Positions 1 to 34,861 of a stretch of DNA of 34,861 bases are shown in pieces (position 1 is the stretch's first letter; each line of letters starts with the position of its first letter). The translations under genes and the position numbers were made by a program. Source of the stretch: a virus; the IMG/VR virus record IMGVR_UViG_3300045988_168171, positions 1 to 34,861 of that record; one strand, 5' to 3'. The notes below the pieces were generated by a model. The model had not been told where the DNA came from. It saw nothing but the letters and a program-made list of their open reading frames with translations, and searched no databases.

Positions 1-55
1 TAAAATAGCTTTTTCAACTTCGATGATAAAAGCATCATTATCTATATATTTCATA
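1..55. repeat. 55-bp terminal direct repeat (copy 1), identical to 34807..34861; overlap of a circular assembly
   Basis: Bases 1-55 recur exactly as the last 55 bases. The repeat carries the 5' end (ATG at 54..52, minus strand) of the HTH gene annotated at 34648..34860. Confidence 0.9.
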
Positions 56-152
56 TGTGATTTCCTTTCTTTTACACCATTATAATAAACCATATTCATT
101 AAAAAGTAAAACAAAAAAGGTTAAAAATAATATAAAAAAGTGTATAAAATAG

Positions 153-181
153 TTGAAAAATAAACCAAAACAGTTTATAAT
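153..181 (+). promoter_or_regulatory. Sigma-A-type promoter for the small-ORF operon 212..667
   Basis: TTGAAA (153-158), 17-nt spacer, TATAAT (176-181), about 30 nt upstream of the RBS/ATG at 212. It is divergent from the HTH gene that crosses the junction. Confidence 0.5.
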
Positions 182-211
182 ATAAGTGTAAAGAGGAAAG
201 GAGGTAAAAAG

Positions 212-322
212 ATGAGCAATAAAAAAAGATCTAAAATCGACTGGAAAGAATTATTAATCTTATCGATTATAGATCTTCTAATTGGAATAGCGTTAATCGC
301 TATAGAGAAGTTACTCCCCTAA
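212..322 (+). CDS. Small membrane peptide (36 aa), below the ORF-track cutoff
   Basis: An AGGAGGT RBS lies just upstream of ATG 212. Translation is MSNKKRSKIDWKELLILSIIDLLIGIALIAIEKLLP: a basic N-terminus plus one hydrophobic helix. Confidence 0.5.
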   Translation: MSNKKRSKIDWKELLILSIIDLLIGIALIAIEKLLP

Positions 323-356
323 CTTCTCTTCCAATTATAACTCATTTTAAGATAAT

Positions 357-446
357 ATGTTAGTAAAATTAGGAGTTTTTCTTATAGCGATAGGAATCGC
401 TAAGCTAATCATTTCAATCATTTTAAAAAACAGAGATAAAAAATAA
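357..446 (+). CDS. Possible 29-aa hydrophobic peptide with a basic tail
   Basis: Translation from ATG 357 is MLVKLGVFLIAIGIAKLIISIILKNRDKK, ending at TAA 444-446. No clear RBS, so this is weak. Confidence 0.25.
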   Translation: MLVKLGVFLIAIGIAKLIISIILKNRDKK

Positions 447-460
447 GGAGGATAAATAAT

Positions 461-667
461 ATGATTAAATTATTTGTAAGTGAAGAAGCAATCCAAGAAA
501 AGGGAATTTTTGAAGATTATTCATTAAGCGGTTTGAAACGAATCGCAGATCCAAATGGCTATGTAAAATTAGATGATGGGTTGTTATTATCCAGAGATGA
601 TATGGATAATCTATATATAAGCAAAACTGAAGAAGATGAATGTTTCGAAGAAATGAAGCTAGACTAA
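461..667 (+). CDS. Hypothetical protein (68 aa)
   Basis: ORF-track entry. An AAGGAGG RBS lies 7-8 nt upstream of the ATG. No recognisable motif. Confidence 0.6.
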   Translation: MIKLFVSEEAIQEKGIFEDYSLSGLKRIADPNGYVKLDDGLLLSRDDMDNLYISKTEEDECFEEMKLD

Positions 668-678
668 ATGGTCTAGCT
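657..678. terminator. Hairpin shared by convergent ORFs 461..667 (+) and 659..898 (-)
   Basis: agctagac (657-664) pairs with gtctagct (671-678) around a 6-nt loop. T-rich tails on both sides are only moderate. Confidence 0.35.
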
Positions 679-1147
679 CTTTTAAATATTCAGATGGATC
701 AATCTTTTCTCTTGATCCATCTTCATTTATTCCATAGACTTCTATCCTATTAATATTATTAGGACCAATTTTCTCTAAAAATAAAGATAGATCTTCAGGT
801 TTGATTTCAATTACCAATTTGATCACCTCCCGATTAATAGTGTAGTGGTCAAATCTTACAAAATCGTGACATTTTGATACAAATTTAAAAAAGTACATTA
901 AACTTCATTTGTCCAAACGAGTAAATAGTATGTAGTCACCCTCATTTGATTCCTCGATCATTTTTAAAAAACTTTTCCTTTTTGTTATGGAAGATGCAGA
1001 TATACCATTGTCGATATATGTGTTGATCACTGTAAACTGATTGTTCTTACAGTATTCTTTAAGTGATGCGATCTGTACAGGGATTGATATGTTCTTCTTT
1101 TTCTGTTCTACAGTAGAAACTCTTGCGTATAATCTAGCTTTTTTCAT
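659..1147 (-). pseudogene. Serine recombinase (resolvase-type catalytic domain) remnant interrupted by an in-frame TGA
   Basis: MKKARLYARVSTVEQ... and ...YIDNGISASS... match the catalytic Ser and DxGxS motifs, and ...FTRLDK ends at TGA 905-907. ORF 659..898 continues in the same frame, has no RBS, and has no recombinase C-terminal domain. AAGGA RBS before ATG 1147. Confidence 0.7.
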
Positions 1148-1184
1148 TCGCACCCATCCTTTCTGTTTTCCACTTTTTGCATAT

Positions 1185-1213
1185 TTGAAGCGATTAGCTA
1201 TTTATGGTAAAAT
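1185..1213 (+). promoter_or_regulatory. Candidate extended -10 promoter on the plus strand, inside a minus-strand gene cluster
   Basis: TTGAAG (1185-1190), 17-nt spacer, TGgTAAAAT (1205-1213). Confidence 0.4.
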
Positions 1214-1291
1214 GGGTACATAAAAAGATACATGCTTGCCTAGCATTCTTTTTATGTACAAGGTGTATTGCCGTACACCTCTTTAACACTT

Positions 1292-1324
1292 CCTTCAGTA
1301 TTGCCAGTACTGGAGGATTTTTTT
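1292..1324 (+). terminator. Intrinsic terminator (third hairpin plus U7)
   Basis: ccttcagta (1292-1300) pairs with tactggagg (1308-1316), 9 bp including one G:U, followed by a + ttttttt (1318-1324). Confidence 0.5.
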
Positions 1325-1339
1325 GTTATAATTTTATTA

Positions 1340-1375
1340 GGCTTCGGTATCCCGTGTGGACCGAGGTCTTTTTTT
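1340..1375 (+). terminator. Intrinsic terminator, plus-strand orientation
   Basis: ggcttcggt (1340-1348) pairs with accgaggtc (1360-1368), 9 bp including two G:U, followed by ttttttt (1369-1375). On the minus strand the G:U pairs become A-C mismatches and no U tract follows. Confidence 0.55.
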
Positions 1376-2081
1376 AGTTTGATTTCATTTTTTTTGTTAA
1401 TATCAGAACTCCAGCAATTATGCACAGAATCAATTGAACTGCAACATTTAGGAATGCTGAAGGGAATAATATGATCGAAAGTAAATATAATCCTGCAGAG
1501 ATGAAAGCTACAATCCAACTTTTTGATATGGCACCAATGAAGTTGGCAACTGCGGCAATAACTTCACAGATGAAGAATGGTAGTATCGCTCTTAATGCAA
1601 TATATGTTCCTAGTTCTGCTCCAGCGTCTGCCCAGACGTTACCAGTGTCAACAGGAGTGGTTGACGCAGTATAGAATATATAGAACATATAAACAGCATA
1701 ACCAATGCTTAGAACTGCAGAAATAACTAGCAAGACAGTTGCAGCAATATGTTTTTCCTTGGAAACTTCTTTTTCTAGTTCTTCAACCGGTTCATCATCC
1801 ACTACAGGTGGAGGAGTTGTGTTATTTAAAACATTCCTGTTTATAACTTTAATCAACGCTGATGTTTCTTTTTTGAATTGCTCATCAAACGGAATGGTAT
1901 ATGTAGATACAGTCCCATTTTCATTAATAACACGAGCAATGATTTCTGTTCCGTCTATTTTGATACTTTTTAAATCAGTATAATTTATTGTGATTTGATC
2001 AAGGCTTTCCAAAGGAGTAAAAGTAAAACTTTCGTCTCTGAAAACATTCTCAATCCCATCATGTAGTATTTTTCTTTCCAT
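1374..2081 (-). CDS. Membrane protein: about 90-aa soluble N-terminal domain, acidic linker, about 4 TM helices
   Basis: 235-aa ORF immediately downstream of the repressor on the same strand. The C-terminal half is strongly hydrophobic (HIAATVLLVISAVLSIGYAVYMFYIF...). Confidence 0.75.
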   Translation of the reverse strand: MERKILHDGIENVFRDESFTFTPLESLDQITINYTDLKSIKIDGTEIIARVINENGTVSTYTIPFDEQFKKETSALIKVINRNVLNNTTPPPVVDDEPVEELEKEVSKEKHIAATVLLVISAVLSIGYAVYMFYIFYTASTTPVDTGNVWADAGAELGTYIALRAILPFFICEVIAAVANFIGAISKSWIVAFISAGLYLLSIILFPSAFLNVAVQLILCIIAGVLILTKKMKSN

Positions 2082-2123
2082 AATCTTATTTCCTCTTTTC
2101 TGTAATTCAACTTTCTGATGAAT

Positions 2124-2753
2124 TTATTGTTCTATCGAAAATTTAAATTTATACTTACCAATAACTCTTAAACATTCATCCGTTAAATCTACTTCAATAG
2201 GTTGATATGCCTCATTAGCACTTTCTAATAAAATCATTCCACTAGGTAATTTTCTAAATGTTTTACAAACAGCTTCAGACTCGCCAACACAAAAAGCTCC
2301 AATTTCGCCATTTTCTATAATGTTTGTTTTTTCAAATACCAAAACATCGCCTTCTTTGATTCCTTTTCCAATCATGCTGTCTCCTGAAGCTGTGTTAGCA
2401 AAATAGTCATGCCCAGGTTTTATATATTTATCGGGAATCGCAATATAATCTTCAACCTGATCATCTACAAAAAGACCAGTTCCACATGATATAGAAGTAT
2501 AAAGTGGAATACGTTGTATTGCTTTTTGATTGATTGCAAATGTTTGCTCTCCATCCAAACAGTCAAATAGCTGTTGTGAACTTAATCCCATTGCTTTAGC
2601 AATTTTTCCAAGAACATCAAGACTAGGGTTTTTATCTGATCCATTTACAATGTTCGATATATATGTATTTGAAAGGTTTGATTTACGTGCAAATTCTCGC
2701 ACCGATATATCATGTTCTGATATATAGTTTTTAATTATTTCACCTAATTTCAT
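2124..2753 (-). CDS. cI: CI/LexA-like repressor: XRE-type HTH plus S24 self-cleaving peptidase domain
   Basis: The N-terminus has VREFARKSNLSNTYISNIVNG (HTH). The C-terminus has GDSM (Ser nucleophile) and a downstream CKTF Lys. Start moved to ATG 2753, which follows a GGAGGAG RBS; the ORF-track start is 2786. Confidence 0.9.
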   Translation of the reverse strand: MKLGEIIKNYISEHDISVREFARKSNLSNTYISNIVNGSDKNPSLDVLGKIAKAMGLSSQQLFDCLDGEQTFAINQKAIQRIPLYTSISCGTGLFVDDQVEDYIAIPDKYIKPGHDYFANTASGDSMIGKGIKEGDVLVFEKTNIIENGEIGAFCVGESEAVCKTFRKLPSGMILLESANEAYQPIEVDLTDECLRVIGKYKFKFSIEQ

Positions 2754-2824
2754 ATACTCCTCCTTTATGTCAACTATATAATACAATAAATTTATTGTTC
2801 ACACAACAAAAATGTAAATTTTTG

Positions 2825-2853
2825 TTGACAACGCATATACTTTAAACTATAAT
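2825..2853 (+). promoter_or_regulatory. Rightward early promoter (perfect consensus)
   Basis: TTGACA (2825-2830), 17-nt spacer, TATAAT (2848-2853). It is flanked and overlapped by 9-bp palindromes gTTGaCAAc (2824-2832) and aTTGaCAAt (2852-2860). Confidence 0.65.
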
Positions 2854-2876
2854 TGACAATGAAAGGAGAGGATAGC

Positions 2877-2945
2877 GTGGACAACAAAGTGAAAGAGATA
2901 AGAATTAAAAAAGGATTATCTCAAGAAGAAATTGAAACATTCTAG
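2877..2945 (+). pseudogene. 22-codon stump of a Cro/XRE-type HTH gene
   Basis: GGAGAGG RBS plus GTG 2877. Translation VDNKVKEIRIKKGLSQEEIETF* looks like the first helix or two of an XRE HTH and then hits TAG 2943-2945. Neither other frame continues the HTH. Confidence 0.45.
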
Positions 2946-2970
2946 AAAGGAATAGGGAAGAGGTGTAAGG

Positions 2971-3213
2971 ATGGAAATTGAAAAGAAAAAAGCACTCATT
3001 GAACTTATCAAAGAGTGTGATGATGCTGAATATTTGAAGCAAATTTCTTATACAGCACTTGTGATGTCAAATGCTGTTGCAGCCATAAAAAAAGCCAATT
3101 CATTGGCAGATGAATCGGCTCATATTAAAAAAAGGACCACATACAATGTTAAAGGAATCAAATGTCATCTGATAACCAATGATGATACTTCTCAAGGATC
3201 TCAACAAAAATAG
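2971..3213 (+). CDS. Hypothetical protein (80 aa)
   Basis: GAGGTG RBS about 6 nt before the ATG. The last 56 nt overlap the convergent ORF 3158..3352. Confidence 0.45.
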   Translation: MEIEKKKALIELIKECDDAEYLKQISYTALVMSNAVAAIKKANSLADESAHIKKRTTYNVKGIKCHLITNDDTSQGSQQK

Positions 3214-3352
3214 TTGCACTAATATTCACTATATCGTTTCCAATATTATTTGGGTCAAGTTCTTTTAATTCCTGAGGGAACGAATCAACTATTTTTTCAA
3301 TATCTTCATTCTTTAGATATTGAGATTTAAAATCATCAAAATTTTTATTCAT
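3158..3352 (-). CDS. Hypothetical protein (64 aa) on the opposite strand of the early region
   Basis: AAGGAG RBS 8 nt upstream of ATG 3352 (MNKNFDDFKSQY...). The ORF-track start 3376 lacks an RBS. Confidence 0.55.
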   Translation of the reverse strand: MNKNFDDFKSQYLKNEDIEKIVDSFPQELKELDPNNIGNDIVNISATIFVEILEKYHHWLSDDI

Positions 3353-3414
3353 AAAAAAACTCCTTTCCAAGAACATTATACAACGAAAAGGATCAATAGA
3401 AAGAGGTGATAAAA

Positions 3415-3552
3415 ATGGAAGATAAAGAAATAAATGATGAAATCGAAAGTTGTAATAAAAAAATTAAAGACTTGCAGTTTATAGTACTAATTCAAGGAAT
3501 TGCGATTTGTTTACTGGCAATGGTTAAGATATTAACTCTACTATTTGAATGA
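3415..3552 (+). CDS. Small tail-anchored membrane peptide (45 aa), below the ORF-track cutoff
   Basis: AGAGGTG RBS. Translation is MEDKEINDEIESCNKKIKDLQFIVLIQGIAICLLAMVKILTLLFE. Its 3' end overlaps the convergent ORF 3524..3916 by 29 nt. Confidence 0.45.
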   Translation: MEDKEINDEIESCNKKIKDLQFIVLIQGIAICLLAMVKILTLLFE

Positions 3553-3916
3553 TTACTGTTGCTAATGAAATAAGCAAGGAAAGAATGGCAATTTTCTTAC
3601 TGAATTTAGCATCTTTCTCGGATTCTTGAGATTGTTTTTTTGCAGAATTTGCCATTTGTTTTAAAGATTCTAATTCTTCATCAAGACGTTTTTGCTCATC
3701 ATAGCGTTTTTTTTCAAATTCAAGGTACATTTTTCCAGCTTCAGTAATTTTAAGGTAATTATTATCAATATCTTGTACTAGTTTTATATAACCAAGCTCT
3801 TTAAGAAATCTTGCAATATTGCGTTCTTCGCTATTCAACGCGTTTAGGAAGATATCTTTTTCATTGATACGTTTTAAAAAATTAGATTGTTCTTTCGTTA
3901 GTAAAGTATTTAGCAT
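3524..3916 (-). CDS. Putative winged-helix-like, coiled-coil, C-terminal TM-anchored protein (130 aa)
   Basis: From internal ATG 3916: MLNTLLTKEQSNFLKRINE...ARFLKELGYIKLV..., then a charged coiled coil and a hydrophobic tail KKIAILSLLISLATVIIQIV. The upstream 35 codons of the track ORF look non-coding. Confidence 0.55.
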   Translation of the reverse strand: MLNTLLTKEQSNFLKRINEKDIFLNALNSEERNIARFLKELGYIKLVQDIDNNYLKITEAGKMYLEFEKKRYDEQKRLDEELESLKQMANSAKKQSQESEKDAKFSKKIAILSLLISLATVIIQIVELIS

Positions 3917-3964
3917 GATGATCACCAAACTGATTATATCACATTGAAGAAAGGGGATGAGAAT

Positions 3965-4144
3965 ATGGAAAAAGTAAGAGATGGGGACTTTATTGACACG
4001 GATGCATTTAGCTGGTGTCAATGGCCGGAAGAACCGAAAGAGAAAAAAAGAAGATTGAATCCGGCCGTCTTATTTGTAGCTGGATTGATCATAGGTTGCT
4101 TCTTCACCTATGGACTCATGGTGTTGAGCACAGTGCTTGGATAG
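3965..4144 (+). CDS. Small membrane protein (59 aa)
   Basis: GAAAGGGGA RBS before ATG 3965 (MEKVRDGDF...). C-terminal TM segment AVLFVAGLIIGCFFTYGLMVLSTVLG. Confidence 0.5.
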   Translation: MEKVRDGDFIDTDAFSWCQWPEEPKEKKRRLNPAVLFVAGLIIGCFFTYGLMVLSTVLG

Positions 4145-4157
4145 AAAGGGGTAGATC

Positions 4158-4289
4158 ATGATATATGGAACATTAAAAGAAAGTCGCTTAAAAGAAGCCT
4201 TAGAAAGAGCACTGAATCTTAATAGATCGACAAAAGTTTCAGTGCAAATAAAAAAAGCGCCTTCCGCCGACCAAAGCAAGAGCGCTTAA
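4158..4289 (+). CDS. Small hypothetical protein (43 aa), below the ORF-track cutoff
   Basis: GAAAGGGG RBS. Translation is MIYGTLKESRLKEALERALNLNRSTKVSVQIKKAPSADQSKSA. Confidence 0.4.
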   Translation: MIYGTLKESRLKEALERALNLNRSTKVSVQIKKAPSADQSKSA

Positions 4290-4290
4290 A

Positions 4291-4320
4291 AGTGGATAGC
4301 CTAAAATATCCACTCCTATT
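4291..4320 (+). terminator. Weak hairpin / possible terminator
   Basis: agtggata (4291-4298) pairs with tatccact (4307-4314), followed by cctatttta. The stem is AT-rich and the U tract is poor. Confidence 0.3.
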
Positions 4321-4333
4321 TTAACACAGAAAG

Positions 4334-4473
4334 TTCCTGGCTTACAAGCAGGGCATCGGAGTTCCCCTTAATTCTGAACCGGTTTTATAAGCTCGATCAT
4401 TGATAATGTGCAGATACGATGGTCATTTAAAAAAACTTTTATGCGGTCCGGTGTTCTGCTTGTAGGTCAGGAG
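4334..4473 (+). ncRNA. Candidate structured RNA closed by a 27-bp helix (alternative reading: imperfect DNA inverted repeat)
   Basis: 4334-4360 pairs continuously with 4447-4473 (21 Watson-Crick plus 6 G:U). All six non-WC pairs are G:U only on the plus strand. The helix encloses 86 nt and no ORF is present. Confidence 0.4.
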
Positions 4474-4499
4474 ACAAAAAAAGAAAAGGAGATCTAAGA

Positions 4500-4700
4500 A
4501 TGAAAGAAATAACGTTAACAGAAGAAAAATTAAGGGAATCAGTAGCTAAAGCTGTATCAAACATCTTAGATACAGCTCCAAAAGACGAAAATTTTGGAGA
4601 GTTATTGATCATACATACGATGGTTGGAGGCATGATTGCAGTAGAATTGCGCAAGATTTTATTCGGGGGGCAAATCCTCAGACGACTAGCGAGGATCTAA
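4500..4700 (+). CDS. Hypothetical protein (66 aa)
   Basis: AAAGGAG RBS. First gene of the rightward replication operon. Confidence 0.6.
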   Translation: MKEITLTEEKLRESVAKAVSNILDTAPKDENFGELLIIHTMVGGMIAVELRKILFGGQILRRLARI

Positions 4701-4704
4701 AAGC

Positions 4705-5034
4705 ATGAAAGAAGATATTTTGATTGATCTTCTGCAAAGGACCGGAAAACAGTCAAGGGACAAGCTTGTCAAAGCTTTAAACCTTGACAAGAACAACAAG
4801 CATCCAGACAGACAGCTCCGCATGATCAAGGAGCATATCAATCTGTCGGATGGGAAATATAAGGATGTTCTGATTGTTGGCTTCAGTGCCAGCAAAGGGT
4901 ATAAGATCGCCGACACAGAGGAAGAATATAAACATTTTATCACCGAGATGAAGGCAAGAAAGAGTTCTATGGATATTCAGATTGAAAAGGCCGAGAGGCT
5001 TTTGAAGAAACTGGAAGATGATGGCCATGAATGA
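4705..5034 (+). CDS. Hypothetical protein (109 aa), possibly winged-helix DNA-binding
   Basis: ORF track. N-terminus DILIDLLQRTGKQSRDKLVKALNL is wHTH-like (weak inference). Confidence 0.6.
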   Translation: MKEDILIDLLQRTGKQSRDKLVKALNLDKNNKHPDRQLRMIKEHINLSDGKYKDVLIVGFSASKGYKIADTEEEYKHFITEMKARKSSMDIQIEKAERLLKKLEDDGHE

Positions 5035-5230
5035 ATGCAGACAGTTCATCATCCATCAGATCAAGAATGCAGAATATTCATTGGCATTCTATCGGCAGAA
5101 GGTTCTGACGTTGAAAGACGGAACGTCAGAGAAAGATATATATAAGATCCAGCTGATTGATAAACAGATCGAGCTGGAAAAATGGAAGTATTGTTTGAGC
5201 ATTTTGCAAAAGAAGGAGGAAGGAACATGA
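5018..5230 (+). CDS. Hypothetical protein (about 70 aa)
   Basis: ORF track. It overlaps both neighbours in operon style. The exact start among ATG 5018/5021/5027 is uncertain. Confidence 0.55.
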   Translation: MMAMNECRQFIIHQIKNAEYSLAFYRQKVLTLKDGTSEKDIYKIQLIDKQIELEKWKYCLSILQKKEEGT

Positions 5231-5895
5231 GTGCATCAAATTATCTTGTGATCCAGGACTGGATGATAGAGGAACTGAAATTGAAGGGCATGGATCTGAT
5301 CATCTATGCTATCATTTTCGGCTTCTCGCAGGACGATAGATCAGGCTTCGTAGGAAGCCAGAAGTACCTCGCATTCTGGTGCAACTCGTCCATAAGAGGG
5401 GTCCAGAAATCGCTTAATAAATTGACCCAAAATGGTCTCATTTACAAGTCGGATTCAGTGCTCAGGACAAGGAATCTAGACGAACTAAGTTCGTTAAAAA
5501 GCGAACAAAGTTCGTGTGAACAAGACGAACAAAGTTCATGTCAAAACGAACTCAGTTCGTGTCGAGGCGAACTTTGTTCCGAAAAAGACGAACTCAGTTC
5601 GCCCAATAATATAGATAATATATTTATATTAAAAGAAAAAATAAATAAAAAAGAAAAGTTGGATGCAGACGATGACGAAAAGAAACGTTTCAAAATACCA
5701 TCGGTCATTGAAATTGCATCCTATTGCAAGAAACGGAACAACACTGTTGATCCACAACGTTTTTTTGACTTTTATGAGTCCAAAGGCTGGATGATTGGAA
5801 AGAACAAAATGAAGGATTGGAAAGCAGCTGTTAGAACGTGGGAGAACCAGGAGCGAAAGAGAAGGCAAAGCAATGATACATTGCCATACGTATAG
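5227..5895 (+). CDS. Replication initiator / replisome-organizer-like protein containing the origin iterons
   Basis: AAGGAGGAAGG RBS before ATG 5227. The N-terminus is wHTH-like. The middle encodes repeated ELSS/EQSSC peptide from the DNA iterons. It lies directly upstream of the DnaB-like helicase. Confidence 0.75.
   Translation: MSASNYLVIQDWMIEELKLKGMDLIIYAIIFGFSQDDRSGFVGSQKYLAFWCNSSIRGVQKSLNKLTQNGLIYKSDSVLRTRNLDELSSLKSEQSSCEQDEQSSCQNELSSCRGELCSEKDELSSPNNIDNIFILKEKINKKEKLDADDDEKKRFKIPSVIEIASYCKKRNNTVDPQRFFDFYESKGWMIGKNKMKDWKAAVRTWENQERKRRQSNDTLPYV
5481..5601. repeat. Six phased 13-bp palindromic iterons (CGAACnnnGTTCG): putative origin of replication
   Basis: Copies start at 5481, 5502, 5526, 5547, 5568 and 5589 (spacing 21/24/21/21/21 bp), inside the initiator gene. 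Confidence 0.75.
5605..5658. promoter_or_regulatory. AT-rich tract adjacent to the iterons (putative DNA unwinding element)
   Basis: aataatatagataatatatttatattaaaagaaaaaataaataaaaaagaaaag immediately follows the last iteron. Confidence 0.5.
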
Positions 5896-5907
5896 AGGTG
5901 ATATCCG

Positions 5908-7116
5908 ATGATCTCAGAAAAACAGGGAACCCTGGAATATCATCTTGCAGCGATTGCCTGTTTTGACGATAAGTTCATCCAGGACCCAAACTTGAAAATT
6001 GAACTGTTTACCAATTCAGGTCTTAGGGAAATCGTCCGTGTATGCAAGAAAGTGTTTTCTACAAAGCATACTCTGGCAATGGAAGACATCGTTCTGGAAC
6101 TTTCAAAGGAAGGCCTGGAGAACACGTATATCGCATTGATGGATCATGCGTATGAAAAATCAAGGTATGACGATCTGCTGGATCAGTTGCAGACAAGCTG
6201 GATGATACGTGAATCCTACGCAAAGCTGGACGGTGTCAATGCCGAAGAGATCACATTTGATGAATATCAGTCTCAGGTTGCTTCACTTGGTAAGGATTTC
6301 AACCTGGGCACAGCGTCCAAATGGTCTGAGCAGAAGATCCTGGATGAGCTGCAGCGAAAGGAAGAGAAGATCCATTTCAGAAGGATGGCCTTTTATGAAG
6401 AAGTCGTGGCTCCATCCAAGAAGACGGTCAATGTGATTGCCGCAAGGACCGGTGTTGGGAAATCGGCATATGCATTGAACATCATGAACGACCTGGCCGA
6501 GCAGTACAAATGTCTGTATTTCAACCTAGAGATGACAGAGAAAGAAATCTATCAGAGGTTAATGGCCATCCAAAGTGGTGTTCCGATTCGAAACTTTACT
6601 TTTATGAAACAGAATGAATTTGTTCGATTTCAGGATGCTGCAAAAAGGTTTGATCAAAAGATGAAGGTGAGAATCTATTCTGGTTCCAAATCGATCGAAG
6701 GGGTTCGAAAGATCATAGCCAGAGAATCCAGGAACGAGCATTGCCTGGTGTTCATCGATCATATTGGTTATATCACCAATCGAAAGATCAATAACACACG
6801 TGAACGAGTGCAGCAGATCATGATCGATCTGAATAACATTTCAAAGGATTTCGACTGTACCATTTTTGCATTAAGCCAGTTGAATCGTAACGCGGATGAT
6901 TCACCAAAGCTGATCGATCTAAAGGATTCAGGTGAGGTGGAACAAACAGCACACTCAGTAGTTCTATTGAATGACTGCACCAAGGATTACTCGGATTCGA
7001 CACCGAGGTACGAGCTGATCTGTGCCAAAAACCGAGGGAGAACGGGGAAAAGAGAGGTTGTTTTCAACAAAAATAATCAGCAGTTTCAGAATTTAAAAGG
7101 AGGGCTAGTCGTATGA
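5908..7116 (+). CDS. DnaB-like replicative helicase
   Basis: Walker A ARTGVGKSAYALN, Walker B-like CLVFIDHIGYI, and an ALSQLNR motif. GAGGTG RBS. Confidence 0.9.
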   Translation: MISEKQGTLEYHLAAIACFDDKFIQDPNLKIELFTNSGLREIVRVCKKVFSTKHTLAMEDIVLELSKEGLENTYIALMDHAYEKSRYDDLLDQLQTSWMIRESYAKLDGVNAEEITFDEYQSQVASLGKDFNLGTASKWSEQKILDELQRKEEKIHFRRMAFYEEVVAPSKKTVNVIAARTGVGKSAYALNIMNDLAEQYKCLYFNLEMTEKEIYQRLMAIQSGVPIRNFTFMKQNEFVRFQDAAKRFDQKMKVRIYSGSKSIEGVRKIIARESRNEHCLVFIDHIGYITNRKINNTRERVQQIMIDLNNISKDFDCTIFALSQLNRNADDSPKLIDLKDSGEVEQTAHSVVLLNDCTKDYSDSTPRYELICAKNRGRTGKREVVFNKNNQQFQNLKGGLVV

Positions 7117-7328
7117 TCGCAACTTGCATGAGAGATAAAGCTAAATCAAATGTTCATATCGCATCATTCAAGAACCAGATGAAATATGGTGCTGAATATG
7201 AAGAAGAGATTGTCCCAGGGACAACGATGCTTTTGATCCCGGTAGAAAATGAAGATATCCCGGAAAGTCAAAAATACAGGCATTTCATTGTAAACGGGAA
7301 GATATATTCATGCCTTTTCGTAAAGTAG
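7113..7328 (+). CDS. Hypothetical protein (71 aa)
   Basis: ATGA overlap with the helicase stop. ORF track. Confidence 0.55.
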   Translation: MIATCMRDKAKSNVHIASFKNQMKYGAEYEEEIVPGTTMLLIPVENEDIPESQKYRHFIVNGKIYSCLFVK

Positions 7329-8227
7329 GTGATTCGAAGAAAAAAGAAAATTTAAGAAGAAAGATCGATTCTTTTATCGAAGAAGAGATATGTGATGAAA
7401 AATCATCCAAAACGATATCTGCATATCGTCGTATCCCTTTTGATTTTGTTAATCAACTAAAAGATGGCCAGGAAGTGACAAAGAAGGATATCCTGGCTTA
7501 CAAGGATCACTTGATCAAAAAATACAAGGCATCAACGGTTAATGTATATCTTACGATCCTGAATAAATTTATCAAATATTGCGAGGTCGTAGAAAACACA
7601 GATGAGTTTGATTTCACGATGCTAAAGAAACATTATTCAAAAAATGTCGTGAAGAACATTCGTATCCAGGCTCCAGATTCTTTGGATGACATCCTGAATC
7701 CATCCGATTTCAAAAGGATGAGACGAAAGGCCAAGGAAAAAGGGGATATGCGAACATATCTCATCTTATCGGTATATGGGTTTACAGGCATCCGTGCAAA
7801 GGAAATTGATTTCTTTACAGTGGATGCATTAAAGGCATCCAAGGATTTTGTACAGGTGACAAACAAAGGAAAGACACGTAAAGTACCGGTACCAGGAACA
7901 TTGAGAAGAGATCTTCTTCGATATGCCAAAGAGAATCATATTGATTCAGGGCCTATATTCAGGAATCATGATGGGCAGCCATTGTCTTATTCCAGGATCT
8001 ATCGATGTTTGAAAGACCTGGCAGGAGAATGCAGAGGAATCAAGAAGTCAAAAGTACATCCGCATTCATTTAGACATCTGTTTGCATATTATTTCCTGGA
8101 AGGAAACGAAAGCAGACTGGCAGAGCTGGCCGATATACTTGGCCATAGTTCTCTGGAAACAACAAGGATCTATCTCAGAACAACGATCAAGATGAAAAAA
8201 CAAAAAATGGAAAGGATAAAGTATTAA
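7310..8227 (+). CDS. Tyrosine recombinase / integrase (XerC/D-like, 305 aa), apparently intact
   Basis: An N-terminal core-binding-type domain, then GIRAKE (Arg), HPHSFRHLFA (HxxR) and LGHSSLETTRIYL (His/Tyr). Confidence 0.9.
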   Translation: MPFRKVGDSKKKENLRRKIDSFIEEEICDEKSSKTISAYRRIPFDFVNQLKDGQEVTKKDILAYKDHLIKKYKASTVNVYLTILNKFIKYCEVVENTDEFDFTMLKKHYSKNVVKNIRIQAPDSLDDILNPSDFKRMRRKAKEKGDMRTYLILSVYGFTGIRAKEIDFFTVDALKASKDFVQVTNKGKTRKVPVPGTLRRDLLRYAKENHIDSGPIFRNHDGQPLSYSRIYRCLKDLAGECRGIKKSKVHPHSFRHLFAYYFLEGNESRLAELADILGHSSLETTRIYLRTTIKMKKQKMERIKY

Positions 8228-8406
8228 TGGAACACACAAAGGAAGAAATTTTAAATGCGTTACACATTATAAGAGATGAATGTATAAAAAATACAAATTG
8301 CGAAAGATGCCCATTTAGGCTTGAATCTCATCGTTGCTATATTCAAAACATTCGACCAAATGTTTGGAAGATTAAAAGGAATGATAATTGGAGGGCATTT
8401 GAATGA
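8227..8406 (+). CDS. Small Cys-rich protein (59 aa), below the ORF-track cutoff
   Basis: TAATG overlap with the recombinase stop and ATGA overlap with the next ORF. Translation is MEHTKEEILNALHIIRDECIKNTNCERCPFRLESHRCY... Confidence 0.5.
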   Translation: MEHTKEEILNALHIIRDECIKNTNCERCPFRLESHRCYIQNIRPNVWKIKRNDNWRAFE

Positions 8407-8660
8407 TGCTGACTAAAGAAGAATGTTTAAATTCAGTAAATGAATTGATATTAAATTGGGGATATGAAGGACTTGAAGAAGACTTGGAACCAATATACCA
8501 ACTAATTAATGAACACTTTGACAATCCACCTTTGAAGTTTGAAGAGCTAAAAGAAAATATGTGGGTTTGGGACAATAACTGGAACCAATATTTTGAGATA
8601 TGTGAAATATATCCACAAACAAAAGAATTTGATGTTTTAATTCATCAAAATAGAATCTAA
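8403..8660 (+). CDS. Hypothetical protein (85 aa); C-terminus possibly frameshifted
   Basis: ORF track. A -1-frame mini-ORF (8654..8719) opens at its stop and couples to the next gene. Confidence 0.55.
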   Translation: MMLTKEECLNSVNELILNWGYEGLEEDLEPIYQLINEHFDNPPLKFEELKENMWVWDNNWNQYFEICEIYPQTKEFDVLIHQNRI

Positions 8661-8715
8661 GATATGAGCCTATGAAATTTGAAGAAAATCGTTTCTACAG
8701 AAAGCAGGTTATTCA

Positions 8716-8910
8716 ATGAAAATATTGTTATTGATTTTGGATTTTATATTTTACAGTATAATTTACTTTTCGATGAAGTTAGGTCTTGAATCAATTGGGA
8801 TAACAGGTTTATTGAATTGGATTATCATAATTGTTTCTATAATTACTTATGATTTAATTAATTATTATTTAGAAATCAGGTGGGAGAATGAACAAAGAAA
8901 CATTTTTTAG
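8716..8910 (+). CDS. Small membrane protein (64 aa, 2 TM)
   Basis: ORF track. Hydrophobic sequence MKILLLILDFIFYSIIYF... and ...WIIIIVSIITYDLI. Confidence 0.55.
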   Translation: MKILLLILDFIFYSIIYFSMKLGLESIGITGLLNWIIIIVSIITYDLINYYLEIRWENEQRNIF

Positions 8911-9034
8911 TCCAAAACCACCTATAAGAGATATAGAGCCACAAAGAGTAAATTGTATTGACCATAGAGAAATGGAATTTGAATATTTTATGCATCTTTT
9001 GCTTAACGAAAAATTGATGGAGGATCAGGAATGA
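8888..9034 (+). CDS. Small hypothetical protein (48 aa), below the ORF-track cutoff
   Basis: GGTGGGAG RBS directly before ATG 8888. ATGA overlap with the next gene at 9031. Confidence 0.45.
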   Translation: MNKETFFSPKPPIRDIEPQRVNCIDHREMEFEYFMHLLLNEKLMEDQE

Positions 9035-9306
9035 AAGAATTAAAACCATGCCCTTTTTGTGGAGGAAAGGCAGTAATACAGATACGAGATGAAGAAGGTA
9101 ATTTACACGATAAAGAATACGAAAAGAGTCCTTGGAGTGGCTTGTATTATACAATAGGTCATTATCATGAAGATAACATAATTTGTCCTATTGCTAATTA
9201 TAAAATCGATAATGGACAGATGGGTGTTTATTTATTTCCAAAAAAAGAAGAAGCAATAGAAGCATGGAATAGGAGAGTAGGAAATGAAAGCCGAACAAAT
9301 ATTTGA
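9031..9306 (+). CDS. Lar-family-like restriction-alleviation protein
   Basis: N-terminal LKPCPFCGGKA and C-terminal EEAIEAWNRR match the hallmark ends of the Lar family as I recall them. The second Cys pair is degenerate. Confidence 0.55.
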   Translation: MKELKPCPFCGGKAVIQIRDEEGNLHDKEYEKSPWSGLYYTIGHYHEDNIICPIANYKIDNGQMGVYLFPKKEEAIEAWNRRVGNESRTNI

Positions 9307-9487
9307 AAGATTAGGATGGGAAAAGGTAGAAGATTAAACATCATGTAAGATGTATAAAAGAGGATATAGAACGATATATTTTCTACAAAATGATCGTTGG
9401 ATAGTAACATCAGCAGGTCCTATGAGCATGGATGTTCTAAAAGCAGTAAATACGCAATGTAAAGAACTAGGGTGGTTGAATGATTGA
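9284..9487 (+). pseudogene. 67-codon reading frame interrupted by one in-frame TAA
   Basis: MKAEQIFERLGWEKVED, then TAA (9335-9337), then TSCKMYKRGYRTIYFLQNDRWIVTSAGPMSMDVLKAVNTQCKELGWLND, all in the same frame. The ends couple to neighbours by overlaps. Confidence 0.5.
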
Positions 9488-9758
9488 CTATGATGGATGT
9501 GTAGGTGTCCAAGTTATGCCTGATAATCCGAATGCGTTATTGCATTTTTTTATAAAAATACACCAAATTTTAATAGGTGAAGAAGAGTTGAAACAACGAA
9601 AATTAAAGAACAAGCAAATGGAGTTGGAACTCAAGTGTATAGATCCTGGTTTAAACCCAGATCTACACATTACAGGAGGGAATTGGCATGTTAGGAATAA
9701 TAATGTGGTTGGTGTTCACAATTCTAGCAATCGCAGCAATCATAAATGTGATTGTTAA
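9480..9758 (+). CDS. Hypothetical protein (92 aa), doubtful 3' part
   Basis: ORF track. ATGA coupling at 9480. The C-terminal third overlaps a better-supported membrane ORF (9688..9858). Confidence 0.35.
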   Translation: MIDYDGCVGVQVMPDNPNALLHFFIKIHQILIGEEELKQRKLKNKQMELELKCIDPGLNPDLHITGGNWHVRNNNVVGVHNSSNRSNHKCDC

Positions 9759-9858
9759 TTGGAAATATAAATATATGACTTATAACTTAGCGTTACTCAT
9801 TATGTGGGTATGCATCCTTTTTATGTGGATCGCTGTAATTATCAATAATGCTTTTTAG
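9688..9858 (+). CDS. Small membrane protein (56 aa, 2 TM), below the ORF-track cutoff
   Basis: AGGAGGG RBS 7 nt upstream. Translation is MLGIIMWLVFTILAIAAIINVIVNWKYKYMTYNLALLIMWVCILFMWIAVIINNAF. Confidence 0.5.
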   Translation: MLGIIMWLVFTILAIAAIINVIVNWKYKYMTYNLALLIMWVCILFMWIAVIINNAF

Positions 9859-9884
9859 TACCAAATAGAAGGAGAGAAACAATC

Positions 9885-10238
9885 ATGAAAAATTATGAAT
9901 TTCACAAAAATAAACTATCTGCCGGAGAAGCAATCTGTATTAGTGCTTTTATTTGCAGACATGGAAAATCTTGTGATGAACTTGAATGTAAAAAATGCGA
10001 ATTTGACGAAAACTTAGATTTGTCGTTACGTATATTATTGGCTGAACATATAGATCCAATAAAATTAAAGTCTTGGGAATACGATTTGATAAGAACAAAT
10101 GATATGTCTCATAACCGTGCGTTTGAAAGTTTCAACACATACATGAACATGAAACGAATAGGACATTTTGCAGGTATTAAAAATACCTCCATTACACTTG
10201 AAGATATCCTGAATAATTGTGAGGTCATCGATGATTAG
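9885..10238 (+). CDS. Hypothetical protein (117 aa)
   Basis: AGGAGAG RBS. ORF track. Cys cluster CRHGKSCDELECKKCEF. Confidence 0.6.
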   Translation: MKNYEFHKNKLSAGEAICISAFICRHGKSCDELECKKCEFDENLDLSLRILLAEHIDPIKLKSWEYDLIRTNDMSHNRAFESFNTYMNMKRIGHFAGIKNTSITLEDILNNCEVIDD

Positions 10239-10362
10239 AAAAATTCTTCCTCTAATCATCTTGGCTCTAGCATTATGGCTGATGGAAATAATTAGCTTTC
10301 CATTGTTGGAAGACGCAGGACCAATGCCAGGAATGGAGTCATTTTATGAAGAATATCATTGA
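10231..10362 (+). CDS. Small membrane peptide (43 aa), below the ORF-track cutoff
   Basis: Translation is MIRKILPLIILALALWLMEIISFPLLEDAGPMPGMESFYEEYH. It overlaps the preceding stop. Confidence 0.4.
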   Translation: MIRKILPLIILALALWLMEIISFPLLEDAGPMPGMESFYEEYH

Positions 10363-10489
10363 AATAGTTTTAACTGTACTTGGATGTTTTTTAACGGTCA
10401 TTGTATACACCATATTTGCGATGATTTTATCATTAATCGCATTTTGGCCAATCGTATTGTTGGTTGGTCTTGCGTTTTCCGTAATGTAA
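10346..10489 (+). CDS. Small membrane peptide (47 aa), below the ORF-track cutoff
   Basis: Translation is MKNIIEIVLTVLGCFLTVIVYTIFAMILSLIAFWPIVLLVGLAFSVM. Weak GGAG RBS. Confidence 0.45.
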   Translation: MKNIIEIVLTVLGCFLTVIVYTIFAMILSLIAFWPIVLLVGLAFSVM

Positions 10490-10520
10490 TGAGAAAAAAG
10501 GAGTTTAAGATGAGGTAGAT

Positions 10521-11210
10521 ATGCCAAGATACAATGAATATTTGATGTTGAATCCAAATGATCCAACAGAGGTTCTTGGAGAAGTCACAAGTAAGAAAAT
10601 TCAAAAGGACATGAACATGAACAACTTCCAATTCAGATCCTGGTTAAGTAGAGGCGGCATGTATAAAGGATGTGTCCTGGTCGAAAAATATTTTGATGAA
10701 GATCCGAGAGAAAAAAAGCAGTTTGATCAGTTGATTTTAACTAGCGATTCAGGCAAAAGATATTATGCTACTTCGGATTTCCGCATCTACGTGATTTATA
10801 AAAACAGGAAGAAAAAATATCTTTCGATATATCGAAAGAAAGGACGTAGAAATCAATATTTTGTGAAACTTGGGGACAAGGAACAAAATGCAGTGCGTAT
10901 TTTTGCATTACAGTTTCTAGGGATGCGATCCAATCAGGTATGCATACTCGAAGGAGACCTGAGACTTGAAAATATCAAGATATTCAATAAGCACGATTTT
11001 GCAAGCATCACAGGCAAAATGTCAAAATCAATCCCTGTAGGATTGTTCGATTCAGATCATAAAGTACGTGAATGGCAAAGTGCTAGAGATGCTGCAAAGG
11101 ATCTATACATCAGCAGACAGACAGTATGTGATTACTGTAATGGAAGAACTAAGAAACCCATGTATGATCTCAGGTGGCTTAGTCAAGATTTAAGGAGCAA
11201 AGGAATATGA
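10521..11210 (+). CDS. DNA-binding protein resembling a degenerate HNH/NUMOD-type homing endonuclease
   Basis: C-terminal WQSARDAAKDLYISRQTVCDYCNG looks like a NUMOD1/IENR-type HTH. The middle (YFVKLGDKEQNAVRIFALQFLG) resembles NUMOD4/HNH_3 but lacks catalytic His residues. Confidence 0.5.
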   Translation: MPRYNEYLMLNPNDPTEVLGEVTSKKIQKDMNMNNFQFRSWLSRGGMYKGCVLVEKYFDEDPREKKQFDQLILTSDSGKRYYATSDFRIYVIYKNRKKKYLSIYRKKGRRNQYFVKLGDKEQNAVRIFALQFLGMRSNQVCILEGDLRLENIKIFNKHDFASITGKMSKSIPVGLFDSDHKVREWQSARDAAKDLYISRQTVCDYCNGRTKKPMYDLRWLSQDLRSKGI

Positions 11211-11482
11211 AATACAAAGAGTTTGATGAAGCAAATCAACTTCATAAAAAAATCGAAGATCTACAAAGTTTAGTAGATCTGTTATCTTGCATCACTACTG
11301 TGATAGCGAAGATAGAAGGTAAAGGAGTAAATACGATAGATATAGATCTTCTTCCAATGATACGAAAAAAATCTTTTCGTTTCGTATCAACATATGACTT
11401 AGATGAAGAAGATATTCATTTTATGCTGGATTATTTCAAAAAGAAACTGAAAAGAAAAGAAAGTGAGTTTGAAAAACTATGA
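11207..11482 (+). CDS. Hypothetical protein (91 aa)
   Basis: ORF track. ATGA coupling at both ends. Confidence 0.6.
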   Translation: MKYKEFDEANQLHKKIEDLQSLVDLLSCITTVIAKIEGKGVNTIDIDLLPMIRKKSFRFVSTYDLDEEDIHFMLDYFKKKLKRKESEFEKL

Positions 11483-11961
11483 TTAAATTAAGTGAAATCG
11501 AAACTAAATATGGTAATTATCTTGTAGATGAAGATAAACTAAAAGAATTATTGGTAAAGCCAAAGCCTAAAACAATCTGGGACCTTAAAGAAGGGGATAC
11601 ATATTATCATATTAGTGCAAATTTTGGGGTTCTGCCATCTGTTTGGTATAATGATGCACCTTCTAATTTAAGAAGGAATTTGGGAACAGCGTTCCTGACT
11701 GAAAAAGAAGCAGAGATGGAATTTTGCCGTGAAGTATGTGAAACGATCATGATGAAGTATGGCAGAAGAACGTTTAAGTATAAAGATGATAACTATTCAC
11801 TTCAATTCGACAATACAAGTAAAAAAGTATATGTTGAAGTTTGGCATACTTGTCAGTTTCAAGGTTCTATTTACTTTGACACAAAAGAACTTGCTAAAAA
11901 GGCAATAAATGAAATCGGTGAAGAAAGACTTAAAAAGTATGTCTTTCGAATTGAGGAATAA
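11479..11961 (+). CDS. Hypothetical protein (160 aa)
   Basis: ORF track. Operon-coupled. Confidence 0.65.
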   Translation: MIKLSEIETKYGNYLVDEDKLKELLVKPKPKTIWDLKEGDTYYHISANFGVLPSVWYNDAPSNLRRNLGTAFLTEKEAEMEFCREVCETIMMKYGRRTFKYKDDNYSLQFDNTSKKVYVEVWHTCQFQGSIYFDTKELAKKAINEIGEERLKKYVFRIEE

Positions 11962-11964
11962 AAG

Positions 11965-12249
11965 ATGGACAAAGAATTAGTTAAAAAGATCATCCATAAA
12001 CATGGAACTGTCACTCAGTCGATGATCGCAATGGAAGAATGCTCTGAGTTGATCCAGGCAATCAGTAAATGTTTGAGAAGTAAAGAGATGATACCAACCG
12101 AAGTGAGAGAACATCTAATTGAGGAAATGGCAGATGTCATGATTTGTTTGGAACAGTTGATGGCCATGTATTCGATCACAGATAAAGAACTGATAAGTTG
12201 GATCGAAAGGAAAGAACTTCGATTGAAAAAGAGAGAAGGCATCATATGA
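11965..12249 (+). CDS. MazG-like nucleotide pyrophosphohydrolase
   Basis: EECSELIQA (EExxE) and LIEEMADVMICLEQL (EExxD) motifs in a 94-aa all-helical protein. Confidence 0.75.
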   Translation: MDKELVKKIIHKHGTVTQSMIAMEECSELIQAISKCLRSKEMIPTEVREHLIEEMADVMICLEQLMAMYSITDKELISWIERKELRLKKREGII

Positions 12250-12656
12250 ACAAAGTATTGCTGATTGGTCGATTGACGAAAGACCCGGAGATACGACATA
12301 CACAGAATGGAGCAACGGTCGTATCGTATACACTAGCAGTAAACAGACGTATTCAGACTCCAGGACAACCGGATGCAGATTTTATCAATTGTGTAGCATG
12401 GAACAAGACAGCGGATTTAATGGCACAGTATTTGCACAAGGGATCATTGATCGGTGTTGAAGGACGCATTCAGACACGTTCCTATGACAACCAGTATAGA
12501 AATCGTGTATATATCACGGAGGTCATGACCGAAAGCATACAGTTCCTGGAACCAAAGAATGCAGGAAAACAAAACACTGGATATGAGCCAAACAATACAG
12601 TCGGTTATGATCCAAATGAAACATTGAACATCGATGCCGATGATCTACCATTCTAA
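12246..12656 (+). CDS. ssb: Single-stranded DNA-binding protein
   Basis: MNKVLLIGRLTKDPE... OB-fold signature with a C-terminal acidic tip DADDLPF. ATGA overlap start at 12246; the track start 12198 is upstream. Confidence 0.92.
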   Translation: MNKVLLIGRLTKDPEIRHTQNGATVVSYTLAVNRRIQTPGQPDADFINCVAWNKTADLMAQYLHKGSLIGVEGRIQTRSYDNQYRNRVYITEVMTESIQFLEPKNAGKQNTGYEPNNTVGYDPNETLNIDADDLPF

Positions 12657-12668
12657 GGAGGAACAAAT

Positions 12669-12872
12669 ATGAATCAAGATGTAGAACGTATAGAGGTAGT
12701 TGATCCATCTTATATACCGTTTAACGTAAATTGTGGAGAATACTATTTGATTGATGAAGAAAATGAAGATATAAAAGATCTGCTTTATATATCTCCAAAC
12801 ACCTTAAAATTTAAAATGAATAAAGGCTGTATTGTAATAAAAATCATAAAAAAACAGGGTCAAAAATCTTAA
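12669..12872 (+). CDS. Hypothetical protein (67 aa)
   Basis: AAGGAGG RBS. ORF track. Confidence 0.6.
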   Translation: MNQDVERIEVVDPSYIPFNVNCGEYYLIDEENEDIKDLLYISPNTLKFKMNKGCIVIKIIKKQGQKS

Positions 12873-12923
12873 AAAGTTTTTGATGTTGAAAAAGCGGAAA
12901 AGTATTCGATAAATATTGAACAT

Positions 12924-12952
12924 TTGAAACGTTAATTTTTGTGAAGATAATA
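12924..12952 (+). promoter_or_regulatory. Possible internal promoter
   Basis: TTGAAA (12924-12929), then GATAAT/ATAATA at 12946-12952 with a 16-17-nt spacer, in a 110-bp gap. Followed by the small palindrome tgtagtaatctaca. Confidence 0.3.
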
Positions 12953-12983
12953 TGTAGTAATCTACACATAGAAAGGAGGAGGC

Positions 12984-13190
12984 ATGATTGACAAATTAGT
13001 CGATAGAGGATTCGATAAAGTGTGTGATAATCAAGTCCTTTTGATATACGAAAAGGGGATGGACAAAATCACCATCAACAAGATAGCCAAGACGATAAAA
13101 GCAGAAAACACATTCAATGGAATAGGACTTGAGTTATCGTTTATAGAATTAAAGATCATTTATGAGATGATCAGTGAAATGGAGGATTAG
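12984..13190 (+). CDS. Hypothetical protein (68 aa)
   Basis: AAAGGAGGAGG RBS. ORF track. Confidence 0.6.
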   Translation: MIDKLVDRGFDKVCDNQVLLIYEKGMDKITINKIAKTIKAENTFNGIGLELSFIELKIIYEMISEMED

Positions 13191-13383
13191 GAAGAAAAAA
13201 GAAAACAAGGAACTAAATGACATGATTGCTCGTCAGATCCAGAAAAGTTACACAGCTGACGAGCAGAAAAGAAAAGTTCATAAATTAGGCACGATTTGTG
13301 TACAGAATGGAATTGATGAAAACGATCTTTTTAAATTGATCAGAGATAGAAAGTCGATCGAAGATTATGAATGGACATCCTAG
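13174..13383 (+). CDS. Hypothetical protein (start uncertain: GTG 13174 or ATG 13222)
   Basis: ORF track. Basic N-terminus. Confidence 0.5.
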   Translation: MKWRIRKKKENKELNDMIARQIQKSYTADEQKRKVHKLGTICVQNGIDENDLFKLIRDRKSIEDYEWTS

Positions 13384-13396
13384 GAGGTTAGAGTAA

Positions 13397-13855
13397 ATGG
13401 ACAGAAAAGACTATATCCGAGCAAAAACAGATATTCTTTGGAGCAAGTTATATAACTATCGTAGATTTAATACGGAATACTTGTTTCTTCAAGATGAACT
13501 GGCAAAGTTGGATGAGAAGGTAAAGGATCTTCAAAAGCCAAAAGGAATATCGTTAAGTGATGATCGTGTACAGAATCCAAAAAGTCAGGACACGATATTG
13601 TTGGAAATATTCACAAAACAAAAGCAAGTTGAGAAGGAAATGCTGTTTGCGTTTGGCAAGATGAGTGAAATACGAACGATCATCAACTTAATAGAAGATG
13701 AGGACATCAAGGGTATAGCAATTAAGAAGTTCGTCAATGATGTATCCTGGGATGAATTAGCACATGAGTATTGCTGCGATCGTGGCACTTTGGTCTATAA
13801 GATAAAAAAGGAACTTTCGAAATTTCTTCATTTTTCACAATGTGAAAAGGATTAG
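13397..13855 (+). CDS. Late-gene transcriptional activator (RinA/ArpU / sigma-70 region-4-like)
   Basis: 152 aa, the last early gene before the packaging module. LYNYRRF near the N-terminus and a C-terminal VSWDELAHEYCCDRGTLVYKIKKEL HTH, as in RinA/ArpU-type regulators. Confidence 0.6.
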   Translation: MDRKDYIRAKTDILWSKLYNYRRFNTEYLFLQDELAKLDEKVKDLQKPKGISLSDDRVQNPKSQDTILLEIFTKQKQVEKEMLFAFGKMSEIRTIINLIEDEDIKGIAIKKFVNDVSWDELAHEYCCDRGTLVYKIKKELSKFLHFSQCEKD

Positions 13856-13885
13856 TGTGTTATTATGATATCGTCGAAAAGATCA

Positions 13886-13911
13886 GGACAAGAGAGTCTT
13901 GGTCTTTTTTT
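13886..13911 (+). terminator. Intrinsic terminator ending the early operon
   Basis: ggacaag / cttggtc stem (one bulged G) with a 5-nt loop, followed by ttttttt (13905-13911). Confidence 0.5.
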
Positions 13912-13913
13912 GT

Positions 13914-14001
13914 GCAATGTTGGGAGAATTGGTGAATCCGATAGTTTGCTAAACTATTGTGCTGTCAGGCACTGAAGGTTCGAGTCCTTCACATTGCGCC
14001 A
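13914..14001 (+). tRNA. tRNA-Ser (anticodon GCU), type II with a long variable arm, CCA encoded
   Basis: Hand fold: acceptor gcaatgt/acattgc, 3-bp D stem, anticodon stem atagt/actat, loop ttGCTaa, variable arm tgtgctgtcaggcact, T arm gaagg-ttcgagt-ccttc, then gCCA. Confidence 0.85.
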
Positions 14002-14004
14002 GAT

Positions 14005-14090
14005 GCTGTGTTGGACAGTAGGGAGTCAAGTGGTCTTGAAAACCATCGTCCTTTGCGGGATTGTAGGTTCGAGTCCTACACACAGCGCCA
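14005..14090 (+). tRNA. tRNA-Ser (anticodon UGA), type II, CCA encoded
   Basis: Hand fold: acceptor gctgtgt/acacagc, loop ctTGAaa, long variable arm, T arm gtagg-ttcgagt-cctac, then gCCA. My fold leaves one extra nucleotide at the D/anticodon junction. Confidence 0.75.
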
Positions 14091-14093
14091 AAT

Positions 14094-14167
14094 GGCAGAT
14101 TGGTGTAACGGTAACATAACAGTCTCTTCAGCTGTTGAAGATGGTTCGACTCCATCGTCTGCAACCA
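14094..14167 (+). tRNA. Atypical tRNA-Lys-like gene (anticodon CUU in the canonical 7-nt loop reading)
   Basis: Cloverleaf folds (D stem gtgt/acat with GG loop, T arm gatgg-ttcgact-ccatc, aCCA). But 1:72 is a G-A mismatch, the loop is ctCTTca with C at position 37, and the variable loop is 4 nt. Confidence 0.6.
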
Positions 14168-14186
14168 AAAAGAAAGGTGGATATTC

Positions 14187-14495
14187 ATGGATTATAGCAG
14201 TAGCAGATGGCGCAAGAAGCGATTGCATATTCTTAAGAAAGATAAGTTTATCTGTCAGGTCATGAAGTGGTATGGCTTGAGAGAAGAAGCAACGATTGTG
14301 CATCACATCTATCCTGCAGATGAATATCCTGAATATAGATTCTGTGATTGGAATTTGATATCTGTATCAGCCAATGGACACAATAAGCTAGAGAATCGAT
14401 TGACTGGAGAGTTAACTGATCTTGGACGTTGGTTGATGGAAAAGACGATACCTGGTCAGGACTGGCGAACGAGCAAAGAGAGGTATTCAATATGA
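14187..14495 (+). CDS. HNH endonuclease (terminase-associated type)
   Basis: CQVMKWYG...VHHIYP...NLISVSANGHNKLE motifs. It sits just upstream of the terminase genes, as in HK97-like cos phages. Confidence 0.85.
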   Translation: MDYSSSRWRKKRLHILKKDKFICQVMKWYGLREEATIVHHIYPADEYPEYRFCDWNLISVSANGHNKLENRLTGELTDLGRWLMEKTIPGQDWRTSKERYSI

Positions 14496-14632
14496 CGGAA
14501 TTACTTGAATCAATTGATATGACCTTGAAACTATATCTTGGCTATCGTGCCGGTCTGATAACGCAAAAACAAATTGCAGAATATCTAGGCATCGACATCG
14601 ATGCACTGGAAAAAGAAAAATATTTTTTATAG
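14492..14632 (+). CDS. Small protein (46 aa) with a possible HTH
   Basis: ATGA overlap with the HNH stop. Translation is MTELLESIDMTLKLYLGYRAGLITQKQIAEYLGIDIDALEKEKYFL. The track ORF begins further upstream at 14429. Confidence 0.45.
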   Translation: MTELLESIDMTLKLYLGYRAGLITQKQIAEYLGIDIDALEKEKYFL

Positions 14633-14634
14633 AT

Positions 14635-14678
14635 CCCCCCTGTTTTTGAAATCGATTCGTAATCAACGAATCTGGGGG
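14635..14678. other. Candidate cos/packaging-recognition structure
   Basis: A C6 run (14635-14640) and G5 run (14674-14678) bracket the nested inverted repeat gattcg (14654-14659) / cgaatc (14667-14672), in the gap between the HNH region and terS. Confidence 0.3.
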
Positions 14679-14746
14679 AGTGGAGGTTTTTCCAACTCTG
14701 GTTGATTTTTGGAGTTAAAGAGAGGCAAGGAGGTGAGGTTCGAAAA

Positions 14747-15094
14747 ATGGCCAATAGAAAAGTGTATGATCGAAAATATCAAATCGTTAAGAAAACCAAA
14801 GAAAACATGCAGAATCTGGGCACTTTCAAAAAAGAGTTCGAGCCTACAATCCGAAGATATGCAGATGTAAGAATCCAATATGATTCTTTAAACCGTTCAA
14901 TCGCAAAATCTCTAAAAAACTCTGAAGACATTCCACCTTCATATTTCAAATCAATTGATAATTTACAGAAACAATTGCTCGTACTTGAAGATACATTGGG
15001 TTTGACTCCAAAAGGATTAAAGACTTTACAAAGGCATGGCTTAGAAACGAAGAAAGTATCCATGTTAGAAAAGGCTTTAAGTGGCGGAATTTAG
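14747..15094 (+). CDS. terS: Terminase small subunit (P27-family-like)
   Basis: AAGGAGGTGAGG RBS before ATG 14747. About 115 aa with LGLTPKGLKTLQ near the C-terminus. Immediately precedes and overlaps terL. Confidence 0.75.
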   Translation: MANRKVYDRKYQIVKKTKENMQNLGTFKKEFEPTIRRYADVRIQYDSLNRSIAKSLKNSEDIPPSYFKSIDNLQKQLLVLEDTLGLTPKGLKTLQRHGLETKKVSMLEKALSGGI

Positions 15095-16826
15095 TGGTAA
15101 GTATGCATCGGATGTCCGATGGTATTGCGAGCAAAGACTTTCTGGAAAGGTCAAATGTAATGAGTACCAGTTAAAAGGGATTGAAAGATTTTACCGAGAT
15201 CTTGAAAATGACAAATATGAATTCGATTCAAAGGATGCGGATTTCGTAATCGGTATTATTGAAAAAACGATTTGTCACATGCAAGGTGAAACACAAGAAG
15301 GAGAACCTTTACGAGGGACTCCTTTTCTTTTGATGCCTTTTCACAAATTCATTGTGTATAACATTTTGGGATTTTATCACAAAGGAACTTCGATCAAGAA
15401 GTTTCATGAAGCTTTGATCTTCATTCCAAGAAAAAATGTTAAAACAAGTTTCTCCGCATCCTTGGCTTATGCGCTTGGATTGCTTTATAGAAAGAGTGGT
15501 TCAAAAGTTTATGTTGTTGCTGCTGCATTGAATCAAACTTTGGAAACATTCAATTTTTTGAAGTACAACATCAAACACATGGGAGAGGATGATAATGACG
15601 GTGGTCATTTTCATATCATCGACAATAATAACGAACATTCCATCAAGGCGGAGATTGCCGATGGAATGTTTGAGTTGAAGGCTTTGGCCGCCAATCCAGA
15701 TGCGCAGGATTCTTTCAACTGTAACGTAGCAATTGCGGATGAGATCCATGCTTTTAAAAAGCCGAAACAATATAACCTTTTCAAAGAAGCGATGAAAGCT
15801 TATACCAATAAGCTCATGATCGGTATCTCTACTGCCGGTGATGATCCAAACAGTTTCTTAGCGCAAAAGGTCAAATATTGCAAACGTGTATTGGATGGTG
15901 AAATCGAAGATGAACAATACTTCATCTTTATAGCGGAAGCCGATATGTCAACCAATGATAAAGGTGGTAAGTATTTAGATTATTTGAATCCAGATGTGCA
16001 GGCAATGGCCAATCCAGGAATTGGTCAAAGCGTACGTGCTGCGGACCTGATGAACGATGCGATCCAGGCGCAGAATGATCCACAACAGAGAAAGGACTAT
16101 TTTGCAAAATCGTTGAATGTATTCACAAATCAGATCGATACATATTTCGACATGCCTTTGGTTGTAGCATCGGATATGAAGTACGATTGGACGATCGAAG
16201 AACTGGCCAAGTTACCAATCAAATGGTATGGCGGTGCGGACTTATCCAAACTCCATGACTTGACCGGTGTGTGTATCTATGGCCGATACAAAAATGTCGA
16301 TATCTGTATCAGCCATGCGTTTATTCCAAAATCCGTTGCCAACTTAAAAGCAGATGAGGATAACATTCCAGTATTTTGGTGGGAAGAAGAAGGATGGTTG
16401 ACGATCTGCAATAGCAACGTGATCGAATATGAAGAAGTTGTGAATTGGTTTATCAAAGTTCGAAAAGCCGGATTCAAGATTCGATGGGTCGGATATGACA
16501 GGCGATATTCAAGAGAATTCATATTGAAAATGAAACGTGCTGGATTCAAGATCCGAGATCAAAAGCAGTTATATGTTGAAAAGACGGAAGCCTTTCGAGA
16601 AATCGAAAAGAAATTCAATATGCAGGAATTCTATTACTTGCATAACAAAGCTTATGAATATTGTGTCGGGAATGTCAAAGTTGTTGAAGACAGTGACGAT
16701 TTTGTAAGATTTCAAAAAGTCATGCCGAACCAACGTATCGACTTGTTCGATTGCAGCGTGATCGGATGTAAACAAATGTTGATTGCGAATGAGAAGTCGA
16801 CATCCGCATCGATGTTTATTGATTAG
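15081..16826 (+). CDS. terL: Terminase large subunit
   Basis: 581 aa. ATPase-like IFIPRKNVKTSFSA (Walker A variant) and VAIADEIHAF (Walker B), plus a C-terminal nuclease-size domain. GTG start. Confidence 0.9.
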   Translation: MAEFSGKYASDVRWYCEQRLSGKVKCNEYQLKGIERFYRDLENDKYEFDSKDADFVIGIIEKTICHMQGETQEGEPLRGTPFLLMPFHKFIVYNILGFYHKGTSIKKFHEALIFIPRKNVKTSFSASLAYALGLLYRKSGSKVYVVAAALNQTLETFNFLKYNIKHMGEDDNDGGHFHIIDNNNEHSIKAEIADGMFELKALAANPDAQDSFNCNVAIADEIHAFKKPKQYNLFKEAMKAYTNKLMIGISTAGDDPNSFLAQKVKYCKRVLDGEIEDEQYFIFIAEADMSTNDKGGKYLDYLNPDVQAMANPGIGQSVRAADLMNDAIQAQNDPQQRKDYFAKSLNVFTNQIDTYFDMPLVVASDMKYDWTIEELAKLPIKWYGGADLSKLHDLTGVCIYGRYKNVDICISHAFIPKSVANLKADEDNIPVFWWEEEGWLTICNSNVIEYEEVVNWFIKVRKAGFKIRWVGYDRRYSREFILKMKRAGFKIRDQKQLYVEKTEAFREIEKKFNMQEFYYLHNKAYEYCVGNVKVVEDSDDFVRFQKVMPNQRIDLFDCSVIGCKQMLIANEKSTSASMFID

Positions 16827-16840
16827 TAGGAGGTGATATC

Positions 16841-18037
16841 TTGTCAAAGAAAAAGAATATTAAAAGAAAACAAACAAGATCTACTTCAAAACAAGATAGA
16901 TCTTCCTTTGGATTATGTGTGAGTGACTGGGATTCCATCATTACCGATGGATATATTCCTTTATCCCAGAATCCAGAAATTATAAGTGCAGTCAATAAGA
17001 TTGCCAATTTGGTAGGAACCATGACCATTTATTTGATGGAAAACCGAAAGAATGGGGACTATCGAATTAAGAATGCTCTATCTAAAATGGTGGATGTAAC
17101 TCCAAATCCTTATATGACACGATCAACATTTATTGCAGGAATCGTGCGTTGCCTACTTTTGGAAGGCGATGGAAATGCAGTGATTTTTCCAAGCACGAAA
17201 AGTGGATTGTTGGAAGGTTTGTATCTGTTGTCACCTGGAACTGTCTCATTTATTCAAGATGGTTTTGCATACAAGATGGGATACAATGGAAAATACTATT
17301 CGAATGATGAATTGATCCATGTGGTGATGAATCCAGATCCATATTATCCTTGGAAAGGGACTGGATATCGGAAGTCTTTGAATTCGGTTGCAAATACATT
17401 GAACCAAGCTTCATCGACAAAAAAAGAATTCATGGAAAGCAAATGGAAACCTTCAATCATTGTCAAAGTAGACAGTATGACCGATGAATTTTCTTCAAAA
17501 GAAGGAAGATCCAAGTTGCTTGAAAAATATGTTTTATCAAATGAAGCCGGAGAACCTTGGTTGATACCAGCCGATGGCTTCGATGTAGTACAAGTGAAAC
17601 CATTATCACTGAATGATCTAGCGATCAGTTCCAGTGTGGAAATGGATAAAAAGACGGTGGCCTCTTTATTAGATGTGCCGCCTTTTGTTTTGGGTGTTGG
17701 GAATTTCAATCGTGATGAATGGAACAATTTTATCAACACTCGAATCAATGTGATATGCACTGCAATCCAGCAGGCATTCACACGATCATTGTTGATCAAT
17801 CCAGATTGGTATTTCAAATTCAATCGCAGATCGTTGATGTCTTATGACTTACAAACACTGTCGACGGTGGCATGTGATTTGATGGCAAGAGGCATCATTT
17901 CTAGAAACGAAGCTAGAGATTCTATGGACTATTCACCGAGGGAAGGCCTAGATGAACTGGTAATGCTTGAGAATTACATACCAGCAGGAATGATCGCAGA
18001 TCAAAAGAAATTGAATCAAGGAGGTGAGAACAAATGA
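16841..18037 (+). CDS. Portal protein (HK97 family-like)
   Basis: 398 aa directly after terL. AGGAGGTG RBS plus TTG start. Position and size are typical. Confidence 0.85.
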   Translation: MSKKKNIKRKQTRSTSKQDRSSFGLCVSDWDSIITDGYIPLSQNPEIISAVNKIANLVGTMTIYLMENRKNGDYRIKNALSKMVDVTPNPYMTRSTFIAGIVRCLLLEGDGNAVIFPSTKSGLLEGLYLLSPGTVSFIQDGFAYKMGYNGKYYSNDELIHVVMNPDPYYPWKGTGYRKSLNSVANTLNQASSTKKEFMESKWKPSIIVKVDSMTDEFSSKEGRSKLLEKYVLSNEAGEPWLIPADGFDVVQVKPLSLNDLAISSSVEMDKKTVASLLDVPPFVLGVGNFNRDEWNNFINTRINVICTAIQQAFTRSLLINPDWYFKFNRRSLMSYDLQTLSTVACDLMARGIISRNEARDSMDYSPREGLDELVMLENYIPAGMIADQKKLNQGGENK

Positions 18038-18606
18038 GAAAAGAAAGACAGATAAGAAGTATCCATTCAAAATTCGAAACCCGTGAAAATGAGGGAAAGA
18101 AATTCATTAGTGGGTATTTCGCTGTATTTAATTCAAATTACGAATTATGGGACAAAGCTTCTGAAAGTGTTGATCCACATGCTTTTGATGAAACATTGGG
18201 AAATGATGTTCGTGCATTGATTGATCATCAGACACATCTGGTTTTAGGTCGAAACAAAGCTGGAACATTGACATTACGCATTGATTCCAGAGGGCTTTGG
18301 GGAGATATAGAAATCAATGAGTCAGATCAAGATGCCATGAATTTATATGCACGTGTTCAAAGAGGGGATGTTGACCAATGTTCTTTTGGCTTTGATATCC
18401 AGGAAGAGAAATTTGAAGAAAGAAAAGATGGTTCCGTTCACTGGACGATTCTAAAAGTAGATCTCTATGAAGTATCTGTTTGTACTTTTCCTGCATATGA
18501 AGAAACATCGGTTTCTGCACGAAAAGCCGACTTGAAATCAATTGAAAAAAGAAAGGTCGATCAATTCAAATCCGATCTTTTAAAACGTTTGAAAGGAGAC
18601 AAATAA
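18034..18606 (+). CDS. Prohead maturation protease (HK97 family-like)
   Basis: 190 aa between portal and capsid. GYFAVFNS...ALIDHQTHLVLGR... pattern typical of S78-type proteases. Confidence 0.8.
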   Translation: MRKERQIRSIHSKFETRENEGKKFISGYFAVFNSNYELWDKASESVDPHAFDETLGNDVRALIDHQTHLVLGRNKAGTLTLRIDSRGLWGDIEINESDQDAMNLYARVQRGDVDQCSFGFDIQEEKFEERKDGSVHWTILKVDLYEVSVCTFPAYEETSVSARKADLKSIEKRKVDQFKSDLLKRLKGDK

Positions 18607-18608
18607 GT

Positions 18609-20282
18609 ATGTCATTAAGAGTTTTGATGGCTCGAAAAAAAAGAGATAACGCTAAAAAGCAATTGGAAGTTTTAAGAGCAAAAGATGCTGATTTCGAAAA
18701 AAGAGAAGCTGAATTAGCTGAAGCTGTTGAAGAGTTGAACGAAAATTCAACAGAAGAAGAAAAGGCTGCAGTTCAAGAAGAAGTTGATAAATTTGAACAG
18801 GAAAAAGCGGATCATGAACAATCTAAACAAGATCTAGAAAAAGATATTGAAGAAGTAGAAAAAGAAATCGAAGAAGTTGAAAGTAAAAATCCGGGAGAAC
18901 CAAAGGCTCCGGAAGTTCCAAACGATGGTGAAGGTCAAGCAAGATCAAAAGGAGGATTTAAACCAATGAACAAAAGAAGCAAATACTTTGGAAATACGAT
19001 TCAGGAACGTGATGCATTCTTTGCACGTGAAGATGTAAAACAATTCTTAGGAAATGTTCGTACTGCAATCAAAGAAAAACGTGCAATCGATAATGCAGGT
19101 CTTTTGATTCCTGAAGTTATGTTGCCAATCATTAAACAGATTGCAGAAGAAAATTCTAAATTATTGAAACATGTAACAGTTCGTAATATTTCTGGTACAG
19201 GACGTCAGAATATCATGAATGATATGCCAGAAGGTATCTGGACTGAAATGTGCGCTTCATTGAATGAATTATCTTTAGGATTTAATGATGTCGAAGTGGA
19301 TGGTTATAAAGTTGGTGGTTACTTCGCAGTATGTAATGCAACTTTAGAAGATAGCGATGAAAACTTAGCTGCTGACATTGTGGAAGCATTAGGGAAAGCA
19401 ATTGGGAAGGCAAAAGATAAAGCGATCCTTTATGGATTTGGTACAAAAATGCCATTAGGTATTGTAACTCGATTGATGCAAGAATCTAAACCAAGTGATT
19501 ATTCAAACACTGCACGTGTTTGGAAAGATCTACATACATCAAATGTATTTACTGGTACAAACTTAAAAGGTGTTGCATTATTCCAAGATATCGTTGATAA
19601 ATCATCTTGCACATACAACGATTATTCAAATAGTGAATTGACTTGGGTGATGAATAAAAAGACTAAGAATAAATTGATGATCGAAGCAATGGGTACAAAC
19701 ATGAACGCTGCAATCGTAAGTGGTATGAATAATACGATGCCAGTTGTTGGTGGAGCAATCGAAACATTGAATTTCATTCCTGATAACACGATCATCTTTG
19801 GACAATTTGATTGCTACTTATTTGCAAATCGTGCTGGACAGAAAATTGAACAATCTAAAGAATGCCGATTCTTAGATGATCAAACAGTATTCAAAGGTAC
19901 TGAACGTTGCGATGGTACACCAGTCATTGCAGAAGCCTTTGGTATCATGACTATTGATGATACTGCTCCTGTTAAGACAATCGCATTCACAGCAGATACA
20001 GCTAATGATGCAACTTTGGAAAACTTGACATTAGGTTCTGAAACATTATCATTCAGTCCAGATACTTACGCATATTCAGTAACAGCTACAGGTGCGGATG
20101 CTCAAGTAGATGCAGTAGCAGCACAAGATGGCGCACGTATCACTGTGGAATATGACGGAAAGAAAATCAACAATGGTTCAAAGATCAAATTTGAAACAAC
20201 AGAAAAAACATTGAAGATCAATGTTAAACATGGCATGGGAAATACAACTTATACCGTAAAAGTTAAGAAAGATGCTGAATAA
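18609..20282 (+). CDS. Major capsid protein (HK97 fold) with N-terminal coiled-coil delta/scaffold region and C-terminal Ig-like domain
   Basis: 557 aa. The N-terminal ~110 aa are highly charged coiled coil. The C-terminal ~95 aa (ATLENLTLGSETLSFSPDTYAYSVTATG...TYTVKVKK) look like a beta-sandwich display domain. Confidence 0.85.
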   Translation: MSLRVLMARKKRDNAKKQLEVLRAKDADFEKREAELAEAVEELNENSTEEEKAAVQEEVDKFEQEKADHEQSKQDLEKDIEEVEKEIEEVESKNPGEPKAPEVPNDGEGQARSKGGFKPMNKRSKYFGNTIQERDAFFAREDVKQFLGNVRTAIKEKRAIDNAGLLIPEVMLPIIKQIAEENSKLLKHVTVRNISGTGRQNIMNDMPEGIWTEMCASLNELSLGFNDVEVDGYKVGGYFAVCNATLEDSDENLAADIVEALGKAIGKAKDKAILYGFGTKMPLGIVTRLMQESKPSDYSNTARVWKDLHTSNVFTGTNLKGVALFQDIVDKSSCTYNDYSNSELTWVMNKKTKNKLMIEAMGTNMNAAIVSGMNNTMPVVGGAIETLNFIPDNTIIFGQFDCYLFANRAGQKIEQSKECRFLDDQTVFKGTERCDGTPVIAEAFGIMTIDDTAPVKTIAFTADTANDATLENLTLGSETLSFSPDTYAYSVTATGADAQVDAVAAQDGARITVEYDGKKINNGSKIKFETTEKTLKINVKHGMGNTTYTVKVKKDAE

Positions 20283-20284
20283 TC

Positions 20285-20560
20285 ATGCTATTAGATAAAG
20301 AAGATAAGCTAGATCTTTTAAAGCGTAATCTTCAAACGAATACAACTGCCAACGATGAATATCTAAAAGCTTTGCTTGATCAATCTGTTGCCTTGATGAA
20401 ACGTAGAGGAATTGTAGAAGAGGACTCGATGGATTATCATATGGCACAGGTTGATTATGCTGCGTTTCTGTTTAGAAAGCGCGCCAATCTAGAAGCACCA
20501 TTCCCTGAACATTTGAAGCAGGAATTGAGAGATATTTTATTCTCTCAAAAAATGAAATGA
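20285..20560 (+). CDS. Head-tail connector protein (gp6-like)
   Basis: 91 aa directly after the capsid gene. Called from position and size. Confidence 0.6.
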   Translation: MLLDKEDKLDLLKRNLQTNTTANDEYLKALLDQSVALMKRRGIVEEDSMDYHMAQVDYAAFLFRKRANLEAPFPEHLKQELRDILFSQKMK

Positions 20561-20898
20561 CATTTGATGACGGTATCGTCAAGATCTATCGAAAAGTGAA
20601 TGAAGCTGGCAAGGGAGAACTTCCTAAGCCAGCTCTTTCTTTTAAATCTTGGCATTATTTTTCTTATGGCATTTTGGGATATGGTCGATTTTATGAAGCA
20701 AAAAAATTAGATGAACAGTTGGAAGATGTAATCAATATCGAAAGGAACCGCCAAATTCATATTGGAGATATTGTAGTTTTGGAAGATGGAACACAATGCA
20801 GTATCAATACCATCAAACATTTAAACGATGAAGATGGGATTGGTTATACAGAATTGGCATTGGGACATATCAATGAACAGTTTGATTTCAAAAATTAA
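20557..20898 (+). CDS. Head closure / head-tail adaptor protein
   Basis: 113 aa, ATGA-coupled. Called from position and size. Confidence 0.6.
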   Translation: MTFDDGIVKIYRKVNEAGKGELPKPALSFKSWHYFSYGILGYGRFYEAKKLDEQLEDVINIERNRQIHIGDIVVLEDGTQCSINTIKHLNDEDGIGYTELALGHINEQFDFKN

Positions 20899-21211
20899 GA
20901 AGATCCATACCGCTTTAAATTCAATTCAATTTGATCATATCTATCATTACGATGCATCGACTTCTTCCAGTAATCGGTATATTGTGTGGCAAGAAGAGGC
21001 ACAGGCAGATTCAAATTATTTGAACAATAATTTGGAAGAACAGACAGTACAGGGGTCCATCGATTTTTACACAAAAACAGAATTTGATGATTTGGCGGAT
21101 GAAATTCAAAAAACACTGGTTGCACATAGCATCGCTTTTTCATTATTTTCAATTCAGTATGAAAAAGAAACAGGATACATTCATTACACATGGAACTGGG
21201 AGGTTTCGTGA
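20873..21211 (+). CDS. Head-tail joining / tail completion protein (putative)
   Basis: ORF track 20828..21211. ATG 20873 gives a shorter overlap with the preceding gene. Called from position only. Confidence 0.5.
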   Translation: MNSLISKIKKIHTALNSIQFDHIYHYDASTSSSNRYIVWQEEAQADSNYLNNNLEEQTVQGSIDFYTKTEFDDLADEIQKTLVAHSIAFSLFSIQYEKETGYIHYTWNWEVS

Positions 21212-21684
21212 TGGCTAAAATTGAAATGGGTAAAGGCTTTGATGCCTATCTTTCAGCGTTAGAAAAATGGGAAAAGAAAGACAATGTACCTGTTATGAAG
21301 ATGGCACTCTATGATGGTGCAAGTGTGGTACTGGATGCGTTGCATCAGGAGATATCAACGTGGTCTGGAACCGATCCGATGAATGGACCGACTTCCATTG
21401 ATAAAGAGGACCTTTTAAAAGGTTTGGGTATTTCTCCTATGGATTATAATGGAAATGATGTAGATGTGAAAATAGGATTTGCCGGATATGGACATAAAAC
21501 TGCTAAATATAATGAAAAAGGAGTTCCGATTCCGATGATTGCAAGGTCGATCATTGCTGGTACTTCCTTTCGTAATAAGTATGATTTTGTCGGTAAAGTT
21601 GTAAGAAAAACTAGAAATCAATCCATTGAAAAAATGGATGAAACTTTAAATAAAGAAATAGAAAAGAGGTTAAGCAATGGCTAA
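21211..21684 (+). CDS. HK97 gp10-like tail component
   Basis: MAKIEMGKGFDAYLSALEK... from ATG 21211 after a GGGAGG RBS. About 157 aa. Position is typical. Confidence 0.6.
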   Translation: MAKIEMGKGFDAYLSALEKWEKKDNVPVMKMALYDGASVVLDALHQEISTWSGTDPMNGPTSIDKEDLLKGLGISPMDYNGNDVDVKIGFAGYGHKTAKYNEKGVPIPMIARSIIAGTSFRNKYDFVGKVVRKTRNQSIEKMDETLNKEIEKRLSNG

Positions 21685-22297
21685 AAAAGGTTTATCAAGA
21701 TTGTTCTTTGCAAAATACACCTATGCAGCAGAATCTGGTGTTAAATATACCGATGGATGCGAAACAGAGAAACTAGCATCGTATTCCGTTGAAACAGAGT
21801 CGAGTGATGATAGCGATCTTTATTTGAACAATGGTGTTGCTGAAACAGAAAAAGGACGATTCACAACAGGAACTTTGACACATTCAACTGGTGATTTAAC
21901 CAATGAAACTTCAAAATTGATTTTAGGTTTGAAAACAACAACTGTAACTATCGAAGGAATTGATGGTTCTGGTGTTGAAGAAATGATCTATGATGATGAT
22001 GTCAAACCGATTGATTGTGGTGTTGGTTTTGTTGAATTACATCAAACAAATGGAAAAGATTTTTATCGTGCAATCGTGTTGGCACGTGTTGCATATAACA
22101 TCCCAAATACTTCAGCAAATACAAGAGGTGAATCTGTTGAATGGCAAACGCAGGAAGCAACCGCTCGTATTTTACGTTCTGAACAAAAAGATAGCACATA
22201 TAATCATCCTTGGAAGTATAGTGCAGATCTAGATTCAGAAGACAATGCAGTGAAATATATCAAACATAAATTGAATATTACTGATTCTGGGGAATAG
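21677..22297 (+). CDS. Major tail protein
   Basis: 206 aa immediately upstream of the chaperone/frameshift pair and the tape measure gene. Confidence 0.75.
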   Translation: MAKKGLSRLFFAKYTYAAESGVKYTDGCETEKLASYSVETESSDDSDLYLNNGVAETEKGRFTTGTLTHSTGDLTNETSKLILGLKTTTVTIEGIDGSGVEEMIYDDDVKPIDCGVGFVELHQTNGKDFYRAIVLARVAYNIPNTSANTRGESVEWQTQEATARILRSEQKDSTYNHPWKYSADLDSEDNAVKYIKHKLNITDSGE

Positions 22298-22307
22298 AGG
22301 AAATTGA

Positions 22308-22718
22308 ATGTTAACAAAAGTGATTTATATCGATATTGATGGAAAAAGTTATCCAATGACTTTTTCCCTTGCTTGTTTAAAACACATGGATTCAATTCAG
22401 ATGATCGCATCAAAAGTGCAGAAGAATCAAAGTATATCGGATTCTGCAGAGGTCATTGCACGTATGCTTTCAGCTATGATCACAAGTGGTTGTTATTATT
22501 GCAATGAAATGCATCTTACAAATTATAAAAACTCACCGGCTGAAAATGGAAAGATCAAACCATTGTCTGAAGAAAAGATTCTGCATTTTATTCCTGCCGA
22601 TGAACAAAGCTTGAAGTATGTTGTTCAGAAGATCCAATTATGTGTAAATGTATCAAACGCTAAGAGCATCAATGCAGTGAATTCTGTCAATTCAAAAAAA
22701 AAGAAGAAAAAGCGTTAA
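22308..22718 (+). CDS. Tail assembly chaperone (gpG-like)
   Basis: 136 aa ending ...NSKKKKKKR, directly upstream of the tape measure gene. Confidence 0.8.
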   Translation: MLTKVIYIDIDGKSYPMTFSLACLKHMDSIQMIASKVQKNQSISDSAEVIARMLSAMITSGCYYCNEMHLTNYKNSPAENGKIKPLSEEKILHFIPADEQSLKYVVQKIQLCVNVSNAKSINAVNSVNSKKKKKKR

Positions 22719-22900
22719 GAGGAGATAGTAATCTCTACCTTTATGCACGTGCAATAGGGTTGGGGATGAAGCCTGCTCTAGTGATCCATATGCCGATGGG
22801 AGAACTATCTGAAATTGTGGATTGCAATCTTATTTTAAATGGATATTGTGATGAATATCTAGCATCAGATGATGCATATGTAAACGTAGATCTAGAGTAG
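22694..22900 (+). promoter_or_regulatory. Programmed -1 frameshift site (A9 run) and gpT-like extension
   Basis: Slippery A AAA AAA AAG at 22694-22703. The -1 frame is open from there to TAG 22898-22900 and encodes ...RGDSNLYLYARAIGLGMKPALVIHMPMGELSEIVDCNLILNGYCDEYLASDDAYVNVDLE with no start codon of its own. Confidence 0.75.
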
Positions 22901-22907
22901 GAGGTGT

Positions 22908-25064
22908 ATATCGAAGCCATATGATATTGGTCCGAAAATATCGATTAAAGGTGAAAAAGAATTTAATCAGTCGATCCAACAGATTAATCAATCTTTAAAA
23001 GAGTATGGTTCTGAATTAAAAGCAATTTCTACTCAATTTGATGAGAATGGAAACAGTCAGGATGCATTGATTCAAAAGAATCAAAATTTGCAAAGGCAAT
23101 ATGACCTTCAACAACAGAAAATCAAGTTATTGAATGATCAACTTGAAAAGCAGACCGCTTATTTGAATGAGCAAAGGCAAGAAATCGAACGATTGACTGC
23201 TGAATATGGAGAGAACTCGAAAGAGGTTCAGAAAGCAAGAAATGCGTATGCTTCGACTGAATCCAGTATTTCAAAATTAAAAACATCCATCAATGAAACA
23301 ACATCGTATTCGAATAAATTATCGAATGATATTAATAAGAATAATAAGATGTTGGATGAGATGGCATCTGGGTCAAGAGATGCTGCAACTGGTTTAGAAA
23401 AAGTCGGAGACTCTGCCAATGATGCATCCAATGATTTAGATGATATGAGTTCATCAGCTGATGAACTCAATGAAAATTTTAAAAAAGCCTTTAGTGCAGA
23501 AGCGGTTGCTGACTTTGCTTCAGGTGTAACAGACAGCTTAAAAGGTGTAGTCGAAGAATCTAAAGAATATTTAAAAATCATGGGTTCTTTGGAAACTTCT
23601 TCTAGGAATTTAAATTACACAACAGCCGAAACTACGCAAACATACAATCTATTGTATGGAGTGTTGGGTGACACACAGACTGCTGCTACAACTACTGCCA
23701 ATCTTCAGGCACTTGGTTTGGAACAACAGGATTTGATCAATATCACCAAAGGTGCAATTGGGGCTTGGGCAACGTATGGAGATTCTATTCCAATTGATAG
23801 TTTGGCTGAATCTATCAACGAAACGATTCGAGTTGGCCAAGTGACAGGTACATTTGCCGACATGTTGAACTGGGCCGGAACCAGTGAGGATGCCTTTAAT
23901 GAAAAGTTGGCAAATTGTTCCAGTGAATCAGAACGTGCAAAATTAGTGCTTCAGGAAATGGCAAATCAAGGATTGATTGGTGCTGCCGATGCTTGGAATG
24001 CAAACAATAAGAACCTTGTCGATGCAAATTTGGCACAGGAAAATTACAATAAAACGATGGCTGAATTGTCTAAAACGATCATGCCATTGTTTACTACGGT
24101 CATGCAAATTGTGACGGAAATCGTTAAATTGTTTACACAATTGCCAGAACCAATTCAATTAGGGATTGTTGCGATATTAGGCATCATCTCATTACTGTCC
24201 GGACTCGCTCCAATCATAACCGCTATTGGAATGGCAAGTGGAGGTGCGGCGGTAGGAACTGGTGCATTATCTACCACATTATTACCGATTGCAGGAGTAG
24301 TGTTGGGTATCATCGCAGCAATTACTGCATTGATATTAGTGATCCAAAATTGGGGAGCGATTACCGACTGGATCGGTCAAAAGTGGGATGAATTAAAACA
24401 ATGGGCATCTAACCTTTGGGAGAGTATCAAAGCTTCCTGGAATGAAGGTATTGAAAATGTAAAGAATAAATTGGACAGTTGGGCGCAGGGAGTTGCAGAT
24501 ACATTCTCCAATGCATTGAATTCTATTAGTCAATGGATATCGGATACGATTTCTTCTGTGGCCGAATGGGCATCAAATTTAGTCAACAAAGGAAAAGAAG
24601 CAATCGATAACTTTTGTTCAACGATTGGAAACGCTGTATCATCGTTGCCTGGGAAATTCCTTCAATGGGGAAAAGATATGATTGATAATTTCATTCAAGG
24701 TGTAAAAGAAAAATTGAGTGGATTATTTGGAATCTTTGGAAATATCACTGGATGGATTCGAAAAAATCTGCACTTTTCCGTACCAGATGAAGGACCTTTA
24801 GCAGATGCCGATACTTGGATGCCTGACTTCATGGATTTGATGGCAAAAGGAATTCATGACAATCGAACAAAAGTTCAAAAGGAAGTCATGGATTTGGCAG
24901 ATATGATGAAGTTAGAACCATCATATAATTCAAGTAGTCGAACAGTCACAAATCCTACGATCGTTGTAAATACAACAACATCGCTAGATGGTAGAGTGAT
25001 TTCAAAGAATACAGAAAAGCATATTGGAAATAGACAGGAAAGTTTGGCATATATGAAAGGATGA
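22908..25064 (+). CDS. Tail tape measure protein (start codon unresolved)
   Basis: Coiled-coil N-terminus, central TM cluster (LGIVAILGIISLLSGLAPIITAIGMASGG...), about 700 aa. The frame is open from 22896, but the first ATG/GTG/TTG is TTG 23067. ATA 22908 follows the AGGAGGTG RBS. Confidence 0.8.
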   Translation: MSKPYDIGPKISIKGEKEFNQSIQQINQSLKEYGSELKAISTQFDENGNSQDALIQKNQNLQRQYDLQQQKIKLLNDQLEKQTAYLNEQRQEIERLTAEYGENSKEVQKARNAYASTESSISKLKTSINETTSYSNKLSNDINKNNKMLDEMASGSRDAATGLEKVGDSANDASNDLDDMSSSADELNENFKKAFSAEAVADFASGVTDSLKGVVEESKEYLKIMGSLETSSRNLNYTTAETTQTYNLLYGVLGDTQTAATTTANLQALGLEQQDLINITKGAIGAWATYGDSIPIDSLAESINETIRVGQVTGTFADMLNWAGTSEDAFNEKLANCSSESERAKLVLQEMANQGLIGAADAWNANNKNLVDANLAQENYNKTMAELSKTIMPLFTTVMQIVTEIVKLFTQLPEPIQLGIVAILGIISLLSGLAPIITAIGMASGGAAVGTGALSTTLLPIAGVVLGIIAAITALILVIQNWGAITDWIGQKWDELKQWASNLWESIKASWNEGIENVKNKLDSWAQGVADTFSNALNSISQWISDTISSVAEWASNLVNKGKEAIDNFCSTIGNAVSSLPGKFLQWGKDMIDNFIQGVKEKLSGLFGIFGNITGWIRKNLHFSVPDEGPLADADTWMPDFMDLMAKGIHDNRTKVQKEVMDLADMMKLEPSYNSSSRTVTNPTIVVNTTTSLDGRVISKNTEKHIGNRQESLAYMKG

Positions 25065-25068
25065 TCGT

Positions 25069-25770
25069 ATGAAAGATGATATTTATTTAGACTATAGATC
25101 ATGCATCAAAATGGGATTGTTTCCGGTCAAACCGCCTGTCATTCCGACTGCCAAAAAGCAATACAATGAAGTCACAATTCCAGGAAGAGATGGTATCTTT
25201 TATGAAGACCTAGGCACATACGATGATATCGTGCTTCCTGTTGAATTTAATTTTCAATCAAAAAAGAAAACAGTTGATGAACGCTTCCGATATTACAGAA
25301 GCGTTCTTTTCAATGTTAAAGAATTGATGCGTGATAGTGATCCAGATATGTATTATCGAATTAAAAAGATTGAGATAGGCAATTTGGATCGTGGCACTTC
25401 CAATACGATAGGCACGTTCCAATGTGATTTTACATTGGATCCTTATGCCTATTTAAGAGCTGGCAAAAAGAAAATGACTCCTAATCGAGTAAAATTCAAT
25501 CGATATGATGTATGCCATCCAATTTACGTAATTACTGGTGAAGGTGTTTGCCAATTGAAAATAAATGGAAATACCGCATCATTGAATGTGACGGATACAG
25601 TTTATATCGATACAGATTTACATCTGTGTTATCGAGATGATGGCACATGGATCAATACTTCTTTGAGTGGTTATTATGAAGATCTGTATTTGAAACATGG
25701 AATAAATGAATTGTCTTTTTCTTCCGGATTTGATGTTCGAATTATTCCAAATTGGAGGACGATCGTATGA
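25069..25770 (+). CDS. Distal tail protein (Dit)
   Basis: 233 aa directly after the tape measure gene. N-terminus ...VTIPGRDGIFYEDLGTYDDIVLPVEFNF is typical of siphophage Dit. Confidence 0.75.
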   Translation: MKDDIYLDYRSCIKMGLFPVKPPVIPTAKKQYNEVTIPGRDGIFYEDLGTYDDIVLPVEFNFQSKKKTVDERFRYYRSVLFNVKELMRDSDPDMYYRIKKIEIGNLDRGTSNTIGTFQCDFTLDPYAYLRAGKKKMTPNRVKFNRYDVCHPIYVITGEGVCQLKINGNTASLNVTDTVYIDTDLHLCYRDDGTWINTSLSGYYEDLYLKHGINELSFSSGFDVRIIPNWRTIV

Positions 25771-27584
25771 TAAGTATATATTCTCCAGGCAATGAAGGTT
25801 TTGAAAAGAATGGAAATTGTACTTTATTTCCGACATCATGTATTGCTCACTTTGAAATTAATGGAGAGTGGACGGTCACAATGATACATCCACTTGATGA
25901 ACGATCTGATTTTATAGAAAAAGATGCAATATTGAAAGTTCCAACTCCATATGGAGATTTACTTTATCAAATTAAAAAATATGATAAATCAGATTATGAC
26001 GTTCAAGTGACAGCTTATCCAATTTTTTTAAGAGCCAAAGGACTGGCTCCTTTTTTATGGGATAAACGAGCAGTCAATTGTACCGGTCAAAATGCACTAG
26101 ATATCATTCTAGGGGATAGCAATTATCAAGGGGAATCGAATATCACAAAGACTTCGACTGCTTATTTTGAACAAATGAATGTGATCCAGGCAATTAATGG
26201 TGATACAGACAATTCCTTTATCAATCGATGGGGTGGCGAGATTGCCTGGTTGAACAATAAAGTGTTGATCAATGATAGACTTGGCGAAGAAAATCAATTC
26301 AGGGCCGAATTTGGATATAACTTATCTGGAGTCACAGAAACTTATGATGATTCAGAAGTCATTACTCGAATATATCCTAAAGCATTCAATGGGTATATGC
26401 TTCCAGATCATGAGAGTATCGATAGTTCTCTGATCAATAACTATACAGAACCAAGACCGCAGATTGTCGAATACTCAAATATCAAATTAGCTTCGGATGC
26501 ATCGGAAAACGATGCAGAGAATGGAGTGATTGTCTGTGAAACATTGGATGATTTATATGATGAATTGCGGAGCGCTGCATCCAAAGATTTTGAAAATGGA
26601 TGTGATCTTCCAAAAATAACATATCAAGTATCTTTGGTTGATTTATCGAGATTGGACATTTACAAAGAATTCAAAGATTTGGTGAAAATCAATCTTGGAG
26701 ATTCTGGAAAAGTTCGTCATCGAAAAATGAAGATTGAAACAACGCAAAGAGTCATATCAATGGATTATGACTGTATTTTAGAAAAAATAGATAGCATGAC
26801 ATTGGGAAGCGATACTGCTTCCTTTTTTGAAAAAGTAGGGTCAGTCACAAGCTCTTATGAAAAAGTTGTCGACATGAAAAGCAATACTGTCATTGCAGAA
26901 AAGGTGCAAGGCATTATCAATGCAGCAAAAGCATCATTAAAAGCGCAAAAAGATGTGGCACATAAACAAGAGATACGTGCCATGCTGTTTGAGGATTTGG
27001 ATCCAAACAGTCCAACCTTTGGCGCTATGTGTGCTGGAACACAGGGAATTCAAATTTCAAAAAAGAGGAATGAAACCAATACGGACTGGGTATGGGGAAC
27101 CGCTATTGATTTTGAATCGATTATTGCTGATTACATCATCACAGGTATTCTTTCAGATAAAAATGGAAACTTCTATCTGAATATGGACACCGGTGAATTG
27201 GTCATGAATGATGGTACGTTCAGAGGGGTGCTAAATACGTACAAAGATGTAGGTATTGGCAATTGGTTATATCTAGGAACGCAAGCTACCGATGGTAACT
27301 TTTCAGCATCTGGTATGACAGTTGGGCCATTAGGGTCAGGCACCGAGAATAAACCATTGATAAATATGTGGGGTAATCAAAATAATCGTTCAGGATCCAT
27401 AAATATTCTTCCATTTAGTGGCGCAGATGATTGTAGTATTTTTTTGACTCGTGATAACAATGAAAATTCAATTCAATTGAAAACTTCAGCTTTAACAATC
27501 AACGGAAAAGGTGGTTTGACAGGAACATACCGAGTAGAAAATTCATTAACCGTTGAAAAAGGATTAGTCACAGGAGTCAGCTAA
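25767..27584 (+). CDS. Tail-associated lysin/tip protein (Tal; phage minor structural protein N-terminal region)
   Basis: ATGA overlap start at 25767 after a GGAGGA RBS. Translation begins MISIYSPGNEGFEKNGNCTLFP... About 605 aa. Position after Dit. Confidence 0.75.
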   Translation: MISIYSPGNEGFEKNGNCTLFPTSCIAHFEINGEWTVTMIHPLDERSDFIEKDAILKVPTPYGDLLYQIKKYDKSDYDVQVTAYPIFLRAKGLAPFLWDKRAVNCTGQNALDIILGDSNYQGESNITKTSTAYFEQMNVIQAINGDTDNSFINRWGGEIAWLNNKVLINDRLGEENQFRAEFGYNLSGVTETYDDSEVITRIYPKAFNGYMLPDHESIDSSLINNYTEPRPQIVEYSNIKLASDASENDAENGVIVCETLDDLYDELRSAASKDFENGCDLPKITYQVSLVDLSRLDIYKEFKDLVKINLGDSGKVRHRKMKIETTQRVISMDYDCILEKIDSMTLGSDTASFFEKVGSVTSSYEKVVDMKSNTVIAEKVQGIINAAKASLKAQKDVAHKQEIRAMLFEDLDPNSPTFGAMCAGTQGIQISKKRNETNTDWVWGTAIDFESIIADYIITGILSDKNGNFYLNMDTGELVMNDGTFRGVLNTYKDVGIGNWLYLGTQATDGNFSASGMTVGPLGSGTENKPLINMWGNQNNRSGSINILPFSGADDCSIFLTRDNNENSIQLKTSALTINGKGGLTGTYRVENSLTVEKGLVTGVS

Positions 27585-28084
27585 TGGCACAGTCATTTCA
27601 AACATTTGTCAACACGTATAATGGGACTGGTCATGATGTGGATGGCTATTATGGTGCTCAATGCTGGGATGGTTATGCATTTTATGATCAATGGCTAGGA
27701 TATAGTCCGATCCATTGTACTGCTACCGGCGGTGCACGTGACCTTTGGGAACGGAGATACTCCAATGGAATGCTGAATAATCACGATATCGTGACTGGTT
27801 CATTGCAGGATGGAGATATTGGTGTTTGGACCAATGCATACGGTGGAGGTTATGGTCACGTTGCCATGTATTACAAAGGTCAGTGGTTCGGTCAAAACCA
27901 AGGCGGTCCAGCTTATCCTGGTGGAGGTGCAGTATACAATATTGCTTTATTATCTTATCCAGATGGTGGAGTATTTAGACCAAAGTGTTATGCCAGTGGT
28001 TCCGGTGGAACAAAGAAAGTTTTAGAACTGAATCTTCAGAACGGATTAGTTGTTGGCGCAAGATGGATAGAAGTTGAAATCTAG
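27584..28084 (+). CDS. Virion-associated CHAP-domain peptidoglycan hydrolase
   Basis: DGYYGAQCWDG (catalytic Cys) and GYGHVAMY (His). Clearly paralogous to the N-terminal domain of the endolysin at 32517. Confidence 0.85.
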   Translation: MAQSFQTFVNTYNGTGHDVDGYYGAQCWDGYAFYDQWLGYSPIHCTATGGARDLWERRYSNGMLNNHDIVTGSLQDGDIGVWTNAYGGGYGHVAMYYKGQWFGQNQGGPAYPGGGAVYNIALLSYPDGGVFRPKCYASGSGGTKKVLELNLQNGLVVGARWIEVEI

Positions 28085-28095
28085 GAGGTGATGTG

Positions 28096-28773
28096 ATGAA
28101 CTACATATCTTTTAAAAATAAAGATGTAACTCACGTCATAGATTGCATGCAATACGATACAGATCGTACTGCTGAATTTATGATAGAAGAAGTTGTCAAA
28201 AATAAAAATATTACGTATGAAATTGAAACCACAAATGAAAAAGAAGTAAAAGGAGACTGTACGATATCAGATGATAATGTGGTCTCTTTTTTGATTCCGG
28301 AAAATGTAACAGCATCTCCTGGTATTTACAAAGGTCAATTAATATCAAGAGATAGTGCTGGGTCATCAGCTCAAATCAGCAGTTTTCCTTTTTTGGTTTT
28401 AGTTGAAAAAGCAGTGCATGATCAAGACGATCCATATGAAGTCGCATTGTCTGAAGTCAGACAAGCGACACAAGAGTGTATCGATGCAACTGAAGACTTG
28501 AATGATATTAAGAGCGCTGCTCAAACTGCTACAAGTTCTGCCAATAGCGCTGCTTCATCAGCAAATGCAGCCGCAAGTAAAGCGAACACTGCAGTTAGCA
28601 CAGCAAATGCTAAGATTCAAGAGATGGAGGAAATTATCGATCGATTTGGTGATATCAATCCAGAGGATTTGGTGACTCCAAGTGAATTGAATGCATTGAG
28701 AACAGAAGTAATAAATCTGATCAATGGTATCAAGAATGGTACTACTGATGTCATGATCGAAGTGGAGGGTTAA
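28096..28773 (+). CDS. Baseplate upper protein-like (BppU-type N-terminal domain plus Ala/Ser-rich coiled coil)
   Basis: N-terminal Ig-like region ...VTASPGIYKGQLISRD...FPFLVLV.. and C-terminal AAQTATSSANSAASSANAAASKANTAVSTANAKI. Confidence 0.55.
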   Translation: MNYISFKNKDVTHVIDCMQYDTDRTAEFMIEEVVKNKNITYEIETTNEKEVKGDCTISDDNVVSFLIPENVTASPGIYKGQLISRDSAGSSAQISSFPFLVLVEKAVHDQDDPYEVALSEVRQATQECIDATEDLNDIKSAAQTATSSANSAASSANAAASKANTAVSTANAKIQEMEEIIDRFGDINPEDLVTPSELNALRTEVINLINGIKNGTTDVMIEVEG

Positions 28774-28777
28774 TAAT

Positions 28778-29098
28778 ATGCGAACTCTCAAATTTAATGT
28801 ACGTGGTCAGACTTTGGAAAAAGATCCAAAGTGTGATTATGGCAACATTGTCGCTGGATCCAAAGGATATCTATTATTTGAATTCAATTTTTCAGAAGAA
28901 TTGAATGGATATCGAAAGGTCGCATGCTTCATTGATGGGCCGGATATTGAGTATGTACCAATCATCAATGATCGATGTATCGTTCCAGACAATGTGACCG
29001 ACTCAAGAAAGATATTATTCTTTCTGACTTTCGTTGCAAATGATCAAAAGTTTGCGACTAATAAATTATCAATCAAGCAGGAGGTGATTGTGCAATGA
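28778..29098 (+). CDS. Hypothetical tail/baseplate protein (106 aa)
   Basis: ORF track. Operon-coupled within the fibre module. Confidence 0.6.
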   Translation: MRTLKFNVRGQTLEKDPKCDYGNIVAGSKGYLLFEFNFSEELNGYRKVACFIDGPDIEYVPIINDRCIVPDNVTDSRKILFFLTFVANDQKFATNKLSIKQEVIVQ

Positions 29099-29673
29099 AA
29101 ACATTAGATGATGCACTAGCTGTCCTGGATACTCAACAAGAAGAGATTCAATACTGTACGATCGATCCAGAAACACGTGAAATCACTGTGCCGGATACAT
29201 ATAAAATTTTAGGTGTTGAATCCGATGAAGATGTAGAAAGGGTCTATTTTAAATGTCCAAAGATCGTAGGTGACAATATAGATCTTTCAAGTCTTGTAAT
29301 TTTTGTAAACTATCAAAATGCATCTGGAGAAAAAGACAGATATTACTGTGATGATGTATCGGTAAAAGGAGACGAGATCACATTTAGTTGGTTGATTCCT
29401 CGTAAATGCGCGAAGACTCCAGGCACAATCCAATTTATTGTGTGTGCCAAAAAATCTGTCGAAGAAGATGTAACTAATGAATGGAATACTACAGTTGCTC
29501 GTTCTCAGGTCCTTGAAGGCTTGGAACCAGATGAGTTTTTTGAAGAGACATATCCAGATATAATTAATCAAATATTACAAGAACTAGATGAAATTAAAGC
29601 AATGGGCGGCGCAGGAGCACCGTCTTTTTATGTAAATGAAAAAGGCCATTTAATTGCTAAGTACGAAGAATAG
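29095..29673 (+). CDS. Hypothetical tail fibre-associated protein (192 aa) ending in the GHLIAKYEE motif
   Basis: ORF track. The C-terminal motif is shared with the next ORF. Confidence 0.65.
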   Translation: MKTLDDALAVLDTQQEEIQYCTIDPETREITVPDTYKILGVESDEDVERVYFKCPKIVGDNIDLSSLVIFVNYQNASGEKDRYYCDDVSVKGDEITFSWLIPRKCAKTPGTIQFIVCAKKSVEEDVTNEWNTTVARSQVLEGLEPDEFFEETYPDIINQILQELDEIKAMGGAGAPSFYVNEKGHLIAKYEE

Positions 29674-29686
29674 GAGGATTGATTTT

Positions 29687-29914
29687 ATGGCAAGAGAAGT
29701 AGATTTAGGATGCATTGTTCCAAGCATCGGAGTAAATGGGAACTGGTTCATAGGAGAAACCGACCTGTTGAAACCATCTCGTGGAGAAAAAGGTGATCAG
29801 GGAGATCAAGGCCCTCAAGGCGTACAAGGTGTACAGGGTCCAGCTGGTAAAGATGGTGTCACTCCAGAGTTGAGCATAGAGAACGGTCACTTAATCGCAA
29901 CATACCAAGAATAG
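29687..29914 (+). CDS. Short collagen-like protein (75 aa)
   Basis: AGGAGG RBS before ATG 29687. Translation has MAREVDLG..., Gly-X-Y repeats (GEKGDQGDQGPQGVQGVQGPAGKDG) and ...NGHLIATYQE. Confidence 0.65.
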   Translation: MAREVDLGCIVPSIGVNGNWFIGETDLLKPSRGEKGDQGDQGPQGVQGVQGPAGKDGVTPELSIENGHLIATYQE

Positions 29915-29924
29915 AGGTGTCATC

Positions 29925-30317
29925 ATGGCAAGACGAGTTGATCTTGGCAACGTGATAGGTCCGCAAGGGAATCAAGGTGTTCAGGGGCCTAAAGGAGATC
30001 CTGGCGCTAAAGGTGCTGATGGGGTATCTGTTACAAGCATTGAGCAAACAACAGAATCATCTGCTGATTCTGGAACAAACGTGATTACCGTTACTCTATC
30101 AAATGGTGTCAAGCAAACGTTTAATGTCAAAAATGGTAGCAAAGGTTTGACGGGGGCTAAAGGTGATAAGGGAGACACTGGACCACAGCCCCCTCTTACT
30201 GATAATTTGACATCAACAAGTACAATATCTGCTTTGACTGCAGCAAAGGGAAAAGAATTAAATGACAAAATCACGTCATTATTAGCTGGTAATGATGCAG
30301 CTATGGCTGAACAATAG
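29925..30317 (+). CDS. Collagen-like tail fibre protein
   Basis: MARRVDLG..., two Gly-X-Y blocks separated by a beta-rich segment, and a C-terminal LTSTSTISALTAAKGKELNDKI fibre-type motif. Confidence 0.75.
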   Translation: MARRVDLGNVIGPQGNQGVQGPKGDPGAKGADGVSVTSIEQTTESSADSGTNVITVTLSNGVKQTFNVKNGSKGLTGAKGDKGDTGPQPPLTDNLTSTSTISALTAAKGKELNDKITSLLAGNDAAMAEQ

Positions 30318-30330
30318 GAGGTAAAGTATT

Positions 30331-30825
30331 ATGTCTTTATTCAGATTTAAATCGAAAGGAAAATTACGTCAACTGGTCGACCTGGTATATCCGGTCGGCT
30401 CTATTTATATTAGCACCGCTTCAACGAATCCAGGAACCTTGTTTGGTGGTACTTGGGAAGCGTTTGCGCCTGGTCGAGTTTTGATCGGTGCCGGTCAAGG
30501 AGATGATGGCACTACAAGTATGTCCTTTACTTCTCTAGGAACATATGGAAAATACAAGCATCAACATGAGCCTGGAACACTTGGCGCAGACTGGAACCAT
30601 TTTGTGAACGGCTACCGAATGTATATGGATTATCGAGAAATTAACAATGGAACTAATTATCCTGAGAACAAGCGACTCTATATTGGATCATCAGATTTAC
30701 AATCTGTGACAGATCGAACTGATAATGAAGCAAATGCATCTCAAATTGGGATATCTGGCAAAACTGAAAATACAGATAATATCATGCCTAGCATTGGTGT
30801 ATATATGTTTAGACGTACCGCTTAG
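30331..30825 (+). CDS. Tail fibre tip / receptor-binding-type protein (tail-collar-like)
   Basis: VGSIYISTASTNPGTLFGGTWEAFAPGRVLIG... and a G..KHQH motif typical of phage tail-collar/fibre tip proteins. Confidence 0.7.
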   Translation: MSLFRFKSKGKLRQLVDLVYPVGSIYISTASTNPGTLFGGTWEAFAPGRVLIGAGQGDDGTTSMSFTSLGTYGKYKHQHEPGTLGADWNHFVNGYRMYMDYREINNGTNYPENKRLYIGSSDLQSVTDRTDNEANASQIGISGKTENTDNIMPSIGVYMFRRTA

Positions 30826-30917
30826 GTATGTCCTTTACTGCCAGTTCTACAGGTGGTAAATATAAGCATCAGCATGATTATGGGCTACAATTTAGAGAGT
30901 ATTACGGTTTAACTTAG
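30826..30917 (+). pseudogene. Remnant of an alternative tail-fibre tip cassette
   Basis: gtatgtcctttact at 30826-30839 is identical to 30518-30531 inside the tip gene. The following ~45 nt are about 70 percent identical (MSFTASSTGGKYKHQHDYG vs MSFTSLGTYGKYKHQHEPG). It lies out of frame with the tip gene and is cut off after 29 codons. Confidence 0.65.
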
Positions 30918-31233
30918 GCGGAGAATATGGAAGTTGTATTTCAACTTCTTTACCTAAAGTGAGTTTTAATACAGCAATAATATCTTGAGCATATTTCTGA
31001 GATATTCCACCTTTGCCATCACATCGACCTTCCTTTAATCGATTCAAAATGAATTCTTGAAGTATATCATTATTTAATTGATCTACTTCATAATTTCCAA
31101 GATTAGGAATGATTTGATTGTGTGAGATATTACAGTAGTTCGTAAATGTAGAATATTTCAGATAAATTTTTTGGTTTTTCAACCAGTCTAAAACTAGATT
31201 TTTGTATAGCATGAGAGCAGCACTTCCTTTCAT
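30892..31233 (-). pseudogene. N-terminal (SAM-like core-binding) fragment of a tyrosine integrase; no catalytic domain
   Basis: LVLDWLKNQKIYLKYSTFTNYCNISHNQIIPNLGNYEVDQLNNDILQEFI...GRCDGKGGISQKYAQDIIAVLKLTL matches the integrase N-terminal domain pattern. It stops at 113 aa, has no RBS, and has only 30 nt of upstream space. Confidence 0.6.
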
Positions 31234-31263
31234 GCTTTTTATTTTATAGAAAGAGGTAAGAAT

Positions 31264-32013
31264 ATGAGTGAAGAAGTTAAGAAGAATGAAGAGATCTATA
31301 ACGATGATCCTATCTATGAAGAACCTTCAAAAAGCATCAAAATCGGTGATCTAGATATCACGCTATGCAATGAATTGATCCAGGAAATTAACGAGAATCT
31401 AAACATCACATTTGTGTGTGAATCTGAAATAGATGTCATTCAAGAGGCGTTTAAAACGAATAAGAATCCAATTGTGTATGGTGATGATTCTTATACTGGT
31501 TATACTGCTATTGATGAATTCGGATATAAAGTTGATAGCGAAGATAAAACTATTTATCGCATCACTTTATCCAAACCAGAAGGAGAAGAACCGGAAGGTG
31601 GATTAACACAAGAGCAGTCATTCGCAATTGCATGTGCGATTCCTTTGATGACAAATGATCAAATCTTACAGTGTGTATCTGTATTGACTGAATGGAAAGA
31701 ATTCATTGGTGGAAAAATGAAAGCTAACCAAAGATTCCAATTCAATAAAGAGGCATGGGAATCAAGACAAGAAATTCCGGTTGTTTTAGAAGGACAAGAA
31801 CCTGGTATAAGCACTGCAGCTCTTTATCAACGCATCAAAACTTCACACGCAGGAACACAGGAAGACCCAATTCCATACAGCCAATTAATGACTGTATATA
31901 AGGATAAATATTACATTCAGAATGATGTCTTGTATTTGTGCTTAGAAGACAGCGGTCAGCCTTTATATGCAGATTGTGAATCGTTACCACGTTATTTTCA
32001 AAAAGTAGAATAG
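31264..32013 (+). CDS. Hypothetical acidic protein (249 aa) between the fibre and lysis genes
   Basis: AGAGGTAAG RBS. ORF track. The C-terminal halves carry aromatic-rich motifs reminiscent of small carbohydrate-binding modules (weak). Confidence 0.65.
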   Translation: MSEEVKKNEEIYNDDPIYEEPSKSIKIGDLDITLCNELIQEINENLNITFVCESEIDVIQEAFKTNKNPIVYGDDSYTGYTAIDEFGYKVDSEDKTIYRITLSKPEGEEPEGGLTQEQSFAIACAIPLMTNDQILQCVSVLTEWKEFIGGKMKANQRFQFNKEAWESRQEIPVVLEGQEPGISTAALYQRIKTSHAGTQEDPIPYSQLMTVYKDKYYIQNDVLYLCLEDSGQPLYADCESLPRYFQKVE

Positions 32014-32027
32014 AAAGAGTGAGGTAA

Positions 32028-32492
32028 ATGAAAAAAATGAAGATGTTTGATTTTATGGACGCATATAATTCACTTTTAGGAGCGATCATTGCATCCTTAA
32101 CGATGATCTTTGGCAAGCATTGGTTTTTGTTCGCTTTTTTCTTGGTCCTGAATATTATTGACTGGATCACAGGTTGGATGAAATCAAGAATGGCCGGAAA
32201 AGAGAATAGTGTCAAAGGCTGGCAGGGAGTTCTTAAAAAATTAGGATACTGGTTGATGATTGCCTTTGGCTTCGGCATTGCAGCGTGTTTGATTGAAGTT
32301 GGTTCTACGATTGGTGTTGATCTGCAGATCACTACTATTTTAGGATGGTTTGTCCTGGCATCGTTGATCGTTAATGAAGCACGTTCAATCGTTGAGAATT
32401 TTGTAGAGGCTGGATTCAATGTGCCAATGATCCTGCAGAACGGATTGGAAGTAGCTGATAAATTAATTAATAAAGAAAATGAGAGCGAGTAA
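32028..32492 (+). CDS. Holin (TcdE/phage_holin_4-like, 3-4 TM)
   Basis: FAFFLVLNIIDWITGWMKS..., KKLGYWLMIAFGFG... and ...LIVNEARSIVEN are typical of this holin family. It lies directly upstream of the endolysin. Confidence 0.85.
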   Translation: MKKMKMFDFMDAYNSLLGAIIASLTMIFGKHWFLFAFFLVLNIIDWITGWMKSRMAGKENSVKGWQGVLKKLGYWLMIAFGFGIAACLIEVGSTIGVDLQITTILGWFVLASLIVNEARSIVENFVEAGFNVPMILQNGLEVADKLINKENESE

Positions 32493-32507
32493 TCGCTCTT
32501 TTCTTTT
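32482..32507 (+). terminator. Hairpin plus T tract between holin and endolysin
   Basis: agagcga (32482-32488) pairs with tcgctct (32493-32499). The 4-nt loop gtaa contains the holin stop codon. Followed by tttcttttg. Confidence 0.45.
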
Positions 32508-32516
32508 GGAGATATT

Positions 32517-33998
32517 ATGACTTATCAAGAATTTAAAAACCAGGTATTAGGAAGAGCCTATGACATTGACGGATATTACGGTGCACAATGCTGGGATGGT
32601 GTGATGTATTATCTTGAAAAACTTGGATATAGTCGTATTCATTGCAGCACTTCAGGCTATGTCAAAGATATATGGAACAATCGTGCATCGAACGGTATCT
32701 TGAATTTCTGTGATGAAGTCAGCGTGATGCAACCAGGTGATATTGCTGTTTTCTATGAATGTTCAGCAACACCATATTCACATATTGCAATATTTGACAG
32801 TGATATTGATGGTACCTATGGATATTTTCTTGGCCAAAATCAAGGAGGCGCTAATGGTGCATTTAATGTGATCGCTCTTCCTTATTCTGCTACCTTTGCA
32901 ACTGCATTTAGACCTAAATGTTTCAGTGGTGAAAATACATCACAAAGCTATGATCCTAGCATGCTGATACCTGAGGTTGGTGTAGCAACCTTTAGAAATG
33001 ATATTCCTATCACAGTTCATAGGGACAGTCCTACAGGGCCTGCTTTTGGCGCTATGTATAAAGGTGAAGTCCAGCAGTATGATTATAAATTGATTGGATT
33101 TGGCCATCGATATATTTCATGGCCATATGAGAAAGATCCTAGTATACGTGTTTTTGCTGCAGTATCACCAACTGAAGCAAGACCTGCAGAAGGTTCAGAT
33201 GATCAATGGGCAACATTCAGTGAAGTCAAGGAAGAAAATCCAGCACCACCAATAGACGAAGAAAAACCTGAAACACCAGATTATTCAAAAAATGTAAAAC
33301 ATTGGGGTGTGGATATTTCGGAACATCAGGGAGATATTGATCTATCTCCATATGAATTTGCGATCATTAGAGCTGCATATGGAACGAATACAGACAAGTA
33401 TTTCCTAAAGAATGTAGAAAAATGTAGAAGTTTGGGTATTCCATTCGGTGTTTATCTATATGATTATGCTCTAAATGATGAACAAGCATTGGAACAGGCA
33501 CAATATCTATACAATTTATTAAAGAATAATGATATCGTTCCTGATCTAGGTGTATGGTTTGATATGGAAGATGCTGACGGATATAAGGGCAAGAACGGTG
33601 TCATGAATAAAGAAAGATGCACTAGCTCTTGCAAGATTTTCTGTGATTTCTTCAAAGAAAAAGGATATTATGTAGGTATCTATGCATCAGAGAGTTGGTT
33701 TGGAACATATATTGAAGAAACAGGCTATCCTAAATGGATTGCAGCTTGGATTTCGAACGATGGCAATTTAAATGCGGATCGTTCAGAATTATGTGATCTA
33801 TATCAATATACATCGAAGCCAATTGATAAGGATGTATTGTATGTTGAATTTGAGAAACTAAAATCTGATCCAATTGATGAGGAGCTTCCAGAAGATAAAC
33901 CAGATATTCCAACATTCCCAGATCTTGATACAGATGCGATGAATGAGTATTTTAAAGTTTGGGCCGAGATTGGAAATCGTATAATCGGCACAAAGTGA
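32517..33998 (+). CDS. Endolysin: CHAP, SH3b-like and GH25 muramidase domains
   Basis: CHAP (DGYYGAQCWDG, YSHIAIF). The middle EVGVATFRNDIPITVHRDSPTGPAFGAMYKGEVQQYDYKLIGFGHRYISW is SH3b-like. GH25 (KHWGVDISEHQGDID...FAIIRAAYG...GVYLYDYA). Acidic C-terminal tail. Confidence 0.9.
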   Translation: MTYQEFKNQVLGRAYDIDGYYGAQCWDGVMYYLEKLGYSRIHCSTSGYVKDIWNNRASNGILNFCDEVSVMQPGDIAVFYECSATPYSHIAIFDSDIDGTYGYFLGQNQGGANGAFNVIALPYSATFATAFRPKCFSGENTSQSYDPSMLIPEVGVATFRNDIPITVHRDSPTGPAFGAMYKGEVQQYDYKLIGFGHRYISWPYEKDPSIRVFAAVSPTEARPAEGSDDQWATFSEVKEENPAPPIDEEKPETPDYSKNVKHWGVDISEHQGDIDLSPYEFAIIRAAYGTNTDKYFLKNVEKCRSLGIPFGVYLYDYALNDEQALEQAQYLYNLLKNNDIVPDLGVWFDMEDADGYKGKNGVMNKERCTSSCKIFCDFFKEKGYYVGIYASESWFGTYIEETGYPKWIAAWISNDGNLNADRSELCDLYQYTSKPIDKDVLYVEFEKLKSDPIDEELPEDKPDIPTFPDLDTDAMNEYFKVWAEIGNRIIGTK

Positions 33999-34071
33999 AA
34001 GTGACAGAAACACTTAAAAACAAAAATTGAATAATAGTACTTATTAAACTATTTTGACTGTGTGTAAAAAA

Positions 34072-34106
34072 GCCTGCCTTCATGACGATGGCAGGTTCTT
34101 TTTTTA
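34072..34106. terminator. Bidirectional intrinsic terminator between the convergent endolysin and ImmA-like genes
   Basis: cctgcc (34073-34078) pairs with ggcagg (34090-34095). An A6 run lies upstream and ttcttttttt downstream. Confidence 0.7.
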
Positions 34107-34646
34107 TGCTTTGATGTTTGGAAGTGGTCCTATATTATATTCATAGCATTCTTTGATTTCTTCATAACCGAAATCATTCATTAGTTCTTGGATGCGCTTC
34201 TTCAGTAATTTTTGATCGCAGTTTACTTCAAAGTCTTTCTTGTAAACAACGTTTATGATCAACTTGGAAAAAGCATTGGCATCGATTTCGATTGACTGGT
34301 TTTCATAACCTTTGATATTTGATGCATTATAATGCATGATTTCTTCTTTCCATGTTTCTGCCATTGGTTCTCCCCAGGAAGGATGCATCACTGACTGGTA
34401 CTGATAGATGTGTCGTAATTCGTGTGCTAGGATAGGATATAGCATAGATTTATTGATTACATCCATATCGATGTATATCTCATTCTCTTCAACAATCGTG
34501 GTAGCTGCTGCACTTCCTTTTAATGTAAAAGGTTCTGCTGGTTGATCATCAATATCTTTGAATTTGCCACTTTTTTTTATAAAAACTCTTGGCTGATCGA
34601 TAACCAGAAGATCACATAAGAATAGTATATACTTTTTGATATCCAT
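34104..34646 (-). CDS. ImmA/IrrE-family (COG2856-like) zinc metalloprotease
   Basis: HELRH (HExxH) followed about 50 aa later by EIDANAFS, the ExxANxF motif typical of ImmA/IrrE. 180 aa, immediately downstream of an Xre-type HTH gene. Confidence 0.75.
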   Translation of the reverse strand: MDIKKYILFLCDLLVIDQPRVFIKKSGKFKDIDDQPAEPFTLKGSAAATTIVEENEIYIDMDVINKSMLYPILAHELRHIYQYQSVMHPSWGEPMAETWKEEIMHYNASNIKGYENQSIEIDANAFSKLIINVVYKKDFEVNCDQKLLKKRIQELMNDFGYEEIKECYEYNIGPLPNIKA

Positions 34647-34647
34647 A

Positions 34648-34860
34648 CTATTTCCTCTTTATTTCAAATTCAATTTCAAAACCAATTACATCCAGGATCT
34701 TTTTCGCATCCGCCATGCTGAAATTCTTTTTATTCAATAATTTATTTAAATTTTGTGGTGACATGTCTAATGCCTCTGCAATTTTTCTTTTTGTGAATCC
34801 ACTTTCTAAAATAGCTTTTTCAACTTCGATGATAAAAGCATCATTATCTATATATTTCAT
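34648..34860 (-). CDS. Xre-type HTH transcriptional regulator (70 aa)
   Basis: FTKRKIAEALDMSPQNLNKLLNKKN is a helix-turn-helix. The stop is 1 nt from the ImmA-like start. Its 5' end lies in the terminal repeat. Confidence 0.8.
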   Translation of the reverse strand: MKYIDNDAFIIEVEKAILESGFTKRKIAEALDMSPQNLNKLLNKKNFSMADAKKILDVIGFEIEFEIKRK

Positions 34861-34861
34861 A
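34807..34861. repeat. 55-bp terminal direct repeat (copy 2)
   Basis: Exact copy of bases 1-55. Confidence 0.9.

What the first reader, a model, noticed from the sequence alone, without database searches (positions are those of the whole stretch)
4334..4473. 27-bp long-range helix with six strand-specific G:U pairs enclosing 86 nt, in the 210-bp gap ahead of the replication operon
Every base of 4334-4360 pairs with 4473-4447 (i + j = 8807), giving 21 Watson-Crick pairs and 6 G:U pairs with no bulges. All six non-WC positions are G:U on the plus strand and would be A-C mismatches on the minus strand. This argues for selection on a plus-strand RNA structure rather than a plain DNA inverted repeat. 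Inside, 4395-4402 can pair with 4417-4424. No ORF is present. The element lies between a weak hairpin (4291-4314) and the RBS of the first replication-operon gene (4500). A perfect-register 27-bp duplex would be an RNase III-type substrate. Possible roles are a processed leader, an sRNA precursor, or an unknown ribo-regulator. The alternative is an inverton-like switch: imperfect IRs flanking a short segment, with a tyrosine recombinase 2.8 kb downstream. On the minus strand the interior carries a mediocre TGCACA-17-TATAAA promoter that would face the replication operon only after inversion.
Basis: partly seen in the sequence, partly recalled or inferred. Interest (0 to 1): 0.7.

Follow-up and report, generated by a model that had tools for sequence, protein, structure and literature searches.

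The report
Conserved plus-strand RNA hairpin in phage leader
A 140-base stretch just ahead of a gut phage's replication genes folds, as RNA on the coding strand only, into a 27-base-pair stem that is kept intact in all 16 related versions found; it is a real, uncatalogued RNA element, most likely a processing or stability signal in the messenger, not a DNA inversion switch.

Summary
Positions 4334-4360 pair in perfect register with 4473-4447: 21 Watson-Crick and 6 G:U pairs. This is the longest helix in the window (27 pairs; 14-21 in 200 shuffles). Sixteen distinct homologues from human-gut phage contigs keep the helix: 99.5% of cells pair, 12 of 26 pairs vary, and 3 pairs changed on both sides. 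Every copy retains 4-6 G:U pairs, which would be A-C mismatches on the minus strand. So selection acts on a plus-strand RNA.

The arms (85-94% identical) are better conserved than the neighbouring gene (66-82%) or the interior (59-65%). The interior keeps a small hairpin with a nearly invariant GAUAAUGUGC loop. The element has no Rfam match. It is an optional cassette: two relatives carry the same upstream module and lack it. It occurs in front of three different replication modules, most of them with no tyrosine recombinase in the few kilobases held. It was never seen inverted, so the inverton idea is not supported.

Just upstream lies a predicted leftward, lambda-OOP-like small antisense RNA: an extended -10 (TGTGnTAAAAT), a hairpin, and a minus-strand-specific terminator.

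My best reading is inferred, not shown: a leader hairpin that RNase III processes and/or that shields the downstream operon mRNA. It is a new member of a known kind, of moderate interest.

The parts
4334..4360 (+). 5' arm of the long helix
   Evidence: Read directly. Pairs in register with 4473-4447. 99.5% of cells pair in 16 homologues.
4447..4473 (+). 3' arm of the long helix
   Evidence: Its Y-opposite-G positions toggle between C and U in homologues.
4361..4446 (+). Enclosed 86-nt interior. It is variable (four sequence types A-D) but keeps short motifs: TTCTGAA, TATAAGC, GATAATGTGC, TCAT.
   Evidence: Alignments A2 and A3. 59-65% identity between types, against 85-94% for the arms.
4395..4424 (+). 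Inner hairpin: stem 4395-4402 with 4417-4424. The loop carries the conserved GAUAAUGUGC (4402-4411; G4402 closes the stem), invariant but for one T-to-C change in L214.
   Evidence: In the MFE and centroid folds. A hairpin around the same loop can be drawn by hand in all four types and is the local MFE in A, B and C, but not in D. Stem pairs differ between types (A:U/C:G, C:G/A:U, U:G/C:G/U:A). It is weak, -5 to -7 kcal/mol, and type B has two mismatches.
4474..4502 (+). A-rich single-stranded linker, Shine-Dalgarno AAAGGAG (4486-4492) and ATG (4500) of the 66-aa first gene
   Evidence: The linker length varies among homologues.
4316..4328 (-). Invariant CTATTTTAACACA. Read on the minus strand it is TGTG-T-TAAAAT, an extended -10 of the Gram-positive TRTGnTATAAT type. 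A -35-like TTGTAA sits at 4347-4342, inside the 5' arm.
   Evidence: The promoter scan finds it with TG in the window, L208 and L219. It is invariant in all homologues, including two that lack the helix cassette. That it works as a promoter is inferred.
4291..4314 (-). Predicted 5' hairpin of a leftward small RNA; also a poor plus-strand terminator.
   Evidence: Two pairs changed on both sides (GTGGATA/TATCCAC against GATGGAT/ATCCATC). One variant (L087) has a G:U that fits the plus strand only.
4247..4287 (-). Minus-strand intrinsic terminator: stem 4287-4255 followed by a U7 run (4256-4250). It overlaps the last codons of the upstream plus-strand gene (tail KKAPS..KSA*).
   Evidence: Folds better on the minus strand in all 7 variants tested. 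One U:G pair is invariant and further G:U pairs exist only on the minus strand. The tail is shared by unrelated upstream genes.

Best explanation
The element is a discrete, plus-strand RNA cassette of about 145 nt, transcribed as part of the untranslated leader of the phage's early/replication operon. Its 5' and 3' ends form a regular 27-bp (up to 29-bp) A-form helix. The helix encloses a poorly conserved interior that keeps one small hairpin with a nearly invariant loop.

Most likely it acts after transcription, in cis. The long duplex would be a substrate for the host double-strand-specific RNase III. Cut or uncut, it would form a barrier that separates the fate of the downstream operon mRNA from events upstream. 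In particular, it would insulate that mRNA from pairing between the leader and a predicted OOP-like antisense RNA encoded immediately to the left, and from 5'-to-3' decay started there.

Shown here: the helix, its strand specificity, its conservation and covariation, its cassette-like presence or absence, its fixed position between the antisense module and the ribosome-binding site, and its independence from the downstream gene set.

Inferred: that it is transcribed from upstream, that RNase III cuts it, that it stabilises or insulates the downstream message, and that the antisense RNA exists.

My confidence that this is a selected plus-strand RNA structure is about 0.8. The figure given below (0.45) is for the processing/insulator mechanism.
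For: - Helix far beyond chance. RNA fold z -4.55 on plus, -0.73 on minus.
- Sixteen distinct homologues: 414 of 416 cells pair, 12 of 26 pairs vary, 3 pairs changed on both sides (G:U to U:G, G:C to A:U, G:C to U:A). Sliding the partners drops pairing to 35-49%.
- Every copy keeps 4-6 G:U pairs, leaving only 20-22 of 26 positions pairable on the minus strand.
- Flanking genes are all on the plus strand. No plus-strand sigma-A-like promoter lies between the upstream gene and the cassette in four loci, which argues for read-through transcription.
- The helix ends 12 nt before the Shine-Dalgarno sequence and does not occlude it.
- Its size and geometry fall inside the range of mapped B. subtilis RNase III targets: 10-36 bp intramolecular duplexes, cuts up to 505 nt apart, U-G wobble enrichment in the distal box (PMC11780869).
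- The cassette is only found next to the antisense-like module (8 of 8 hits of an arms-only pattern). That module also exists without it, with the next gene's ribosome-binding site directly abutting (L249, L250). This is what an add-on insulator would look like.
- The cassette is kept in front of three unrelated replication modules and two different first genes. So its role is tied to expression at this junction, not to one replication mechanism.
Against: - There are no transcript data of any kind. Cleavage, transcript ends and even plus-strand read-through are unproven.
- The arms are more conserved in sequence (85-94%) than a pure stability hairpin needs, and more than the adjacent coding sequence. 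The interior keeps short invariant motifs. Both point to sequence-specific recognition or a further function.
- Only about four deep lineages exist, and mosaic recombination blurs the count of independent substitutions.
- Most changes are one-sided C/U or A/G toggles, which a transition-biased DNA process would partly produce as well.
- The host is unknown. It is inferred to be a Firmicute from terminase similarity and 36% G+C, so the RNase repertoire is assumed.
Confidence: 0.45

Rival explanations
1. The cassette is the precursor of a separate small RNA. The long helix is the excision signal (RNase III) or the stabilising closing stem. The interior, with its nearly invariant GAUAAUGUGC loop and other short motifs, is the working part: it binds a protein or pairs with a host or phage target in trans.
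For: Short motifs are conserved inside an otherwise 59-65% identical interior. A hairpin presents the loop in all four types, by hand-drawn pairing in type D. The arm sequence is conserved beyond what pairing needs. The cassette behaves as a portable module.
Against: There is no promoter or terminator of its own (no U tract follows 4473). No complementary target for the loop exists in the phage: a 10-mer with 1 mismatch occurs at chance level, and a 14-mer with 2 mismatches finds only one same-sense match. The inner hairpin is weak and imperfect in the commonest type. No Rfam family matches.
Confidence: 0.22
2. The structure works as single-stranded DNA: a strand-specific hairpin exposed during replication. 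Examples are primosome-assembly or single-strand initiation sites, and folded recombination sites such as integron attC or the CTX-phage attP for Xer-type tyrosine recombinases.
For: Strand specificity also fits ssDNA, since G-T is tolerated better than A-C. The cassette sits at the head of replication/recombination modules. A XerC/D-like tyrosine recombinase is 2.8 kb away in this phage. The plus strand still folds better as DNA.
Against: With DNA parameters the fold is only marginal: -21.4 kcal/mol, z -2.1, 4 of 200 shuffles as good. The cassette is kept with three unrelated replication modules, and the tyrosine recombinase was not seen in the flanks held for two of them. The phage is a tailed dsDNA phage with terminase and portal genes. 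There is no dif-like core.
Confidence: 0.08
3. It is a DNA-level inverted repeat: binding sites for a regulator or initiator, or simply conserved 'linker' sequence at a mosaic junction used for homologous recombination between phages.
For: The arms are the best-conserved sequence in the region. The arms-versus-interior identity contrast and mixed arm/interior versions such as L209 and L218 suggest exchange of interiors and of flanking modules between phages. Several metagenome contigs break inside the module. The -35-like TTGTAA of the predicted leftward promoter lies in the 5' arm.
Against: Nearly all mismatches between the arms (6 of 6 in the window), and nearly all polymorphisms, are of the one kind that keeps a plus-strand RNA pair. 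A DNA-level repeat predicts no such asymmetry. Three pairs show changes on both sides.
Confidence: 0.07
4. It is an inverton: imperfect inverted repeats flanking an invertible promoter, flipped by the nearby tyrosine recombinase.
For: The geometry fits (27-bp repeats, 86-bp interior) and a recombinase lies 2.8 kb downstream.
Against: The same orientation appears in all 16 distinct versions from three collections. The recombinase is not seen in the flanks held for most phages with the cassette. The interior promoter is sub-threshold and not conserved (alignment). The strand-specific wobble pattern is left unexplained.
Confidence: 0.02
5. It is a miniature transposable element (MITE-like), inserted between the antisense module and the ribosome-binding site.
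For: It has terminal inverted repeats, a size of about 145 bp, and presence/absence polymorphism.
Against: It is single-copy in the window and always at the same junction. There is no target-site duplication at the arm ends. The pairing asymmetry and covariation are features of RNA selection.
Confidence: 0.03

Closest known systems
RNase III processing hairpins in phage early polycistronic mRNAs (T7 R0.3-R1.3 sites, lambda N-leader and sib, Bacillus phage SP82 early mRNA sites; named from my own knowledge)
   Same: A duplex of at least 20 bp in an untranslated stretch of an early phage transcript, just upstream of a ribosome-binding site. It is strand-specific and carries G:U pairs.
   Different: There is no sequence or Rfam relation. 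Those sites are local stem-loops, usually with an internal loop that directs a single cut. Here a perfectly regular 27-bp helix closes an 86-nt interior with its own conserved motifs. Cleavage is untested.
Long-range intramolecular RNase III targets in Bacillus subtilis mRNAs (PMC11780869)
   Same: Duplex length and span fall within the mapped range: 10-36 bp, cuts up to 505 nt apart, wobble pairs present.
   Different: Those are cellular mRNAs mapped by experiment. This one is a phage cassette known only from metagenomes, and its arm sequence is unusually conserved.
5'-proximal stem-loop stabilisers of Firmicute mRNAs that block RNase J1 (e.g. aprE, ermC leaders; named from my own knowledge)
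   Same: A stable helix placed shortly before a ribosome-binding site, followed by an A-rich single-stranded stretch.
   Different: It is not known to lie at a transcript 5' end. No promoter was found immediately upstream on the plus strand.
Lambda OOP antisense RNA (pO-oop-tO) - for the neighbouring module, not the helix itself
   Same: A short leftward transcription unit sits between a small early gene and the replication genes, and its terminator overlaps the 3' end of the upstream gene. OOP overlaps cII by 52 nt (PMC5869508). Here the terminator covers the last ~11 codons and the stop (4255-4289).
   Different: There is no sequence similarity. The RNA is predicted only. Lambda has no counterpart of the long plus-strand helix between oop and gene O.
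Invertons / phase-variable promoter switches
   Same: Imperfect inverted repeats flank a segment of about 90 bp.
   Different: No second orientation, no conserved linked invertase, no conserved interior promoter, and an RNA-type wobble asymmetry.

Membership tests
Any Rfam 15 family | Covariance-model score at or above the gathering threshold | tested here: not met
   The only window hits at gathering threshold are three tRNAs. A permissive scan of 4150-4600 gives nothing on the helix.
RNase III substrate | Regular RNA duplex of about two helical turns (at least 20 bp) | tested here: met
   27 contiguous pairs, 28-29 in some homologues. This lies within the 10-36 bp range of mapped B. subtilis sites.
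RNase III substrate | Paired cuts with a 2-nt 3' overhang that depend on the enzyme | not testable with these tools
   Needs end mapping in wild-type and rnc-mutant hosts.
Conserved structured RNA (general) | Pairing kept across homologues through one-sided and two-sided changes, on one strand only | tested here: met
   99.5% of cells pair, 12 of 26 pairs vary, 3 changed on both sides, and 0 of 500 shuffles reach any of the measures. Each copy has 4-6 plus-strand G:U pairs. Caveat: few deep lineages.
Inverton | Both orientations of the interior occur in populations | tested here: not met
   All 16 distinct versions are collinear. Assemblies only; raw reads were not examined.
Inverton | Linked site-specific invertase | tested here: not met
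   The tyrosine recombinase is present in the window and L207. It is not seen in the few kb held for loci with the SMC-like/AAA_24 or the DUF2800/PolA module.
Inverton | Promoter inside the invertible segment | tested here: not met
No site passes the consensus scan inside 4361-4446.
Intrinsic terminator | G+C-rich hairpin followed by a U tract | tested here: not met
   The 3' arm is followed by ACAAAAAAAG. The terminator scan does not list it.
MITE | Multiple dispersed copies and target-site duplication | tested here: not met
   One copy in the window. All collection hits are at the same junction. No direct repeat at the arm ends.
Lambda OOP-type antisense RNA (neighbouring module) | Leftward promoter, short untranslated RNA, and an intrinsic terminator overlapping the 3' end of the upstream rightward gene | tested here: inconclusive
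   An extended -10 (TGTGTTAAAAT) is invariant in 17 variants. The terminator is minus-strand specific with a U6-8 run. Sub-threshold Rfam hits in 4225-4345 are all on the minus strand. There are no transcript data and no homology to oop.

The most novel reading that the evidence does not exclude
The junction holds a modular two-RNA control unit: a leftward OOP-like antisense RNA plus an optional plus-strand cassette. The cassette would be either excised by RNase III into a stable ~100-145-nt RNA that presents the nearly invariant GAUAAUGUGC loop (acting in trans on a host factor or RNA), or a programmable insulator that decides whether the antisense RNA also silences the replication operon. 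Such portable RNA cassettes, swapped between gut phages together with gene modules, have not been described as far as I know.
Probability: 0.2. Interest if true: 0.6.

Novelty: new member of a known kind. Interest (0 to 1): 0.45.

Why it matters
Regulatory RNAs of temperate phages that infect gut Firmicutes are almost unexplored. This is a clean, comparatively supported example of a structured leader RNA, with a probable antisense partner, at the boundary between the lysis-lysogeny region and the replication genes. That is the same place where lambda uses OOP.

If the cassette is an RNase III-processed insulator or a small-RNA precursor, it gives a testable handle on how these phages time replication-gene expression. 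It also shows that non-coding RNA modules are exchanged between phages like genes.

Its practical reach is limited. The family is narrow (a few dozen human-gut contigs) and no cultured host or transcript data exist.

Tried and rejected
- Rfam at gathering and permissive thresholds: nothing on the helix.
- blastn of the region against 50,697 GenBank phages: no match.
- Two scans of GTDB representative genomes: none, then four chance hits, so the host stays unidentified.
- A 15-mer arm scan of IMG/VR gave mostly chance hits and was replaced by gapped patterns.
- Covariance model R1 against 78 loci of other DnaD-type phages: no hit, so the family is narrow.
- Loci around the 59-aa upstream protein: only contigs already in hand.
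- Second copies of the arm, same-sense or complementary matches to the loop region, and further copies of the -10 motif in the window: none beyond chance.
- Plus-strand promoters in or before the cassette in four loci: none passes the scan.
- A 19-codon ORF from ATG 4407 is not conserved (6 codons in type B), so it was rejected as a leader peptide or toxin.
- The 66-aa downstream protein has no Pfam or PHROG match. AlphaFold gives a two-helix hairpin at pLDDT 67. This was uninformative, and I did not run a fold search.
- Hairpin 2 resembles two inverted DnaA boxes (TTATCCACT) in most variants, but the L083 type keeps the pairing and not the box. I rejected it as coincidence.
- boxA/nut-like and put-like readings were considered and dropped. 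There is no similarity beyond UUUAACA, and the structure lies after the only upstream hairpin, not before it.

Full report
**1. The observation**

Read directly, 4334-4360 (TTCCTGGCTTACAAGCAGGGCATCGGA) pairs base for base with 4473-4447. There are 21 Watson-Crick pairs and six G:U pairs (4334:4473, 4340:4467, 4342:4465, 4352:4455, 4353:4454, 4356:4451), and no bulge. The repeat finder sees the same arms as 26 nt, 81% complementary as DNA, 86 nt apart.

An exhaustive scan of the window for ungapped helices (G:U allowed, span under 300 nt) ranks this first on either strand; the next is 19 pairs. In 200 dinucleotide-preserving shuffles of the whole window the longest such helix was 14-21 pairs, mode 16.

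As RNA, 4320-4490 folds to -54.3 kcal/mol on the plus strand (z -4.55, no shuffle as good). On the minus strand it folds to -33.7 (z -0.73). The inner pairing 4395-4402 with 4417-4424 is part of the minimum-free-energy and centroid structures.

**2. Context**

The window is a temperate, tailed phage genome of 36% G+C. Its features are:
- a CI-like S24 repressor on the minus strand (2124-2786);
- a perfect TTGACA-17-TATAAT rightward promoter (2825-2853);
- a DnaD-like protein (5182-5895), a DnaB helicase (5908-7116) and a tyrosine recombinase (7310-8227);
- three tRNAs;
- a terminase about 54% identical to those of Exiguobacterium and Geobacillus phages and about 50% to Ruminococcus gnavus phages.

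The host is therefore inferred to be a Firmicute. It was not identified: there was no nucleotide match in 50,697 GenBank phages, and nothing real in GTDB representative genomes.

The helix lies in the 210-nt gap between a 43-aa plus-strand ORF (4158-4289) and a 66-aa gene (ATG 4500, AAAGGAG at 4486-4492) that opens the replication operon.

**3. Homologues and covariation**

Neighbouring proteins and gapped DNA patterns recovered the element from several sources: 11 IMG/VR contigs (8 by the arms-only pattern), human-gut metagenome contigs, and Logan/ENA assemblies found through the 22-cluster family of the 66-aa protein. There are 16 distinct versions (alignment A3).

On the 26 pairs common to all, the counts are as follows:
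- 414 of 416 cells form a standard pair (99.5%).
- 14 pairs never vary, 8 vary on one side only, and 3 have a change on both sides (G:U to U:G and G:C to A:U in L207 and L219; G:C to U:A in L081).
- Only two cells are unpaired (C-A in type D, U-C in L216).
- None of 500 column shuffles reaches any measure.
- Sliding the 3' partners by 1-3 columns drops pairing to 35-49%.

The variable positions are almost all pyrimidines opposite G that toggle between C and U, or purines opposite U. Three GG-opposite-YY sites each appear as CU in some phages and UC in others.

Every homologue keeps 4-6 G:U pairs, which leave only 20-22 of the 26 positions pairable on the minus strand.

The caveats are real. 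There are only about four deep lineages (interior types A-D). Recombination mixes arms and interiors. Transitions are the commonest mutations anyway. Even so, a DNA-level repeat predicts equal numbers of plus-type (G-T) and minus-type (A-C) mismatches, and the data show essentially only the former. I take selection on a plus-strand RNA helix as established at about 0.8.

**4. Anatomy beyond the helix**

Against the window, identity for the more distant versions is:

| Region | Identity to the window |
|---|---|
| Arms | 85-94% |
| Interior | 59-65% |
| First 171 nt of the adjacent gene | 66-82% |

Arm sequence, not only pairing, is therefore under constraint or is being homogenised by recombination.

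The interior keeps short motifs: TTCTGAA, TATAAGC, GATAATGTGC (one T-to-C change in L214) and TCAT. A small hairpin presents the GAUAAUGUGC loop. Its stem differs between types in a way that keeps pairing (A:U/C:G, U:G/C:G/U:A, C:G/A:U). It is weak, however, at -5 to -7 kcal/mol. Type B has two mismatches or a shifted register, and in type D the local minimum-free-energy fold is a different structure.

Several other tests were negative:
- No ORF is conserved inside. A 19-codon ORF from 4407 shrinks to 6 codons in type B.
- No second copy of the arm exists in the phage, and no complementary target for the loop beyond chance.
- Rfam has nothing.
- A covariance model of the family finds nothing in 78 loci of other phages with related DnaD-like genes.

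**5. The neighbourhood changes the picture**

The conserved non-coding block is larger than the helix, running from about 4247 to 4492. Unrelated upstream genes (43 aa here, 81-84 aa elsewhere) all run into the same tail, KKAPS..KSA*.

That tail overlies a hairpin (4255-4287). It folds better on the minus strand in all seven variants tested. It has one invariant and several variable G:U pairs that exist only on the minus strand, and on that strand it is followed by U6-8. This is a minus-strand intrinsic terminator.

Read on the minus strand this is TGTG-T-TAAAAT, the extended -10 typical of Gram-positive promoters. A -35-like TTGTAA sits at 4347-4342, inside the 5' arm.

Together these predict a leftward RNA of about 65 nt (roughly 4314 to 4248), antisense to the end of the upstream gene. 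The layout matches lambda pO-oop-tO, which sits between cII and the replication genes and overlaps cII by 52 nt (PMC5869508). This RNA is inferred, not shown. One variant of hairpin 2 (L087) has a wobble that fits the plus strand instead.

**6. The helix is an optional cassette**

Two IMG/VR phages (L249, L250) carry the whole leftward module up to ACACA. The ribosome-binding site of a different gene follows directly, with no helix. Conversely, an arms-only pattern found the helix only next to that module (8 of 8).

The cassette precedes two different first genes: the 66-aa family, and a 119-aa protein in L228. It also precedes three unrelated replication modules:
- DnaD/DnaB plus tyrosine recombinase;
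- SMC-like/AAA_24;
- DUF2800/ssDNA-binding/PolA.

Several assemblies break inside the module (L213, L214, L217, L218), as expected at a mosaic junction where variants coexist.

**7. Mechanism**

*Shown:* a conserved, plus-strand-specific, regular helix of 27-29 bp closing a variable interior. It sits between an antisense-type module and a ribosome-binding site that it does not occlude. It is independent of the downstream genes.

*Inferred, with my best estimate at 0.45:*
- The cassette is transcribed by read-through from upstream, because no plus-strand promoter passes the scan in four loci.
- The duplex is a substrate for RNase III. Its dimensions fall within the mapped B. subtilis targets: 10-36 bp long-range duplexes, up to 505 nt between cuts, wobble pairs in the distal box (PMC11780869).
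- Cut or uncut, it separates the fate of the operon mRNA from events in the antisense-target region 20 nt upstream. It would block 5'-to-3' decay or hold the ribosome-binding site in a defined context.
- The phages without the cassette, where the antisense target abuts the ribosome-binding site, are the natural comparison.

*Rivals:*
- A small-RNA precursor whose interior is the active part (0.22). This is favoured by the conserved loop and arm sequence. It is weakened by the lack of its own promoter, terminator and targets.
- A single-stranded DNA hairpin such as a primosome-assembly or Xer-type folded site (0.08). The DNA fold is marginal (z -2.1), and the cassette is not tied to one replication module.
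- A DNA-level repeat or recombination linker (0.07). The wobble asymmetry contradicts it.
- A MITE (0.03).
- The inverton (0.02). Orientation is the same everywhere, the recombinase is not linked, and the interior promoter is not conserved.

**8. Comparison, novelty and verdict**

The element works like the RNase III hairpins of T7, lambda and SP82 early mRNAs, and like Firmicute 5' stabilisers. It shares no sequence with them and differs in architecture: a regular long-range helix around a structured interior. It belongs to no catalogued RNA family.

I class it as a new member of a known kind (structured phage mRNA leader or processing hairpin). It has an unusual cassette-like distribution and a likely antisense partner.

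The inverton is rejected. The function remains to be shown. The family is narrow and comes from uncultured phages, so interest is moderate (0.45).

Noticed in passing
window 4247-4328, minus strand: Predicted leftward small RNA of about 65 nt. It has an invariant extended -10 (TGTGTTAAAAT, 4328-4318), a 5' hairpin (4314-4291), and a minus-strand-specific terminator (stem 4287-4255 plus U7). It is antisense to the last codons of the upstream gene, a layout like lambda OOP. All sub-threshold Rfam hits in 4225-4345 are on the minus strand (SR6 antitoxin, sau-6072).
   Followed up: partly
L249 4820-4930 and L250 9940-10030 (minus strand of the loci): Relatives that keep the antisense-type module but lack the long-helix cassette. 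The next gene's ribosome-binding site follows ACACA directly.
   Followed up: yes
window 4250-4289 and homologues: Unrelated upstream genes (43, 48, 81-84 aa) all end in the same tail, KKAPS..KSA*. The ORFs appear simply to run into the conserved non-coding module.
   Followed up: partly
window 7310-8227: A XerC/D-like tyrosine recombinase sits inside the replication module, after DnaB. The relative L207 has the same arrangement and, in addition, a large serine recombinase beside the repressor, which is presumably the true integrase. The role of the tyrosine recombinase is unknown.
   Followed up: no
window 2825-2853: A perfect consensus promoter (TTGACA-17-TATAAT) faces right, just beyond the start of the CI-like repressor gene. 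It is the likely early rightward promoter.
   Followed up: no
window 3092-3121 and 3158-3916, minus strand: A leftward gene block (a 72-aa ORF and a roughly 130-aa ORF, likely ATG at 3916) with a strong minus-strand terminator is embedded in the rightward early region. Rightward transcripts must cross it in antisense.
   Followed up: no
window 4291-4314: In most variants hairpin 2 reads as two inverted DnaA-box-like nonamers (TTATCCACT). The L083 type keeps the pairing but not the box, so this is probably coincidence.
   Followed up: partly
window 13914-14167: A cluster of three phage tRNA genes: Ser-GCU, Ser-UGA and Lys-CUU.
   Followed up: no
window 10307-10481 (+) and 5476-5606 (-): The next-longest ungapped helices in the window, 19 pairs each. 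They are at the upper edge of what shuffles give.
   Followed up: no
L213, L214, L217, L218 (contig ends): Several metagenome assemblies end inside the module or the cassette. This fits co-existing variants at a recombination junction.
   Followed up: no
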